IMG/VR virus record: IMGVR_UViG_3300020473_000013
Coordinates: 160,854 to 224,853 of that record
Strand: one strand, 5' to 3'
DNA length: 64,000 bases
Within the stretch, counting starts at the first letter, position 1; the number at the start of each line of letters is the position of its first letter. The notes beneath the pieces are model-generated. The model was not told the DNA's origin. It saw only the letters and a program-made list of their open reading frames with translations, and made no database searches. Below are positions 1 through 64,000 of the stretch, piece by piece. A program made the translations under genes and the position numbers.

Positions 1-1
1 G

Positions 2-697
2 CCGGCTGCTAAGACTCGCGGTAAGTCCCAGGCAGCCAAGGCGCGAACTCAGGCCACCAAAGTGAACAAGCTCCTCCGCCAGTTCTCTGGTGAAGATAAG
101 GAAGTGGTTCGCTCCGTCGTCGAGTCCCTGCGAGATAACGACTTAGAGTCCGCTGGTCACACCCTGAAGACCGCAGACACTGCCGTGCGGGAACCTGTGC
201 TCGATGTCATCGACCGTGAGTATTGGCCTGCGCTCGGGTTCAAAGCCCCTGTCTCTAAGCCGTCATCTTCTCGCCGCAAGAAAGCTGCCCGGAAGCCGCA
301 GACCAAGGCCAGCAAGCATCCTGGGCTGGAGATTCCGCAGGGCCAGACAGCCAAGCAGGACAAGCAGGGCGAGAACCTGAAGCGTATCGCCGAGAAGGAT
401 ATTACGCCTACGCTCAAAAAATTCGGCCTGAAGTTGGAGCGTGTTGCTGGTTCTCCTTCCGACTGGGTCGCTACAACTGCTGTCGATGCTAAGACTATCC
501 GCACTATCAAGGACACGTTCCAGAATGCGGGGTGGAAGATCGACTATCGGAAAGGAGGCAGTAAGACGCGCCGGCGAGGTGTTGGAGGCTCCTTCACGTA
601 CATGAACATCGCTCTAACAGGAGCCAATCGCCACATCACCATTCAAACCACAGGCAAGAGCAAAGGCCGTCTCGTCATTCGCTCTGGGAAAAGCTAA
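2..697 (+). CDS. Hypothetical Lys/Arg-rich protein, 5'-truncated by the window edge
   Basis: Frame is open from position 2 to TAA at 695-697, with typical phage codon usage. Confidence 0.75.
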   Translation, partial: PAAKTRGKSQAAKARTQATKVNKLLRQFSGEDKEVVRSVVESLRDNDLESAGHTLKTADTAVREPVLDVIDREYWPALGFKAPVSKPSSSRRKKAARKPQTKASKHPGLEIPQGQTAKQDKQGENLKRIAEKDITPTLKKFGLKLERVAGSPSDWVATTAVDAKTIRTIKDTFQNAGWKIDYRKGGSKTRRRGVGGSFTYMNIALTGANRHITIQTTGKSKGRLVIRSGKS

Positions 698-709
698 CCG
701 GAAGGGCCT

Positions 710-1033
710 ATGGTAACTAAACTGAAAGACTCCAACTTCTCGGAGGCGCTTGCTTCGGAGAAGCCTGTTCTCGTCCTGTTTAGTGCGCACTGGAGCGGTC
801 ACTCTGAACTAATGGAGAAGGTCGTCGAAGGTATCGCTGAACGGGACGATTCTATCGACATCTATACGGCACCTGCCGTCGATTGTACGAGGACTATCGC
901 CAAGTTTGGTATTCGTACCGTTCCCACGCTGGCTCTGTTCGATCAGTCAACGTTGGTTGGTATACGTATCGGCCCTCAGCTTTCGGAGAATGTCACCAAA
1001 TTCATCCAATCCTCCTTAAAGAAGGAATCATGA
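710..1033 (+). CDS. Thioredoxin-fold protein with a degenerate active site (WSGHS instead of WCGPC)
   Basis: 107 aa; KPVLVLFSAHWSGHS...FGIRTVPTLALF (cis-Pro loop) matches the TrxA layout; both active-site Cys are Ser. Confidence 0.85.
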   Translation: MVTKLKDSNFSEALASEKPVLVLFSAHWSGHSELMEKVVEGIAERDDSIDIYTAPAVDCTRTIAKFGIRTVPTLALFDQSTLVGIRIGPQLSENVTKFIQSSLKKES

Positions 1034-1098
1034 TGGGTACGTCTCGGGTGTTGCTACACGGTGTAAAGACATAGTGATACCTGAAGTACGAGGCCGCT

Positions 1099-1275
1099 AT
1101 GTTCGATAACAGTTGCATCACCCCGCTCCGCAAGCACAAGCCACACATCGTCCTGATAGGAGGCTACTGGAGAGTAAGCAAGCTCCACAAGCCTTACATC
1201 AACAGTGTGTGGTGGAATCACGCGCACGCCTTTATCACGCGCCTCAATTCCGAGCAGCGTCCCAATGAAGCCTAA
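1099..1275 (+). CDS. Small hypothetical protein (58 aa, MFDNSCITPLRKHKPHIVLIGGYWRVSK...), below the ORF-track cutoff
   Basis: GAGG upstream of ATG 1099, TAA 1273-1275; preceded by the TGTAAAGA motif and followed by a terminator. Confidence 0.65.
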   Translation: MFDNSCITPLRKHKPHIVLIGGYWRVSKLHKPYINSVWWNHAHAFITRLNSEQRPNEA

Positions 1276-1277
1276 GG

Positions 1278-1313
1278 AAAAGCCCCGATCGCCTAGTGCC
1301 TTCGGGGCTTTTT
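1278..1313 (+). terminator. Intrinsic (possibly bidirectional) terminator
   Basis: AAAAGCCCCGA...TCGGGGCTTTTT inverted repeat. Confidence 0.8.
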
Positions 1314-1327
1314 CGTGTCTATGGAAC

Positions 1328-1335
1328 TGTAAATA
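1328..1335 (+). promoter_or_regulatory. Recurrent TGTAAA(T/G)A phage promoter-like motif (representative copy)
   Basis: Intergenic copies at 1062, 1328, 6985, 9376, 22714, 35826, 42160, 51889, 54063, 55816, 57864 and 58585, all just upstream of + strand genes. Confidence 0.7.
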
Positions 1336-1375
1336 TCTGGCATAAGCGATACACGCTTTGTTCGGAGTCCATTTT

Positions 1376-4357
1376 ATGAAGAAGCCCAAGTATGTAGACT
1401 TGAGCTACAGGTTCTCCCCATCGTATCGGAATCTCCAAAACGATTTCAGTTACGTGCAGTTGGCCAAGCATAAGACCTCGAAGTCTAAGGAGAAGATTCT
1501 CCTTGTGCTGGACTACATGCCTACGGAGGACCTGAAGTCTGGTCGTATTCTCTCAGGTGCCACAGGGACGTTGCTCAAACGCATCCTCCAGGTATCCAAT
1601 CAGTTTTACGGTGAAGAAAGGACACTCGACAGCTATAACTGGCTAGCGGTGTCCTATCATGCGTTCAAGACCTCTGGTGAGAGCCCTGCCTTCAAGGAGG
1701 GAGCCCACAAGGAATTCCGGAAACGTCTCAACCACATCATTGCTGAGTACAAGCCCGACACGGTGATCACCTTCGGCCCTGATCCTTACAAGGCGCTGAA
1801 TGGCACCAAGATCAACGAGTACAACGGTAAGCTGCACCATCTGTTCGGCGTCCCGACCCCGACCACCATCAAGCACAAGGGCGAGAAGCACAAGTTCAAG
1901 CATGTGCCTTCCCTCAGCCTGAATACGCTGGTGAACGACGCTGGCAAGGGTAGCGAGATGGCGCTCGCCGGTTACGTGGCACGTAACCTCGTGAACGGCC
2001 TACACGGCAAGCTCAAGTACCGCATACCGAAGCGGCCCGACTACCAGACAACACTTATCGACACCGTGGAGAAGTTCGATAAGATGTTGAAGAAGTTGCT
2101 GCGGGCCAAGTACGTGGCAATCGACACGGAGACGGAGAACCTAAACAGGCGCGCTAACAGGATGCTGACGCTCCAGTTCGCCTGTAGTACCAAGCGTGCG
2201 TTCGTTTTACCGTACTTCCACAAGGACAGCCCGTTCACCGCGCAAGAGCTGGAGTACATCGCCAAGAAGCTCCGCAAGTTCTTCGAGGTGAAGAACGAGA
2301 ACAAGTACCACGTATTCGCCAACGCCACGTTCGATCTGACGGTCCTCCGCAAGAACCTCGGCATCCGGTACTTCAAGACGCAGGTGTGGGACCTGTTCGC
2401 CGCCGAGTTCGCGCTCGACGAGAACATGAAGTTCCTTAGCGGCGTCACAGGCCACTATTACTACAGCCTGCTCAACCTGAGTATGCAGTACGGGTGCCCT
2501 GCGTATTACGAGGCGGAGTTCGGCAAGGAGAACAGGAAGACCATTGTCTCCGCCGACCTGAACGACGCGCTCCTGGAATACTGTTCGCTGGACGTTGTGA
2601 TACCGCTGCACATCATGCGGGTCCAGATGGAGCGGGCGGCCGACATCGAATACGAGAAATACGAGTCCATCGTATCGGAGCAGATCAGTGACATGCTCCA
2701 CTCGTTCTCTACGTTCGAGTACAACGGCGCCTACACGGACATCGAGTACCTGTTCTACCTCAAGACGAAGGACAGTCCGATCCGTGCGGAAATGCTCAAG
2801 ATCGAGGAGCGCCTCAAGAATACCAAAGGCGTCCAGAAAGCCAACAAGATACTCAGTAAGAAGAAAGGCGCTCCGACTGTCGGCCTGTGGGGCAAGTCCA
2901 CCTTCGACCTGTTCGACATCGGCAAGCAGGACCACCAGCGCCTCCTGTTCTTCGACATCCTCAAGCTCAAGCCGTTGCAGAAGGGTAAGTCCGGGCACGG
3001 CAAGATCGACAAGAAGTTTCAGGAGAAGTATTCGGACGTCGAGGAGGTCAAGCTCTACTCCGAGCTCCAGAAAGCCAAAAAGCTGTTCAATGCCTACGTC
3101 AAGTCCTTCATCAAGAACTGGGGAGAAGACGAGGACATGCGGTTCGACCGTCGCATCCGTCCTCACTTCAAGTTCCTCGACGTTGTGACGGGTCGTACAT
3201 CAGCCCAGAAGCCCTCGCTTCACCAGATTCCTTCTCGGTCCGAACTAGGCAAGCATATCAAGCGCCTGTTCATCACCGAGGAAGGTCGCATCATGATCAA
3301 GGTCGACTATGCTGCGCACGAGGTGCGCTGTTGGTCCTTGTTCACAGGCGATAAAGATGTGGCCAACCTGTTTGGTAAGGGTATGGACATGCGCCAGCGC
3401 TACAAGCTGGCACCTGATCCTGGCCTCCTCAAGAAGATCGACCTCGAGGGCGACGTTCACAAGATCAACGCCAGTTACTTCTTCGGCGTACCGATCGAGA
3501 AGGTGGACAAGCCGATTCGTAACGCGGTTAAGCAGGTTATCTTCGGTCTGATCTACCAGCAGGGTCTGAAAGGTCTGGCTGAATCGACAGGCCAACCGCT
3601 CGCCGTCATCGAGAAGCTGGTCGAACAGTTCAAGAAGAAGTACCCGGTCGGTGTATCGTGGTTCGACGACATCAAAGGGTTTGCTCGCAATCACCTATAC
3701 GTCGAGTCTCCGCTCGGTCGCCGCCGTCACGTTTGGGGTCTGTTGATTCCCGACGATGCTCCGAATGCTGATTCGTGCAAGGCGCGTAACGAGCGTCAGA
3801 GCGTGAACAGTCCTATTCAGGGTATGGGTTCCGACTTCCTGATCAATGGTAGTCGCCAGATCGAACGCCTACGCTTCGAGCATTTGCAGGAGACCGGTCA
3901 CTACCCTGACTTCTATCAGGCTAACTCGGTGCACGACTCCATCATCTTTAGCTGTGCTATCGAGGACTTCTGGACAGCCATCAAGATCATCGAGGAAGGT
4001 CTCACCGCCGCCGTTGCAGAGGTGTCCTACGAGCGTCACGGTATGGAGTTCCATGTTCCGCTGGAGATCGACTTCGAGATTGGCTCCAACGAGCGTGATG
4101 TCGAGGGTTGGGATTACAGCATGGAGCATCTGTCCAAGATCATCAAGGGTACGGCCAAGACTCACAAGGAGTGGGAATATAAGGCCAAGGTCAAGACGAT
4201 GCACGACGACATCATGTACCAGCAGTACGACCAGATGCCTGATTGGGCTAAGAAGCAGTGCTGGAATCTCGGTTGGAAGCTCAAGGGTATGAAGAAAGAC
4301 CCTCGCTCCAAGAAAGACAAGCACAAGGTTGTCACCGAGAGAAAGAAGGCGGCCTAA
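1376..4357 (+). CDS. polA: Family A DNA polymerase: N-terminal UDG-like domain, 3'-5' exonuclease and polymerase domains
   Basis: ExoI AIDTET; TGRTSAQKPSLHQIP; motif A KVDYAAHEVR; motif B RNAVKQVIFGLIY; motif C VHDS. N-terminal EDLKSGRILSGATGTLL is UDG-4-like. ATG 1376 follows GGAG. Confidence 0.95.
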   Translation: MKKPKYVDLSYRFSPSYRNLQNDFSYVQLAKHKTSKSKEKILLVLDYMPTEDLKSGRILSGATGTLLKRILQVSNQFYGEERTLDSYNWLAVSYHAFKTSGESPAFKEGAHKEFRKRLNHIIAEYKPDTVITFGPDPYKALNGTKINEYNGKLHHLFGVPTPTTIKHKGEKHKFKHVPSLSLNTLVNDAGKGSEMALAGYVARNLVNGLHGKLKYRIPKRPDYQTTLIDTVEKFDKMLKKLLRAKYVAIDTETENLNRRANRMLTLQFACSTKRAFVLPYFHKDSPFTAQELEYIAKKLRKFFEVKNENKYHVFANATFDLTVLRKNLGIRYFKTQVWDLFAAEFALDENMKFLSGVTGHYYYSLLNLSMQYGCPAYYEAEFGKENRKTIVSADLNDALLEYCSLDVVIPLHIMRVQMERAADIEYEKYESIVSEQISDMLHSFSTFEYNGAYTDIEYLFYLKTKDSPIRAEMLKIEERLKNTKGVQKANKILSKKKGAPTVGLWGKSTFDLFDIGKQDHQRLLFFDILKLKPLQKGKSGHGKIDKKFQEKYSDVEEVKLYSELQKAKKLFNAYVKSFIKNWGEDEDMRFDRRIRPHFKFLDVVTGRTSAQKPSLHQIPSRSELGKHIKRLFITEEGRIMIKVDYAAHEVRCWSLFTGDKDVANLFGKGMDMRQRYKLAPDPGLLKKIDLEGDVHKINASYFFGVPIEKVDKPIRNAVKQVIFGLIYQQGLKGLAESTGQPLAVIEKLVEQFKKKYPVGVSWFDDIKGFARNHLYVESPLGRRRHVWGLLIPDDAPNADSCKARNERQSVNSPIQGMGSDFLINGSRQIERLRFEHLQETGHYPDFYQANSVHDSIIFSCAIEDFWTAIKIIEEGLTAAVAEVSYERHGMEFHVPLEIDFEIGSNERDVEGWDYSMEHLSKIIKGTAKTHKEWEYKAKVKTMHDDIMYQQYDQMPDWAKKQCWNLGWKLKGMKKDPRSKKDKHKVVTERKKAA

Positions 4358-4373
4358 CAGTCGGAGAACAATA

Positions 4374-4796
4374 ATGGCACTGATTCGATTCGGCGTCGAG
4401 GTTGATAGACCTCTCGCCACTTTCTTCCAGCTCACTGGGTTGGACGAAACCGAAGTTCCGCGAATCATCCGCGACTCTCCTCGCCTGTGCATGAAGACCT
4501 GCGTTACGCGGGAAAACGGCGGTGATACTATAGACACTAGCCGTATCGACATGTATTTGGAGACTCTGGAGAACGCTGTAAATAAACACGCAGAGAGACA
4601 ACTGGAGAAAAATGGGTTCAAGGCCCGCGATCCTAAGATAAGGGTCGTTTGCTGTTTTGTCGAAGACGAGGACCTGAGTAAGAAGGCTCGTGGAGACGGC
4701 ACACTCCAGATCAAATTCTACCGCTGTGACGCGCTGGAACCCAAACCCGGCTCCCGCCTCATCGGAATACTGAATCGCACCGAGACGTACCATTAA
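4374..4796 (+). CDS. Hypothetical protein
   Basis: GGAG RBS then ATG 4374; tightly packed in the operon. Confidence 0.75.
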   Translation: MALIRFGVEVDRPLATFFQLTGLDETEVPRIIRDSPRLCMKTCVTRENGGDTIDTSRIDMYLETLENAVNKHAERQLEKNGFKARDPKIRVVCCFVEDEDLSKKARGDGTLQIKFYRCDALEPKPGSRLIGILNRTETYH

Positions 4797-4810
4797 GGAG
4801 ATAGGCAGTA

Positions 4811-6001
4811 ATGCTCAAGAAAATTTCAATCAAGACTGGCGCTAGCTTCGGGTTCGTCTGCGAGTCCTCTAAGTTGTCAGGTGCTATTACCAAGGCTCTG
4901 ACGGTAAGCTCCTTTTCCAACAGCGCGGATAGCGAGAAGCACCACTTCATCCTGTCCAGCAAGGGAAACCTGTATGTCATCGGCTATTCGCCTGAGACAT
5001 TCATCATCATTCAGGTTCCCAATGTCGAAACAGAGAAGGATGGCATCCTCGGCTTCACTCCTGGCATCTTGCAAGGCTTGATCAAGAACAGGAAAGAGCT
5101 GGAGTTCAGCTTCAACAAGGGCCAGCTCGACTTCAAGGCTATCAAGGGCAAGTACAGTGCCAACATCGAGACCATTGCCGTCACCGATGATCACGTTCCT
5201 CATATCGAGCGGATGCTTAACCCTAAGTCCAAAACTAAGGCCAGTTCCATGAGCGGGTCGCTGCTGGAGGAGATTCGTAAGGGCGTGAAGTGCGCGGACC
5301 TGCGCGACTTCTATAACGACGAGCAAATCCTCTGCGCCATCCGCGTCAAGAAGAATACGCTCGACGTGTCGGCCCATGATAACTTCCACATGTCCTACTA
5401 CAAGGCTCAGGTGGAGGACGCCAACGACTTCGAGCTGGCGATCCCTGTCAACACTTTCAAGCTGATCGACCGCTTTATCTCCGACGAGAAGGAAGATGCT
5501 GACTTCTTCCTCGACAACAAGCAGTTCCGCATTGTGGGCAAGACCTACATGGTGACCCTGCCTCCTGTACAGGTAGACGAGGACTACTTCGACCGCGTGC
5601 CCGGGTACATTCAGTCCCTCAAGAACCCGCTGGTCCAGTTGAAGTTCAACGCCGAGGCTATCCGCACAGTGGACAACATGTTCACCATAGCGGACGACGA
5701 GACGCGCCTCAGCCTGACAGTCCAGAAGTCGGGCACAGTCGGTATTTCGCTGGCTACCGAGAGCGGCAAGATCAGTGACGGGTTCAAGTCGAAGAAAGTG
5801 AGCATCGACGGTATGGACAAGGTCTCCTTTATGATTGACCCTCGCATCTTCGCCGACCTGTTTGGCAAGGTGCGTGATCGTAAGGAGGTTCCGATGCGCC
5901 TGTTCAGTAAGAGGAACAAGGGCGTGTCTTCCTGCTTCATGATTTCCGGTTCTACCGAGACGTCCAAGTCCTTTCTGGTAGGTACGTACTATGAAGAATA
6001 A
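4811..6001 (+). CDS. DNA sliding clamp, DNA polymerase III beta-like
   Basis: 396 aa, apparent three-domain repetition; LDVSAHDNFHMS resembles the DnaN 'VATDGHRLA' motif; replication context. Confidence 0.65.
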   Translation: MLKKISIKTGASFGFVCESSKLSGAITKALTVSSFSNSADSEKHHFILSSKGNLYVIGYSPETFIIIQVPNVETEKDGILGFTPGILQGLIKNRKELEFSFNKGQLDFKAIKGKYSANIETIAVTDDHVPHIERMLNPKSKTKASSMSGSLLEEIRKGVKCADLRDFYNDEQILCAIRVKKNTLDVSAHDNFHMSYYKAQVEDANDFELAIPVNTFKLIDRFISDEKEDADFFLDNKQFRIVGKTYMVTLPPVQVDEDYFDRVPGYIQSLKNPLVQLKFNAEAIRTVDNMFTIADDETRLSLTVQKSGTVGISLATESGKISDGFKSKKVSIDGMDKVSFMIDPRIFADLFGKVRDRKEVPMRLFSKRNKGVSSCFMISGSTETSKSFLVGTYYEE

Positions 6002-6434
6002 AGGGAAGATCAGCTTCCTGCATTCTTTGGTCGACCCGTTCGAGTATAGCCCGAACGCTCTCAACTCCTTCGAGGAGTTGGGGGCGGGTCCGCAAGGCGA
6101 GTACCACGTCGCCGTGTTTTTCCGCAACGTGGTAGCTTCCGTTCTCCAGATCGACTACAAGAATCCGATCAGAAGCACCAAACACTCCACTCTATACAAC
6201 ATCACCAACACGGGAGGCACCGTCTACGGCCTCCTTTTCGTCGTCAATCAAGACAAGTTCCGCATAGGTTCCAATCACATGGTGATCGACGGCGATAAGG
6301 CTACCGTTGGAGACTTCTCTCCATTCCCGTTCTCCGGTGACAAGTATAGCGTGTCCATGTACCGGGATAGTGCCGATACCCTGTTGGTCAACGTCGGTGA
6401 ATCCGATTCAAAACTCGTAGTGTTGGATGACTAG
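5991..6434 (+). CDS. Hypothetical protein
   Basis: Overlaps the clamp stop codon; typical codon usage. Confidence 0.7.
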   Translation: MKNKGKISFLHSLVDPFEYSPNALNSFEELGAGPQGEYHVAVFFRNVVASVLQIDYKNPIRSTKHSTLYNITNTGGTVYGLLFVVNQDKFRIGSNHMVIDGDKATVGDFSPFPFSGDKYSVSMYRDSADTLLVNVGESDSKLVVLDD

Positions 6435-6436
6435 CC

Positions 6437-6979
6437 ATGGCAGATAAACAAGACCTGTTGCGGATCAAGCGCTTGATCCAAAAGGACAAGCGCGTCAAGA
6501 AACTGGACCGCGCGTTCGAGCAACTTGCCGAGTACAACCTTCCTATCAGGGAAATGTACGAGGAGATCGAGCGCATCCACATGACGCGGAAGACGCGACA
6601 CTTGGACAAGAGCAGCGAGACGTTCGTGCAGGACGTTACCGACGCCATGCTCAACGATCAGGCCAGCCGTTCCCGCCTTACCGAACTCCTGATGTCGTGT
6701 ATCCACGCGAAGCGCAATCTGGAGAACACGCTGGAGAACCTGGAGGGCTACCTGATGATCGAGTACGCTGACCAGCTATCTCCCATCCGAACCAAGGCGG
6801 AGCGCACCAACTTCATCAGCCACCATGTGATGTCCAAGTACCACAAGTACATCGACCGCGTGGCTCGCATCAAGGAGGCCGCCGAGCTGGCTACGGTGGA
6901 CATCGACAAAGCCGGTTATATGCACCGTAATCTTATCGAAGCCATCAAGCTGGCTGCTGGTCGCCGCGAGGTGATGTAG
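6437..6979 (+). CDS. Helical/coiled-coil protein, possibly a UvsY-like recombination mediator
   Basis: All-helical charged 180 aa protein next to a UvsW-like helicase; function inferred from position only. Confidence 0.6.
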   Translation: MADKQDLLRIKRLIQKDKRVKKLDRAFEQLAEYNLPIREMYEEIERIHMTRKTRHLDKSSETFVQDVTDAMLNDQASRSRLTELLMSCIHAKRNLENTLENLEGYLMIEYADQLSPIRTKAERTNFISHHVMSKYHKYIDRVARIKEAAELATVDIDKAGYMHRNLIEAIKLAAGRREVM

Positions 6980-7029
6980 CGCACTGTAAAGACGTTGCAT
7001 ATTCATCCTAAGAACCATAGGGACCCAAT

Positions 7030-8682
7030 GTGCCTAAACACGACTATGACGACGAGACCATCATCGTCCGGGACAAGATATACGTCCCGGCGGATACTGT
7101 GGATGTAGAGGCCGCCCAAAACGCCTACACTCACTACATGTATGATGAGAAGAATTGCAAGCGGTGCCCGAATCGTCCACTGCGTCACAACTTCGAGTGT
7201 GACCAGTGCTTGTCTTTCAAGGGCGCCATTGCTACCTGCAACACCACGTTCAAGAACGGCATCGAGTATGTAGGTCTTCCTCTGGGCGACCGTTTGAAAG
7301 TGGAGCGGAAGGTCGGATTCGACATGTCCGACTACAAGATCATCGACATGCGGAAGAAGCCCAAGTTCGATTATCCTATTAAGCTCCGCAAGAGTTTCAA
7401 GCTCCGCGATTACCAGGAAGAGGCTGAGAACGCTTGGTGGGACTACAAGCACGGCCTGATCGTGGCACCACCCCGCTCGGGTAAGACTCCGACGATGTTG
7501 CACCTTGCGGTGCGTATCGGATACCGGATGATCTTGCTTGCCAACCAGCATGAGTTCCTCCAGCAGTTCGTGGAACACATCGAGGAGCTGACCAACCTTC
7601 CGCATCTTGAGAAGAAGTACGGCGTGAAGTTGTACGGGTTCCCGAAGAAGATCGAGGACTTCGACACGCTCCAGATCGCGGTCTGTACATACCAACAGTT
7701 CGTTAGCGAGAAAAATGGGCAGGAACGCTTTAAGCGTGCCATCAAGAACTTCGGCACGGTCGGCGTCGATGAGGTACACAAGGCCAACGCCAACGAGTTC
7801 GCCCGCGTCATCAACCGCTGGCCTGCTCGCGTGAAGTTTGGTGTGACGGGTACCGATAAGCGGAAAGACGGTCGCCACATCGTATCAGCGGAGATTATCG
7901 GTCCCGTGGCTGCCCGTGTGGAGATCGACCAGCTCACTCCAAAGCTCGTCGTCCACGTCTGCGACTATGTGAAGTCGCGCAGCAAGTTCCGAGGTCCTGC
8001 TGGATTCACCTATGCTTGCCAGTTCCTCGCCAAGCATGAGAAACGTATGGACGAGATTCTGTCCTACGTCCTCAAGGACTTATCGAAAGGCCACAGCATC
8101 GTCATCCCAGTGATGTTCAAGGAGCACGTCTGGGACCTCGTCAAGCGCATCAACGATCTTGCAGGTGACGAGGTGGCTAAAGGCTTCGTCGGCGGCGGAG
8201 GCAAGCGCAACAAGGAGCAACGCGAGAAGATCATTGAGGAAGCTCGCGAAGGCAAGGTACGTGTAGTCGTCGGTATCCGCAGTATCATTCAGCTCGGTAT
8301 CAACATCCCCCGTTGGTCCTGCCTGTACTATATCGTGCCTATGAGCAACGAGCCGAACTGGAAGCAGGAGTCCTCTCGTATCCTGACGCCGATGGAGAAC
8401 AAGCGACAGCCGTTGATCCGTATGTTCGTCGATCCTGAGATCGGCCTTAGCCTAGGCTGCTTCGTTAGCACCTACAAGTCCTCCATGAAGTTCAAGCACG
8501 CGCCTACCGACACCGCTCGCGAGCGTGCAGGCGAAATGTTTGAGCTGCAAGGTGCAGGGCGCCGCAGTCTTGAGGAGGATAGCGGTATCGAGATCGACTA
8601 TGACGCCGACGAGAACTATCAAGGCGGCAAACGTAAGTCCAAACCCAAAAAGAAGAAGGCGAGCGGCCTCTTCGGACGTTAA
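7030..8682 (+). CDS. Superfamily 2 DNA helicase (UvsW/XPB-like) with an N-terminal CxxC...CxxC zinc site
   Basis: Q motif LRDYQ, Walker A APPRSGKT, DEVH, TGT, GINIP; GTG start. Confidence 0.9.
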   Translation: MPKHDYDDETIIVRDKIYVPADTVDVEAAQNAYTHYMYDEKNCKRCPNRPLRHNFECDQCLSFKGAIATCNTTFKNGIEYVGLPLGDRLKVERKVGFDMSDYKIIDMRKKPKFDYPIKLRKSFKLRDYQEEAENAWWDYKHGLIVAPPRSGKTPTMLHLAVRIGYRMILLANQHEFLQQFVEHIEELTNLPHLEKKYGVKLYGFPKKIEDFDTLQIAVCTYQQFVSEKNGQERFKRAIKNFGTVGVDEVHKANANEFARVINRWPARVKFGVTGTDKRKDGRHIVSAEIIGPVAARVEIDQLTPKLVVHVCDYVKSRSKFRGPAGFTYACQFLAKHEKRMDEILSYVLKDLSKGHSIVIPVMFKEHVWDLVKRINDLAGDEVAKGFVGGGGKRNKEQREKIIEEAREGKVRVVVGIRSIIQLGINIPRWSCLYYIVPMSNEPNWKQESSRILTPMENKRQPLIRMFVDPEIGLSLGCFVSTYKSSMKFKHAPTDTARERAGEMFELQGAGRRSLEEDSGIEIDYDADENYQGGKRKSKPKKKKASGLFGR

Positions 8683-8691
8683 GGAGATTCT

Positions 8692-9051
8692 GTGTTTATC
8701 CTCGACCAAAACACTAGAGAGGTCCAAGCTTGGTTTGCACCGGGCTGCCCTCCTCTGTTCTTCATCAGCACGGACGCAGGTCCTCTTATGGACCCTCGCA
8801 TCGTGCATAGCTTGCAAGAACTGCTGGATACGTTCTGTGCCGACCTCGACTCTCCGAGCGCGGACATCGTTAACCTCGTCGCCTTCTTCAACAGAGGGCC
8901 GATCAATCCTCCTTGGGTTATACGGCATGACGGTGATATACAAAACGCTATCAATCGCGTGCTAGTGTCCAACTATCCGTATCGCGATGTGATCGAAACG
9001 GACATGGAAAACCTGCGCGACTTCTTCCCCGCACCTGACAACGACCAGTAA
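8692..9051 (+). CDS. Hypothetical protein
   Basis: AAGGAG RBS then GTG. Confidence 0.7.
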   Translation: MFILDQNTREVQAWFAPGCPPLFFISTDAGPLMDPRIVHSLQELLDTFCADLDSPSADIVNLVAFFNRGPINPPWVIRHDGDIQNAINRVLVSNYPYRDVIETDMENLRDFFPAPDNDQ

Positions 9052-9059
9052 GGAAAATC

Positions 9060-9374
9060 ATGGAACTGCCCACCTTCATGTACGCCGCATCCGTCATCCT
9101 CCTCATCGTCAACAGCGTCCTGCTCATAGTGATGCTCGCTCTCTTTCGCCTCGGTATTTTCCGCGGGCCTCGCGGCTTCAACGGACCTCCTGGCGCTATG
9201 GGTGCGATGGGTGAACCTGCGTCCATCATCAGCTTCATCGCCGTACTGTCGAGTCTGGACGATCTTCCTGACGATCCTGAGCACGCCGACTGCTATATCG
9301 TCAACGGGCGTTACATGGTGTACTCCAACGTGGAGGAGAAGTTTCAGGATGCTGGGTCCATAAGCCGTGCGTAA
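9060..9374 (+). CDS. Small membrane-anchored protein with a short collagen-like (Gly-X-Y) stretch
   Basis: N-terminal hydrophobic helix followed by GIFRGPRGFNGPPGAMGAMGEP. Confidence 0.75.
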   Translation: MELPTFMYAASVILLIVNSVLLIVMLALFRLGIFRGPRGFNGPPGAMGAMGEPASIISFIAVLSSLDDLPDDPEHADCYIVNGRYMVYSNVEEKFQDAGSISRA

Positions 9375-9428
9375 GTGTAAATAGAGAGCATCAGCTAACG
9401 AATAGCGCATTGTATATTTGAGGATCGC

Positions 9429-10088
9429 ATGTCCGCCAATCCACTAAAAGCCCCGAAGTTGAAGTTCCGCTTCGAAGGCAAACGACAGAAGGTAATGCGA
9501 TCCCGGGGTGTTGATGGTGTTTTGTTCGCAGGCCAGAGGAATGCTTTTGAGTTCGACATAGCTGCGGTCCGAATGAAACCTGATATTCCCGGGATCATTA
9601 CCAAAGGTATCTCGGTAAAGCGTCAGGTCAAGACGCTGACCAAATTGTTTTCCAATCCGCTGCGCGGGCACCCTGTCATAGGCATAGGTAGCTTTCCGTC
9701 TGACCTGCGGGCCAAGATGCTAGCCGCTAATCTTATGGATCGCGCAATCATGGCTCAAGACTTGGCTAAGCGCGGTCGACTAGCCATTCGCGATTATCCT
9801 CTGTGGCACAAAGTCTACGGCGGGCTCGGTGACCCTCTGCGTGATAAAGGACTGCCTGATAATCCAAGCATGTTGATCATATCTAACGTGGATGCCGACA
9901 GCACCTCGTTCAAGATAGAGAAGGTGCGAGATATTCTGGAACAGAACACCCACATTCCGCGCGTCGTCGTGGTAAGCGGTTGCGACCCTATGTGGTTCTT
10001 TGCAACCAAGCTTCACATGCCTATGGATTATGGCTACTATATAGGTGCGGATAACCGCGAAGGGAAAGGGAGCATACTGGACCTATGA
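9429..10088 (+). CDS. Hypothetical protein, possibly a degenerate DnaC/IstB-like P-loop fold
   Basis: GAGG RBS; MLIISNVD...KVRDILE resembles the Walker-B region of loaders, but there is no intact Walker A. Confidence 0.6.
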   Translation: MSANPLKAPKLKFRFEGKRQKVMRSRGVDGVLFAGQRNAFEFDIAAVRMKPDIPGIITKGISVKRQVKTLTKLFSNPLRGHPVIGIGSFPSDLRAKMLAANLMDRAIMAQDLAKRGRLAIRDYPLWHKVYGGLGDPLRDKGLPDNPSMLIISNVDADSTSFKIEKVRDILEQNTHIPRVVVVSGCDPMWFFATKLHMPMDYGYYIGADNREGKGSILDL

Positions 10089-10393
10089 CCATTACAAGAC
10101 TTCCCATGCCTCCTCGTATGAAGAAGCACTGGCAGGAAAAGCAACGCTCCGCGATCGAGGCCAGAATACTTCCTCGGTTACTCAAGCCTGAGACTCGCGA
10201 GCTTTGCCACTTCCAGCTCAACGGAGGTTTCAGTCTCACCATCTATCCTGTGGAGGGACAGGACAGATTTGCCTTGCGTCGAGTGTTGGCTGAGTTGGAG
10301 AGCGCGGGTGTTGTGGCTAACTCCATCTTGTTTCATAACGAACTCCAGACACAGCTTCAATTTGGATGGCGCGACGCGCTGCACCAAGAATAA
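10085..10393 (+). CDS. Hypothetical protein
   Basis: ATGA overlap with the upstream stop. Confidence 0.65.
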   Translation: MTITRLPMPPRMKKHWQEKQRSAIEARILPRLLKPETRELCHFQLNGGFSLTIYPVEGQDRFALRRVLAELESAGVVANSILFHNELQTQLQFGWRDALHQE

Positions 10394-10403
10394 GGAACCA
10401 CCC

Positions 10404-10922
10404 ATGAAATTCATATCTAGCCTGTTGGACGCGCTACTCGGTAAACCCTTCTCCGTACGGGATGAGCCGGACCTGAGCCCTATTAAGGATGCTTCCAAGC
10501 TGCTTCGCGCTGTCGATCCGTATATTGAAGGTATGCGCGAAGAGGTTGAGGTGTGCGGTTCATCCGGCTGGATTTCCATCGAGTCAGAAGGTCTAATCGA
10601 GTCCAGACTCGTTAAGTACGGTCCATCCGCAGCTATGATGACAGGTACCGCTCTTGAATGTCGCACTCGACGCGGTACGCGCTTCGACCGTCTCTGCGTT
10701 TCATGGTTTGACCTCATACACCACTACGGTCGCAGCCTTGTAACGGACGACGGTCCAAATCCTGCCGACTTGAAAGGTTCGACGGCTACCCTTCTGGGTG
10801 TGTTTCCGCAGGTCGAGACACATGAAGTTATATCGTACCGAGAGACGCAGGTCGGCCAGTTAGTTTCTAAGCCGACAGGATTCATCAAGTGGTTGTTCGT
10901 CTATGACTGCTCTATAACATGA
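10404..10922 (+). CDS. Hypothetical protein
   Basis: AAGGA RBS then ATG 10404 (MKFISS...). Confidence 0.65.
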   Translation: MKFISSLLDALLGKPFSVRDEPDLSPIKDASKLLRAVDPYIEGMREEVEVCGSSGWISIESEGLIESRLVKYGPSAAMMTGTALECRTRRGTRFDRLCVSWFDLIHHYGRSLVTDDGPNPADLKGSTATLLGVFPQVETHEVISYRETQVGQLVSKPTGFIKWLFVYDCSIT

Positions 10923-11269
10923 GGCTTGGAGTAGTTGGCAGCCGGGATTTCGGGGATGACGAGCTTGTTTGGAGCACGCTCGACTGGGTTCATGCTACAT
11001 ACGGTATCACCGAAATAATCTCCGGAGGTGCCCGCGGTCCAGATCGCGAGTCCGTGCGCTGGGCTAAAGCCAACAACATTCCTGTGACCGAGCACCTTGC
11101 GGACTGGGAAAAGCATGGACGGGCGGCTGGATACATTCGTAACCATGACATCGTGACGGATAGCGAGCGGATACTAGCCTTCTGGGATGGGGTTTCCAAA
11201 GGTACGTACCATTCAATCACTCTGGCTCGCCGACACAAAATACCCCGTAAGATTATCTACCCTTTATAA
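10919..11269 (+). CDS. SLOG-superfamily protein (YspA/DUF2493-like)
   Basis: VVGSRDF, IISGGARGPD, ADWEKHGRAAGYIRN, AFWDGVSKGT. Confidence 0.85.
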   Translation: MRLGVVGSRDFGDDELVWSTLDWVHATYGITEIISGGARGPDRESVRWAKANNIPVTEHLADWEKHGRAAGYIRNHDIVTDSERILAFWDGVSKGTYHSITLARRHKIPRKIIYPL

Positions 11270-11279
11270 GGATACCTAT

Positions 11280-12158
11280 ATGGTACCCCAACATGCTCAA
11301 CTACCCGTGCCGACTTTCCTTCCTGTGCTCTACGCGGGCGATCCGGACTACGAGAAGACCCTCGACGACCGTATCGCCGAGACGTCCGCTAAGATGGAAA
11401 GTCTGCGTGCGAAGCGTAAAAGCATCGAGAACGAAATGGAGCGCGTGTCTATGTTGTACCGCGCTCAGTTTCCTAATGTCGCCCAAGGCATCATTGCTGC
11501 CGACGAGGAGATCGCAGAGGCTCAGACCGAACTCATGCTCCTTCTCGGCAATCCTGAAGGCGATGAGAGCGCTCCCGAAGGCGAAGAAGATGAACAACCG
11601 GAAGACGTATCGCACGACGAGAAGAAAGCGCGCAAGGCACGAAAGCGTAACTCCAAGGACATCTACGGCAAAATTTGTAACCTGTGCCACCCCGACAAGA
11701 ACAAGGGTCTGGAACAGGACCGTCTGGATGAGCTTACCGAGCTGTTTATCGAAGCGACCGATGCTTACAAGGCTCGCAACCTCGAACGCCTGATTGAGAT
11801 TTACGCTACCGTCATGGCGCTCCGCTCTGGCAAGTCCGACCATGAGATTGCCGAGGAGAAGCGCAAGCGCCTGGAGTACCTTCTGGACACGGTGGAAGGT
11901 CAGCAGCGGCAGATCGATCAACTGCGTGAGCACGTCGTCTACCACGTCATGGAGCTTCACAACTCTGGCAACCGTGGTCGCGCCAAGTCTATTTACGGTC
12001 AGGTGTTCCGGCACATGCTGCAGGAGCGTCACAGTATGCTCAACGGCATCCGCTCGGAAATCGCCAAGATCAAGCGTATGCGCAATGGTGACCCGGAGCC
12101 GCCTCCCGGCCCTGACGGCTATGAGTTCACAGTCTCATTCAACTACGGAGATACCTGA
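11280..12158 (+). CDS. J-domain (DnaJ-like) co-chaperone with coiled coils
   Basis: IYGKICNLCHPDKN (HPD motif) followed by LFIEATDAY; AAGGA RBS before ATG 11280. Confidence 0.75.
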   Translation: MVPQHAQLPVPTFLPVLYAGDPDYEKTLDDRIAETSAKMESLRAKRKSIENEMERVSMLYRAQFPNVAQGIIAADEEIAEAQTELMLLLGNPEGDESAPEGEEDEQPEDVSHDEKKARKARKRNSKDIYGKICNLCHPDKNKGLEQDRLDELTELFIEATDAYKARNLERLIEIYATVMALRSGKSDHEIAEEKRKRLEYLLDTVEGQQRQIDQLREHVVYHVMELHNSGNRGRAKSIYGQVFRHMLQERHSMLNGIRSEIAKIKRMRNGDPEPPPGPDGYEFTVSFNYGDT

Positions 12159-12841
12159 TGGAAATGGTTAAGCACGACCGCCTTGTTCTGTGTTCTGATA
12201 CGCTGTCCATCTCGCAGTACAAACGCATTCTGGATGTCATTCAGGACCAACACCCGTTCGCCGACATCCATGGCGCCAACGTCAAGTACATCGACTCCGA
12301 GGTGACGATTACCACCGTCAAGGACACGCGAGATTCCTCCGCCTTCACCGTAAAGATCGGGATGCGCGCTCTCGGTGACTCCGTCGTGTTCTCTCAAGGC
12401 TCTCAGGAGCTCTTGGATATGATGGAGGAGAATCCCGGCGAGGACCCGTATCATCAGCGCGAGTACAGCGGCAAGTCGATGTTCGAGACGATCACCGAGT
12501 ACCTGGAGCGCAACGGTAGCAATCGCAAGGCTTTCTCTGCCTCGTCTATCGGTCGCCTGAAAGGAGCCAAGTGCATCTTCGGTGCTTATAGCGGTAAGTA
12601 TCACATGCACGACATCTTCCCAGGGTTCGCGGCCTTCTTGTCTGTTCGCCACGCGAAGTCAACCCATCTGTTCGAGCTGTATCGGGATGATGAGCTTACA
12701 GGGTATCTGGCGTTCGACAACGATACGCGGGATGCCTTGATCTTCAACACCGACCAGCAACTGATATTCGCTGGTCGTCTGGAATGTCTCGATGACATGC
12801 TCACCGCGCTGCGCCTCGTAGGCGTTCGCACCTCGTATTAA
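12158..12841 (+). CDS. Hypothetical protein
   Basis: TGATG translational coupling; GGAG RBS. Confidence 0.7.
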   Translation: MEMVKHDRLVLCSDTLSISQYKRILDVIQDQHPFADIHGANVKYIDSEVTITTVKDTRDSSAFTVKIGMRALGDSVVFSQGSQELLDMMEENPGEDPYHQREYSGKSMFETITEYLERNGSNRKAFSASSIGRLKGAKCIFGAYSGKYHMHDIFPGFAAFLSVRHAKSTHLFELYRDDELTGYLAFDNDTRDALIFNTDQQLIFAGRLECLDDMLTALRLVGVRTSY

Positions 12842-12850
12842 GGACTCCTC

Positions 12851-13432
12851 ATGAGCCGTACCGTAGCAACCATTGATCTGGAGAGTATGTCTCTCCGTAC
12901 CGATGCTGTGATCGTATCCGTCGGTGTTGTGTTCTTCGATCTGGAGGAAGTGGACACGTTCGAGGACCTCCTTAAGCGAGGTACAATCTTGTACGTCAGT
13001 GCTGAGGAGCAAGCCAAGAATGGAGGGCGGCGAGCTGACTCTGACACGCTGGATTGGTGGCGCAAGCGTCCGGAAGACGTGCAGGACCAGTTGAGCCATA
13101 AGGGCGTGTCGCCTGCAATGTTGGCTGACCTGATGACTCAGATGATGTGGGCCAACAATACGAAGCGCAACAACACCCGCTGGTACGCCCGCGGCCCTCA
13201 GTTTGACATTGCCAAGCTGGAAGACCTGTTCTGGCAGTTCGAGGTTACCAGCCCTTGGCATTACCGCAAGCCTCGGTGCTCCCGCACATTCTTAGAGGAG
13301 CACGGCGTCGAGGATGATGGCAAGATCGCGTTTCCTGCAGGAATGATTCCGCATAACGCTCTCCATGACGCTGCGTTCGAGGCTTTCATGATGCAACGCG
13401 CCTACAACGGCGTCCCGATGATCGTTAACTAG
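12851..13432 (+). CDS. DEDDh 3'-5' exonuclease (ExoVIII/RNase AS-like)
   Basis: IDLESMS, DTLDWW, GPQFD, HNALHDA. Confidence 0.85.
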   Translation: MSRTVATIDLESMSLRTDAVIVSVGVVFFDLEEVDTFEDLLKRGTILYVSAEEQAKNGGRRADSDTLDWWRKRPEDVQDQLSHKGVSPAMLADLMTQMMWANNTKRNNTRWYARGPQFDIAKLEDLFWQFEVTSPWHYRKPRCSRTFLEEHGVEDDGKIAFPAGMIPHNALHDAAFEAFMMQRAYNGVPMIVN

Positions 13433-13441
13433 GAGTCTACC

Positions 13442-13798
13442 ATGCCCAACACTACCGCGCCCGGCACTTCTCGCTCTGTTGGTGTTCTGTCCGAGGGAGT
13501 TCGAGGCGGAGCCGCTCCGGTCGATGATAACGACCCTCGCAATGTCGTCAATGCGTCCTCCTATCAGGAGTTAGAAGCCCTTCTCGTGGACATCGCTGAA
13601 CTCGAAGATCAGCTCGGCCATCTGGAGACAAAACTGGGCCCGATCCTCAATCCTGCTCTGACGGGTGTTGGTGAAGGTACGAACTCCGATAAGCGCGAGG
13701 AGACTAGCGTGATGCGTGAGCGTATTCGCGGCGGTCGGGCACACGTGGAGCGCCTGTCCGGCATCCTGGGCGACATCCGCCGCCGTATCGACCTGTAA
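13442..13798 (+). CDS. Hypothetical coiled-coil protein
   Basis: AGGAG RBS; heptad pattern. Confidence 0.7.
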   Translation: MPNTTAPGTSRSVGVLSEGVRGGAAPVDDNDPRNVVNASSYQELEALLVDIAELEDQLGHLETKLGPILNPALTGVGEGTNSDKREETSVMRERIRGGRAHVERLSGILGDIRRRIDL

Positions 13799-13837
13799 CA
13801 CTCTGTCCTTTTGTTCCCGAAATTCCCTGCGTGATTT

Positions 13838-13869
13838 GGCACCTTCAGGCAACTGTCGGTGCCTTTTTT
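13838..13869 (+). terminator. Intrinsic terminator ending the replication block
   Basis: GGCACC...GGTGCC followed by TTTTTT. Confidence 0.75.
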
Positions 13870-13904
13870 GTGTCTACGGTCCTCAGTCCAACCTACTCAC
13901 AATA

Positions 13905-13910
13905 TAATTT
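13905..13910 (+). promoter_or_regulatory. TAATTT late-promoter-like motif (representative copy)
   Basis: Copies at 13905, 28535, 31840, 31905, 39926 (upstream of sheath, head and scaffold genes) and 57419. Confidence 0.5.
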
Positions 13911-13988
13911 AGAGCGTGGTGTCTGAGACGAAACTGGCCGAGTTTCGATAACGACCATCTATAAGAAACGCTAGAAGGAGTTTCGAGA

Positions 13989-15620
13989 ATGAATACAGTG
14001 TACCCCAGCGCGGGCGTGTACCCCAATGAGACGGACCTGTCTCAGCGCGTCGCCGCGGTGTCCACCAGCATCGGAGCTATCATCGGTGCTGCACGGAAAG
14101 GCCCTGTTGGCAAGCGCGTCCTGATTACTGACACCGCTGAGCTTTCCCAGACGTTCGGTGATCCCAGCGCCCGTTGGTATCAATACATGATGTACTGTGC
14201 CGACGCATTCATCCGCAAGAGCAACCAGCTCTATGTCACCCGTGTGGTAAACGGCGCGCTTACCGCCGGTGCCTACCTGACTGTGGACGACCCGCAGGCT
14301 TCGACCCCGATCATGTCACTGACCAATTTCGATGACGGATCGAACAACCCGCAAGGCGTGGACGACCCGATGAACAATCTGGCGTTCTCTGCCGAGCAGG
14401 CGGATTTGGAGAGCACCATGCTTTTCATCTGCGCTGATAACCCCGGCGAGTGGAACAACAAGATTTCTGTTCGTATCGTGCCTTCCAACCCCAAGGGCCT
14501 GCCTGTCGGCGAAGGGCACGATCCTCACCATTTCTACATCGAGGTGTACTACGACTACACAGGTCCTAACAACCTGCCGGTCGAGAAGTTCCTCGTCAGC
14601 CGCCGTCAGGGTGAAGTGGACGGTGCCGGCCGTGCCTTGTTCGTCGAGGACGTGGTGAACAGCGGAAGTCGCTACATCAAGGTGCGCAACAACGCGCAGT
14701 GTCCCGAGTACGGCGTCTACAACACCGTGTTCGAGTTCCTGGCAGGAGGTACCGACGGCGACCCTGTTACCCACGATCAGGTGGCCGAAGCATGGTCCCT
14801 GTATGAGGACCCGGAAGAGATCGACGTTAACATCCTGATCAACGGAGGCTACGCTTCTCCGACGGTGCACCGCACCATGATCGCTCTAGCTGAAGGGCGT
14901 GGTGATGCGACTGCTGTTCTGGATATGCCCGACGAGTATTACGAGGTGGCGGATGCTGTGAACTACCGCCGTAACGACCTCAACGTCAATTCCAGCTACG
15001 GTGCTATCTACGGTCCTTGGGTGCAGATTCGGGATACGGCGAACAACAAGAAGATTTTTGTTCCGCCTTCTGGTCTGGTTGCCGGAGCCTATGCTGCTAC
15101 CGACAGCAACCGTGCTCTCTGGTTCGCGCCTGCTGGTCTGAGTCGTGGCGGCCTGTCCGTGCTGGGCATCCGCAAGAAGTACAATCAGGGTTCACGCGAT
15201 GCTCTGGACCGTGCGCAGATCAACCCGATCCGTTTCATGCCTGGTCGTGGCTATGTTGTCTGGGGACAGGAAACTCTCCAGTCTCACGCCAGCGCTCTGT
15301 CGAACGTCAACGTGCGCCGCCTCATCAACTACATCAAGAAGTCCGTCAGTACCGCGGCGAACGTTGGTGTGTTCGATCCGAACGATACATTCCTGCGTAC
15401 CCGACTCAGCGGTATCGCTGAGAGCTTCCTGAAGCCTATTCGCAACGGTCGCGGCCTTTACTCGTTCGAGGTCATCTGCGACGAGAGGAACAATAAGGCT
15501 GACAACATCGCTAACGGCGACATCATTCTGGACATCTATGCTGATCCTGTGATTCCTGCCAAGCAGATTCACCTGACCGCTCACGTCCAGCCCACAGGTT
15601 CTACTTTCGAGGGCGGATAA
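13989..15620 (+). CDS. Contractile tail sheath protein, copy 1
   Basis: SAGVYPNETDLS, VPPSGLVAG, WFAPAGLSRG, QINPI, VWGQETL, VNVRRL, FEVICDERNN. Confidence 0.93.
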   Translation: MNTVYPSAGVYPNETDLSQRVAAVSTSIGAIIGAARKGPVGKRVLITDTAELSQTFGDPSARWYQYMMYCADAFIRKSNQLYVTRVVNGALTAGAYLTVDDPQASTPIMSLTNFDDGSNNPQGVDDPMNNLAFSAEQADLESTMLFICADNPGEWNNKISVRIVPSNPKGLPVGEGHDPHHFYIEVYYDYTGPNNLPVEKFLVSRRQGEVDGAGRALFVEDVVNSGSRYIKVRNNAQCPEYGVYNTVFEFLAGGTDGDPVTHDQVAEAWSLYEDPEEIDVNILINGGYASPTVHRTMIALAEGRGDATAVLDMPDEYYEVADAVNYRRNDLNVNSSYGAIYGPWVQIRDTANNKKIFVPPSGLVAGAYAATDSNRALWFAPAGLSRGGLSVLGIRKKYNQGSRDALDRAQINPIRFMPGRGYVVWGQETLQSHASALSNVNVRRLINYIKKSVSTAANVGVFDPNDTFLRTRLSGIAESFLKPIRNGRGLYSFEVICDERNNKADNIANGDIILDIYADPVIPAKQIHLTAHVQPTGSTFEGG

Positions 15621-15649
15621 TCGTCCTCCCTCTATCTGAGGAAAGCAAC

Positions 15650-15763
15650 GTGACCGATATCCAACGACTGACACGGGCGGCAACCATCGCCCGTTCGGTA
15701 TCCACTCTCCTCGACCAGTGCTATCAAGCGCACGTCGTGGCAGCAAATCAAACGCGAGGCTAA
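15650..15763 (+). CDS. Possible 37-aa small protein (VTDIQRLTRAATIARSVSTLLDQCYQAHVVAANQTRG)
   Basis: GAGG RBS then GTG 15650; TAA ends 2 nt before the next ATG; fills the gap. Confidence 0.45.
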   Translation: MTDIQRLTRAATIARSVSTLLDQCYQAHVVAANQTRG

Positions 15764-15765
15764 TC

Positions 15766-16404
15766 ATGGAACTTCGACTGCAAAATCTCATCGAGGACTT
15801 CGAGCGCGTATCCAACGTCCGGAACCTCGACGAGAACAACCCGATCGTGATGCGGCTCAGTCACCCGACCAACGCCTCGGTGCATGTCATCGTGTGCGCG
15901 CTGACCGAGCCCGAAACTCTGGTGCTCCCGCTGAACGTCACGTGGTTCGTGTACGATCCGCTGCACAAGTTCTACCGCCAGGCTCTCCGCCGTAAGAGCA
16001 AGGACTCCGATCCTACAGGTGAGTTCTCCCATACGTGGGAGCGCGTCGAAACCTACGATGAAGTGTTCGTCGATCAGTATTATGACGCTGACGATACGGA
16101 CAAGCTCAGCGATAACTCAGGTCCTGACGTTGCTCAGCCTTCCGTGCTTGGCATCGCGCGTCTGTCCGTTGAAGCCGAGGTAGCGTCCAATCCTGTCGTC
16201 GTTGCCGAAGGTGACCCTCGCCTGAGCGATGCACGCGAACCTCTGGCCCACACGCACCCGGAACGTCCCGCTCGACAGCTTCGCACTTCCGAAGGTGTTG
16301 TCACCATCGAAGGTTCCGCCGAGCCTGTGACTGGTGCCGTCCTCGTAGCAACGGGACCCAACACCGCTGAGTGGCGCAAGCTCCGCACTTCCGACATCCG
16401 CTGA
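15766..16404 (+). CDS. Virion fibre-attachment-like protein, paralog of the N-terminus of the next gene
   Basis: Shares LPLNVTW..DP...YR.ALRR and PVVV...D.R.S..R.PL.H.HP with 16419..20915. Confidence 0.75.
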   Translation: MELRLQNLIEDFERVSNVRNLDENNPIVMRLSHPTNASVHVIVCALTEPETLVLPLNVTWFVYDPLHKFYRQALRRKSKDSDPTGEFSHTWERVETYDEVFVDQYYDADDTDKLSDNSGPDVAQPSVLGIARLSVEAEVASNPVVVAEGDPRLSDAREPLAHTHPERPARQLRTSEGVVTIEGSAEPVTGAVLVATGPNTAEWRKLRTSDIR

Positions 16405-16418
16405 TAAGGGAGCATCCC

Positions 16419-19400
16419 ATGAATCGACTGGAACAATTCGTCGATCGGTTGATGGCGGTTGCCGATAAGCGTAACCTCGCTTACGAAAACCCCGTCACCA
16501 TTATGATCGACGTAGGCCAGGAGCAGTTTTACGTGGTGGTCAGCCATGCTGAACCTAACCACGTGACTCTGCCTCTAAACGTCACATGGATCGTAGCCGA
16601 TCCCGAAAGCCCGAACTACCGCAAGGCCCTGCGCCGTGCTTCCGCTCTACCGTTCGATGGACTGCGTAACACCTGGGCGGAGCTTCGTACCTACGAAGAC
16701 TTCACCGAGGAACTCCAGTTCTGGGACCTGAGCGCCACCTTCCAGTTCGGTGAGATTCAGGTTCCCGGCGTCAAGGAGGCCACTCCTACCCGTCGCGGTC
16801 TGTTCTCTCTGAATCGCGAAGCTGGTGACCCTGACGATCCTGTCGTGGTAGGTGACAACGACGAGCGCATGTCCAATCCGCGCCAGCCGCTCCCTCACCA
16901 ACATCCCCTGCTTCCGAGCACCATGCTGGCAGGCAGCACAGGCATCAACGAGTTCTACGTCATCATCAGCGAAGGAGGTAGTCCCGCCGAAGGTCAGATT
17001 CTCTGTTTGACCGAGCCTGGGGATGAAGAAGGTGAATGGAACGGTATCTGGCGCTACCCGACTGCGGCTGACATCGTGTATGACGGTCCGACGGTTCAAG
17101 AAATCGTTATCAACGGCCCCGCCGACGATCAAGTCGAAGAGGGTACTCCTGTTCCGTTCACGGCTACCGCCGTGTTTACCGACGGTTCAACCATCGAGTC
17201 TATCGCTGCGGAGTGGGAGATCATCGCCAATACTGGTGCAGGTACGATCAGCACCAGCACAGGTGTCTTCACCTCAGCGGACGTGTCAGGTGATCAGGTC
17301 GTCCGTATCCGAGCCTCCTGGGTTCACGAGGAGAGCGGCGAGCAGCATCAGGGTACCTACGACCTTACCGTGATCGACACCACGGTCGTGGCCGTGCTGG
17401 AGCGTATTGAACTCTCGGGTGTTGATTCCATCGACGAAGGTGGCAACACTTCCCAGTTCACCGTCACCGCGTTCTACGATGACGGCTCCAGCCGCGGTGT
17501 TACGCCCACCACCTTCACTTCGAGCAACCTGTCCGCTGGTTCCTTGAACAGCAGTACCGGTATGTTCACGAGTGCGGTGGATGTGGTGAACAACCAGACC
17601 ACAACCCTGAACGCGACCTACACCGAGAACGGCGTAACCGTGTCCGATGCTCTCGACCTCACCGTAGTGGACACCACGGTGTACCCGGAGAGCGCGGTCA
17701 TTCAGGGCCCGGTCGTTGTCGCCGAGAACACCGAGGAAACATACGTCCTCGTCGTCACGTTTACCGACCAGACCTCCAGCCAGGTCGCGGTGTCCGACTG
17801 GGCTATCGACAATGCTAGCGCAGGTGTTATCGGGTCTTCCGACGGCGTACTTCAGGCCCCGACCAACCTCGACGCGGACGAGATCGCTACGATCAGCGCT
17901 AGCTTCACGTCCAATGGGCGTACCGTGAACGCCAGTTACGAAATCACCGTGACTGACGAGACCGTGTACCCTGTCAATGCTACCGTCGTTGGTCCGAACC
18001 AGATCGACGAAGGTGAAGTGGTTACCTACCAACTCGAAGTCGAGTTCAGCGACGGTACCACCAGCTTCGTCTCCGTGTCCGACTGGTCTCATGATACTGC
18101 GTCCGCAGGTAGCATCGGTCCTTCCAGTGGTGAGTTCACCGCCTCGGAGGTTACCGCGAACACCGACACTGTCATCAGTGCTAGCTACACTCAGTCTGGT
18201 GACACCGTGTCGGACACTCTGACGCTGACCGTGCTCGATACCACGAACTACCCGGTGTCTGCTCGCATTGTCGGCAACGCTACCATGGGCGAAGGCTCCA
18301 CTCAGGACCTGGACCTCGAGGTCACCTACCAGGACAACACAACAGCTATGGTTGTCGCCGATTCCTGGGTGAGCTCCGACGACACGCTACTCCCTGTATC
18401 AGCCATCGGTGAGGTCGTGGCTAAGGATGGTCTTCGCACTGACAGCTTTGCTACCATCACCGCCAACTACTCCGAGAACGGCGTCGACCTCGCACCGACT
18501 CTCACGATCACTGTGACTGACGATACCCTGTACCCGACAGGTGCTCAGATTCTCGGTCCTATCGTGGTCAACGAAGGTACCACTGTCGGTTACTCTCTCG
18601 AAGTCACCTACGAGGGTGGTGGGAAGCAGGTGGAGCCGGTCAATACCTTCGCAATCGACAACGCCTCAGCCGGCACCATTACTAACGATGGTCGTCTGTC
18701 TGCGCCTGCCGATGTGACCTCCGATGTTGCGACGCAAGTTAGCGCCAGCTTCACTCTCGACGGCACCACCGTCAGCGCTACTCTCGACATCACCGTGACG
18801 GACGACACCGTCTATCCTGCCAGCGCTCAGATTCTGGGTCCTGTTAGCATCGACGAGGAGACCGTTCACACCTACGAGCTGGAGGTTACCTACACAGATG
18901 CTACGAAGGGTGTCGTGACCGTAAGCGACTGGGACAGCAGCAACACCGCTGCCGCCACCATCGATACGTCCACGGGTCAGCTCACCGCGCTCAGCCTTGC
19001 GGAAGACGCGATGACCACCATCAGCGCCAGCTTCACTGAGAACGGCACGACCGTTGGAGACACCATGGACATCACTGTCCGTGACGTTACCAACTACCCC
19101 GTCAGCGCCCAGATTCTCGGCGTTGCATCCGTTCCAGAGAACGGTACCGCCACCTATGAACTGGAAGTTACGTTCAAGGACAGCACCGTTCAGAAGATGC
19201 CTGTTACCAACTGGGCTTCTTCCAACACCAACGCTGGTGTCATCAACGCAACCACGGGCGCGTTCCAAGCGCGTGCTAACGTGACCGCTGACGTGAACAC
19301 CACCATCAGCGCCAGCTACACTGCCTTTGGGCAGACTGTTAGCGACACGCATCTGGTGACCGTGACCGACGAAACTGCGTACCCAGTGTCCGCAACCCTC

Positions 19401-20915
19401 AACGGTCCTGTCACTGTGGACGAGAACACCGACGCCCAGTACACTCTGCGCGTAGTGTTCGACGACAGCTCCGAGCGTGACGTGCCTGCCACTGACTGGG
19501 CTGTGGACAACCCTGCCGCAGGCTCCATCGTGGCAGACACTGGTGTGTTCAGTGCTGCCGAGAACGGTACTGGTGCCAACATCACTACCGTCGTGTCCGC
19601 TTCGTGGAATGTGGATGGCGTTGAAGTGTCCGACCAGAAGACTATCGGCGTTGTCGATACGACCGTGTACCTCGAATCCGCTGAGGTGCAGGGTGCTGGC
19701 TCTGTGGACGAGGGTGCTTCCGAGACGTACCAGCTTCGCGTCTTCTACACCGATGGTTCCGACCGCGTGGTATCCGTCGAAGACTGGGGCATCGACAGCG
19801 GCGGCGCGTTCGCTACTATCGACCCGGTCACCGGCGTGCTCACCGCGGACGCCAACTTCATCGGCGACAAGACTGTGACCATCAGTGCGTCGTTCACCGA
19901 AGGCGGTATTACCGTCGGCGACAACCTGCTGATCAACCTGGCTGACGTGATCCTGCGTCCCATCAGCCTCGACATCAGCGGTCAGAACGAAATCGACGAG
20001 GGACAGTCCGACACCTACAGCGCAGTGGTGACTTACGATAACGGTTCCACCGCGTCTGTCTCCCTGACTGATTGGGCTACGGATAACGCTGCCGCTTCCA
20101 TCGACGCCACAACTGGGGAGCTGACTGCGAATCAGGTGGACGCAGATACCGACGTGATCATCACCGGTTCCTACACGGAGAACGGTGCAACCGCGAACGG
20201 TTCGTTCACCATGCGCGTCATCGACGTGTACGCTGTCTCCGCCGCTATCACTGGTCCGACGTCCGTACTGGAAGGCACCACCGCTCAGTACGAAATGAAC
20301 GTGACTTTCAGCGACAGTTCCGTGGATACTCGCGCTATCAGCGACTGGGCTACCTCGGATGAGGCTGTGGCGACCATCGACGCTTCCACCGGCGAACTGA
20401 CCGCCGTGATGCTCGATGCTGATACTCCTGTCACGATCAGTGGTTCGTATACCGAGAACGGCTACACGGTTAATGCGACGCTTGACATCACCGTGACCGA
20501 CACTCCGCCTGTGACGCAGGCTCTGCCGAAGTGGGGCTACGCTCCGTATGCTGGTCCTGATCTGACGGCCGCAGGCGACACCGTTCAGTCGTTCCTAGAC
20601 GCTTTGCCTAGCGACATGCCGAGCGAGAGCAACGGCGAGGAGTTCACCTACGACCTTCCGGATGGGAACACTTATGCGTACTTCGCGCATCCGAAGTCGC
20701 TGGGTCTCGCCACGTTCACCGACACGGCTAACAACTTCGCCGGTTCGTGGGACGGTGCTTCGTGGCAGAGCGATCTGTCCAACATGGACAACACCGGTCC
20801 GATCGAGGTGACCTACGACGATGGTTCTGGTCCGGCCCAGTGGTACGTATATCGTACTGATTGGCCTGGACCCAGCAACAATCCGTCCACCTTCCGGGTC
20901 GATTACGCGGGCTAA
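16419..20915 (+). CDS. Large virion fibre/adhesin with 12 tandem Ig-like (Big_2-type) repeats and a C-terminal tip domain
   Basis: About 95-aa repeats starting YPxSAxIxG..xxEG; Thr/Asp-rich; ATG 16419 after GGAG. Confidence 0.85.
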   Translation: MNRLEQFVDRLMAVADKRNLAYENPVTIMIDVGQEQFYVVVSHAEPNHVTLPLNVTWIVADPESPNYRKALRRASALPFDGLRNTWAELRTYEDFTEELQFWDLSATFQFGEIQVPGVKEATPTRRGLFSLNREAGDPDDPVVVGDNDERMSNPRQPLPHQHPLLPSTMLAGSTGINEFYVIISEGGSPAEGQILCLTEPGDEEGEWNGIWRYPTAADIVYDGPTVQEIVINGPADDQVEEGTPVPFTATAVFTDGSTIESIAAEWEIIANTGAGTISTSTGVFTSADVSGDQVVRIRASWVHEESGEQHQGTYDLTVIDTTVVAVLERIELSGVDSIDEGGNTSQFTVTAFYDDGSSRGVTPTTFTSSNLSAGSLNSSTGMFTSAVDVVNNQTTTLNATYTENGVTVSDALDLTVVDTTVYPESAVIQGPVVVAENTEETYVLVVTFTDQTSSQVAVSDWAIDNASAGVIGSSDGVLQAPTNLDADEIATISASFTSNGRTVNASYEITVTDETVYPVNATVVGPNQIDEGEVVTYQLEVEFSDGTTSFVSVSDWSHDTASAGSIGPSSGEFTASEVTANTDTVISASYTQSGDTVSDTLTLTVLDTTNYPVSARIVGNATMGEGSTQDLDLEVTYQDNTTAMVVADSWVSSDDTLLPVSAIGEVVAKDGLRTDSFATITANYSENGVDLAPTLTITVTDDTLYPTGAQILGPIVVNEGTTVGYSLEVTYEGGGKQVEPVNTFAIDNASAGTITNDGRLSAPADVTSDVATQVSASFTLDGTTVSATLDITVTDDTVYPASAQILGPVSIDEETVHTYELEVTYTDATKGVVTVSDWDSSNTAAATIDTSTGQLTALSLAEDAMTTISASFTENGTTVGDTMDITVRDVTNYPVSAQILGVASVPENGTATYELEVTFKDSTVQKMPVTNWASSNTNAGVINATTGAFQARANVTADVNTTISASYTAFGQTVSDTHLVTVTDETAYPVSATLNGPVTVDENTDAQYTLRVVFDDSSERDVPATDWAVDNPAAGSIVADTGVFSAAENGTGANITTVVSASWNVDGVEVSDQKTIGVVDTTVYLESAEVQGAGSVDEGASETYQLRVFYTDGSDRVVSVEDWGIDSGGAFATIDPVTGVLTADANFIGDKTVTISASFTEGGITVGDNLLINLADVILRPISLDISGQNEIDEGQSDTYSAVVTYDNGSTASVSLTDWATDNAAASIDATTGELTANQVDADTDVIITGSYTENGATANGSFTMRVIDVYAVSAAITGPTSVLEGTTAQYEMNVTFSDSSVDTRAISDWATSDEAVATIDASTGELTAVMLDADTPVTISGSYTENGYTVNATLDITVTDTPPVTQALPKWGYAPYAGPDLTAAGDTVQSFLDALPSDMPSESNGEEFTYDLPDGNTYAYFAHPKSLGLATFTDTANNFAGSWDGASWQSDLSNMDNTGPIEVTYDDGSGPAQWYVYRTDWPGPSNNPSTFRVDYAG

Positions 20916-20976
20916 GCCCAAACCAACGGGGCGCATCCAACCGGGTGCGTCCTACTCTCTCTATCTGAGGTGAATC

Positions 20977-21498
20977 ATGGCAATCCCAATTTCCTCGTAT
21001 CTCTCGAAGGCGAGTGCCGCCATTCCGTTCCTTCTCAAGGACACCGATCTGCGGGGCGGCTTCCGCTGTGTGGCCGATGCTACAGCCCGCGACGCTATCC
21101 ACGTCGGCGCCAAGACTCACGGCATGCTGGTGTTCGTTATCGCTGACGCTACGTATTGGCGCTGGAACAACGACACCGCCGCGTGGGACTCCTGGGACGT
21201 GACGGGGCTGGTCAGTCTGGGTGCAGGTATCAAGCGTGACACCAACAGCGCTCTCGCCGTCGATACCGGGCACCTGAATACCATCTACGCGCTCAAGACT
21301 CACACCCATGAAATCAGTGGTGTGAACAACCTCCAGCAGACGCTCGACAGCAAGGCCGCCGTGTCGCACAATCACACCTTCGCGTCGCTGCAAAGCGTCC
21401 CCAAGGTGACCGCGATGCCCGGCGTCACCGTATCGACTGCGGAGCCCGGCAGTACCGATGGTGAAGATGGAGACCTCTGGTTCGTCGTTCCCGCCTAA
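20977..21498 (+). CDS. Tail-fibre-type protein with His-x-His repeats
   Basis: LRGGFRCVADATARDAI..GMLVFV domain; HTHEISGVNNLQQTLDSKAAVSHNH fibre repeat; GEDGDLWF end. Confidence 0.7.
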   Translation: MAIPISSYLSKASAAIPFLLKDTDLRGGFRCVADATARDAIHVGAKTHGMLVFVIADATYWRWNNDTAAWDSWDVTGLVSLGAGIKRDTNSALAVDTGHLNTIYALKTHTHEISGVNNLQQTLDSKAAVSHNHTFASLQSVPKVTAMPGVTVSTAEPGSTDGEDGDLWFVVPA

Positions 21499-21516
21499 TA
21501 GCTAGAGGTTCATATT

Positions 21517-22068
21517 ATGCCTTTGATCACAAAGACCGGAGGCGCTTGGAACCAACTGCTTCAAGGCGACGTCCATGTGAACGACGGTGGCGCTATGAAA
21601 GCCGCCGACCAGGTGTTCGTGAAGGATAATGGCGTTTGGGTACCTATGTTCGAGAGTCTGACACAACCCCGCTGGGGCTATGCGTCCTATGCAGGGCCGA
21701 CTCTTTCGGACAACGGGTACCTCGGTGCTCAGTCGTTCATCGAGGAGAACCTCACTACCTTGATGGCCAGCGACGCGGACAATCTGGAGTTTACATACGA
21801 CCTCCCTGATGGTCAGACCTACGCATACTTCGCTCATCCGAAGTCGCTGGGCCTTGCTGTGTTTACGGACACGGTATCCAGCTTCGCCGGAGCGTGGGAT
21901 GGCGCCAAGTGGCTCGAAGACCTCAGCAACATGGACGAGACTGGACCCATCGAGGTAACCTTCGATGCAGGTAACGGTCCCGAGCAGTGGTACGTATATC
22001 GTACTGACTGGTCAGGTCCCAGTTCTGAACCCACTACGTTCCGAGTCGAATACCCCAATCGCTCGTAG
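21517..22068 (+). CDS. Virion protein carrying a copy of the fibre C-terminal tip domain
   Basis: YAYFAHPKSLG...WDGA.W...TGPIEVT.D.G.GP.QWYVYRTDW shared with 16419..20915. Confidence 0.8.
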   Translation: MPLITKTGGAWNQLLQGDVHVNDGGAMKAADQVFVKDNGVWVPMFESLTQPRWGYASYAGPTLSDNGYLGAQSFIEENLTTLMASDADNLEFTYDLPDGQTYAYFAHPKSLGLAVFTDTVSSFAGAWDGAKWLEDLSNMDETGPIEVTFDAGNGPEQWYVYRTDWSGPSSEPTTFRVEYPNRS

Positions 22069-22079
22069 ACGTGACGGAG

Positions 22080-22102
22080 AGCGGTCCTGCGGGGCCGCTT
22101 TT
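22080..22102 (+). terminator. Intrinsic terminator-like hairpin
   Basis: AGCGGTCC-TGCG-GGGCCGCT followed by TTT. Confidence 0.6.
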
Positions 22103-22124
22103 CGTATCTACGCAGGAGTTCCAC

Positions 22125-22706
22125 ATGCCCTTACTTACCAAACAGTCGGGGGCTTGGACGGATTTGGCAGCGAGCGCTGTCTTCTTGTTCCACTCTGGAC
22201 AGATCAAGAACCCGACCCAAGCCTTCATCAAGCGAGCAGGATCATGGCAGCCAGTATTCGATGCTGGGAATCCATGGCCTGCTTCTCCTCTCCCTGCAGG
22301 TACGCCTCGCTTCGGTGTCGCACAGTTCTCCGACACCGACTTCACAGGAGGCAAGACCGACCCCAACCCAGCTGGCGATCCGTACATCCGCTGGTCAGGC
22401 GTTCAAGAGTTCATGGATACCGTACTGCTACAACAAGGTACGGACATAGACCTTAACGTTCCCTACCCTGAGTATGGTTACTTCGCGCATCCGAAGTCCA
22501 TGGGTACCGCATCTATTGTCGATAATGCGTTCGGCTTTGAAGGCGGTTGGGACGGCGCAGCATGGGAAGAAGACGGCGGCACGGGCTCTACCACAGGTCC
22601 TGTCGAGGTGACCTACGATGATGGCGACGGACCCAAACAGTGGCTCGTCTATCGTACAGACTACTCAGGCCTCGGTCAGATGTCTTGGTCTGCCACCATC
22701 TCCTGA
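22125..22706 (+). CDS. Third paralog with the fibre tip domain
   Basis: MPLLTKQSGAW N-terminus like 21517; YGYFAHPKSMG, WDGAAW, QWLVYRTDY. Confidence 0.8.
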   Translation: MPLLTKQSGAWTDLAASAVFLFHSGQIKNPTQAFIKRAGSWQPVFDAGNPWPASPLPAGTPRFGVAQFSDTDFTGGKTDPNPAGDPYIRWSGVQEFMDTVLLQQGTDIDLNVPYPEYGYFAHPKSMGTASIVDNAFGFEGGWDGAAWEEDGGTGSTTGPVEVTYDDGDGPKQWLVYRTDYSGLGQMSWSATIS

Positions 22707-22821
22707 CGAAAGCTGTAAATTGTAGATATAAAGTGCGTGCCGCGCACGGGCAGGCCCTGTAATTGGTAGCCTTGCCCAAATCTGATTATGGGGCCTACGC
22801 CCCTCTCTTTGGAGAGGATTT

Positions 22822-24216
22822 ATGTTCTTTGTATCCCTAGCCGCCAACATTGACCCGGACGACTATGCTTGGCTGGTGTTCACCCGTGCGACGAAGATGC
22901 GCCTCAAAGGCTATCACCAACGCCATGTTCTCAATCTGGAGAAAGGTGACATCTTTGGCGTCCGCCGTACGCGGTCCAACACCTACCAGTTAGTCAAGTC
23001 TGACTCGATGCACATTTTGTATCGCAACATCAAGCCGAAGACGCACGATAACATTCTGAACAACAGTATTCCTTACAAGGGACCGACTCCTTCCAAGCAG
23101 GAGGTTGAGGAAGGGTTTGTGCGGCCTCGCAAGGTGTCTACGCGGGAGCCTAGCCAACGCTCCAACAAGCGCACCGACGACTACTTTAAGCCGTCCAAAC
23201 AGCGTATTACCGAGAAGTACGAGATCGACCAGTCCAACTATCAGTGGCGCAAGCTCAAGGAAGGGCCCATCCGCGTCCTTAGTAAGAAGCAAGGCAAGGC
23301 GCGCGGTATTCTGCGTTCTGGTGATGTGGTAGGTATGCGTTTCCGCAGCCCTGCCCGAGGCGGTTATGTTCTTCTGGACGGTAACGTTCGTGTTCACGTT
23401 TCCCACGAAATGTACACCGAGATAGTCCACGCCTCCCGTGTCGTACCTGATAGTGAGCAGCGCTCGGACGTGGTTGATCTTGGCAAGAACGTTTCCGAGG
23501 AAAAGCTCAAGGAGCAAGAGGCTAAGCGAAAGAAAGCACTTCCTGTTAAGCGTAAGCCTGCCGCTCCTCCAGAAGACATCGAGGAGGAGCCCATCCAGAA
23601 GATGTACGACATCGACGAGGTGGACGAAGACTTCCACGCTCGGACTAAGCGTCGCGCCAAAACACAGCGCAATTTGCGCAGGACAATCCGCAAGCTGTTG
23701 GAGGTACCGGAGCAGGATACTTGGGTAGAGAACGAGGATGAAGGTTTCGAGGACGAAGGTGAAGCCCCTGTTCAAGGTACCCCGGAATCTGGAGACGAGT
23801 TCGAGCCTGAGGATGAAAGCACGCCTGAAGAGGAGCCTGATCTGGACGAAGACGCTGATCTGGATGAAGATGAGGACGAGGACGAGGACGAAGAAGATAC
23901 CTCTCCTGCTATCGAACAGCTTGAACCCGGCACCGTCTTCCGTATGACGAAAGGCAGCAACCGTACTTTTGTCGTGGTCGAATCTAATCCTATGGAGCGC
24001 AACGAGAACCTGGTGGAACTCACTCTGTTCGATCCTGCTGCTGGTGGTGATGATGACTACGACATGTACCGCCTCCGTCTTAACGTCAACATGCCGATGT
24101 CCAAGTTCAAGGAGAGCGCCGAGGTTTCGGCTGAACCCTTCGATCCCAAAAAACTCAAAGAACTACAGGACAGTGTAGAGTATGCTGACATTAAATCTAT
24201 CTCTCTCGTCAAGTAG
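22822..24216 (+). CDS. Hypothetical protein with a basic N-half and acidic tract (putative head/internal protein)
   Basis: GGAGAGG RBS; N-terminus MFFVSLAAN; D/E-rich linker. Confidence 0.75.
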   Translation: MFFVSLAANIDPDDYAWLVFTRATKMRLKGYHQRHVLNLEKGDIFGVRRTRSNTYQLVKSDSMHILYRNIKPKTHDNILNNSIPYKGPTPSKQEVEEGFVRPRKVSTREPSQRSNKRTDDYFKPSKQRITEKYEIDQSNYQWRKLKEGPIRVLSKKQGKARGILRSGDVVGMRFRSPARGGYVLLDGNVRVHVSHEMYTEIVHASRVVPDSEQRSDVVDLGKNVSEEKLKEQEAKRKKALPVKRKPAAPPEDIEEEPIQKMYDIDEVDEDFHARTKRRAKTQRNLRRTIRKLLEVPEQDTWVENEDEGFEDEGEAPVQGTPESGDEFEPEDESTPEEEPDLDEDADLDEDEDEDEDEEDTSPAIEQLEPGTVFRMTKGSNRTFVVVESNPMERNENLVELTLFDPAAGGDDDYDMYRLRLNVNMPMSKFKESAEVSAEPFDPKKLKELQDSVEYADIKSISLVK

Positions 24217-26194
24217 GAACCGTGTCGTGCCTAAACGTCCTGAAGGTGTCTCCTTAGCTGCGTTCAACCGTGATCCGGGTGTGTACGCGGAGAAGCTCAA
24301 CCGTACGCAATCCATCGGTCTGGCGAAGTACCTCGACTACTGGTACCACGAGAAAAACAAGCCAAAGTCTGAGGACGAGGCCTACGACATCCTGCTCGAT
24401 CTCATTCAGGCCCGCTGGCCCAAAGCTCGCTACCTGAAGAAGGTCGGCCATAAGGTCGTAACGAAAGGCCGCAAGGAGGTCCAGCTTCCGATCTTCATGC
24501 CCTCTCTCGACAAGGCCAAGGCGGATACGAAGAACCTGCCCAAGTTCCTGTCCGGCGCATTCGTCGTGTCGGACAAGCTCGACGGTATCAGCCTTCTGCT
24601 AGAGTATCGCAACGGCATTCCCTACGCCTGCTACACGCGGGGCGACGGAACTAAGGGGCAGGACGTATCTGGTGTCATCCCCGCCCTCAATATACCGAAG
24701 CGTATCACCGACAAGTCTACCGTGCTGGTTCGGTGCGAGTTCATCATCAAGCGTACCACATTCAACAAACGCCACTCTAAGGCACAAGGCAAAGGCGAGT
24801 ATAAGACTAGCCGAAACATGGGTGGTGGCCTTCTCACTCGCAACGAGCCTTCCAAAGCGGTGAGCGACTTCGATGTGAAGGCCTACGAGATTTCCAAAGG
24901 CAAGGGCGCGGGTAAGCCGCTGAGTTCTCAGCTCGCGTACCTCAAGCGGCAAGGCTTTACCGTGGTACGCCACAAGAAGTACAGCTCCTTGACCGTCGAT
25001 CAACTGACCGAGCTTCTGGAGCAGTTCCGCTCCACAGCCAAGTATGACATCGACGGCATCGTGGTGACGAAGGACAAGTCGTACTCCATCACACGCTCCA
25101 ACCCGAAGCACGCCAAGGCGTTCAAGATGAACTCCCTCGCCGCATCCAAGGTGGTGAAGATCAAGGACATCGAGTGGCGTCGCTCGCGCTACGGTAAGCT
25201 GGTGCCGCGTGTTATCCTCGACCCGATCGAACTCGGCGGTGTCACGGTGACCTACCTCACAGGTCACAACTTCTACTATATCCAGCACGGCTTTCGATAC
25301 CAAGATCGTAACAAGGGTTTGCCTGTTCGCCCCTTGGGCAAAGGTGCTGAGATTCGCGTCATCCGCAGTGGCGATGTTATTCCGTGGATCATGGAAGTCG
25401 TCAAGCCTGTTCGCAAGCCCTCGCAACCTCAGGAACCTTTCACTCTCGACGAGTCTGGGGTGTTCGCTATGGCCGTGCGGGAGAAAGGTGCCAAGGACCC
25501 TGCGCTTCGTAAGCAACGTATCACCCATTTCTTTAGTGCCATGAAGATGAAGGGTGTGAAGGCAGGACAGATAGAGCGCTTGTACGATGCAGGTTTCCGC
25601 ACGTTGCGCAGCATTCTCCATGCTACAGAGGACAAGCTGCTGAATGCCGGGTTTAAGGAGAAGACTGCTCAGAACATCACGACCACCGTGCGCAAAGGTC
25701 TGGCCGATGCCACGTTCGCTAAAACTGCCTACGCCAGCTCCGTTTTCGGGGACAAGATCGGCGAGTCTAAGATGCAGGCCGTGATCGACGCATATCCTGA
25801 CATCATGGAGCGCGTCGATACGTTCAGCGCTCAGGAGCTACAGGAGCAGATCGAGGAGATCGAAGGCATCAAGACGCAAGCTCGCGTGATAGCTCGGCGT
25901 CTGCCCAAGTTCGCCAAGTTCCTTGAGCGTAACCGCATTCAGCTCGTGGGTGAGGTCGCTCAGGTACAGGAGAGCAATAAGCTGGAAGGTATCAAGGTGT
26001 TGTTCACTTCCGTGCGTGATGATGACCTGCTTCAATCCATCAAGGCGAACGGCGGCGACAAGGCCTCTTCGGTCAAGTCAGCCACCCATCTAGTCGTCAA
26101 GCCCGGCGCGTCGAACAAGAAGACTGCCGAGGCGGAGGACAAGGGCATCCCGATCATGACTGTGGACGAGTTCCGCAAGAAGTTCAAGCTGTGA
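24182..26194 (+). CDS. ligA: NAD-dependent DNA ligase (alternative start GTG 24227)
   Basis: MPSLDK, SDKLDGIS (KxDG), YTRGDG, DIDGIVV, AFK, IRSGDVIP, HhH repeats, C-terminal BRCT; no C4 zinc finger. Confidence 0.92.
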   Translation: MLTLNLSLSSSRNRVVPKRPEGVSLAAFNRDPGVYAEKLNRTQSIGLAKYLDYWYHEKNKPKSEDEAYDILLDLIQARWPKARYLKKVGHKVVTKGRKEVQLPIFMPSLDKAKADTKNLPKFLSGAFVVSDKLDGISLLLEYRNGIPYACYTRGDGTKGQDVSGVIPALNIPKRITDKSTVLVRCEFIIKRTTFNKRHSKAQGKGEYKTSRNMGGGLLTRNEPSKAVSDFDVKAYEISKGKGAGKPLSSQLAYLKRQGFTVVRHKKYSSLTVDQLTELLEQFRSTAKYDIDGIVVTKDKSYSITRSNPKHAKAFKMNSLAASKVVKIKDIEWRRSRYGKLVPRVILDPIELGGVTVTYLTGHNFYYIQHGFRYQDRNKGLPVRPLGKGAEIRVIRSGDVIPWIMEVVKPVRKPSQPQEPFTLDESGVFAMAVREKGAKDPALRKQRITHFFSAMKMKGVKAGQIERLYDAGFRTLRSILHATEDKLLNAGFKEKTAQNITTTVRKGLADATFAKTAYASSVFGDKIGESKMQAVIDAYPDIMERVDTFSAQELQEQIEEIEGIKTQARVIARRLPKFAKFLERNRIQLVGEVAQVQESNKLEGIKVLFTSVRDDDLLQSIKANGGDKASSVKSATHLVVKPGASNKKTAEAEDKGIPIMTVDEFRKKFKL

Positions 26195-26202
26195 GGTGAT
26201 GG

Positions 26203-26724
26203 ATGAAGATCGAAAGAGCAGGGTTGGTCGGTGGGTATTTCGAGGAGTTTCGACTTCCTACAGAAGGCGAAGAGGCTCAGTCTTTAGTGGCGGTTCCTGA
26301 TGGAATTGTTGTGAAGACCCAAACGGGCGATCGCCCTGTTCCTAGAGCCTTAGAGGACTTCCTGTCTCCCGGTAGCTTCACATTCACTATCCCTGCAGGC
26401 ATGACGAGCTTGAAGTACACTCTCTCCGGAGGCGCTGGAGGGTCTGGAACCGGGTTCTGGGGAGGTAGATACTATGTATCCTACGGAGGCGCTGGAGCCC
26501 TCGTAGAAGGCACGTTAGATGTGACAGGCGGACAGGTCGTCAACGTTACTGTAGGGGCCATGGGTGATCGCTCGGACGGGTATGCCACGGTTATGGAGAT
26601 TGACGGACGGCGTATACAAGCTCTAGGCGGCGAGCGCGGTCAAGGGTGGGGTGTCAATGGGGACCCGGCGCTGCCCTTAGGAGGATCAGACTCTAATGGT
26701 TACGCTATGTTTGACAGGGGATAA
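26203..26724 (+). CDS. Glycine-rich tail-fibre/receptor-binding-like protein
   Basis: FTFTIPAG..LKYTLSGGAGG..GGAG..LDVTGGQVVNVTVG Gly-rich domain pattern. Confidence 0.7.
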   Translation: MKIERAGLVGGYFEEFRLPTEGEEAQSLVAVPDGIVVKTQTGDRPVPRALEDFLSPGSFTFTIPAGMTSLKYTLSGGAGGSGTGFWGGRYYVSYGGAGALVEGTLDVTGGQVVNVTVGAMGDRSDGYATVMEIDGRRIQALGGERGQGWGVNGDPALPLGGSDSNGYAMFDRG

Positions 26725-26726
26725 GT

Positions 26727-27380
26727 ATGAAGATCGAAAAGGCACACATGGTGGGAGGATCCTTAGAACGTCTGTCTCTTCCCACGGTCGGCGATCCCTC
26801 GACTGGGGCTCTTGTTGTCCAGGATAGCGACATCCACATAGGCATGAACGATCAGTTCAACTCCCTCCGTCCAGAGTTCTCATTTAGCGCTCCAGGGCCT
26901 GGGACGTATACCATGACCGTGCCGTACGGCGTACACCGCATAGTCTGTAACCTGCGCGGAGCAGGAGGCGGAGGCGGCGGCGCCGGACTGCATCCGAACT
27001 CGATCTACACGCATCGAGACGCTAACGGTGGCAGCGGAGGGGATGGTGCTCGACTGTACGAATACATAGACGTGTCCCCTTTTGATGAGATTCGCCTGAT
27101 TGTTGGACAAGGTGGGTCCGCAGGATCCAACAGGACCGGATATAACGTTAGAGGAGCTTCAGGGTCAAACGGTCAATCGACTCGACTTTATATTAACAAT
27201 AGCCAGGTCCTTCACGCGGATGGAGGAGGCTATGGTCGGGGAGGTCTTCAGAATGAGTCGTCAGGTCGCAATGGTTCTGATGCTTCCCCTTCAGGCGGCG
27301 CTGTAGGCGGCTCTCGTGGTACGCGCTCCTCTCAACCTACTAGCGGACAAGATGGTTCCGCTTCACTGTCACTCGCTTAA
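26727..27380 (+). CDS. Glycine/serine-rich tail-fibre-like protein, paralog of 26203
   Basis: MKIEKAHMVGG N-terminus matches the previous gene; YTMTVPYGV..GAGGGGG..IVGQGG. Confidence 0.7.
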   Translation: MKIEKAHMVGGSLERLSLPTVGDPSTGALVVQDSDIHIGMNDQFNSLRPEFSFSAPGPGTYTMTVPYGVHRIVCNLRGAGGGGGGAGLHPNSIYTHRDANGGSGGDGARLYEYIDVSPFDEIRLIVGQGGSAGSNRTGYNVRGASGSNGQSTRLYINNSQVLHADGGGYGRGGLQNESSGRNGSDASPSGGAVGGSRGTRSSQPTSGQDGSASLSLA

Positions 27381-27389
27381 GGAAACACG

Positions 27390-28490
27390 ATGACCAAAGT
27401 AGCCGTATATGCAATAGCCAAGAACGAATCGTTCCACGTTGATCGCTGGTATAGTTCAGTGAAGGACGCGGACGGTATCTTCGTTCTGGATACAGGTAGC
27501 GAGGACAACACCGTCCAGATGTTGGAGGCTCAAGATGAAGGCTGTCCGATCGAGGTGTTTCGCGCCTCGTTCGATCCCTTCCGTTTCGACATCGCCCGTA
27601 ATTTCGTTCTGAACCAGATTCCCAGTGACTTCGATTACGTCATGTTTATGGACCTGGATGAGGTCGTGGAGCCTGGTTGGAAACAAGCGATCATCGACAT
27701 GGTGGAGGAAGACCCGAGCATCACCGCTATCAACACACGGATGGTATTCGACGTGAATCCTGACGGTAGTCCGGGCACCACCTATAATCGGCTGATGGTC
27801 ACACGCAACGGCATGTATCGGTGGGTATATCCCGTACACGAGGTGCTCGACGCTAAGAATGGTGTACCTGTTAACGAGACGTTCTCCGACATTCGGGTCC
27901 GCCATCTGCCTGATCCGAACAAGAGCCGATCCGATTACCTGAACCTGCTGTACATCGCAGCTCAGGAGCGCCCTACCGATCCTCGCTGTGCTCAGTATTT
28001 GGCTAAGGAGTTGGCTGGACGTGGGCGCACGGCAGAAGCTCTGGCCGAGTTCCGTCGCCACCTTACACTGGAGAACAACACTTGGTTCCGCTGCGAGACA
28101 ATGCGTATGATGGCGTACTGTCACGAGGCGGACGGTGACACTCTGGAGGCACGCAATCTCCACACGGCCGCTTGCGCCGAAGCTCCTGAACTGCGTGAGC
28201 CGTGGGGCGATGCTGCTGCTTTCTACATGCGCGTGGAGCGCTACCACTCGGCTCTTGGGTGCGTCGAAAGCATGATGGACGTGACGGAGCCTCCTCAGCA
28301 CACCATCATACGCAATGATGCTTACTACGGAGCGTGGCCTCACCACGTGGCGGCTGTATGCTACCACCGACTTGGTGATACAGCATCCGCGCAGCGCCAC
28401 ATTCGTATAGCCGCATCGTTGTCGCCCAACGACGTGTCCATTCTTACCGACATGGTCACCATCTGCGATATTCCAGTCGAGGAGAAGTGA
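27390..28490 (+). CDS. Family 2 glycosyltransferase with C-terminal TPRs (SunS-like architecture)
   Basis: VYAIAKNE, DTGSED, FDIARN, MDLDE (DxD), YPVHE; TPR-like helices after about residue 180. Confidence 0.88.
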   Translation: MTKVAVYAIAKNESFHVDRWYSSVKDADGIFVLDTGSEDNTVQMLEAQDEGCPIEVFRASFDPFRFDIARNFVLNQIPSDFDYVMFMDLDEVVEPGWKQAIIDMVEEDPSITAINTRMVFDVNPDGSPGTTYNRLMVTRNGMYRWVYPVHEVLDAKNGVPVNETFSDIRVRHLPDPNKSRSDYLNLLYIAAQERPTDPRCAQYLAKELAGRGRTAEALAEFRRHLTLENNTWFRCETMRMMAYCHEADGDTLEARNLHTAACAEAPELREPWGDAAAFYMRVERYHSALGCVESMMDVTEPPQHTIIRNDAYYGAWPHHVAAVCYHRLGDTASAQRHIRIAASLSPNDVSILTDMVTICDIPVEEK

Positions 28491-28494
28491 CGAT

Positions 28495-28518
28495 CGGGGG
28501 CCTAGCGCCCCCGTTTTT
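28495..28518 (+). terminator. Intrinsic terminator
   Basis: CGGGGGC-CTAGC-GCCCCCG followed by TTTTT. Confidence 0.8.
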
Positions 28519-28566
28519 GTTGGCCGTCCTTTTCTAATTTACCGCATCTTTACAGGAGGCAAACCA

Positions 28567-30204
28567 ATGACCGAGATCGTTATAAGCGGTTTCGAGTCCT
28601 TGTCGTTCTCTAATCCGAGCTCCGTCCGCAAATCACGCAACAGTAAAGGTGGCGGTGTTCAGAAGAAGCGCAAGGGCGCGACAACGCGCTTAGGTAAGGA
28701 CCAGTTTCTCAAGCTGTCCAGCAAGGAGCAGGAACGCTATCTGGAGACGTTCCCCAAATCCAGCCACCGCAATCTAATCGGCGGCAAGGAAAAGGACTCC
28801 TCTCCTGAGCCTGAGAAAGAAGCCAAGAAGCCGAAGACTGGCAAGGCTCCCGAAGATCAAGCACCTGCTAAAGGGAAGAAAAAGAAGGGAAAGAAAGCCA
28901 AGAAAAAGGAGCAGGACTTCCAAGTCAAGGACGAGAAGCCAAAGAAGATTTCTCACGAAGACTTCCTCAAGTTGAGCGAGAAGGAACAAAAAGCCTATAA
29001 GAAGGCTTATCCGAAAGACTCATTTACTCGCAAGCATCACGTTACCAAGAAAAAGAACATCGTCGAGCAAAACAAGACCGGCGATGCAGGTGAGACTGTC
29101 CTGGATGGCAGCGAGAAGTCTTCCACCTCCAAGCAGCGCAAAGCCGCAGAAAATAAGGCCTTGAAGCAAGGACGGGATGAGGCTAGAAAGGATGTGCGTC
29201 ACGGCGTTACTCAGGAAGCTACGGACGCGCTCAAGACCTCAAAGCCCGAGGATTTGAAGGCTGCGTCCAAGAACCTGAAAGATAACCGTGAGGACAACGT
29301 CCGCAACATCAAGAAGACGCTGCGGAATCGCCACGAGTTTGTGTCCTTCGATAAGAAGGAGATCAAGCGGGCTCAGGAGGCGATGCGTCGTGAAGCCAAA
29401 CGCGACGAGACGACGTGGAACAATCGCGACCTCAACAAGACCAAGAAGCTGCTGGAACGCTTGGAGAAAGGCGACACCCAAAAGCTGACCAAGCACGAGC
29501 GGGAGCTTCTGGAGCGTGTAGGCGAAAGCGCTCCCAAGAAGAAGGAACCGTTCTGGAAGCGGGACCTCAATACCTTAAAGCAGATCATGACAGGCGAGAA
29601 GGTGGAGCCCGAAGGTCGCAGTAACGCGATGTTGGCCCTCACCATGGTGTCTCGCTACGCCCTTCTGGCCGGAGGTGTTGCAGCCCTTTCCATCGGTGCG
29701 GCACCTGCCGCTCTCCACATCGCCCAGCACCTGTTCTCACAGTGGGATGACTTCACGGTCAACGCTTCCTCTGTAGAGGACATCGACGAGCACGCGGATG
29801 CCGACGCGGCTATCTATGCTGCGTATGATGCTGTGGCTGATACTCTGGCTCACATGGATCATGAGGAGTTTGTCGAGGACGTGACCAAGACGTTCCGAGA
29901 GTTCCGGTCCGAATCCAGTTCCGACGATATGTTGAGTAAGCTGATGGTGTTCCTTATGAACACAGGTGTCCACGTCAAAACACGTCGCCAGTACAGCTTA
30001 GGATTTCGCACGTCCCAGACAGAGGCGGCCCGCAACTGCCTAGACCGTTTCGCAACAGCTAACGGCTTCTCCCTCACGGCCGACAGCGATAACGTCGAGT
30101 ACAGCCGTAATCAGGAGCAGCTTACCATGCCGATCGGCAAGAGCGTCGTTCTGTATAACCCTGGCAACCTCGCGTTCGCCAAAGACATCGCAGGGAGGTC
30201 CTGA
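28567..30204 (+). CDS. Lys-rich protein with a hydrophobic hairpin (putative internal/ejection protein)
   Basis: AGGAGG RBS; duplicated FLKLS.KEQ..Y...P motif; ALLAGGVAALSIGAAPAAL hydrophobic segment. Confidence 0.7.
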   Translation: MTEIVISGFESLSFSNPSSVRKSRNSKGGGVQKKRKGATTRLGKDQFLKLSSKEQERYLETFPKSSHRNLIGGKEKDSSPEPEKEAKKPKTGKAPEDQAPAKGKKKKGKKAKKKEQDFQVKDEKPKKISHEDFLKLSEKEQKAYKKAYPKDSFTRKHHVTKKKNIVEQNKTGDAGETVLDGSEKSSTSKQRKAAENKALKQGRDEARKDVRHGVTQEATDALKTSKPEDLKAASKNLKDNREDNVRNIKKTLRNRHEFVSFDKKEIKRAQEAMRREAKRDETTWNNRDLNKTKKLLERLEKGDTQKLTKHERELLERVGESAPKKKEPFWKRDLNTLKQIMTGEKVEPEGRSNAMLALTMVSRYALLAGGVAALSIGAAPAALHIAQHLFSQWDDFTVNASSVEDIDEHADADAAIYAAYDAVADTLAHMDHEEFVEDVTKTFREFRSESSSDDMLSKLMVFLMNTGVHVKTRRQYSLGFRTSQTEAARNCLDRFATANGFSLTADSDNVEYSRNQEQLTMPIGKSVVLYNPGNLAFAKDIAGRS

Positions 30205-30548
30205 TGTCCCGTATTTCATACCGCTGCCTTCCTGAGGAGCGTGGTCTTCCTTTCGCGGAGAAAACTCGCTGGTACGTATATCACGGCGAGAGTTGCGTTG
30301 GGTGTATCAAGCTGAGCGATAGCGCACAGGCTCGCTCACCTAATCTGCGCGTCTGGCACCCTATTGTCCATGAACAGGCTTTCGATCCCATGGAGTTCCC
30401 GCATACAGATGACGGGCAAGGGTTCGCGGAACCGTTCGTGTTGACGAACGACACGGAGGACGAGCACAACCTCGAACTTCATTACCCCTCGCTGATGTCC
30501 ATGTACGAAGCCCGGCAATGGATTCGCAGCATCGTTAACCAGGAGTGA
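30204..30548 (+). CDS. Hypothetical protein
   Basis: TGATG coupling; GGAGG RBS. Confidence 0.7.
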   Translation: MSRISYRCLPEERGLPFAEKTRWYVYHGESCVGCIKLSDSAQARSPNLRVWHPIVHEQAFDPMEFPHTDDGQGFAEPFVLTNDTEDEHNLELHYPSLMSMYEARQWIRSIVNQE

Positions 30549-30555
30549 CTCCACC

Positions 30556-31302
30556 ATGAGCAATATGATGAAGTCGGTGAGCTTTAGTATCGGCGCACCG
30601 GCTACCGAACTGAAAGGCGTCAGCAACAAGAGCAAGGACGTCCGCCTCGGCAGCCAGGTAACAGGCGATGCTGAGCGTACAATCGACGCCAACCTTTGGC
30701 TCGGGCGTGCTGCGGAGCATTACCATATCAGCCCCAACCTGAGTGATTACATTCTGGTGCCGGTGCCTAGCGTGATCTCCGAGCTACCGAATACCAACGG
30801 CGACTCCGTTTCCACTGCCGAGCTGTTGCGCTTCCATCCGGAACTCGGTCAGCTCGCGTACCGATCGTGGGTGGGTAAACCGACTCACGTGGAGCACGAT
30901 AACCGCGACATCACCAAGGCCAAAGGTGTCATCTTCGACGTGTTCCTTCGTAAGCTGCCGAGCTTTGCCGGAGGCCACGTCAAGGTAATCAAGTTGCTCG
31001 GTTTCGACCGTACCAAGGACTCGGTTCTGTGCGACGCCATCCTGTCCAAGCGTGTAAATACGTATTCGCTTGGCATGTATTTCAAGGCGTACCAGTGCTC
31101 CATCTGCGGTAACGTCGTGTCGCAGAACTCTGGGGCGCCGTGCCAGCACACCCGCCCTCGCCGCAAGACGTATAAGCAGGTGGACGGCCGCCTCGCGTAC
31201 CGCAAGTGCCTGAACATTATCGGGTTTGAAACCTCGGTCGTAGCAGACCCGGCCTACTCAGTCGCGAACAGCGACCTGATTTTGGACCCGACCAACATGT
31301 AG
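30556..31302 (+). CDS. Prohead maturation protease (HK97/herpes-type fold) with a zinc-ribbon insert
   Basis: NGD, GKPTHVEHDN, NTYSLG, CSICGN...PCQH, FETSVVADPA; upstream of scaffold and capsid. Confidence 0.75.
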   Translation: MSNMMKSVSFSIGAPATELKGVSNKSKDVRLGSQVTGDAERTIDANLWLGRAAEHYHISPNLSDYILVPVPSVISELPNTNGDSVSTAELLRFHPELGQLAYRSWVGKPTHVEHDNRDITKAKGVIFDVFLRKLPSFAGGHVKVIKLLGFDRTKDSVLCDAILSKRVNTYSLGMYFKAYQCSICGNVVSQNSGAPCQHTRPRRKTYKQVDGRLAYRKCLNIIGFETSVVADPAYSVANSDLILDPTNM

Positions 31303-31310
31303 GAGGATTC

Positions 31311-31826
31311 ATGCTTACCCACATGGTGAGTTTGTCTAGCGTCAGTTGGGAAGTTAGCCCGTACACCGGAACCAAAGGCTGTTACGTGGCAATGCAACCC
31401 GACGATCCCAGCAAGCTGCGTATTATGGACCTGTGCGCACGCCTCGGTGTGGATACCGATCCGCGCAAGCTGCACAGCACCTTGATGTACAGCCCTGAGC
31501 TGGCCCCGGAACCTGATACGTTCACCAGCTATCCTTCACGCGCTACTGCGCAGTGTCGAAAGGTGGAATACTTTCCGGGTCACAACAACGCCGGCTACTT
31601 GGTGGCAACACTGGATAGCGATGATCTCCAGTCCGAGCATCTTCGACTCAAGGAGAACGGCGCGAAGCACACCTACGATCCTTACAAGCCGCACGTCACT
31701 CTAGCCTCCCACTTCGACATGACCGACGAGTTGGACGAGGCCATGCAGGCGATGAACATGGAACTGGGCGCTAACCCTGTCCAGTTCGGCTTCGATTCGT
31801 ACACGGTGAGCGACATCAAGGACTGA
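31311..31826 (+). CDS. acb1: 2H phosphoesterase, anti-CBASS nuclease Acb1 (T4 gp57B)-like
   Basis: GCYVA, LHSTLMYS, LVATLDSDDL..EH, GAKHTYDPYKPHVTL: two HxT motifs with Acb1-type spacing. Confidence 0.8.
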   Translation: MLTHMVSLSSVSWEVSPYTGTKGCYVAMQPDDPSKLRIMDLCARLGVDTDPRKLHSTLMYSPELAPEPDTFTSYPSRATAQCRKVEYFPGHNNAGYLVATLDSDDLQSEHLRLKENGAKHTYDPYKPHVTLASHFDMTDELDEAMQAMNMELGANPVQFGFDSYTVSDIKD

Positions 31827-31995
31827 TTTTTGCAGTCTATAATTTGTTACCATTGCAGCGATTCGAGGCTTGCTCAGAAGACCAACGCCGATTTCTGCAT
31901 TTGGTAATTTTAATGCAACGCACGATAAGTAGCGTGCATTTTTGCCGCGGCCCTAATCAGGGTCGCACCCTCCAACCTTCATGATAGGAACCGCT

Positions 31996-33936
31996 ATGAA
32001 AAAGTCCAACGTTACTCTCCGGGGTATCGTGGTCGCGGGCGATTCTCGGCAAGAAGCTGAGGATAACTACCGCGCTGTGGCTACTGGCGTTTCGGTGAAG
32101 GCGCTCCAGGATAAGGACAACGAGTTTGTCATTCTGAGCAACGCCGATTCCGAGCTGACCCTCATGAACCCGCTTAGCGGCGACATGAACCTGGTCGAAG
32201 CCAGTGACCTGCAGAACGACCACTTCGAGTTTCTAGCGTCCGATAGCGACGAGACGGTGACTACGCACTACACCCTCTGCGCCTCCGGATGTGGTTCGCA
32301 CATCATCGCCGATGATACCGAACTCATGGAACGCTGCCCCGTCTGCGCTTCCACTCTCGAAGACCTCAGCGCTGATGACATCGAGGAAGCCCTCAACGCC
32401 GAAGCCTCCGACGAGGAAGAGGAAGACTTCGATGAAGAAGTCGAGGCCTCCGATGACAGCAATGAAGGCGTCTCCACTCCTCTTCTGGTGGTGGCCGGTT
32501 CGTACAACGATGCTGTCGAAGCGTTCCGCTCCATCGCTAGCGGCGAAGCCGATACCGAAGGCTATGACTGTGGTGGCCTGACCATCGTGGCCGACGCAGA
32601 CTCGGACATCCAGTACAGCCCGTACAACGCCGAAGAAGCTGTGGCGTCCGAAGCTCCGGAAGGCTTCTCCGTCGAGGCTTCCACAAACGGCGATTACGCT
32701 GCTCACTGGTACATGTGTGCCAGCGACGAGTGCGGTGTTCATGTCGTGGCGTCCGATGATGAGCCCGTTTTCTGCCCCGTGTGCGCTTCAGGCCTGATCG
32801 AGCCTGACGAGGAAGATCAGCAGGAAGACGAGGTTACCGCTTCCGCCGAGGACGACGAGGAAGACTACGAGGCCGAACTCGAAGACGTGGCTCTGGCCGG
32901 CGACGACGAGGATGAAGAGGAAGACGAGCCCGACGACGAAGACGATGATGACGAAGACGACGAGGAGGATGACGACGAAGACGAAGACTTCGACGACGAG
33001 AACTCCATGTCTGTCTCCAGCGTCACCGTGGAAGACGACGAGGAAGACTTCAAGGGTGAAGCCTCTGCCGAGCACGAAGAAGCCGCAGCGTCCGCAGCTT
33101 CGGAGCCCGCTCCTCTGGAATCTGTGTCCACCGACCTGCTGGCGCTTGCGTCCGCTCAAGGTGAACTCTCCGTCGACCAGCTCGAAGTGGCGTTTGCCGG
33201 AGACATCGCTGGCGAGAGCACCTGGGTAGCGTTCCATGGTGGTAAGCCTGTGGCCACCGTCACCGCGTCCGGCACCAGTGCTCAATCCGAAGTCTTCAAT
33301 TCCAACGTATTCAGCAATCTGGTTCATGCCTCCGCTTCCGAGCAAGGTGTGAGCGCTGCGCTGGAGGAGCTGGGCTTCAAGCCGATCGAGGCATCCGTCG
33401 AAGTCGATTCCTATGTACAGAATGAAGTCTCCAGCCGAGTCGAGGCCGGTGTTTCTGATGTTCGTAGTAATTTCGAGAAGTCCAGCAGCGATCACGCTGC
33501 TCGCTTCGAGGCCGCCCTGGCGACCGCCGCCACCGGCATCAACAAGGGCTTCTTCGACAACGTGAACAACCCTGTTAAGGGAGCCCTCGTGGCCACCATG
33601 AGTTCTCTCGGTATCCGGAACCCGGAGCGCGTCGTTGCCTCGGCATTCGCCAAGCACAACGAGCAATACCTCCGCAATCTGGTCGCCAAGGCGAACGAGA
33701 TCATGGACTACGACGTGGAAGTGCAGAACCAGCTCACCAAGGCTGTCGCTTCTACTGCCGAAGAGCAAGTCGCTACGGCCAGCGCCGGTGAAGGTGAACA
33801 CCTGCCGATCGGCAAGCCCGTAACCTCCGCGAAACCCTCGGCCCGCCCGCAGGAAGACGCACCCTCGCAGGAAGCCACTGCATCCGCCGGCCCGAACCTG
33901 GACGCTGTTCTGGGTACCCTCGGCCGTCGGCGCTAA
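31996..33936 (+). CDS. Capsid scaffolding/core protein with two zinc-ribbon repeats and acidic tracts
   Basis: HYTLCASGCGSH...CPVCAS and HWYMCASDECGVH...CPVCAS; long D/E runs; lies between protease and capsid genes. Confidence 0.7.
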   Translation: MKKSNVTLRGIVVAGDSRQEAEDNYRAVATGVSVKALQDKDNEFVILSNADSELTLMNPLSGDMNLVEASDLQNDHFEFLASDSDETVTTHYTLCASGCGSHIIADDTELMERCPVCASTLEDLSADDIEEALNAEASDEEEEDFDEEVEASDDSNEGVSTPLLVVAGSYNDAVEAFRSIASGEADTEGYDCGGLTIVADADSDIQYSPYNAEEAVASEAPEGFSVEASTNGDYAAHWYMCASDECGVHVVASDDEPVFCPVCASGLIEPDEEDQQEDEVTASAEDDEEDYEAELEDVALAGDDEDEEEDEPDDEDDDDEDDEEDDDEDEDFDDENSMSVSSVTVEDDEEDFKGEASAEHEEAAASAASEPAPLESVSTDLLALASAQGELSVDQLEVAFAGDIAGESTWVAFHGGKPVATVTASGTSAQSEVFNSNVFSNLVHASASEQGVSAALEELGFKPIEASVEVDSYVQNEVSSRVEAGVSDVRSNFEKSSSDHAARFEAALATAATGINKGFFDNVNNPVKGALVATMSSLGIRNPERVVASAFAKHNEQYLRNLVAKANEIMDYDVEVQNQLTKAVASTAEEQVATASAGEGEHLPIGKPVTSAKPSARPQEDAPSQEATASAGPNLDAVLGTLGRRR

Positions 33937-33958
33937 CCCTCCTTTGGAGACATGAGAC

Positions 33959-34645
33959 ATGATCAACCAAAAGTACACTCGTCTTTTCAATACTGAGCAC
34001 CGTCCGGTCGAGACCGGCGTGATCATCCCCGATGAAGGCATCGCCCTCGTCTACACCAAGGAAGGCGACAAGACCGTCGTTCGTCCGTCCACCGGCGCCG
34101 CCGGCGAGCACTTTGCGGGCCTGAGCCTGTCGCGCAACGCTCCGCCGCTGTTCATGCCGTACATCGAAGAAGCCTCCGTCGAAGGCGAGTTCCTGGAGCT
34201 GCCGCGCACTCCGATCGCCGGCCAGATTCTGGTGAAGATCGGTGGCACCAAGGTCACCATCAACGCCGGTACCGACGCACCTGCCGATGCTTCCAGCGTC
34301 AGTCTCGATGACAACACCATCCGCTTCCACGCTGATCACGACGGCGAAGACCTGATGGTGCAGATGATGTACGAGCCGACCATCACCGAAGCACGGCAGT
34401 GGAAAGGCGACATGCCGGTCGGCGGTCTGCCCTCTTCCGCTCAGGGTATCATCGGTGTCATCACCAAGGGCGACGCCAGCACTACCTACTTCGACGCCTC
34501 TGCCGACTGGTCTGGCGCAATCAAGGCCAAGCTGGGCCCGGACGGCATCTTCACTACCGTCGGCTCTGGCGCTCAGGCCGAAGGCGTCACCGTGCTGCAA
34601 TCGCCGACCCCGGCGGTTCCGCTCCTCGTCCTCAACATCGACTGA
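33959..34645 (+). CDS. Head structural/decoration protein
   Basis: Immediately upstream of the MCP; strongly biased codons typical of high expression. Confidence 0.65.
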   Translation: MINQKYTRLFNTEHRPVETGVIIPDEGIALVYTKEGDKTVVRPSTGAAGEHFAGLSLSRNAPPLFMPYIEEASVEGEFLELPRTPIAGQILVKIGGTKVTINAGTDAPADASSVSLDDNTIRFHADHDGEDLMVQMMYEPTITEARQWKGDMPVGGLPSSAQGIIGVITKGDASTTYFDASADWSGAIKAKLGPDGIFTTVGSGAQAEGVTVLQSPTPAVPLLVLNID

Positions 34646-34696
34646 TCCCACTCCAGCGAAGATCAGCAGACCATTTTAATCACGGAGAACTGAATC

Positions 34697-35797
34697 ATGA
34701 CTCAACCGTACAAAGGCGCACGTATGGTGCTCGCCAGTGGCGATCCGATCGAAGAACTGCGCTTCGGCAACTCCAACCAGCGCGCGCTCGATCCGAAGAC
34801 CGGCGAGTTCAACGCCAACGACAAGGGCGAACTGGTCAATGCCATCAGCAACCTGATGTCGGCCTACGCCAGCGGTGAAGTTCGCGAACAGCAGCCTGCC
34901 GAGATGTCCAGCGCCGAGATTTCCGAAGCTCGTCGCGAAGTTCTCGCCAGCGCTCTGAACGACGCTACCGGTCAGGAGTGGGCAGCTCTGGGTTCCGGCC
35001 TCGCTCGCCAGATCGACTCTGAGACCAGCCGTCAGGGCTTCCTGCGTCGCATCGCTCAGGGCCAGACCCTGCGCCAGGGTGAAGTGCCGCGTGTTCCGAT
35101 GCCCGCGCACGACAGCATCGCCATCGTCGCCACCAACGCTTCGTCTGTCGGCTACCAGACCATCCGTCAGCGCGTGTTCACTCCGGACGAGTTCGAGATT
35201 CAGGCGAACGTCCGCGTCGAGAACCTGGACATCGAACAGGTGAACGGCGATCTGCTGGAGCACGCCTACAACGACGGCCTGCAGGCTGTGATGGTTCAGG
35301 AAGACCGCCTGTGGAAAGACGCTGCTGACAAGACCGTCGGTGTCGTGAACGATCTGGAGTACATCGCTGGCGAGCTGACTACCCGCAACCTGGGTAATCT
35401 GCGTCAGGCCGTGGCCCGCTGGAACCTGCCGGTCAACACCGCCATCATCAGTAACGACTACTGGGCGGACATCATCGGCAGCCAGGACTTCGCTACCTTC
35501 CTCGATCCGATCACCAAGTACGACTTGGCTCTGAACGGTCAGATCGGTACTCTGGTCGGCATGCAGCTCCTGACTGACGCCTTCCGTCAGCCGAACCAGA
35601 AGGTCCTCGGCAGCGGCGAAATCTACGTCGTCGCCAGCCCGGAGAACCACGCTGCCTACTCCACCCGTGGCGGCATCCGGTCCACTCCGACCTCCGGTGC
35701 CAACGCCGGTAACAGCACGCGCGGCTGGTTCATGACTGAGCCGTTTTCTTTTGTACTCGCCAACAGCCGCTCCGTGGCGAAAGGCAAGCGGGTCTAA
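34697..35797 (+). CDS. Major capsid protein (HK97 fold)
   Basis: 366 aa, extreme codon bias; RQGFLRRI..Q.L.QGEVPR, QEDRLW, GQIGTLVGM; position after protease and scaffold. Confidence 0.85.
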   Translation: MTQPYKGARMVLASGDPIEELRFGNSNQRALDPKTGEFNANDKGELVNAISNLMSAYASGEVREQQPAEMSSAEISEARREVLASALNDATGQEWAALGSGLARQIDSETSRQGFLRRIAQGQTLRQGEVPRVPMPAHDSIAIVATNASSVGYQTIRQRVFTPDEFEIQANVRVENLDIEQVNGDLLEHAYNDGLQAVMVQEDRLWKDAADKTVGVVNDLEYIAGELTTRNLGNLRQAVARWNLPVNTAIISNDYWADIIGSQDFATFLDPITKYDLALNGQIGTLVGMQLLTDAFRQPNQKVLGSGEIYVVASPENHAAYSTRGGIRSTPTSGANAGNSTRGWFMTEPFSFVLANSRSVAKGKRV

Positions 35798-35837
35798 TCT
35801 CCCGACCCGGAGATACCGAGCACGATGTAAAGAGTAC

Positions 35838-35921
35838 AGGGTATCGTGAGGACAAGGCCGGCCAGCCCTGTCGCTTCCCTGAGTGACTAACTCACGGTAC
35901 CCTTCTTATTGTTTCAGGGGA
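35838..35921 (+). ncRNA. Structured leader RNA (three-way junction, copy 1) upstream of the endonuclease
   Basis: P1 35838-35850/35891-35903, GAC, P2, P3 GTCGCT/AGTGAC, TAA; loop CCCTGA is complementary to TCAGGG at the RBS. Confidence 0.6.
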
Positions 35922-35929
35922 CAATCATC

Positions 35930-36943
35930 ATGCGAAGCGATTTTTATGTCTATGCACTTCTCGATCCGAGAAAGCCAGGCAAGTACCGTTACGGTAAACT
36001 CAGGTTCGACTATGAACCGTTCTACGTCGGAAAAGGATGCGGTAAAAGGCACGACGCTCACTTCAAGGTAAATCCTTCGAAGGTCTACAACAAGTGGAAG
36101 GATCGGAAGATACGTCGCATTCAGAAAGAAACAGGAAGCGACCCTATCGTCCGTATTTTGAAACGCGACGTTGTAGAGTCAACTGCCTTCCGCCTCGAAG
36201 CTAAAGCCATAGGGCTGATAGGGCGCAAGGGATCAGGCCCTCTCACCAACCTTACAGACGGCGGTGAAGGAACATCTGGCAGAGTGGCTTCCGCTGCTCA
36301 GCGATTGAAGAATGCGGCTTCATGCCGTAGAGTTCGATTGACCATGCCTAAAGGTAGACAGCAGCTATGGTTCAAGAGAATATCCGAAGCCAGCAAGCGT
36401 AGAACGCTAGAAGAACGGGCAGCACTCAGCAAGCGGTATAGCGACATCCAGCACAACCTGCCGGAAGACGTTGACGCCAAACGCCGTGCAGCTCTATCCA
36501 AGTCGAACAAGCGGTACCGTGAATCTATGACGGAGGAACAACGCGAAGCCGAGTCGAGAACCCTGTCCAGTGCAGTCTCCCGATATTGGGAATCAGCATC
36601 CGACGAGGAACGAAAGTCTCGCAGCGACGCGATCCGCCGTGGGTATGCCTCAAAGGCCAGATCGGAAGTAGAAGCAAAGAACCAGAAGATTGCCAATGCC
36701 ATCAAGCAACAACACAGCTCAGCCTCTCCGTTTGACAAGCGGATGCGTAGCTTCAACGTGATGGCAGGTGTCATGGTTCGTAACAGCGTTAACTCTGGCG
36801 AGATTGATCCTGCCGATGCGGATACGATCAAGGCACGCCTCAAAGTGTCTGCCACCAAGTTCTACTCGAAAGAGCATAATTTGGAGCGTGAACCCAAAGC
36901 CCTTCGGGAAAAGGTTCGCAACGTTATCGCCCAGTATGCGTAG
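35930..36943 (+). mobile_element. Free-standing GIY-YIG (LEM-3-like) homing endonuclease gene
   Basis: FYVYALLDPR...PFYVGKG.GKR..AH, LTNLTDGGEG, then helical NUMOD-like repeats; atypical A-rich codon usage. Confidence 0.85.
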
Positions 36944-36976
36944 CCATAAATATCGCTTCGTGTGTTGATTTTTCCT

Positions 36977-37225
36977 GACCAATAGGAGGAGATAATATGT
37001 GCTTCTAACATTGGCAGGTATCTCCTAAAGATCATTGGTCGTTAGACCGCACCGAGTGCGAGCACCCTGCGAGGACAAAGCACCGTAGCTTTGATGCTGT
37101 CTAGTCACATGGATTCCAGCATCTAACTCGCAGGGCGCTCCCTTTCTCTCGGGTGATCTTGTGTCTTGGTCGTAGCAAGCTGTCACGCCCGGGAGCGACC
37201 TGCGGCCAAGATTGTGCAAAGGGAG
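36977..37225 (+). ncRNA. Multi-domain structured RNA (hairpin, three-way-junction copy 2, crossing helices)
   Basis: At least six complementary pairings within about 250 non-coding nt (see findings). Confidence 0.6.
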
Positions 37226-37234
37226 GATAGTCCT

Positions 37235-37708
37235 GTGAATAAAGCGTGCGACCTTTTCGCACTAGCCATTACTGCCTTCAAGGAAGGTAAGTACGACTCC
37301 GCAGCTAAATTCTTCTCCTCCGCGATGGGGTCTGATGACCTCGACTCGTTCGTGAATGACATCGCCCGCAACGTTCCACGTTCGGCGCTCACGGGCCTTG
37401 TACCTTCTTCTGAAAACACACTGTCGCCGTCTCTGGCTTCTGCTGACTCTGAGGACCTTTCCTACATTGTCGAGCGGATCGAAGCTGGATTCCGGGCCGA
37501 GTGCTCTCTCCTTGATGAGGGTGATGAAGAAGCCGAGGTTCGAGCGTCCGATGAGGACGAGGATGATGACCTTGACGAGGAGGACGACCTCGACGATGAA
37601 GACGACGATGACCTCGATGCTGAGGACACGGAGTTGGATGACGAGGAAGACCACAACTCTGGTAAGATGAAGCTCACGGCGTCGGCTGGTCCTGTGCGAT
37701 TCAAGTAA
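37235..37708 (+). CDS. Acidic hypothetical (head-associated?) protein
   Basis: GGGAGG RBS then GTG 37235; D/E tract; LASA, RAS and TASA motifs. Confidence 0.7.
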   Translation: MNKACDLFALAITAFKEGKYDSAAKFFSSAMGSDDLDSFVNDIARNVPRSALTGLVPSSENTLSPSLASADSEDLSYIVERIEAGFRAECSLLDEGDEEAEVRASDEDEDDDLDEEDDLDDEDDDDLDAEDTELDDEEDHNSGKMKLTASAGPVRFK

Positions 37709-37712
37709 AACG

Positions 37713-37746
37713 ATCCCCCTCAGGGCACTCCCTAGGGGGATTTTTT
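37713..37746 (+). terminator. Intrinsic terminator
   Basis: ATCCCCCT...AGGGGGAT followed by TTTTT. Confidence 0.8.
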
Positions 37747-37775
37747 GTATCCCTGCGATGTAAGGAGTACAGCTT

Positions 37776-38453
37776 ATGTCCGCGAAAGGAGAGGGTTTCG
37801 ATCTACTCGCCTCCATACGCAACGCGCAGACCCCACTGTTCCTGACGCTCACTGGCTTTCGGAAGTCCATGGCCAAGCATCTGGGGCTGACGATTCTGCC
37901 GTTCATCCTGCACGACAACCCAAAGGCTGTGATTCGACGCAGCCAGAACGCAGAATACCCGTACGGATACTTTCGTCTCAACTCGTTCGAGATCATGCGG
38001 GACCAGCAGGCGGTCAAGACTATTCGTCGGCACGGTTCGACCCGCTCGCTCGATGACATGACCAACGCGGCTATCAGCAAAGGCTACATGTTCCCGTGTA
38101 AGCTGATGGTGGAGCTCCACTTCATCCACAATGAGCCTAGAGAGGTGCTAGCGCTGATCGAGAAGGCTTCTATCCTTGGAGCAGTAGACGGGTTTTCATT
38201 CGAGGCCACTATGGAAGGCTCAACGCCGTGGACGGTAGGAGTCGCTATGGAGGAAGGTCCCGTCGAGATTCCGCAGGTGTCCCTTGAGGAGGAGTCTGAT
38301 GCTGCTGCATTCGACATCCAGTTCTCCTTCTCTATCACTTCTCGCGTCGGTGTCGTCAAGAGCGTGCCCAAGATCAACAACCAAGGCCACGTCACACGCA
38401 ACATCGGTGTGCCTGGCGCGGAGCCTGAGCCTTTTTCAGGAGGTGACCAATGA
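37776..38453 (+). CDS. Putative neck/tail-terminator structural protein
   Basis: Between the head and sheath genes; YPYGYF and beta-rich pattern. Confidence 0.55.
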   Translation: MSAKGEGFDLLASIRNAQTPLFLTLTGFRKSMAKHLGLTILPFILHDNPKAVIRRSQNAEYPYGYFRLNSFEIMRDQQAVKTIRRHGSTRSLDDMTNAAISKGYMFPCKLMVELHFIHNEPREVLALIEKASILGAVDGFSFEATMEGSTPWTVGVAMEEGPVEIPQVSLEEESDAAAFDIQFSFSITSRVGVVKSVPKINNQGHVTRNIGVPGAEPEPFSGGDQ

Positions 38454-39925
38454 GCAAGTTTCGATCCGCGAGCCGTACCGTAGTCACGGAGATCAAGTCC
38501 TTCGTCGTGGACACGGTCGCCCGTACTGGTGCCTTTCGACAGTCCGTTAGTGCTCGTATTACAGAGACCGATTCTCTGGATCGGCGCGACATCAACGTGT
38601 CTGAGGAATACCCCTTTATCATACCCAAGGACACCAACGCGGTGCTAGGCATCCTCAGTCCGGAGCCTGTACGCCTCGTACTTACGCAGACAGGTGAGTA
38701 CGATCTGGAGCCTGAGCCCGAGCCTGTGCCAGACCCTCCCGCGTTCGACGTGTCAAGCCAGATATATGCAGGCAGCACCTTGAACATCGGCCTCACTGAT
38801 TCGTCAGTCAAGTATCCTCGCAACCGTTTAACCATCACCGCGTTTAACATGCGTACTGGTGAGACGGAGGCGGTAGAGCTAAACCGGGACGACGAGGACG
38901 TTTTCCGTGGAACCCTGCAAATCGCTCTGGGTGAGGACGGTAACGACTTCGACGGTGTGATGTACGCCGAGTCTCAACATCAAATCCTTCTCCAGTACCA
39001 CGTAAATCCTGATGAGAACGAGCTTCTGGAGACGACGGTCAATGTCGATTCTCCTTACACCGATCCTGCTATCTCTAGTCTCCACCGCGTATTTCCTGGG
39101 AAGCCTATTCCTGTATACGTGGATGATCCGGACCTTGATGGAGCGCATTCTGTTAGCGTCAACGTGCTGAACCTGAACTTCGGTTCGTCTCGGACGATGG
39201 AGCTAAGCCCTGTGGAAGGGGAGACTGGCCTGTTCTACGGCCTTCTGCTTACCCGTTCCGAGGACGCTCCTGAGAACGACAGCGCTATCACCGTCCGTGT
39301 TGGTGACGAGGTTTCCCTGACCTTCCGTTCCCCGTACTACGATCAGGTCGACCTCGTTGAGGAGATCGTGCTGATCGAGGATTCTCGTGACATCGACGCG
39401 CAAATCTCGGTCGAGGCCGAAGTCATGCAGGGAGGTAGTTTCGACATCGCCCTGAACGACTACAACCTGAGCGGCGTTGGTACCACCGAGCTAGTAGTGT
39501 CCAACGTTCGCACTCGGGAGTACGTGCTGGTCAAGTGCCGTGAGCTGATCCCGCACGGCGGCGTGTTCAACGGCACGGTCAACACTACCCTAGGAACATC
39601 GGATGTCGCCAACGGGCTTCTCGGTGTAGAGGTCGGAGACGTGATCCGCACCACGTACATCGACAGTACGGCTGAAAGCATGCCGTCCATTCGTGTCGAA
39701 GGAGACACGCTAGTCACTTCCGGCCTCGCTCCCTCGCCTGCCGGCATTTCTCTCATGGTTGAGTCGGAGCAGGAGCCCGAGACGGAGCCCGAGACGGAGA
39801 CGAAAACTCAAACGGTAGAAATGATTGTCGATGGCCTGTTCTACCTGAACGGCGCTTTCAAGGGCACGGTGGAGGTTTACGGACTCTCCCCAGAAATGAC
39901 TCGCTGTTCGATCCTCCACAGTTGA
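38450..39925 (+). CDS. Virion structural protein with three internal beta-repeats
   Basis: Repeats of I.L.D......V...N...G....V.L.......F.G.L bounded by EPEPEP and EPETEPET linkers. Confidence 0.7.
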   Translation: MSKFRSASRTVVTEIKSFVVDTVARTGAFRQSVSARITETDSLDRRDINVSEEYPFIIPKDTNAVLGILSPEPVRLVLTQTGEYDLEPEPEPVPDPPAFDVSSQIYAGSTLNIGLTDSSVKYPRNRLTITAFNMRTGETEAVELNRDDEDVFRGTLQIALGEDGNDFDGVMYAESQHQILLQYHVNPDENELLETTVNVDSPYTDPAISSLHRVFPGKPIPVYVDDPDLDGAHSVSVNVLNLNFGSSRTMELSPVEGETGLFYGLLLTRSEDAPENDSAITVRVGDEVSLTFRSPYYDQVDLVEEIVLIEDSRDIDAQISVEAEVMQGGSFDIALNDYNLSGVGTTELVVSNVRTREYVLVKCRELIPHGGVFNGTVNTTLGTSDVANGLLGVEVGDVIRTTYIDSTAESMPSIRVEGDTLVTSGLAPSPAGISLMVESEQEPETEPETETKTQTVEMIVDGLFYLNGAFKGTVEVYGLSPEMTRCSILHS

Positions 39926-39976
39926 TAATTTAGCCCGTACAATGGTTTCTACGAACCAACGAAGGAGATTGTAGAT

Positions 39977-41566
39977 ATGCCTGTGAACAGTGGTTCCAGC
40001 ACGAGTGCTGGTGTTTACACGGGTGAGGTGAACAATAGCGTCCGCACTACAGCGGTCTCCACTTCGGTGGGCGCTATTGTGGGTCCCTCTCACCGTGGTC
40101 CCGTGGGAGTTCCGACTCTGGTCGTGGATGAAGAAGACTTCATTCGTCAGTTCGGCAACTCTGATCAAGCTCTGACCTACATGCACTACTGCGCTCGCGC
40201 TTTCCTCCAGGAGAGCAGCCGACTGTACGTCGTGCGTATCGCAGACAATGCCAAGTTCGGCGGTGTTCGCGTGTCCACCGTGGACAATTTCAGCGAGTGC
40301 AGCAACTTTGTCAACGGTTGGGAAGACCCTGACGAGTATGTGTTCGACACCTACGACATTCTGGCAGTGTTCGGACGCAATCCTGGAGACTGGAACAACG
40401 ACCTGCGCGTGCTCCTCCATCCGGACACCGACGATATGTCGGGCGAGGGCTTCGTGCTCAGCGTCTACGAGGGCACCAGCCAGATTCCGGTCGAGGTGTT
40501 CCGCGGTACCCTTCACGACAAGATCGACGGCTACGGGCGCCAGCTCGCTATCGAGACCCAAGTGGAGGAGGCCGACTACTCGCGCATTCAGGTCCGCGTC
40601 AATCACGACCACCCGGATCGCAAGTACAACGATGCCACTCCGCTGATCAACGCCGTGACCGTAGGCGAACTGACGCAAGGTAGCGTCGGTGATCCTATCA
40701 ATCAGTCTCACGTCATCGAAGGCTGGAACCTGTTCGAGGACAAGGAAGACGTTGCGGTCAATATCCTGATCAACGGCGGCTACTCTGATCCGAGCATCCA
40801 GCTCCGCATGATCGAGATTGCGGAGGAGCGCGATGACTGCTTTGCAATCCTGGACCTGCCGTCGGATAAGCAGCTCACGCAGGAAGCGGTGAACTACCGT
40901 CGCAACGTGCTGAACGCCAACACCAGCTACGCCGCTCTCTACGGCCCCGATCTTCTGGTGCGCGATACTCGCGAAGCTCGCGACCTGTACGTTCCCCCGT
41001 CCGGCCATATCGCAGGTGTGTATGCTCGCACCGACCGTGTGGCGGAAGCATGGTTCGCTCCTGCAGGCCTGAATCGCGGCCAGCTCAACGTCAACGGTGT
41101 CCGCGAGATTTACAAGCAGGGTCATCGTGACGTGTTCGCCGAGAACCAGATCAACCCTGTGCGCTTCATGAGCGGTCAGGGTATCGTAGTCTGGGGAGCG
41201 GAGACTCTGGAATCTCAGGCCAGCGCCCTGTCCAACATCAACGTTCGCCGTCTGCTGCTGGTCCTCAAGAACAGCATTTCCGACACAGCGCTCTCTGGTG
41301 TGTACGAACAGAACGACGAGTTCCTGCGCACCCAGCTCCGTGGCGTGGCGGAAGGGTTCCTCAACCCGATCATGCGTGGTCGCGGTCTGTACGGGTTCCA
41401 GGTCATCTGTGACGAGCGCAACAACACGCCGGATCGGATCGCCAATGGGGATGTTATCCTCGACGTTTACGTGGACCCGGTCATTCCGGCCAAGCGTATC
41501 CACCTCAATGCCATCATCCCGAAGACTGGTCAAATCCAGTTCGCTCAGGAAGAGATGGGGCTTTAA
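39977..41566 (+). CDS. Contractile tail sheath protein, copy 2
   Basis: SAGVYTGE, VPPSGHIAG, WFAPAGLNRG, INVRRL, FQVICDERNN. Confidence 0.93.
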   Translation: MPVNSGSSTSAGVYTGEVNNSVRTTAVSTSVGAIVGPSHRGPVGVPTLVVDEEDFIRQFGNSDQALTYMHYCARAFLQESSRLYVVRIADNAKFGGVRVSTVDNFSECSNFVNGWEDPDEYVFDTYDILAVFGRNPGDWNNDLRVLLHPDTDDMSGEGFVLSVYEGTSQIPVEVFRGTLHDKIDGYGRQLAIETQVEEADYSRIQVRVNHDHPDRKYNDATPLINAVTVGELTQGSVGDPINQSHVIEGWNLFEDKEDVAVNILINGGYSDPSIQLRMIEIAEERDDCFAILDLPSDKQLTQEAVNYRRNVLNANTSYAALYGPDLLVRDTREARDLYVPPSGHIAGVYARTDRVAEAWFAPAGLNRGQLNVNGVREIYKQGHRDVFAENQINPVRFMSGQGIVVWGAETLESQASALSNINVRRLLLVLKNSISDTALSGVYEQNDEFLRTQLRGVAEGFLNPIMRGRGLYGFQVICDERNNTPDRIANGDVILDVYVDPVIPAKRIHLNAIIPKTGQIQFAQEEMGL

Positions 41567-41583
41567 TCAAAGGAGCATAGACA

Positions 41584-42093
41584 ATGCCTAAGCCGAATAT
41601 CAATGACGTGTTGGACGTCGCTGATCCGATGCTGTCGGACAACTACGACCTTACGTTCGCAAGCGTACCGGGTGGTGGCGACAACCGTCAGCTCACCATT
41701 CAGTGTAAGACGGCCGTGAAGCCGGGTACCACTCTGACCGAGGTCGAAGTGGAGCTGTTCGGTCACAAGGTCATGCACGCCGCCAAGCGGGAGTGGAGCC
41801 ACGACATGTCCATCGAGTTCATCGAGGACAATCAGGGCACTATCACCCGGAACCTGGAGAACTGGGCCGAGGTTGCTCGTGCTCACGAAACCCAGCACGG
41901 TGCGTTCAAGGCCGACTACGCCGTCGATGCGATCTTCAAAATCTACGACCAGACTGGTGCGGTCGCGATGGAGTACAAGATCATCAACTGCTGGCCGAGC
42001 GAAGTGCCCGAGCTTTCCTTCGACGGCTCCGGCGGCACAGCCATCAGCCTCAGCGCCACGTTCAAGTTCGATTACGTAGAGCGCGTCAGGTGA
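41584..42093 (+). CDS. Tail tube protein (T4 gp19-like)
   Basis: Follows the sheath; YKIINCWPSEVPELSFD..ISLSATFKFDY. Confidence 0.85.
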   Translation: MPKPNINDVLDVADPMLSDNYDLTFASVPGGGDNRQLTIQCKTAVKPGTTLTEVEVELFGHKVMHAAKREWSHDMSIEFIEDNQGTITRNLENWAEVARAHETQHGAFKADYAVDAIFKIYDQTGAVAMEYKIINCWPSEVPELSFDGSGGTAISLSATFKFDYVERVR

Positions 42094-42179
42094 GGTAACA
42101 AGTAACACCGTGTGCTGTCTCGGGCTTAGGCTCGGGGCAGCCTTAGCTTTGTAGGGGAATGTAAATATAGGAGGGAAAC

Positions 42180-42737
42180 ATGCCCGACACAAGTATTGGT
42201 ATCCTGGAGAGTCGAAAGGATGCTAAGCTGGACCCACTCCTCGACTTCAAATGGGCTTGCACCTCGCTTCCTCTCGGGCACGATGTTTCCTATGTGGAAG
42301 AGGTCGAGCTTCCCTTCCCTCAACTCAGTCCTAAAGAGGGTCTGTTCGGCGCGGGTCAGTACACGTACTACCCGGCGTTTCAGGACATCAACGCCTTCGA
42401 CATCACCTTCTACGAGGACAGCAAGCTCAACACCACACGCTGGTTAAAGACGTGGTTCGAGCGCATCCGTCGGCCGAGCGATGGGGCATACTACCTGCCC
42501 ACGAACTACAAGTTCGACATCGACATCGCGCTTATGGATACCACAGGACAGGTTGTAGGAGAGGCCCGACTTATCAATGTTTGGCCTACTTCGCGAGGCA
42601 CCTGGCCTCTAGCATACTCCGGTAATGATCGACTGAAAGTCCAGCAAAACTTCTCGGTCGACAACATGGAATTCAAATTTAACAGCATCGGTACAGGAGT
42701 TCTAAGTGGAATCCTTCAAGCCCTCAACATTACCTAG
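42180..42737 (+). CDS. Second tube-like protein (tube paralog or gp54-like initiator)
   Basis: FDITFYED..TRWLKTW, LINVWPT..LAYS, QQNFSVD. Confidence 0.7.
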   Translation: MPDTSIGILESRKDAKLDPLLDFKWACTSLPLGHDVSYVEEVELPFPQLSPKEGLFGAGQYTYYPAFQDINAFDITFYEDSKLNTTRWLKTWFERIRRPSDGAYYLPTNYKFDIDIALMDTTGQVVGEARLINVWPTSRGTWPLAYSGNDRLKVQQNFSVDNMEFKFNSIGTGVLSGILQALNIT

Positions 42738-43494
42738 TCGCTGCATCCCGTACTCCTTCAATGAGATCGAGATGGAGCCGTTCCGCATCGCTCAGATCAT
42801 GCAGCTTTCTCGGGCTGTGGCTCTGGACTCTATCCAACCCGCGATCGAGGCAATGGATTCCGTCCTGAACGTGGACGTGAACGAGCTTACCGACGGGGAC
42901 TTCTATTATCTGTTGGCGTACCAGCGTCTCAACGCTTACTCCAACAGCCCTCTTCTGGCGCAGTGGGAATGCGGAGGTACCGTGTTCCAAGAGCAGGACG
43001 GCCTGAAGCGGACGTTTACGTCCGAGCAGCTCCGCGCTCTTGTCGATGAATACGACAACGCTTCCGAAGAGGATCGCGAACACCTCACAAATCCGGATGA
43101 TCTAACGGTAACCTCCATCCCGTGCAAGCACCAGAACCGCGTGGAGATCAAGCTGGATCATCTGACCACCGTCTTCCTCGAACAGGAGAAGCTGCCCGAC
43201 GGCCTCGACTTCCCGCGTATCAGCACGCTGGTGGACACCCAGGTCCGCAGCAAGGACCCTGCTGAGGAGCGCGTTGCTCACGCCGCACGCTGGATACAGC
43301 CGGGGAACACGCTGGAGGAGAAGATCGACATTCTCCACAACCAGCCCACGCTTGCCCTGTTCGAGAAGGCCCTTCAGGCTAACGCCACCGTCGTTCACGG
43401 TGTGTCCCAGATCATCGTACTGCCGTGCGAGCACTGTGGTCAGATGTCCGAGCATATCTTCAACATCAGTCCGAAGACCTTCTTCGACGTGTGA
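42706..43494 (+). CDS. Baseplate hub assembly protein (T4 gp26-like), copy 1
   Basis: LPSRCIPY, ELTDGDFYYLLAYQRLNAY, LDFPRI, C-terminal CEHC; AGGAG RBS before GTG. Confidence 0.65.
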   Translation: MESFKPSTLPSRCIPYSFNEIEMEPFRIAQIMQLSRAVALDSIQPAIEAMDSVLNVDVNELTDGDFYYLLAYQRLNAYSNSPLLAQWECGGTVFQEQDGLKRTFTSEQLRALVDEYDNASEEDREHLTNPDDLTVTSIPCKHQNRVEIKLDHLTTVFLEQEKLPDGLDFPRISTLVDTQVRSKDPAEERVAHAARWIQPGNTLEEKIDILHNQPTLALFEKALQANATVVHGVSQIIVLPCEHCGQMSEHIFNISPKTFFDV

Positions 43495-43506
43495 TGTGGA
43501 GGCCCT

Positions 43507-44496
43507 ATGCTCGATAAGTTTGGAGTACCCAAAGAGATATACAACGATTACCGGTATGTCGATGTTGGTGACCTTCCGACTGGATTCGGGCCATACGTAG
43601 GGCTGGGCGTAAAGAAAGTGTACGTCCGGCCTTTTTGCGTTAAGGAGCTCTCGCTTTTGCACATGGGCTCCAACCTGGGTTCGTCTGGTATCAGTCACAT
43701 TATCCGCGCCGTGGACATGGCCATCTCCTGCGATGTCAATATCCTGACGGACGGTGACTTCGAGTATATGATGGCGTGGTTGCGCTTGAACTCCTACCCG
43801 AAGGCTCCGTCGCTCGTACGGTGGACATGCCGCAAACTCAACGTGATCGAGTCCGAGGGTCGTGCGTTCTACACCAAGCCTGACGCTTGGTCCTTATCCG
43901 AACGCGAGATGGCATTGCGCGGGCTGGAGTATGAGGTATGCAACGCCTCCAACAACGAGATCGTCCACAACGTTAAGATGGACATCCTGACGTTCGATGA
44001 CGACGACCTCACCATGGAGTACGACGATCTGGACTTCCCGCGCGTCGATACTCTGGTGGAACTGAATGAGCTTATCCAATCGCGCCCTGAGTATGAGCAC
44101 CACGCTCGAATGGCTCGTTGGGTGAAAGAAGGTTCCACGCTACAGGAGAAGATGGACGCTCTGGACAGGGCGCCTGATCTTGACATGTACTTCCGCATTC
44201 AGGAGTGCATCAAGCGTTACCAGCACGGTGTCGTCGAGAAGATGAAGCTCCGCTGCCGTACATGCGGTAACACGGTGGACCATGACTCGGTCCCTAATCC
44301 GTTGACCTTCTTCGCAGATAACTCGGAGAAGGATATTCTGGATATACAGTACACCCTTCTCGCGGAGCTAAAGCTCCAACCGAATGATGACATGCCTGCC
44401 AAGACGCTGCTTTACCACCATTCTTGCCTTGCTAAGGACAAACAGGAAGAGGAGGAGCGCAACCGTCTTCGCAACGCTATGAGCAAAGGTAAGTAA
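43507..44496 (+). CDS. Baseplate hub assembly protein (gp26-like), copy 2
   Basis: LTDGDFEYMMAWLRLNSY, LDFPRV, CRTC; clear paralog of the previous gene. Confidence 0.65.
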   Translation: MLDKFGVPKEIYNDYRYVDVGDLPTGFGPYVGLGVKKVYVRPFCVKELSLLHMGSNLGSSGISHIIRAVDMAISCDVNILTDGDFEYMMAWLRLNSYPKAPSLVRWTCRKLNVIESEGRAFYTKPDAWSLSEREMALRGLEYEVCNASNNEIVHNVKMDILTFDDDDLTMEYDDLDFPRVDTLVELNELIQSRPEYEHHARMARWVKEGSTLQEKMDALDRAPDLDMYFRIQECIKRYQHGVVEKMKLRCRTCGNTVDHDSVPNPLTFFADNSEKDILDIQYTLLAELKLQPNDDMPAKTLLYHHSCLAKDKQEEEERNRLRNAMSKGK

Positions 44497-44498
44497 CC

Positions 44499-47400
44499 AT
44501 GGCTGACAGAATAGCGAACGACATGCTAGACATGGCCAGGTCCTACGAGCCCCAGCATCGCGTTCCGATGTTGCAGGACCGAGCCAAGCAGGCGTTCCAG
44601 TCTGCGAAAAAGAAATTTGGCGGGTCCAAGTCGGCGCGTGAGGCTGCGGATACTCCCAAGTCTGGTCCCTCTAAAGCAAAAGAGGCCGGGTCGAACGCTA
44701 TTCAAGGCGGCCACGGCCTGGTCGGAGTGTTGCGCAAGTCGTTTGATAAGCGCGGTGATGAGGACGCTCGCCAGCATCGTGAGGTGATGCAGAGCCAGAG
44801 ACGCCAAACTTCGGCGCTTCGTGAAGTTCAAGGTAGTGTCTCCAGCATCCAGAACATGATGCAGAAGGATCGCTACGGGCCCAAGGTGGAGCCGTACAAG
44901 CGCGATCAGGAGGGTACCGGTGCATCGGTGCGCGAGCTTACCCAGCAGCTTGGTGAGCAACATCGCGAACTGATGCAGGAACTCCAGCAGATTCGCTATG
45001 CCATCATGAACATTGATGGTCTCGGCGGAGGCATGTTCGGCGGAGGCTGGGGAGGCCGCAGAGGGGGTAACCGTGGAGGCGGCCGCGGAGGCAATCGAGG
45101 CGGTGGCGGCTTTGGTCGCAATCGTGGCGCTAATCGCACGCCTCCTACTGCCAATCGTACAGGCGGCGCTCCTCGAATCGACACGCGAGCTACTACAGCG
45201 CGCAACGCTGCCCGCGCGGGCGGTACTCTCGATCTGGATATTCCGACTAATCGCTCCGGCGGGTCAGGGTCTCCTAGTACAAGATCGTCGTCAGCTAGCT
45301 GGGGAAGCCGACTCAAGAACGCTGTTACCGGAGCTACGCACGGCGGCGGATGGCGTACTCGCGCTCTGGAGGCTGCCCTAACAGGTGGTGCCGCGATCTA
45401 CACCGGCATTCAGATGTTTGGAGGCAGCGACACACCATCCACTGTGAGCGGCGGCAACAGCGGAAGTAGCGCCAATGTGCGTACAACCGGGCCCGTTACT
45501 GAGTCTACTGCGTGGTCTGGTTTGGGCAGTATCAGCCAGTCCAACGAGTCTACTGATGGTGTCCATACGATCAGCTCCGGGCGCGGCGATCACGGCGGTG
45601 TGAGCTATGGTGCGCACCAGTTAGCGTCCGCCAACGGTAGCATGACGGAGTTCTTGGAGTCATCTGAGGGTGCGCCCTTCGCTCCGGCTTTCCAAGGAAT
45701 GCGCCCCGGCTCTCAGCAGTTTAACCAGCGCTATGCTCAGGTTGCCGACGAGTATGAGACGGAGTTCGCCCGTGCTCAGTCCAACTACATCAAGCGCACC
45801 CATTACGAGCCGATGCTCGATAATGTGCGTGAGGGTTCCGGTGTTGATCTGTCGGGTCGCGGACCTGCCGTCCAGGAAATGCTCTACAGTACGGGCGTTC
45901 AGTACGGCACAGGTACCAGCGTCATTAACCGTGCGCTTCGCGGACAGAACGCGAATGCCATGTCCGACGCGGAGATCATCAATGCCGTCCAGAACTACAA
46001 GGCGCAGTCCGTCGGCCGCTACTTCCGCTCCTCTAGTGCCAACGTCCAGCAGTCGGTAGCACGCCGCGCCGTTCGCGAGAAAGGGCAGTTACTGGCGCTA
46101 AACGAGCAGTTCCAGAGCGGCGAACTCGACGGAATGATGGGTGCCCAAAGCGGGGACGAACTTGGCCCTGCTGTAGGCACAGGCGAGAGCGAAGCTCAGG
46201 TAGCCCAGACATCGCCTGCGCAAAACACGGCGTCTCCTCAACAGTCTGAATCTGACGGCTTGATGGGTAGCGCCACGGTGGCTGCCGCCGGTGTTGGAGC
46301 TGGCGCCCTTGCTTTGGGCGGTAAGTCGATGGTGCAGTCTGCGGCACCTACTCCTGCGGCTAGCGCTCCTGCTTCCACTCCGTCCGCTCCCACGTCTGCC
46401 CGAGCCGCTAGTGCTCCGCCCGCATCCATACGTGCCCCGTCCAGTACGGCCGCCCGCGCAGGAAACGCGGTACGTGGCGCCGCGAGTGGCGCTTCGTCTG
46501 CAGGCAAAGGCTTAATTCGACGGCTGCCTGGTGCTAACGTAGCGTTTGGTGCCATCGACGCTGCTATGGTGGTATCGGACGACTCACTCACGACAGGGGA
46601 GAAAGCTGGTGCTGTTACTGACATCGCTGGCGGCACTGCTGGGGGCGCTGTCGGTGCTCAAGCCGGCGCCGCAGCAGGAGGTGCGGTCGGTCTGCTGGGC
46701 GGTCCGCTTGCTCCTGTCACTGTGCCTGTTGGTGCAGCTATTGGTGGTATTGCCGGAGGCATAGGCGGCTACTGGGCTGGCTCCAACATGACCAAGAAGG
46801 CTCGCGAGTGGGTCTCGGGTTGGTGGGGCGATGAAGAGGATGAAGCTGACGTTGAGAGTTCCAGCAGCGTCTCAGGCAACTCGTCCGGATTTCTTGGTGC
46901 CGACGTTAGCAGTGCTGTGGAGCAAGCGCGTGAGTCCCAGAATGCGGATGTCGATAGTACAGGTTCCGTGCGCACTACAGGTTCCGCGCAGGAAATGCTG
47001 GCTCAGATTTCTCCTAGCACCCAACGGACGCTGGACGAGCTTCGCAACGGTACCGAGCAGCAGCGCAACATTGTCCAGAGTTCTGCACAGGCTTCTCAGG
47101 AGGCGGCAGATCGCGCAGTAGCCGCGCAGGAGGCAGCGACAGGCGCAACGCTCGACGCGGGCGCAGTACAATCCGCAGCTCAGGTGGCAGCATCCGTCGG
47201 TCTTGGTGCTGGAGCCTCCGCAGCAGGGGCTGGAGCTGATCGTTCCGTCGCAGGTCAAAATACCGTGCCGGGTCAGAACGTGAGCGGTGGATCGGGTGGT
47301 ATGTCCCTCGATCCGAAGACTGCCATGGCGGGAGCCGCTTTTAGCTCACTGTTTGGCATGAACCCGATGTCGATGACTCCGACCGGGTATGGTATGGCAG

Positions 47401-48107
47401 AGCGGTATGGAAATCGTCCTCCTGAAACTGCGCCTTCTCCTGCTCCGGAGCGCAGACCCGCTACTGTGCGCGAAGGTAATCAGGTAACGCACGACTTCAC
47501 AGGGCGCCAAGCTCCAAGTAGAGGTCCTGCTCCTCCGGAGTATACCGACGAAGACATTTCTACTCGTCCTGTTGGATCGTCTCCTGACAGCAGTGGGTAC
47601 GCAGCACAGAGAATGCAGGCTAGATCGGCTTCGCAGCGTCCTTCTCCGTCGCAGCCTGCGCGACGCACCAACGCTCGGGCAGCAAGCCGTTCGACGGGTC
47701 CTGCTCAAGGATTCATGGACAATGTTAGCAGTGTGTCCCCTATACCTGGCACCTCTCCCAGCCTAAGCGCAGGGGTGGCAGGCGCCGCGGCAGGCATGTC
47801 CGTATCGTCCGTATCGCAGTCTGGAAGAGGGTCGATTCCTGATCCCGCGACGAGCGCTTCCGACATTAGCACACGGACGGTTAACGAGACTCCGTCAGGA
47901 CGTTCTACGCACGATAGCGTTCGGAAGGTGATGATGGTTGATCCTACCGTCTCCAAGACGCATGAGCGCAAGGACTTGACTCAGGAGGGGCGCGCACCTA
48001 GCACTACGTCTACGTTCGAGGGTCGCAGCACCCAACCCAAGATCGACGACACTCCGGTGCTGGTCGCTGACTTCGGTCTTACATTCCTCAACACAGGGTT
48101 CATCTAA
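44499..48107 (+). CDS. Tape-measure/baseplate-hub protein with a peptidoglycan hydrolase (VgrG3-C-like lysozyme) domain and a Gly-zipper segment
   Basis: NES...ISSGRGDHGGVSYGAHQLAS, QEMLYSTGVQYG; GGTAGGAVGAQAGAAAGG...GAAIGGIAGG. Confidence 0.75.
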   Translation: MADRIANDMLDMARSYEPQHRVPMLQDRAKQAFQSAKKKFGGSKSAREAADTPKSGPSKAKEAGSNAIQGGHGLVGVLRKSFDKRGDEDARQHREVMQSQRRQTSALREVQGSVSSIQNMMQKDRYGPKVEPYKRDQEGTGASVRELTQQLGEQHRELMQELQQIRYAIMNIDGLGGGMFGGGWGGRRGGNRGGGRGGNRGGGGFGRNRGANRTPPTANRTGGAPRIDTRATTARNAARAGGTLDLDIPTNRSGGSGSPSTRSSSASWGSRLKNAVTGATHGGGWRTRALEAALTGGAAIYTGIQMFGGSDTPSTVSGGNSGSSANVRTTGPVTESTAWSGLGSISQSNESTDGVHTISSGRGDHGGVSYGAHQLASANGSMTEFLESSEGAPFAPAFQGMRPGSQQFNQRYAQVADEYETEFARAQSNYIKRTHYEPMLDNVREGSGVDLSGRGPAVQEMLYSTGVQYGTGTSVINRALRGQNANAMSDAEIINAVQNYKAQSVGRYFRSSSANVQQSVARRAVREKGQLLALNEQFQSGELDGMMGAQSGDELGPAVGTGESEAQVAQTSPAQNTASPQQSESDGLMGSATVAAAGVGAGALALGGKSMVQSAAPTPAASAPASTPSAPTSARAASAPPASIRAPSSTAARAGNAVRGAASGASSAGKGLIRRLPGANVAFGAIDAAMVVSDDSLTTGEKAGAVTDIAGGTAGGAVGAQAGAAAGGAVGLLGGPLAPVTVPVGAAIGGIAGGIGGYWAGSNMTKKAREWVSGWWGDEEDEADVESSSSVSGNSSGFLGADVSSAVEQARESQNADVDSTGSVRTTGSAQEMLAQISPSTQRTLDELRNGTEQQRNIVQSSAQASQEAADRAVAAQEAATGATLDAGAVQSAAQVAASVGLGAGASAAGAGADRSVAGQNTVPGQNVSGGSGGMSLDPKTAMAGAAFSSLFGMNPMSMTPTGYGMAERYGNRPPETAPSPAPERRPATVREGNQVTHDFTGRQAPSRGPAPPEYTDEDISTRPVGSSPDSSGYAAQRMQARSASQRPSPSQPARRTNARAASRSTGPAQGFMDNVSSVSPIPGTSPSLSAGVAGAAAGMSVSSVSQSGRGSIPDPATSASDISTRTVNETPSGRSTHDSVRKVMMVDPTVSKTHERKDLTQEGRAPSTTSTFEGRSTQPKIDDTPVLVADFGLTFLNTGFI

Positions 48108-48108
48108 T

Positions 48109-48822
48109 ATGCCAATCACCAACATCGGGGCCGCTATGGCCCCAGTCAAATCGGTGTCTGAGGTTGCCCCGTTCGGTGGGGTCGACGGCGGTTTCCCTGA
48201 CATGTATACGGCCGAGCTGGATGCCATTCTGCGTAGCGGGGAACGCATCACTATCAAAGCGCCCTTGCCAGAGAACTATCAGTTCCAGCTCTCGACTTCG
48301 TTCGACAACCCGTTCAACCAGCCACTCTCCAACTTCGCTGCACAGTTCGGTAACGGCGTTGGTCAGGCCACCGATGCTCTATCTACCGGTGTCTCGATGG
48401 CTACAGGGCGCAGCACGATCAATAAATGGTTCAGTGGTGCCGTGTGGACAGGTGGCAGCTTGTTCCAGATCACCGTGCCTTTCGTTATCCACGCCTACGA
48501 GGACACGAAGAAAGAGATCGTCGAAGTAATGCGTGACATGTTGAAGCTGGTAGCTCCTTCTGAGGCCACAGGCGGCTTCCTCATCGCGCCTGGTCCTACG
48601 ATGTCTCAGGCGTTTGAAATGACCAACGAAGGCGATGACATCACCATCCGCATCGGTAAGTTCTTCACCATGCGCCCGTGCGTTATTGAATCGGTCACTT
48701 GCGACTTCGATACGCAGATGGATGTGGACGGAGAGTCACCCTTGTCCGCCACCATTACCGTGAATGCCATGTCCTTCTGGGCCACCACCAAGCAGGACCT
48801 CGACTCTTACTTCAAGGTGTGA
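48109..48822 (+). CDS. Baseplate/tube-initiator protein (gp48-like)
   Basis: Position after the TMP; IRIGKFFTMRPCVIESVTCDFD..PLSATITV. Confidence 0.6.
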   Translation: MPITNIGAAMAPVKSVSEVAPFGGVDGGFPDMYTAELDAILRSGERITIKAPLPENYQFQLSTSFDNPFNQPLSNFAAQFGNGVGQATDALSTGVSMATGRSTINKWFSGAVWTGGSLFQITVPFVIHAYEDTKKEIVEVMRDMLKLVAPSEATGGFLIAPGPTMSQAFEMTNEGDDITIRIGKFFTMRPCVIESVTCDFDTQMDVDGESPLSATITVNAMSFWATTKQDLDSYFKV

Positions 48823-48825
48823 TCC

Positions 48826-49155
48826 ATGTCTATCCTACGTAGAAACGAGCACGTGGTTGTGGACAATCTCGGTATGGACCCGCTTCGCGATTCTTCGTTC
48901 GAGCATATCCGCAACATTGCCGACTGGACGTACTTCACGGTTACCGATGCGGAGAAATTCAACGCTCCGTTGATCGCGCACAACATGTACGACAGTCCTG
49001 ACATGTGGTGGGTCATTTTGGTTTACAACGGGATTCCAGATGCCTTTTCCCTTACGCCAGGAACACGGCTAAAGATTCCCAACCAGAACGCGGTTATCTC
49101 GGCTCTATCCGTGGAGCAGGAGAAAGCTCCCATCAACTCGGTAAGAGAGCTATAA
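48826..49155 (+). CDS. Baseplate wedge protein (gp53/LysM-like)
   Basis: LIAHNMYDSPDMWWVILVYNGI...LTPGTRLKIP. Confidence 0.8.
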   Translation: MSILRRNEHVVVDNLGMDPLRDSSFEHIRNIADWTYFTVTDAEKFNAPLIAHNMYDSPDMWWVILVYNGIPDAFSLTPGTRLKIPNQNAVISALSVEQEKAPINSVREL

Positions 49156-49156
49156 T

Positions 49157-51886
49157 ATGGAAGCCGTCCTTCACGTCCAAAATCTTGCGTTCTGCAAGAT
49201 CGAAATTGAAGATTCGCCTATGCCGGCGTCCTTCAACTTGATCGACCATATCGTCATTCAGGAAGGGTTCGGTATTGCGGTACCAACCTTGACCCTTTAC
49301 CTGTTCGATCAGACAGGTTCTCTCCAGAATGAAATGAACCTCGTTCAGGGTACCAAGTGTACCATCTCACTCGCACGAAACGGACAGCAGGACCGCATTA
49401 TCAAGCGCACGTTTAGCCTCTGGGGCATGACCAAAGGGGTTACGGATAGCGGTCCCCACCTCCAGGTCACCTTCATCCTAGAGGTGCCTAAGTGGAGCGC
49501 AGGCGTCTACTGTGAGAACTTCCGGGGATCGTCCGACAACGCCATGTCACAAATCGCGTCTCGCGCAGGTCTCAAGTATAGTGGGCCTGGCGGGACCGAC
49601 GACAACATGAACTGGCTCAACGTCAACACGACACGGAGCAACTTCTCCGAAGACGTGGCCATGCGCGGCTACCGGGGCACCAGTAGTTGTATGGCTCGCG
49701 TTCTGACCATGAATAGTGAGCTTCGGTACAAGGACATCTTCGAGAAGCTGAAAGAGCAGGAGACTGGGACGCTGCTCCTCAACATGGAGGACGAGGGTCC
49801 CAATCCGTACCCTGTGAAGGAGACCGAGCACTGCTCCTTGAGTGGTGTCATGGCCCACTGGTTCAACTATGGTCAGATTCAACATGAACACTCTCTGGAC
49901 AGCAAGGGCCAGCAGAAGACGGACAAGATTTCGGCACCCGTCTTAGGCGATTCGTTTCCGCTTAGTGACCGCATTAAGGGCATGATCTCCGACGCGGTGG
50001 CTGCGCGTGTGACGTACACCGGTATGGACCCCGGCACTGAGCCGAAGCCGAACTCCAACATCCACAACAAATACGAGACGGCCTTCTACCAGAACCTTCG
50101 CGGACTCGGCCTGTTCTGTGAGCGCATTCGCTCCATGATCACGGTGATGAGTGACATCTACAGTCTGGATTGTGTTCACTATAAACAGCGTGATCCTGTA
50201 GGGCACCAGTTCGTACCTAGCAAGACTATCAACGGTAAATACCTAGTGGCAGGTAAGACCATCCGTATCAAGAACGGTCACGTCTACAGCGAGGTGCTTG
50301 ATCTTGTGCGTCCGTACGTGTCCAATCCAGGCATGAGTAATCAGACCTCTGGCGCTCAGGGTCGTACCCAGGTTCCAGCTAACGAAGGACCGTTTGATCT
50401 GGCTAGCGAGCGTGAACAGAGACTCTCCGAGACGCCTGTGGCTAATGCTATGCCTCGTCCGACAGTCGATCCCGCAGCGAATGAAGTTGACTCAGCTCGC
50501 GGCCTGATGAACTCGCTGGAGGAGTACGACTCGGTGAACCCTGCAATACCTGATACTCCGCTCGGAGGTCCGGGTGGGTTGAGTCCCAGCTCTCCTGTGT
50601 CGTTGTCCGGGGCGAAGATTCGTAACGCTATAGGGGAGGTCAACCGCGTCAACCGCACGTTGTCGGACGTGATCGACAGTTCCAACAGCGGGTTCGACCC
50701 GACGCAGAGTCATACCATAAAGCGTATTGCGTCTGAGGCTATCTCGACTTCGGCCAACGGCACTATCAACGCGATGAAGCGGTACGCTGAGGAAACGGGG
50801 CGCATCATAGACTCTCCAGAGAACCTGCCTGACTCATTCCTCCGCGATACAATCGTGAGCGTTGAGAAGCCTATTCTGGACCGCTATTCTATGGATGGCA
50901 CCGAGCTGAAAGAAGACCTATTCCGATCCATCGTCTCCCCTGTGAGTGCTGTTGGGCTCGAAGTGGACGATCTGTTGGGTGACATTCAGAACGGCGGTGT
51001 GTTCGTCGAGGACTTCCTGCGGAATGGACTGGATGACCCGTCTAGCTTCTTTGAGGATAAGGCGGTCAACGCTATCGAACAGGTTGCCAACAAAGGCGCC
51101 AACTTCGCATTTCCTGCTTCGCAGTTTGGGCTCGGAGCCAGCGACGTTGCAATCAACCCGAAGAAAGTGGCCGACTTCGTTATCGAGTACGCGGAGAGCA
51201 ACAAGAACCCACAGGAGTTCCTCAAGGAGAAAGGTGCTGAGGCGTACCAGCGTGTGTTCGGCAACAAGCCTCCTACAGACGCCAAGACCGCAATAGACGA
51301 TCTGGGCGAAGCAGCCAAGCGCGTGGCCGAGAAGTTCGGGGACAACGAGTTCCTTGTGGATGGTGCGAATGCGGTGTCCGACGTGGCCGACATCGTTACA
51401 GACCGAAACGTCCAGACCGTGTTTGACGAGGATGCCAGCAAGGAGCGCCGCTTAAAAGCCGCCCGCGATGCGCTGTCCATCAAGGACCCAACAGCTACGA
51501 TCAAGACATCGAGGCTAGGCGGGTTCGAGTCTAGCACTCGGTTGAACGTGGACAAGGCTATCGAAATTGCCAGCCGTAGGTCTGGCGATACGGACTACTC
51601 CGAGACGTTAGACTTCCAGTTCGGTCAGACGGGTGTGTCACCTCTTGTCGAGCGCGTCGTATCCAAAGGTCGCGATCAGGAATACTCGGAAGCCGAAGTC
51701 ATCGAGACGGTACGTGAAGCCTTGTCTTGGGCACAGTACACACGCATCGGCAACAACGAAGCGAAGAAGCAGGGGACCGAGGATGAGGAACACCATTGGG
51801 AATTCCCGTTCTCTATCCCGTTTGAGATTTACGAGGAAGGAGAAGGGATTGCGTTCGACATAAGTGACGCTCCGCCCGACTTTTAA
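49157..51886 (+). CDS. Baseplate hub protein (gp27/GpD-like) with a long C-terminal extension
   Basis: Position; N-terminal PTLTLYLFD; NGKYLVAGKTIRI..EVLDLVR hub end at about residue 385. Confidence 0.6.
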   Translation: MEAVLHVQNLAFCKIEIEDSPMPASFNLIDHIVIQEGFGIAVPTLTLYLFDQTGSLQNEMNLVQGTKCTISLARNGQQDRIIKRTFSLWGMTKGVTDSGPHLQVTFILEVPKWSAGVYCENFRGSSDNAMSQIASRAGLKYSGPGGTDDNMNWLNVNTTRSNFSEDVAMRGYRGTSSCMARVLTMNSELRYKDIFEKLKEQETGTLLLNMEDEGPNPYPVKETEHCSLSGVMAHWFNYGQIQHEHSLDSKGQQKTDKISAPVLGDSFPLSDRIKGMISDAVAARVTYTGMDPGTEPKPNSNIHNKYETAFYQNLRGLGLFCERIRSMITVMSDIYSLDCVHYKQRDPVGHQFVPSKTINGKYLVAGKTIRIKNGHVYSEVLDLVRPYVSNPGMSNQTSGAQGRTQVPANEGPFDLASEREQRLSETPVANAMPRPTVDPAANEVDSARGLMNSLEEYDSVNPAIPDTPLGGPGGLSPSSPVSLSGAKIRNAIGEVNRVNRTLSDVIDSSNSGFDPTQSHTIKRIASEAISTSANGTINAMKRYAEETGRIIDSPENLPDSFLRDTIVSVEKPILDRYSMDGTELKEDLFRSIVSPVSAVGLEVDDLLGDIQNGGVFVEDFLRNGLDDPSSFFEDKAVNAIEQVANKGANFAFPASQFGLGASDVAINPKKVADFVIEYAESNKNPQEFLKEKGAEAYQRVFGNKPPTDAKTAIDDLGEAAKRVAEKFGDNEFLVDGANAVSDVADIVTDRNVQTVFDEDASKERRLKAARDALSIKDPTATIKTSRLGGFESSTRLNVDKAIEIASRRSGDTDYSETLDFQFGQTGVSPLVERVVSKGRDQEYSEAEVIETVREALSWAQYTRIGNNEAKKQGTEDEEHHWEFPFSIPFEIYEEGEGIAFDISDAPPDF

Positions 51887-51904
51887 ACTGTAAAAAGACC
51901 GTGT

Positions 51905-51931
51905 GCGGACGGCTTCCTGTCGTCCGCTTTT
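51905..51931 (+). terminator. Intrinsic terminator-like hairpin
   Basis: GCGGACGG...TCGTCCGC followed by TTTT. Confidence 0.7.
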
Positions 51932-51958
51932 CTCCCATTGTAACCACAGAGAGATCGC

Positions 51959-53755
51959 ATGTCCACACCTGTAGCTTTAGGCCCCACTCTTCCCATCTCC
52001 GAAGAAATCCATCGCACCAAGTACCGCCAGGACGGCGAGACTTTCCGTGAGGCGATGGGGCGTATCGCCAGCACGCTGTCCGACGGCGAGCGGCACTTCT
52101 ACGAATTTCGTGACATCATCCTTCACCAGCGTTTCATGCCGGCTGGCCGTGTGCAGAGCGCCATCGGCAGTCCGCGTCAGACCACAGCCTACAACTGTTT
52201 CGTCAGCCCGCCCATTCCTGATAGCATGGATGGCATCATGGACTGCGCCAAGTTGGCAGCACGCACCATGCGTATGGGTGGCGGTATCGGTTACGACTTT
52301 TCTACCCTGCGTCCTGCTGGCGACCTGATCGTCAGTCTGGAGAGCTCCAGCAGCGGTCCCGTCAGCTTCATGGACATCTTCGATTCCGTGTGTGGGACCA
52401 TCTCCAGCTCAGGTCATCGTCGTGGCGCACAGATGGGCGTGCTGCGTGTCGATCATCCCGACATCGAACAGTTCGTCGAAGCCAAGACCAACAGCAACAA
52501 GCTGACCAACTTCAACATCAGCGTTGGCGTGACCGATGAGTTTATGACGGCGGTGCGTAATAAGGAGCAGTTCGACCTGCGCTTTGACGGTAAGGTGTAC
52601 AAGCGTATCGACGCCCACGCCCTGTGGGAAAAGATCATGCGTGCCACCTGGGACTGGGCGGAGCCTGGCATCCTGTTCATTGATCGCATCAACGAAATGA
52701 ACAACCTGTGGTACTGCGAGACTATCGCCGCCACCAACCCGTGCGCTGAGCAACCGTTGCCGCCGTATGGTGCGTGCCTGCTCGGGTCGTTCAACCTCGT
52801 CAAGTATCTCATCCCGAACCTGATTCGTGACGAAGGCGAGGCGCCGTTCGACTTCGACTGGGATGCTTTCCGCGCAGACATTCCGAATGTCATCCGCGCC
52901 ATGGATAACGTGGTCGATCGTACCATCTATCCTCTGCCGGAGCAGCGCCAGGAAGCGGAAAGCAAGCGCCGCATGGGCATCGGCATCACGGGCTTCGCGA
53001 ACACAAGTGAGGCTATCGGTTACACGTACGGCTCTCCGGAGTGTCTGGCATTCGAGGACGAACTTCTGGAAATGCTGGCGAACGAGGCATACCTCGCATC
53101 CTCCGACCTGGCCGTCGAGAAAGGCAGTTTTCCGCTGTTCAATGCGGACAAGTATCTGGAAGGCAAGTTCATCCAGACCTTGCGCCCCGAAGTACGCGAG
53201 CGCATCCGGCGCAACGGTCTGCGTAACAGCCACCTGCTGTCCATCGCGCCCACAGGCACTATCAGCCTCAGCGCCGACAACGTGAGCAGCGGTATCGAAC
53301 CTCCGTTCATGCACTACTTCGACCGTACCGTCATTCAGTCTGACGGAAGCCAGAAGGTTGAGCGCGTGGATGACTATGCCTATCGCGAACTCAAGATCGA
53401 AGGCCGTACAGCCAATGAGTGTTCCGTGAAGGAGCACCTGGACGTCCTGATCGTGGGAAGCCGCTGGGTGGACAGCGCCGTCTCCAAGACTCTTAACGTT
53501 GGCGATCACGTCACGTGGGAGGAGTTCAAGGACATCTACATGACAGCGTGGCTGCACGGATGTAAGGGCTGCACTACGTTCCGCGCAGCAGGCAAGCGCT
53601 TCGGTATCCTTAATGCAGCTTCGGACGAAGGCGAAGAAGAACAGGACGCTCCGGCCATGGGTGATGCCGTCGATACTTCCGATGAGCTTCAGGAACAACA
53701 GGAAGGTGCCTCCTGTACGTTCGATCCGGCTTCAGGCCGTCGCACCTGTGAGTAA
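51959..53755 (+). CDS. nrdJ: Class II (B12-dependent) ribonucleotide reductase
   Basis: FMPAGRV, AYNCFV, GGGIGYDFS, TNPCAEQPL, IAPTGTIS, C-terminal CTFD...TCE; no ATP cone; no nrdB nearby. Confidence 0.9.
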   Translation: MSTPVALGPTLPISEEIHRTKYRQDGETFREAMGRIASTLSDGERHFYEFRDIILHQRFMPAGRVQSAIGSPRQTTAYNCFVSPPIPDSMDGIMDCAKLAARTMRMGGGIGYDFSTLRPAGDLIVSLESSSSGPVSFMDIFDSVCGTISSSGHRRGAQMGVLRVDHPDIEQFVEAKTNSNKLTNFNISVGVTDEFMTAVRNKEQFDLRFDGKVYKRIDAHALWEKIMRATWDWAEPGILFIDRINEMNNLWYCETIAATNPCAEQPLPPYGACLLGSFNLVKYLIPNLIRDEGEAPFDFDWDAFRADIPNVIRAMDNVVDRTIYPLPEQRQEAESKRRMGIGITGFANTSEAIGYTYGSPECLAFEDELLEMLANEAYLASSDLAVEKGSFPLFNADKYLEGKFIQTLRPEVRERIRRNGLRNSHLLSIAPTGTISLSADNVSSGIEPPFMHYFDRTVIQSDGSQKVERVDDYAYRELKIEGRTANECSVKEHLDVLIVGSRWVDSAVSKTLNVGDHVTWEEFKDIYMTAWLHGCKGCTTFRAAGKRFGILNAASDEGEEEQDAPAMGDAVDTSDELQEQQEGASCTFDPASGRRTCE

Positions 53756-54059
53756 TAGTCCTTGCGTAGGCGTCTGCAAGCTCCAGAATGGTATTTGTTC
53801 CGGTTGCGAGCGGACGCTCCATGAAATATCCGAATGGGGAAAGATGCCTATGTCCGATCGTATGGACCTGATGCGTAAGCTGGAAGGTCAGTCGTCCACG
53901 CATAGTTGTCCGTCGTGCGGTGCGGCAAGCTACTGCGCTATGGAGGCAGGTAAGAGCGCCAATACCTGTTGGTGTATGACGGTAGAAGTGACTGACCCCA
54001 AGAAGATGAACATGGACTCCGAGCGCTGCATGTGCCGGACATGTCTACGAAGTCAGTGA
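53748..54059 (+). CDS. Cys-rich protein: DUF1289-like plus CWC-type domain fusion
   Basis: SPCVGVCKL..ICSGCERTLHEISEW; CPSCG...C...CWC...CMCRTC; GTG overlaps the nrdJ end. Confidence 0.75.
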   Translation: MSNSPCVGVCKLQNGICSGCERTLHEISEWGKMPMSDRMDLMRKLEGQSSTHSCPSCGAASYCAMEAGKSANTCWCMTVEVTDPKKMNMDSERCMCRTCLRSQ

Positions 54060-54069
54060 AGATGTAAAT

Positions 54070-54103
54070 AAAGGGCAGACAGCCGTGAGTTGTCTGCCCT
54101 TTT
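54070..54103 (+). terminator. Intrinsic terminator
   Basis: AAAGGGCAGAC...GTCTGCCCTTTT. Confidence 0.8.
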
Positions 54104-54118
54104 TGTTTGGAGGCAAGC

Positions 54119-54979
54119 ATGACACGTAGGTACCTTGATGTGGACCCTATGCGACTGGAGAACGCCATCACTCCTGAGCAGGTTATCATGGCGACGATGG
54201 ATCAAATACGCAACACGGTGAGCGACTTCGATCTTGAGCGCATGCCGACGATTAGCGCGAGTCCCCTGCAAGGGTGGCCGTTCAAACCTGAGGACTATCT
54301 TAGCTCCGCTATTCGCCATCTCTATAGCATGGTCAGCTCCGATAAGGAGTTTGCGGCTCACGTTCGTATGTTGATGTCCTTGTATGGACGTTGGAACGGT
54401 AAGGACTACCCGCCTCCCTTGAGAGTGGAGCTAAGTGGGCGTAACGATGAGGTTATCGTCCGTTACGAAAAATGCCGTATTTCCTTCCCGTACAACAAGC
54501 CGCTAATGCGGCCCCGCTTGGACTGGCACGACTACTTCATGGATCAAGCCCTGAATGCTAGCGAGCGTAGTACCTGCGCGTCTGGTCGTCGGGTAGGTAG
54601 TGTGTTCGTCAAAGACAAAGTGCCTCTCATGAGTGGGTTTAACGGAGTGCCTCCGAACTACCCTCACCCTAAGGTATGCCCGCGTATCGAAGCTGGGTGT
54701 AAGTCAGGCGAAGGGCTTGATATGTGTCCGTGCAACCACGCGGAGAAGAACGCTATCAATCTGGCGGCGAAGCATGGTGTTTCTTTGCACGGCTCCACCC
54801 TGTATTGTACCACGCGACCCTGCTTCGGTTGTATGGGTGATCTGGCTGTCGCCGGGGTAGAGCGCGTCATCTACCTGCAGGATTATCCAAACGAGACGAG
54901 CACGCTGATCGCTCATCACGCTGATATTCAAGTCCAACATATTTCGGAGGCCAAGAATGGAAATCGAGATTCCGCTTAA
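54119..54979 (+). CDS. dCMP deaminase (ComEB-like) with an N-terminal extension of about 130 aa
   Basis: WHDYFM, RSTC, GFNG.P, HAEKNA, PCFGC. Confidence 0.88.
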   Translation: MTRRYLDVDPMRLENAITPEQVIMATMDQIRNTVSDFDLERMPTISASPLQGWPFKPEDYLSSAIRHLYSMVSSDKEFAAHVRMLMSLYGRWNGKDYPPPLRVELSGRNDEVIVRYEKCRISFPYNKPLMRPRLDWHDYFMDQALNASERSTCASGRRVGSVFVKDKVPLMSGFNGVPPNYPHPKVCPRIEAGCKSGEGLDMCPCNHAEKNAINLAAKHGVSLHGSTLYCTTRPCFGCMGDLAVAGVERVIYLQDYPNETSTLIAHHADIQVQHISEAKNGNRDSA

Positions 54980-55445
54980 CCCGCACGTTGTATCCGAGGA
55001 ATTTCCGGACGAAGACCAGAAGCTGGTAGATGCCTACGCCAAGATGATGTGCGAGGCGCAGAGCGTTCACGATATGGTACTGACCGCAGGTCTCCGCGTC
55101 GAAGCCGGCACCACTGACCCAAACCGCCCGTATGACGGGCAGGTCCACACAGGACAGGGCGAGCGAGGCAAGCAGGTCGTAGACGGTCTGACAATGCGCG
55201 ATCTAGCAGATTGCATGGTGAAAGGTATCGGACACGCAGCCAACGACCAGCTCACCGAGGAAGCATACGACCGCCTCCAGAAGGATCAGTACGAGTACGG
55301 CGAACTCTATGATCTGGACCTGAACAAGGTGGACATCATCGCTGCCGTGCAAAACTTCGGTGTTGAAGTCGAGAAGCGCATGGGCATCTACCCCAATCTG
55401 CCCAAGGCTATGCTGGAAGCTATACAGGAGCGTGGCAATGTCTGA
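54957..55445 (+). CDS. Hypothetical protein
   Basis: GGAGG RBS; overlaps the previous stop. Confidence 0.7.
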   Translation: MEIEIPLNPHVVSEEFPDEDQKLVDAYAKMMCEAQSVHDMVLTAGLRVEAGTTDPNRPYDGQVHTGQGERGKQVVDGLTMRDLADCMVKGIGHAANDQLTEEAYDRLQKDQYEYGELYDLDLNKVDIIAAVQNFGVEVEKRMGIYPNLPKAMLEAIQERGNV

Positions 55446-55812
55446 CCAGAAATTTATCCAACAGCACGTCGCACCTGTCATCCAGAACTACGATCCCAAC
55501 ATGACGCTGAGTGGTCGCAAGGCGCAGCAGCAAGTTGAGCTGGTGTTCCAAGTCTGGGACTATACTGCCAAGTTCACGGTCCCTGTAGGCGGCAACTGCA
55601 CTGGGCTTTCTATCATGGATAGCGCGATCGGCACCATCTATGAAGACCTGCCTGGGCTTCCGTACGACGAGGAGACACCCATGCTCATCCTCTACAATGC
55701 TGCTGGTGAGCCGATGGAATGCGCGGACGACGAGGATCGAGACGAGGACTGGCTCAAGGATATGCTGGTATCTGCCCGCATTCTGAGCATCGAACCCGAT
55801 GGTATGATCTGA
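55438..55812 (+). CDS. Hypothetical protein
   Basis: AGGAG RBS then ATG 55438 (MSDQKF...). Confidence 0.7.
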   Translation: MSDQKFIQQHVAPVIQNYDPNMTLSGRKAQQQVELVFQVWDYTAKFTVPVGGNCTGLSIMDSAIGTIYEDLPGLPYDEETPMLILYNAAGEPMECADDEDRDEDWLKDMLVSARILSIEPDGMI

Positions 55813-55859
55813 CACTGTAAATATTCGTCAGTACGCAAACACACTCACAGGAAGAACCA

Positions 55860-56687
55860 ATGTCACCCATGCTCCTCAATCGTCCGGCCATCGCCTATAA
55901 CTCGGGTTTCAGCTTCACCGGCGAACAGCTCGCTGAAATGTTCCGCTTGCAGGCCGAAGCCAACAACGTCATGTCCGACGTGTGGCGCGAGTCCGACAAC
56001 AACTCCATCCCGTACTATCGCGCATCGCACGTCGAGTCTGTGGAAGCCTTGCAGCACGTCGGCTACAAGTGGTGGAAGCGCATCGTGCCTAACGTCGCTC
56101 AGGCCAAGATGGAGTTGATCGACATTCTCCACTTCGCGATCTCCGACATGCTGCGCGACGGTCCGAATACCACGGTATGGCATGAGCTGTTAGGGTACGG
56201 GCACTACCAAGCGCACAAGCTGTCTGAGGGTTCCGTGCTTTTCTACGCGATCGGCCGCTTTGTTAACGGATTCGAGAATGTCCACATCAACGGTCATCGT
56301 ACTTACGCCGACGGAAACGAGTTCTACGTCGCCGAAGACGTGGACTTCTTCGACTTTGCCGACCTGTGTGAACAGTTCAGCTTCTCCACCATCATGTACG
56401 GCAGCAACGACATGGGTATCCTGTGTGCCATGTTCGAGCATATCGGTATGACCCCGAATCAAGTTCATGCCATGTACGTCGGTAAGAACGTCCTCAACAA
56501 GTTCCGTACCGACATGGGGCAGCGCGAAGGCCTGTACAGTAAAATCTGGGACGGCCGCGAGGACAACGAACACCTCACAGAGTACCTCGACCGGTTGGTC
56601 AAAGACAATGAGCCTACTTCCGAAGAGGACATCTACGCATTCCTCAAGACCAGGCACGCCAACGCGAAGACGCTCAAGGAGGCCTGA
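55860..56687 (+). CDS. dut: Dimeric all-alpha dUTPase (dUTPase_2 family)
   Basis: ESVEAL..GYKWWK, MELIDILHF, YVGKNVLNKFR, YSKIWDGREDNEHL. Confidence 0.88.
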   Translation: MSPMLLNRPAIAYNSGFSFTGEQLAEMFRLQAEANNVMSDVWRESDNNSIPYYRASHVESVEALQHVGYKWWKRIVPNVAQAKMELIDILHFAISDMLRDGPNTTVWHELLGYGHYQAHKLSEGSVLFYAIGRFVNGFENVHINGHRTYADGNEFYVAEDVDFFDFADLCEQFSFSTIMYGSNDMGILCAMFEHIGMTPNQVHAMYVGKNVLNKFRTDMGQREGLYSKIWDGREDNEHLTEYLDRLVKDNEPTSEEDIYAFLKTRHANAKTLKEA

Positions 56688-56923
56688 TGCTCAATCGGAC
56701 GATCCCCGTCATGGGGATCATGACACTCCACCCGAATATTCCCGACTTCGCACCTCGCGGTTCCAGCACGAGGTATAAACGACGGTATCGTCGTGCAACC
56801 CGCACGCTTCGCCGTCGCCTGCAGTTCCTCGTAGGTCGTCCCGTCAATAGTGAAACTCTGGCGGCCACGCAACGCGAAATCGACGCACTGCGCCCAACGC
56901 TCATGCGTCTCGTTTTAGGGTGA
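56687..56923 (+). CDS. Small basic hypothetical protein
   Basis: GGAGG RBS; TGATG coupling. Confidence 0.6.
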   Translation: MLNRTIPVMGIMTLHPNIPDFAPRGSSTRYKRRYRRATRTLRRRLQFLVGRPVNSETLAATQREIDALRPTLMRLVLG

Positions 56924-56979
56924 TCGAACCGCCCTACCTTTGAAGGCACTCGCCTTCCCACCACTTTAGGAGAACCATC

Positions 56980-57393
56980 ATGGCAGCTAAAGATCAGAAG
57001 AATCCTCAGCAGACCGCAGCCGCTAGCAAGCCGACGACTGCCAAGAAGCCGCAGTCCAAGGCTAAGAGCGCTCCGAAGTCTCAACCCATTCCTGTGTCGA
57101 ACGAAGGTCGTCCTGAAGTCGCACCCACCGCCCTCTTCCACGTCGAGGTGCGGGAGACTCAGTACCTGAAGACCCAAACGCCGAAGGAGGGTGAAGTCGT
57201 CGAGTCTGTCGGTACCTTCCTTCACACCGTGGCCGTCACTGTGCCTATTGAGCGGGCTGCGCACTTCGACGCCAACAGCGTGTACGCCGAGATTCGCGAC
57301 CTTATCATCGGAGACTACATGTCTCCTGAACTCACCGAAATCGAAATCGTGGGCGCACGTCGTGACGAGATTCTGTCTCTGCACGTTGTCTAG
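56980..57393 (+). CDS. Hypothetical protein
   Basis: AGGAG RBS; Lys/Pro-rich N-terminus. Confidence 0.7.
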   Translation: MAAKDQKNPQQTAAASKPTTAKKPQSKAKSAPKSQPIPVSNEGRPEVAPTALFHVEVRETQYLKTQTPKEGEVVESVGTFLHTVAVTVPIERAAHFDANSVYAEIRDLIIGDYMSPELTEIEIVGARRDEILSLHVV

Positions 57394-57583
57394 GACGGCA
57401 CCGCGGACAGAAAGACGCTAATTTCCTATAAGAACGCTTAGCCCATAACAAGGGTACCGTTAGCGTAGCATTCGCCGCCCAGAAATTCATCGCTGCCTGC
57501 TAAGTTCATTGGTGCCCGATAAGGAGGTGTTCTCCCGCGCTAGAGCGCGGGTATTGTAACCTTTTATCGCAGGGAACATTCCA

Positions 57584-57814
57584 ATGAACGACATCAAGCG
57601 GTGTTATATTTTAGGGCGGAAGGACCTGGCTATGCCTGTCCGACATCTGCCTCTGAGTCAGGCGAAGCTCAGACACATTTTACCTTCGAGCATGTCCAAG
57701 CAGCAGATCAAGGACGCTCAACTCATTGTAGTGAAGGTATCCAACGTGGAAGGGGTGACGTTGAAGGACGTCATTTCTGTATCGCCGGAACCTGAATCAG
57801 AACTTGTAGATTGA
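57584..57814 (+). CDS. Small hypothetical protein
   Basis: AGGG RBS; followed by a terminator. Confidence 0.55.
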   Translation: MNDIKRCYILGRKDLAMPVRHLPLSQAKLRHILPSSMSKQQIKDAQLIVVKVSNVEGVTLKDVISVSPEPESELVD

Positions 57815-57818
57815 TCGC

Positions 57819-57850
57819 AGGGCGCTCCTCCAACGAGGGCGCCCTTTTTT
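57819..57850 (+). terminator. Intrinsic terminator
   Basis: AGGGCGCTC...GGGCGCCCT followed by TTTTT. Confidence 0.8.
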
Positions 57851-57914
57851 GTGTCTGAGAAACTGTAAAGACAGATCGCAGGACAACTCATACCTATCCT
57901 CCTAAGGAGACGAC

Positions 57915-58529
57915 ATGACCGTTTCGTTCGACACCCTCAGCGTGGGCAATTTCATCCAGACTCGCGGTAACGACTGGCACGCCGTCATGTACAAGTACGG
58001 AAACGAACGCATGGTGAGCGCCGTTGGTCTGGGCAAGCGCGACGGGTACCCGATCCTTCTGGACGAGATCACCGATACGGCCAGTGAGCTTCCGCTGGTG
58101 TTCACCCTGCAGGGTGATGATATACTCGTGTGGGGAGACCGCAACGGCAATGCCTTCGTATCCCTGCCTCCGCAGAAAGACGCGGAAGGTAATATGCTCC
58201 AAGGTCCGCGTCTCGCCACTCTGGCACGCCTGACCGACGGCAGCACGATCTTTGCCAACGTCACTGACTTCGCTTTTTTGTACCACGTGGAAAGTCTGGC
58301 CTTGGCGGATCGTATGCCCGGCACTACCGACCTGGAAGCCGTCAAGGCTCACGCTCAGCGCGCGGCTCTCACTTCGTCAGGCTCTCGCGACCTGGAAGGT
58401 GCACTGCACAAAGTCGGTGCCGGCGACATTTCAGCGCATCTGGGGGCCGTCGTGTTCAGCGAAGACCTCGACATGGGTGCAACGATCTACGTTCCCTCGC
58501 CGAGCATCCTCCATCCTATTGGCGACTAA
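57915..58529 (+). CDS. Hypothetical protein
   Basis: Own TGTAAAGA motif, AAGGAG RBS and terminator. Confidence 0.75.
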   Translation: MTVSFDTLSVGNFIQTRGNDWHAVMYKYGNERMVSAVGLGKRDGYPILLDEITDTASELPLVFTLQGDDILVWGDRNGNAFVSLPPQKDAEGNMLQGPRLATLARLTDGSTIFANVTDFAFLYHVESLALADRMPGTTDLEAVKAHAQRAALTSSGSRDLEGALHKVGAGDISAHLGAVVFSEDLDMGATIYVPSPSILHPIGD

Positions 58530-58546
58530 TCGCCTCGTAGGTACCC

Positions 58547-58574
58547 ACAGGGTGGTCTCTGACCGCCCTGTTTT
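58547..58574 (+). terminator. Intrinsic terminator
   Basis: ACAGGGTGGTC-TCT-GACCGCCCTGT followed by TTT. Confidence 0.75.
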
Positions 58575-58631
58575 CGTCTGAAACTGTAAATATATGACGT
58601 AAGGCAAACACGCAAGCAACAAGGAACAGGC

Positions 58632-59015
58632 ATGTATCTAAAGATTCGCGATGTGGAACGCGGCTGTTGGTTGTATATCAGCGGTTTCGACAGGGTAGAG
58701 GCCTTCGATAAGAAACACTACTCTGAGCTTTCCCATGCTCCTGACCAGTCGGAAGCGTGCGAGCGTATGGACACCATCATTCAGGAATGCGGAGCCTCGC
58801 TGTCCGTTATCGACGTGGACAAGATACGCTCTGGTAACCTGATGGTCCTTCATTGTATCACAGACGATGAGGATGCTCCGAAGCCCACGCACAAGAAACT
58901 GGCTTTCAACACATACGGATTCCTGTGCAACGACAGGGGCGATACCATGGACCGCTTCTCAGTTAACCACTACGACCATCTCAAGAAGTCGCCACGTAAA
59001 CGGGAGGAAGCATGA
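58632..59015 (+). CDS. Hypothetical protein
   Basis: AAGGA RBS after the TGTAAATA motif. Confidence 0.7.
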   Translation: MYLKIRDVERGCWLYISGFDRVEAFDKKHYSELSHAPDQSEACERMDTIIQECGASLSVIDVDKIRSGNLMVLHCITDDEDAPKPTHKKLAFNTYGFLCNDRGDTMDRFSVNHYDHLKKSPRKREEA

Positions 59016-59494
59016 TCGACACAACAGGTGAGTTCTCAGACACCCGTTACGTTGGGTCCTACGCTCCGTCCTGCGAACCCGTCGATGCTAGCGTCGGACA
59101 AATCATCAATGTGATCGACACCCTGCCCGACGGAAGGGACCGCTTCGTCACGCAGGTTTTCAACGGTGAGGATTGGTCACTCGTTCCTCACTGTGGTGTT
59201 GATATCGGAGGGTTCCGACTCTACCTGCCGCACTACCGCGATATGGTCTACAAGAAAACGGGTAAGTTCCCTTATGGGCAAGACTCGGCTGCGATCATCC
59301 GTGAATTTATGTGGGGCGTGGAGTTCAAAACGAAGACACATGCTTTCGTCGCCCATGTTGCCGACTACAATCACACTCCTCATATCGTCCTGCGTGATGC
59401 CGCTGGGCAGGTGCACTTCCTGCGGACGTTCGCCGACGAGTCCTGGGGCGTTCTGTCGCACAGCCAGATGAAGGAGATGGCGCATGGCGCGTAA
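59012..59494 (+). CDS. Hypothetical protein
   Basis: GGAGG RBS; ATGA overlap. Confidence 0.7.
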   Translation: MIDTTGEFSDTRYVGSYAPSCEPVDASVGQIINVIDTLPDGRDRFVTQVFNGEDWSLVPHCGVDIGGFRLYLPHYRDMVYKKTGKFPYGQDSAAIIREFMWGVEFKTKTHAFVAHVADYNHTPHIVLRDAAGQVHFLRTFADESWGVLSHSQMKEMAHGA

Positions 59495-59693
59495 GCAAGT
59501 GCTCGCTTCCGCAATGGCTGGCGCGCTGGGGTCACTCAGCGGATGGTTCATGCTCCCCAGTCAGATAGCCGGGCCAAACTTCTTCACGGACAACGCGCCC
59601 GTCATCAACAACACCCGAGGCACCAAACAACACCAACGCCAGATGCAACGCAAGCGCGCCCAGAAGCGGGCCAAGAAAAGAGGACATTACTGA
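59484..59693 (+). CDS. Small protein with a hydrophobic N-terminus and basic tail
   Basis: AAGGAG RBS; coupled at both ends. Confidence 0.6.
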   Translation: MARKQVLASAMAGALGSLSGWFMLPSQIAGPNFFTDNAPVINNTRGTKQHQRQMQRKRAQKRAKKRGHY

Positions 59694-60253
59694 TGGACGA
59701 TCAACCGAACAACGTCGTATCTCTGCATGGTCAAACAGCAGAACGGAACCAGCGTGGCTACTACAAGGCGATGGTAGAACCGCACCTAGCCTCCTATGAC
59801 TATCCGGGTGCTCAGATCGCCTTGTACGGAGGACTGCCACCCGGACACAGCTACAACTACGTCAGCTCCTCCTTTCTGTGTGGTTTGGTGAATTACGCAG
59901 GCATCAAGACTGGGTATATGCTGAATCGTTACGGTCTGGACGACTGTGACTGGGAAAGCTACGCGCAGGTAATCGAGCACATCAACACCATGCCTCACTT
60001 CATCGACCCGGATGCGGACGATGTGGTGTTACTCGGAGAGACGGACACCTGCTTCTGGTGGTTCTGGTTCGATCGGGACGTGTCCGACTGTAATGTCACG
60101 CGCATCCCGCGGGAGCTGTTCCGCAACGACTTCGAGTTTTTCGAGCAGTGCATCCTGGAACACCTGCGCGAGAACTACGACGGCTGGCAACACACCGAGG
60201 ACGCAGAGCCAGAGTTCTACCGATTCAAGGTCAACGGGTGGATTTCGTGGTGA
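59693..60253 (+). CDS. Hypothetical protein
   Basis: TGATG coupling, start MDDQPNN. Confidence 0.7.
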   Translation: MDDQPNNVVSLHGQTAERNQRGYYKAMVEPHLASYDYPGAQIALYGGLPPGHSYNYVSSSFLCGLVNYAGIKTGYMLNRYGLDDCDWESYAQVIEHINTMPHFIDPDADDVVLLGETDTCFWWFWFDRDVSDCNVTRIPRELFRNDFEFFEQCILEHLRENYDGWQHTEDAEPEFYRFKVNGWISW

Positions 60254-60471
60254 GCAAGGCTAGAGTCGTATTCGGGCAGGTCTACTCTGTGAAGCCTGCT
60301 CCAGGTACCAAGGTGCCGTTCACTGTGCAGTATGAGGCACAGGACGAGGACACGCCTGTCATTACCGTCACGGACAGCAACGGCTGGAAGCATGAGCTAA
60401 CCGACGTTGAGGCGGAGGAGCTGGCGCGCCAACTCAATCACGCTCTACGCCGTTTACCGTCCAGCAAGTGA
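60250..60471 (+). CDS. Hypothetical protein
   Basis: GTGA overlap, start VSKARVV. Confidence 0.6.
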   Translation: MSKARVVFGQVYSVKPAPGTKVPFTVQYEAQDEDTPVITVTDSNGWKHELTDVEAEELARQLNHALRRLPSSK

Positions 60472-60480
60472 GGAAGGACA

Positions 60481-60723
60481 ATGGTTGATATAGGAGCGAT
60501 CCTACTAATCGGAGCATTCGTCTTGTCGGTCTGCTATATAGCGACAAGAGCGTATGAGCGGCACGCCTGGAACAAAGGCATCAGCCCGTACAGCGGTCGA
60601 CCTTGGCAGTATTTCGACACTGCCTCAGATAGCTCCAGAGGATACACCGATGGTGAAGGTAACGTCATCTGGATTAACACCAACGTGGATAAGCAGCAGG
60701 AGAAAACACATGTCCGAGGATAA
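60481..60723 (+). CDS. Small membrane-anchored hypothetical protein
   Basis: N-terminal TM helix; WNKGISP..G.PW.YFDT.SD.SRGY.D. Confidence 0.7.
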   Translation: MVDIGAILLIGAFVLSVCYIATRAYERHAWNKGISPYSGRPWQYFDTASDSSRGYTDGEGNVIWINTNVDKQQEKTHVRG

Positions 60724-61192
60724 ATCCATCCATACGCAGCCCGAACTCGTCAAGGCTATCCTCAACTTGGAGTATCCGCGCGTCACTCGCGACTTCGTGG
60801 AGAAGATGGTTGAGGAGGTGAAGTACGACGTACTGAGCGACGGTATGACCACTGTTTGCACTCTGATGATGTTCGGTGGCACCTACAGCGCACGCGGCCA
60901 CAGCGCTCCAGCGGACCCTCGCAACTTCGACGAGAAGATCGGTCGCACCCGTGCCTACTCGAAGGCTATGGATGCGGCGTTCGACATCGGCAGCGCTATT
61001 CTGGCTTTCAACATGTTCATGGCGCGCAGCGGTTCCAACCAACACCTACTTGAACTCATGAAGTCGGAACTCGACCAAGACATCGAAGCCCTCGATAACG
61101 TCGGCTTCACTCCGTGCGATGGCCACGTCCTTCGCTATCTCCGCAACTATCGAGAGGTTCTCCATGGTAACGTCGATCATTCGCAAGATTAA
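60710..61192 (+). CDS. Phage Gp49/gp66 (N4-like) family protein
   Basis: TTVCTL..GG.YSARGHSAPADPRNFDEKIGRTRAYSKA matches the family signature. Confidence 0.75.
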   Translation: MSEDKSIHTQPELVKAILNLEYPRVTRDFVEKMVEEVKYDVLSDGMTTVCTLMMFGGTYSARGHSAPADPRNFDEKIGRTRAYSKAMDAAFDIGSAILAFNMFMARSGSNQHLLELMKSELDQDIEALDNVGFTPCDGHVLRYLRNYREVLHGNVDHSQD

Positions 61193-61382
61193 GTATCCGT
61201 TCATCCGTCAGTCGCGCCTTATGATGCACCCTGAAAGCCCTGGGGACCGCATCCTCATCCGGCGCAGCCCGTTCGAGGCCCTGTTCAAGTCGCGGCACTT
61301 CGCCACACTCAATGAATCTCTGAGGAGACACCGTGAACTGCAAAAACTGCAAGTGGGCACGCCTAGCCGGAAACAAGGGTGA
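61164..61382 (+). CDS. Small hypothetical protein
   Basis: GAGAGG RBS then ATG 61164; overlaps both neighbours. Confidence 0.45.
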   Translation: MVTSIIRKIKYPFIRQSRLMMHPESPGDRILIRRSPFEALFKSRHFATLNESLRRHRELQKLQVGTPSRKQG

Positions 61383-61602
61383 CGACATCGTTGGTTGCGC
61401 CCTGCTAGCTAATGATGCAATACTCATAAAGGACGTGAAGCAGGGCCCTGTTTTTCAAGGCTGGTTGTATAACAACCGGCTCCCGCATGAGAAGGAAGGG
61501 GGCAACAGGGCCTTCGACGGTGCCATGACGTACGGACCTAATCTGGTCGCCTCGTATGCTACATGTTACCAATATGAGCACGAACAACTACAGGCAGGAT
61601 AG
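61333..61602 (+). CDS. Small CxxC-containing hypothetical protein
   Basis: AGGAG RBS then GTG; CKNCKW. Confidence 0.6.
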   Translation: MNCKNCKWARLAGNKGDDIVGCALLANDAILIKDVKQGPVFQGWLYNNRLPHEKEGGNRAFDGAMTYGPNLVASYATCYQYEHEQLQAG

Positions 61603-61611
61603 GAGTGCCGG

Positions 61612-61944
61612 ATGGCTAAAAAGGAATCTAGCTCACTAGGCAAGAAAGCTATCGACAAAGCCAAGAACTACACCGCATGGGAACTAAGTGGCTTTGTCTT
61701 TGTGGCACTTGCCTCACACTACGGGTGGAAAGATCGCATCAACATTAGTGCTGGGTACTCGCTTGCGTGCAGCACCGTTGAAAACCTTCCGCCCGTTACT
61801 CTATTTGGCTTGTCTCCCGGAGAGTACATCGCTATCAAGGAGCTTTTGGATCATAGCTTGAGGCGGAAACACCAGAGCTGGATAAGCACTGACAAAAACT
61901 ACACTGATCGTCCTAAGTCAGGTGGCATAATCTCCATCTACTAA
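61612..61944 (+). CDS. Hypothetical protein (AT-richer codon usage)
   Basis: AGGAG RBS. Confidence 0.6.
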   Translation: MAKKESSSLGKKAIDKAKNYTAWELSGFVFVALASHYGWKDRINISAGYSLACSTVENLPPVTLFGLSPGEYIAIKELLDHSLRRKHQSWISTDKNYTDRPKSGGIISIY

Positions 61945-61961
61945 ACAAAAGGTAAGTAGGC

Positions 61962-62420
61962 ATGAAAACCAAGAACGTAAGAGTGAAGTTTCAGGACATC
62001 AAGACAGGCCGTATCATTTACGTGGCACACCCCGTATACGGTATTGAGCGCTTCGTTATCCGCTCTAAGCCCTATTTCAATCCTCGTGTGGGCAGCCATT
62101 TCGTCAAGGTTGAGGTACGTGCTAAAGACTTCTCCTTCCAAGACAGCCGTTCGCTCCACGATATGGGCATCCCGAGCAATCCAACCAACGCTTCTCAATT
62201 CTACAACGGTCGCCGTGCATTCTTCAAGCTGCATCAGGCCGAGGAGTGGAAGCGCAAGTGGATCAAGGACAAAGGGTTTCAGCGTTGGCAAAGCAGGCAT
62301 GAGCAAGAAACAGACTACATGCTGCAAGGACTCCACTATGCCGACTCTATTATGGAAGAAGCGTGGTTCAATGAGCACTACGGTCCTCAAGAGGAAGACG
62401 AGCGGGAGATTATGCCGTGA
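61962..62420 (+). CDS. Hypothetical protein
   Basis: Typical codon usage, in the operon. Confidence 0.7.
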   Translation: MKTKNVRVKFQDIKTGRIIYVAHPVYGIERFVIRSKPYFNPRVGSHFVKVEVRAKDFSFQDSRSLHDMGIPSNPTNASQFYNGRRAFFKLHQAEEWKRKWIKDKGFQRWQSRHEQETDYMLQGLHYADSIMEEAWFNEHYGPQEEDEREIMP

Positions 62421-62680
62421 CTAAGCCCGTCCGCGTGCTGGAAATGCTTACTGATGGAGACGGAAGAGGAACCTGCAAGGCTTCGTTCGTCGCGCACATC
62501 GTAACCTCACGCTCAACACGCCCCCGACCGTAACGGAGATACCCTGTACTTTCCTGCCAAGTACGTCGCAGAGTCCATCGTCCAGATTTTCAACTGCTGT
62601 AATTTTTAGGGCGGAGCAGTTGTCGAGGATGATCACTCCGACTGCAAGTACATCATCGTTAAGCCTGATCGGGATTCATA
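62417..62680 (+). pseudogene. Possible degraded small gene
   Basis: Coding-like frame (NGDTLYFPAKYVAESIVQIFNCCNF*GGAVVEDDHSDCKYII) is broken by TAG and lacks an in-frame start. Confidence 0.35.
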
Positions 62681-62683
62681 CCT

Positions 62684-63220
62684 ATGTTCAAGGACCTTGG
62701 AAAGCGGAACGCTCCTACTAAAAAGCGAGTAGACAAGTATCTAGGATTGTCCATCGACGATCCGAACCGGGTTATCACAGCGCACACGGACGGGTCGTGT
62801 CGCGACAACCCAGGGGCAGGAGGATGGGGCGCAGTGCTCCAGCTTCCTGACGGCCGCGGAAAGAAGATCAAAGGTGGTCATCCCGCTACGACCAATAACA
62901 GAATGGAATTGCAGGCCGCGATCGAGGTCTTCAAGCTGCTGCAAGGTCGCGGAAGCTGTAAGGTCATTCTATTCACCGATTCCCAGTACGTGCAGAAAGG
63001 CATGCTAGAGTGGGTACGTGGCTGGAAGATGCGAGGCTGGAAGACCTCAGGTGGCGCACCTGTGAAGAACAGCGATCTCTGGATCGAACTGGAGTTTCTG
63101 TCCAGTACCCACATCGTCGAGTGGAACTGGGTGCGTGGACACAACGGCGATTATTTCAATGAGATGGCTGACCGCTTGGCGGAGGAAGGGGCCATCGAAG
63201 CAGGGTACTATAAGGATTAA
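62684..63220 (+). CDS. rnhA: Ribonuclease HI
   Basis: HTDGSCRDNPGAGGWG, TTNNRMEL, TDSQYV, KNSDLW, WVRGHNG, NEMADRLA. Confidence 0.95.
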   Translation: MFKDLGKRNAPTKKRVDKYLGLSIDDPNRVITAHTDGSCRDNPGAGGWGAVLQLPDGRGKKIKGGHPATTNNRMELQAAIEVFKLLQGRGSCKVILFTDSQYVQKGMLEWVRGWKMRGWKTSGGAPVKNSDLWIELEFLSSTHIVEWNWVRGHNGDYFNEMADRLAEEGAIEAGYYKD

Positions 63221-63224
63221 AGGC

Positions 63225-64000
63225 ATGGCACACAAGATCACACTCAAGTTCAACTCGCGCATCACCATTGCTCACTGGGAGGCATTCTGCCGTACGCACG
63301 GGCTATCCTATCAACCCAAGCTCGCCAACCAGAACATCTACTCCTCGAACGTTCTCGAAGTAATGCTCGGCGACTGGGGAACCGAGACGCAAGAGAACGG
63401 GTGCCTACCTCCGAACAGCTTTGACGAGCTACGTATCTTTCCTTATAAGGATGAAGACGCGGGAAAGGCAATCGCCCTGATGGACTCTATCCAGTCGAAG
63501 TTCGGCGGCTCTGTCGTTCCCCAACACAGCACGCTTCCGTTGTGGGGCCGCACGCTTCCTCAAGAAGAGCCTAGCAAGGTTGCCGGTCCTAGTCCTCTGG
63601 ACGCTATCAACGCACGGCGCATCGTGGATAAAATCCGGGGTGACCTCGAGGCATCCGTGGAGAACCTGATGTACAGTTCGCCTCGCCACTCTGATGAGGA
63701 GCTGCGTAACGTCCTTACCAAGATGCTCCAACGCGCAGTCGACCGCAAAATGGTAGAGAAGGCTAATGTGGAAAACATGCGTATCGAGCATGTGACGTGG
63801 GCTGACCTGTATCCTCGTCGCCGTGATCGTCTCCGTGCTCTATTCACGCGCAAGGTTCTCCGCTTCAATCCTGTCATTTCAGGCCGACCTGGCACCTTTT
63901 TGAAGATGCTTGGTTATAAGTGCGAGCGCAAGATGCGGTACGACCGCGAAGCATTTGAAGCATTGGTTGCGGACGCTATGGATACCGATCAGGGTACCGC
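63225..64000 (+). CDS. Hypothetical protein, 3'-truncated by the window edge
   Basis: ATG 63225 (MAHKITLKFNSR...) stays open to the window end. Confidence 0.7.
   Translation, partial: MAHKITLKFNSRITIAHWEAFCRTHGLSYQPKLANQNIYSSNVLEVMLGDWGTETQENGCLPPNSFDELRIFPYKDEDAGKAIALMDSIQSKFGGSVVPQHSTLPLWGRTLPQEEPSKVAGPSPLDAINARRIVDKIRGDLEASVENLMYSSPRHSDEELRNVLTKMLQRAVDRKMVEKANVENMRIEHVTWADLYPRRRDRLRALFTRKVLRFNPVISGRPGTFLKMLGYKCERKMRYDREAFEALVADAMDTDQGT

What the first reader, a model, noticed from the sequence alone, without database searches (positions are those of the whole stretch)
36977..37225. About 250-nt multi-domain non-coding RNA with crossing helices that hides a ribosome-binding site
Seen, beyond junction copy 2: hairpin GACCAAT/ATTGGTC (36977-83/37034-40) with AGGAGATA/TATCTCCT inside; CTCTCGGGTGA (37146-56) pairs with 37183-95; TCTTGGTCGTAG (37164-75) pairs over 12 bp with CTGCGGCCAAGA (37200-11). 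The last two helices cross (A-B-A'-B'). CTCCCTTT (37138-45) pairs with AAAGGGAG (37218-25), covering the SD of the 37235 gene and competing with the end of the junction stem. Inference: a pseudoknot or two-state switch controlling the gene after the capsid, or a standalone phage ncRNA. It is an unusually long gap for this dense genome.
Basis: partly seen in the sequence, partly recalled or inferred. Interest (0 to 1): 0.7.

Follow-up and report, generated by a model that had tools for sequence, protein, structure and literature searches.

The report
Structured RNA flanking a phage homing-endonuclease cassette
The 250-nt "non-coding RNA" is not one gene: it is the folded right-hand end of a mobile homing-endonuclease cassette joined to the phage's own structured spacer between the capsid gene and the next gene, and it holds a diverged copy of a conserved three-way-junction RNA motif that precedes homing-endonuclease genes in a whole group of jumbo phages.

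Summary
It is transcribed at about capsid-mRNA level in four metatranscriptomes.

It is a composite, not a single pseudoknotted riboregulator. Bases 35800-37027 are a 1,228-bp free-standing GIY-YIG homing-endonuclease (HEG) cassette. Sibling strains lack it at the DNA level.

The finding spans four parts:
- the 3' arm of a 39-bp long-range stem (35914-56 / 36937-78) that buries the HEG's ribosome-binding site and AUG;
- a hairpin at the cassette's right end;
- a native 133-nt domain (37028-37160) whose core (37059-37147) is a diverged second copy of a three-way-junction (3WJ) motif;
- a hairpin (37163-37212) conserved across the phage group.

The canonical 3WJ lies upstream of the HEG and covaries strongly. 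It precedes HEGs of at least three kinds (GIY-YIG, HNH-type, a DUF723/DUF7487 group) in about 30 distinct viral contigs and phage records, including two cultured phages. Rfam has no match.

The proposed crossing helices and the ribosome-binding-site mask are not supported: the mask costs +8.7 kcal/mol, and the crossing helix has no analogue in relatives.

The most likely role is insulation. HEG RNA is 4-10 times lower than RNA of either flanking gene.

The parts
34697..35797 (+). Major capsid (head) protein gene. It is complete and ends as in relatives.
   Evidence: PHROG major head protein, E 2e-106. Aligns end to end with PaBG, Lu11, HRDY3 and NCTB.
35800..37027 (+). Free-standing homing-endonuclease cassette of 1,228 bp. 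Sibling strains have 8 nt (CGCCCTTC) in its place.
   Evidence: The joint 35799->37028 appears in DNA runs X7 and X8 with zero depth over the HEG. It also appears in RNA runs X4 and X5, on contigs carrying strain SNPs.
35826..35833 (+). Promoter-like octamer TGTAAAGA, a variant of this genome's over-represented TGTAAA(T/G)A motif, immediately 5' of the three-way junction.
   Evidence: 37 copies in the genome, 24 of them 12-72 nt upstream of an SD and ORF start. Letter permutations give 14% with such a start and a mean of 1.6 copies. Promoter function is inferred.
35838..35903 (+). Three-way junction, copy 1 (canonical HEG-leader motif). Outer stem 35838-50 / 35891-903. Small hairpin with near-invariant sequence CAAGGC-CGGCCA-GCCCUG. 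Third hairpin 35870-76 / 35881-87. A pyrimidine tract follows at 35904-16.
   Evidence: MFE fold z -3.5. Covariance model R1. On the post-capsid set, 96.9% of cells are paired, 19 of 24 pairs are compensatory, and 0 of 500 shuffles match. An independent set of 9 distinct sequences gives the same picture.
35914..35956 (+). 5' arm of the long-range stem. It contains the HEG's SD (AGGGGA) and AUG (35930).
   Evidence: Duplex of 39 bp at about -50 kcal/mol, against shuffles at -16 +/- 3.5. Conserved in L056, L005 and L076 with 12 compensatory positions and 22 G.U against 1 A.C.
35930..36943 (+). GIY-YIG homing endonuclease gene (337 aa).
   Evidence: Pfam LEM-3_GIY-YIG, E 2.5e-8. PHROG homing endonuclease. 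Homologues at the same site in L056, L005, L076 and L066.
36937..36978 (+). 3' arm of the long-range stem.
   Evidence: (I1).
36945..36952 (+). CATAAATA, matching 6 of 8 positions of the phage promoter-like consensus. RNA depth of the HEG+ strain rises from about 1 to 15 at roughly 36951.
   Evidence: Sequence. Contig 12 of run X4 begins at 36951. Promoter function is speculative.
36979..37027 (+). Hairpin at the cassette's right end (AGGAGAUA 36987-94 / UAUCUCCU 37019-26). It contains an SD-like GAGGAGAUAA and a 3-codon mini-ORF.
   Evidence: z -2.2, weak. It ends exactly at the cassette boundary.
37028..37160 (+). Native, self-closing 133-nt domain. Closing stem 37028-35 / 37153-60; mini-hairpin 37036-49; extension 37052-56 / 37148-52; three-way junction at the core.
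   Evidence: z -6.26, 0 of 200 shuffles as good. Helices listed. Present in the HEG-less allele with only a 1-nt deletion at 37146.
37059..37147 (+). Three-way junction, copy 2 (diverged). Outer stem 37060-73 / 37127-40. Small hairpin CAAAGC-ACCGUA-GCUUUG. Third hairpin 37093-99 / 37117-23. Followed by CCUUUCUCU.
   Evidence: 41.1 bits, E about 1e-9 with model R1. z -6.16.
37163..37212 (+). Post-capsid hairpin conserved across the phage group.
   Evidence: z -3.78 on + against -0.86 on -. The loop motif is shared with HEG-less L057 and with L056. Positional analogues with unrelated stems and an AGCGCC apical loop occur in most fetched relatives, including PaBG, Lu11 and HRDY3.
37220..37237 (+). 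SD (AGGGAGGA, 37220-27) and GTG start (37235) of the acidic 157-aa gene after the capsid gene (37235-37708).
   Evidence: Start agrees with homologues.
37715..37746 (+). Canonical intrinsic terminator (CCCCCU...AGGGGG, then U6) after the acidic gene. RNA coverage stops here.
   Evidence: Sequence. Depth is 0 from 37744 to 38500 in X2 and X3, against 127-616 upstream.

Best explanation
The flagged stretch is a composite untranslated region, created when a free-standing GIY-YIG homing-endonuclease (HEG) cassette (35800-37027) inserted between the major capsid gene and the following acidic gene of a PaBG-like jumbo phage.

Shown:
- Bases 36937-36978 are the 3' arm of a 39-bp RNA stem whose 5' arm contains the HEG's Shine-Dalgarno sequence and AUG.
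- Bases 36979-37027 form a hairpin that ends the cassette.
- Bases 37028-37234 are the resident spacer. It holds a self-closing 133-nt domain built round a diverged copy of the three-way-junction (3WJ) motif, then a 13-bp hairpin conserved across the phage group, then the downstream gene's SD.
- The canonical 3WJ sits 5' of the HEG, just after a promoter-like octamer.
- Together with a few variant copies, that motif precedes HEGs of several nuclease kinds across this group of phages.

Inferred mechanism: the structures insulate the selfish gene from the late capsid operon.
- The 3WJ and its pyrimidine tract attenuate or end capsid transcripts, and cap their 3' ends.
- The long-range stem keeps the HEG untranslated on read-through RNA. 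It is also a plausible RNase III substrate.
- RNA for the downstream gene is restored either by cleavage at that stem followed by selective decay of the HEG segment, or by a promoter-like CATAAATA at the HEG's 3' end.
- The native 3WJ-2 domain and the conserved hairpin then form a long, stable 5' leader or inter-cistronic spacer. They are not a pseudoknot switch.
- 3WJ-2 is most simply a relic of an earlier HEG cassette, kept as a structural spacer.
For: Cassette and polymorphism:
- Relatives without a HEG have a 59-114-nt spacer.
- DNA runs X7 and X8 carry the joint 35799->37028 with 8 replacement nt and zero HEG depth.
- Six synonymous differences cluster at 35698-35748, just upstream of the insertion site (codon positions read from the sequence).

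Long-range stem:
- About -50 kcal/mol against -16 for shuffles, and conserved in 4 cassettes.
- 12 compensatory positions, and 22 G.U against 1 A.C, which points to + strand RNA.

Three-way junction:
- All 7 post-capsid copies fold alike by MFE alone.
- Covariation: 19 of 24 pairs compensatory, 0 of 500 shuffles as good.
- Copy 2 scores 41 bits.
- 19 further IMG/VR contigs with the exact 20-mer all match the model and covary.
- In those examined, a HEG start follows 15-34 nt downstream.
- Two cultured phages carry it.
- It is absent from HEG-less relatives even with search filters off.

Expression:
- Within the HEG+ strain in run X4, depth goes from 16.1 (35668-35919) to 3.5-4.0 (HEG ORF) to 15.1 (36951-37057).
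- X2 gives 616 / 63 / 446 and X3 gives 135 / 17 / 127.
- Depth is zero beyond the terminator at 37746, while DNA depth is flat at 26.2.

Precedent: T4 free-standing HEGs are controlled by terminators, RNase E processing, RBS-sequestering hairpins, and a promoter between the HEG and the downstream gene (PMC2988022).
Against: - Depths are per-contig means from Logan assemblies, with no strand and no true 5' or 3' ends. Termination, processing and promoter activity are therefore inferred, not seen.
- At high depth (X2, X3) contigs run straight through both 3WJs and both stem arms, so unprocessed read-through RNA exists.
- Across the wider family the tract after the 3WJ is not always U-rich, so the motif is not simply an intrinsic terminator.
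- The near-invariance of its small hairpin is unexplained by insulation.
- 3WJ-2 keeps all three helices intact although its small hairpin has diverged. That argues for some retained function rather than a decaying relic.
- The long-range stem is specific to this HEG lineage. It is absent from 9 other motif-bearing cassettes.
Confidence: 0.6

Rival explanations
1. One reading: one ~250-nt cis-regulatory or standalone ncRNA, whose crossing helices (37146-56 / 37183-95 with 37164-75 / 37200-11) and anti-SD pairing (37138-45 / 37218-25) form a pseudoknot or two-state switch that gates translation of the gene at 37235.
For: - The complementarities exist, and helix A is strong as an isolated duplex (-18 kcal/mol).
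- The loop left over (10 nt on the 5' side, 4 nt on the 3' side) could sterically allow pairing between the loop and an upstream strand (inference).
- Segments 37060-73 and 37193-205 are near-repeats. Segment 37129-42 can therefore pair with either one; the alternative duplex is -27 kcal/mol.
- The region is transcribed with the downstream gene.
Against: - Enforcing the anti-SD pairing costs +8.7 kcal/mol, and its ensemble probability is about 0.
- The alternative 2:3 state costs +38 kcal/mol.
- Helix A has no analogue in L057, L056 or L005, which carry the same or a closely related loop motif (fraction of shuffles at least as good: 0.33-0.77). It is marginal even in the window (0.07).
- The anti-SD segment overlaps a stem that fits the 3WJ covariance model.
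- The first hairpin straddles a mobile-element boundary, so it cannot be part of an ancestral riboregulator.
Confidence: 0.08
2. The native part (the 3WJ-2 domain plus the conserved hairpin, 37028-37212) is a functional attenuator, processing signal or protein-binding element of the phage itself. It would set the ratio of capsid mRNA to downstream-gene mRNA independently of any HEG. HEG cassettes would have copied or captured the 3WJ from such native elements, rather than the reverse.
For: - The domain is retained almost unchanged in the HEG-less strain, while the capsid gene's 3' end nearby carries 6 SNPs in 50 nt.
- All three helices are intact, z -6.2.
- The stem is followed by CCUUUCUCU.
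- The neighbouring hairpin with a conserved apical loop is present in nearly all fetched members of the phage group.
Against: - No other HEG-less relative has a 3WJ in this spacer.
- In 30 of the 31 distinct 3WJ copies found, the motif directly precedes a HEG.
- Copy 2 has lost the near-invariant small-hairpin sequence that defines the family.
- RNA depth hardly falls across it in the HEG-less strain (30.8 to 20.7).
Confidence: 0.2
3. The whole 1.4-kb insert is a group I (or other self-splicing) intron carrying its HEG in a loop, and the flagged region is the intron's 3' core.
For: - The HEG ORF is looped out by a long stem, as in ORF-bearing group I introns.
- About 130 + 290 nt of structured flanks lie either side.
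- There is a superficial AUAGUCC / GACUAA resemblance to P7 (read by eye).
Against: - No Rfam intron hit, even at E<=10.
- Both flanking genes are complete, and the insert is intergenic.
- There is no spliced joint in X2 and X3, where only the HEG+ strain is present at depths up to 616.
- The only joint carries 8 extra nt and strain SNPs, and it exists as DNA.
- The 3' flanks of L056, L005 and the window are not conserved.
Confidence: 0.02
4. The inverted repeats act at the DNA level, for example as terminal inverted repeats of a transposon-like unit, cruciforms, or protein operators, rather than as RNA structures.
For: - 39-bp imperfect inverted repeats flank the ORF.
- GGCCGGCC in the small hairpin is an 8-bp DNA palindrome.
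- I-TevI is known to bind a DNA operator in its own promoter region (PMC2988022).
Against: - There are 22 G.U pairs against 1 A.C in the long stem.
- The hairpin 37161-37214 folds with z -3.8 on + but -0.9 on -. Such strand asymmetry is expected for RNA, not DNA.
- The repeats are not at the ends of the mobile unit.
- The small-hairpin sequence has no significant similarity to the flanking target DNA.
Confidence: 0.05

Closest known systems
Regulatory RNA structures of free-standing and intron-encoded homing endonucleases in T4-like phages (mobE, segB, segG, I-TevI/II/III)
   Same: - A selfish nuclease gene sits between essential, highly expressed genes.
- Terminator-like structures lie upstream of or inside it.
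- A stable RNA structure sequesters its RBS.
- RNA processing, or a promoter between the HEG and the downstream gene, restores downstream expression (PMC2988022).
   Different: - Here the RBS is masked by a 39-bp long-range duplex with sequence beyond the stop codon, about 1 kb away, rather than by a local hairpin.
- The upstream element is a three-way junction with a near-invariant 20-nt hairpin, shared by HEGs of several nuclease kinds.
- The host is a PaBG-like jumbo phage.
- No function has been tested.
RNase III processing stems (T7 early and late mRNA sites; the 16S and 23S flanking stems of rRNA operons)
   Same: Long imperfect duplexes formed by sequences flanking a transcript segment. 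Cleavage releases the enclosed segment and leaves hairpin-protected ends on the neighbouring RNAs.
   Different: Cleavage here is only inferred, from contig boundaries at about 35919-35932 and about 36951 and from the 4-10-fold lower HEG depth. No end mapping or rnc dependence is available.
GIR1 lariat-capping ribozyme upstream of the HEG in twin-ribozyme group I introns
   Same: A conserved, junction-containing structured RNA placed immediately 5' of a homing-endonuclease ORF, travelling with it.
   Different: - There is no sequence or model match: Rfam, which as I recall includes GIR1, gave no relevant hit.
- The motif is about 66 nt against about 190 nt.
- RNA contigs run uncut through the 3WJ.
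- It is not inside an intron.
Intrinsic (rho-independent) terminators and attenuators
   Same: A GC-rich 12-14-bp stem followed by a pyrimidine/U-rich tract directly after a highly expressed gene. In the PaBG-like copies an A-rich tract lies upstream.
   Different: - The 'loop' is a branched, sequence-conserved junction.
- The tail is not U-rich in many family members.
- Read-through is substantial.
- The real operon terminator is the canonical one at 37715-37746.

Membership tests
Free-standing homing endonuclease cassette | Encodes a nuclease of a recognised HEG family | tested here: met
   Pfam LEM-3_GIY-YIG, E 2.5e-8. PHROG homing endonuclease.
Free-standing homing endonuclease cassette | Inserted between intact conserved genes, not inside an intron or intein | tested here: met
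   The capsid gene and the next gene are complete. No intron model matches.
Free-standing homing endonuclease cassette | Presence/absence polymorphism at the same site among close relatives | tested here: met
   A HEG-less allele exists as DNA in runs X7 and X8. L057 lacks the HEG while L056 and L005 have it. The same holds for Erwinia phages SNUABM_16 and SNUABM_22.
Free-standing homing endonuclease cassette | Cleaves the HEG-less allele and spreads by gene conversion, with co-conversion of flanks | not testable with these tools
   Only indirect evidence: 6 synonymous differences, including TCT->AGT Ser, clustered 50-100 nt upstream of the insertion site.
RBS-sequestering RNA structure | A stable helix includes the SD and start codon, and is conserved with compensatory change | tested here: met
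   39 bp at about -50 kcal/mol, covering -16 to +26 around the AUG. 12 compensatory positions in 4 sequences.
RBS-sequestering RNA structure | Represses translation | not testable with these tools
   Needs reporter fusions.
Group I intron | Conserved P3-P9 core with a G-binding P7, detectable by covariance model | tested here: not met
   No Intron_gpI hit at the gathering threshold or at E<=10. The 3' flanks of homologous cassettes are unconserved.
Group I intron | RNA-level excision with exon ligation | tested here: not met
   No joint in the HEG+-only RNA runs X2 and X3. The only joint is a DNA allele with 8 extra nt.
Intrinsic terminator | GC-rich stem directly followed by a U-tract | tested here: inconclusive
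   The stems are strong. The tails are CUUCUUAUUGUUU (copy 1) and CCUUUCUCU (copy 2), and they vary in the wider family. The simple scan does not call them.
Intrinsic terminator | Transcript 3' ends at the tail | tested here: inconclusive
   In X4 a contig ends at 35919 with a 4-fold depth drop. X2, X3 and X5 contigs read through.
H-type pseudoknot or riboswitch-like two-state switch | Crossing helices, or mutually exclusive helices of comparable stability, both conserved | tested here: not met
   Alternative states cost +8.7 and +38 kcal/mol. The crossing helix is not conserved. No Rfam riboswitch matches.
HEG-leader three-way-junction motif (defined here; not in Rfam) | 12-14-bp outer stem, a 5-6-bp hairpin with a 6-nt loop, a 5-8-bp hairpin, and junction strands GA(A/C)AA and CUA(N) | tested here: met
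   Copy 2 (37059-37147) has all three helices and junctions GGACAA / CUAA. It scores 41 bits.
HEG-leader three-way-junction motif (defined here; not in Rfam) | Near-invariant small-hairpin sequence AAGGCCGGCCAGCC | tested here: not met
   Copy 2 has AAAGCACCGUAGCU. Copy 1 has the canonical sequence.
HEG-leader three-way-junction motif (defined here; not in Rfam) | Lies roughly 15-45 nt upstream of a HEG start codon | tested here: not met
   Copy 2 is followed by the conserved hairpin and the acidic gene, not by a HEG. Copy 1 lies 27 nt from the HEG's AUG.

The most novel reading that the evidence does not exclude
The three-way junction, with its 20-nt near-invariant hairpin, could be a new class of functional RNA. 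Candidates are a protein- or ligand-responsive attenuator, a processing signal, or a small ribozyme, serving as a portable expression controller for homing endonucleases of unrelated nuclease kinds in a group of jumbo phages. The diverged copy in the flagged region, together with its near-repeat partner in the conserved hairpin (37129-42 can pair with either 37060-73 or 37193-205), could be a domesticated version that tunes expression of the gene after the capsid gene.
Probability: 0.2. Interest if true: 0.8.

Novelty: new variant of a known kind. Interest (0 to 1): 0.6.

Why it matters
- How selfish nuclease genes sit inside the most highly expressed phage operons without harming them has been worked out only for a few T4-family cases.
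- This locus shows a different solution in uncultured marine jumbo phages. It is supported by natural HEG+/HEG- strains and by metatranscriptomes. The solution combines a 39-bp ORF-bracketing stem with a covarying three-way-junction leader.
- The leader travels with HEGs of at least three nuclease kinds and matches no Rfam family.
- Two cultured phages carry it: Erwinia phage pEa_SNUABM_22, which has a HEG-less sibling (SNUABM_16), and Burkholderia phage BCSR5. The motif's function is therefore directly testable.
- For genome annotation, the case warns that long structured 'ncRNA-like' gaps next to capsid genes can be mobile-element scars joined to native spacers.

Tried and rejected
- **Rfam.** The whole window at gathering thresholds, and 35500-37800 at E<=10, gave nothing relevant. 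No tRNA or tmRNA.
- **Group I intron.** Rejected; see the rival explanations.
- **Repeats elsewhere.** blastn against the 225-kb genome found none. The 3WJ model finds only this locus.
- **Similar DNA in named phages.** No match for the 1.4-kb insert.
- **Small-hairpin sequence as a mimic of the HEG's DNA target (I-TevI-style operator).** Local alignments to both flanks score no better than shuffles.
- **Exact 20-mer in bacterial genomes.** There were 17 hits in mostly GC-rich taxa, but none matches the full three-way junction: 7 of the 17 loci gave only the bare 18-nt hairpin and 3 a partial match. They are taken as chance or coding matches.
- **Conserved loop CUGUCACGCCCGGGAG in IMG/VR.** Only the two known relatives plus three coding coincidences.
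- **Metagenome scan with the capsid protein.** Few new close relatives. L101 is the same sequence as the window.
- **The ORF-bracketing stem as a general feature of motif-bearing cassettes.** Not so: 9 other cassettes score no better than shuffles.
- **Sigma-70 promoter and simple terminator scan.** Nothing useful on the + strand.
- **MAFFT plus RNAalifold on the junction.** This failed because the stems share no sequence. It was solved by a hand-given structure and a covariance-model alignment.
- **Coding potential.** Only mechanical ORFs. The - strand ORF 37025-37219 would be frameshifted by the natural 1-nt deletion at 37146.
Full report
**Context**

The window is the last 64 kb of a 224,853-bp phage genome with direct terminal repeats. 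Its major capsid protein is 68% identical to that of Pseudomonas phage PaBG.

The local gene order is:
- virion protein, 33959-34645
- major capsid protein, 34697-35797
- an ORF with a GIY-YIG nuclease domain, 35930-36943
- an acidic 157-aa gene starting with GTG at 37235
- further structural genes
- tail sheath, 39977

In PaBG, Lu11, HRDY3 and NCTB the capsid gene is followed after 59-106 nt by the homologue of the acidic gene. Here the two are 1,437 nt apart. Both flanking genes are full length.

**The observation**

The stretch 36944-37240 folds with z = -4.97 on the + strand against -2.83 on the - strand. Rfam gives no match, at gathering thresholds or at E<=10.

**A mobile cassette defines the left part**

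Public runs hold this sequence. DNA runs X7 and X8, from other samples, have zero depth over 35800-37027. They contain contigs that join 35799 to 37028 through 8 other letters (CGCCCTTC), with 180-189 nt on the shorter side.

The same joint appears in metatranscriptome runs X4 and X5, on contigs that carry strain SNPs. So 35800-37027 is a 1,228-bp insertion that sibling strains lack as DNA. It is not an intron: runs X2 and X3, which contain only the HEG+ strain at depths up to 616, show no joint.

Relative to the HEG-less strain, the HEG+ strain has six differences at 35698-35748. All are synonymous, and they include a TCT-to-AGT serine switch (positions; codon phase read from the sequence). 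Only three further differences occur in the 1.1 kb upstream. This is the pattern expected of co-conversion or target-site immunity around a homing site (inference).

Homologous HEGs occupy the same site in L056, L005, L076 and L066 (capsid 90%, 95%, 73% and 66% identical). L060, L062 and L107 carry shorter or only partly recovered homologues at that site. L057 (88%) has none.

**Long-range stem**

The inverted repeat found is a 39-bp duplex between 35914-35956 and 36937-36978. The 5' arm contains the HEG's SD and AUG. The 3' arm spans the last two sense codons, the stop codon and the 35 nt after it.

Its energy is about -50 kcal/mol, against -16 +/- 3.5 for shuffled partners. The same duplex exists in L056, L005 and L076, at -47 to -59 kcal/mol.

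Across the four sequences, 12 positions change on both sides and 10 on one side. There are 22 G.U pairs against a single A.C mismatch. That asymmetry points to selection on the + strand RNA rather than on DNA.

Nine other motif-bearing HEG cassettes lack such a stem, so it is a lineage-specific device. The first 35 nt of the spacer after the HEG stop codon, which overlap the flagged stretch by only 2 nt, therefore belong to a translational mask of the HEG, not to a regulator of the downstream gene.

**Three-way junction**

Between the capsid stop codon and the HEG lies a three-way junction (3WJ) at 35838-35903. It has:
- a 13-bp outer stem
- a small hairpin, CAAGGC-CGGCCA-GCCCUG
- a 7-bp hairpin
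- junction strands GGA and CUAA
- a pyrimidine tract after it

Seven sequences fold this way by MFE alone: the window's two copies and those of L056, L005, L076, L060 and L062. A covariance model was built from three of them. It finds 37059-37147 inside the flagged region at 41 bits, E about 1e-9.

On the model alignment, 96.9% of cells pair and 19 of 24 pairs show compensatory change. No shuffle out of 500 and no slid register comes close. The alignment is fitted to the model, which inflates these figures somewhat. The independent MFE folds argue the same way.

It differs in that its small hairpin is CAAAGC-ACCGUA-GCUUUG.

**The junction is a family**

The exact 20-mer GAMAAGGCCGGCCAGCCCTG occurs in 22 IMG/VR contigs, 19 of them new. 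All 19 match the model.

Their 9 distinct sequences covary in 13 of 13 outer-stem pairs and 6 of 6 pairs of the third helix, while the small hairpin is invariant.

In the eight distinct elements where an ORF could be called, it starts 15-34 nt downstream. A ninth (L112) is followed about 40 nt downstream by a GIY-YIG homologue with no clean ORF. The ORFs fall into these kinds:
- GIY-YIG HEGs: L108, L113, L114, L127, L128
- an HNH-type HEG: L119
- a DUF723 / phrog_3339 HEG: L124
- a possible ParB-like nuclease: L110

Two cultured phages carry the motif:
- Erwinia phage pEa_SNUABM_22, after its capsid gene and before a GIY-YIG gene
- Burkholderia phage BCSR5, before a DUF7487 / phrog_3339 HEG

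The sibling Erwinia phage SNUABM_16 has neither the HEG nor the motif. Most of the motif-bearing contigs share other genes with this genome, so they form one broad group of phages. Hits of the 20-mer in bacterial genomes never cover the full junction and are taken as chance.

**A promoter-like octamer precedes the junction**

TGTAAAGA (35826-33) lies 4 nt before the junction. TGTAAA(T/G)A occurs 37 times in the genome. TGTAAATA alone occurs 22 times, against a mean of 1.6 for permutations of its letters. In 24 of the 37 cases an SD and the start of an ORF of at least 80 aa follow within 12-72 nt, against 14% for the controls.

Similar octamers precede the junction in several family members. 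I infer that the HEG has its own phage-type promoter and that the junction is its 5' leader.

**The native part of the flagged region**

In the HEG-less allele, 37028-37234 follows the capsid stop codon almost unchanged: one base is deleted at 37146, and 37163 is G>A.

Bases 37028-37160 fold as one closed domain (z -6.26). Its parts are a closing stem 37028-35 / 37153-60, a mini-hairpin, an extension 37052-56 / 37148-52, and 3WJ-2.

Bases 37163-37212 form a 13-bp hairpin. Its z is -3.78 on the + strand and -0.86 on the - strand. Its loop, CUGUCACGCCCGGGAG, is shared with HEG-less L057 and with L056.

Most fetched relatives, including PaBG, Lu11 and HRDY3, have at the same place a long stem of unrelated sequence capped by GG-AGCGCC-CC.

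No other HEG-less relative has a junction in this spacer. I therefore read 3WJ-2 as the remnant of an earlier cassette, but its intact helices leave room for a retained function.

**The proposed pseudoknot and SD mask**

- Enforcing 37138-45 / 37218-25 raises the energy by 8.7 kcal/mol, and the pairing has zero ensemble probability. It would open the 3WJ-2 outer stem.
- The crossing helix 37146-55 / 37186-95 is -18 kcal/mol in isolation. It competes with the nested closing helices and has no analogue in the three relatives with the same or a closely related loop motif.
- Segments 37060-73 and 37193-205 are near-repeats, so 37129-42 can pair with either (-27 kcal/mol for the second). That state costs 38 kcal/mol overall.
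- The hairpin 36977-83 / 37034-40 spans the cassette boundary and overlaps the long-range stem.

**Expression**

DNA depth is flat, at 26.2 in run X1. RNA depth is not:

| Run | Capsid-gene contig | HEG interior | HEG 3' part through the acidic gene |
|---|---|---|---|
| X2 | 616 | 63 | 446 |
| X3 | 135 | 17 | 127 |

In X4 the contigs specific to the HEG+ strain give 16.1 (35668-35919), 3.5-4.0 (HEG ORF) and 15.1 (36951-37057).

Nothing is seen from 37744 to 38500 in X2 and X3, just beyond a canonical terminator at 37715-37746. The flagged region is therefore real RNA, contiguous with the acidic gene's mRNA, at about capsid-mRNA level and 4-10 times above the HEG.

These are contig-mean depths without strand, so ends are only approximate.

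**Mechanism proposed (inferred)**

- The junction with its pyrimidine tract limits read-through from the capsid gene and protects that mRNA's 3' end.
- The 39-bp stem keeps the HEG untranslated. It may be cut by RNase III, after which the HEG segment decays.
- Alternatively, a CATAAATA at 36945-52 (6 of 8 positions match the promoter-like consensus) restarts transcription, as the promoter between mobE and nrdB does in T4.
- The native 3WJ-2 domain and the conserved hairpin then act as a stable leader or spacer.

This parallels the published multilayer control of T4 HEGs (PMC2988022) but uses different RNA devices. What the near-invariant small hairpin of the junction binds or does remains unexplained.

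Noticed in passing
window 35838-35903; L146:2487-2564 (Erwinia phage pEa_SNUABM_22); L147:2486-2561 (Burkholderia phage BCSR5); L108, L110, L112-L114, L119, L124, L127, L128: A covarying three-way-junction RNA motif with a near-invariant 20-nt hairpin (GAMAAGGCCGGCCAGCCCUG) lies 15-45 nt upstream of homing-endonuclease genes of at least three kinds (GIY-YIG, HNH-type, DUF723/DUF7487, possibly ParB-like). It is found at different genomic sites in related jumbo phages and matches no Rfam family.
   Followed up: yes
window 35826-35833 and 36 other sites in the genome (e.g. window 1062, 4577, 6985, 9376, 54063, 57864): TGTAAA(T/G)A is about 14-fold over-represented. In 24 of 37 cases it lies 12-72 nt upstream of an SD and ORF start. 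It looks like this phage's promoter consensus and resembles the T4 late promoter TATAAATA.
   Followed up: partly
window 35698-35748 (also 35503, 35506, 35551): A cluster of exclusively synonymous differences between HEG+ and HEG- strains in the last 100 nt of the capsid gene, including a two-base TCT->AGT serine switch. This suggests the HEG's target or immunity region, or a co-conversion tract.
   Followed up: partly
window 37163-37212; L001:4905-4942; L003:4754-4787; L004:4747-4794; L082, L061, L100, L095, L066, L107, L060: Almost every fetched member of the phage group has a long hairpin of lineage-specific stem sequence after the capsid gene (or after the HEG). It is capped by a conserved apical GG-AGCGCC-CC element (ACGCCC in the window's lineage). 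It occurs only once per genome here, and its function is unknown.
   Followed up: partly
window 36985-37008: The cassette's right end contains GAGGAGAUAA, then AUG UGC UUC UAA. The 10-mer is identical to the ribosome-binding site of the acidic gene in L005 and L057 (GAGGAGATAACCCATG). It may be a relic of the donor phage's gene start carried along with the cassette.
   Followed up: no
window 37060-37073 vs 37193-37205: A near direct repeat (GAGCACCCUGCGAG and GAGCGACCUGCGG) makes the 3' arm of 3WJ-2 complementary to the 3' half of the conserved hairpin (14 bp, -27 kcal/mol). It is energetically disfavoured as a state, and its origin is unexplained.
   Followed up: partly
window 37715-37746: A canonical intrinsic terminator follows the acidic gene, and metatranscriptome coverage stops there. 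The capsid gene and the acidic gene therefore appear to form the highly expressed unit. The acidic protein has no Pfam or PHROG match.
   Followed up: partly
L059:4090-4540; L078, L080 and L105 (about 2.1-2.4 kb between the capsid gene and the third gene): Other relatives carry different insertions at the same post-capsid site: an AT-rich segment of about 440 nt in L059, and larger inserts elsewhere. The site looks like a hotspot for mobile DNA.
   Followed up: no
L066:4110-4200: One homologous post-capsid HEG (L066) lacks the three-way junction and has a different upstream hairpin. It keeps the pairing between the ORF start and the sequence after the stop codon.
   Followed up: no
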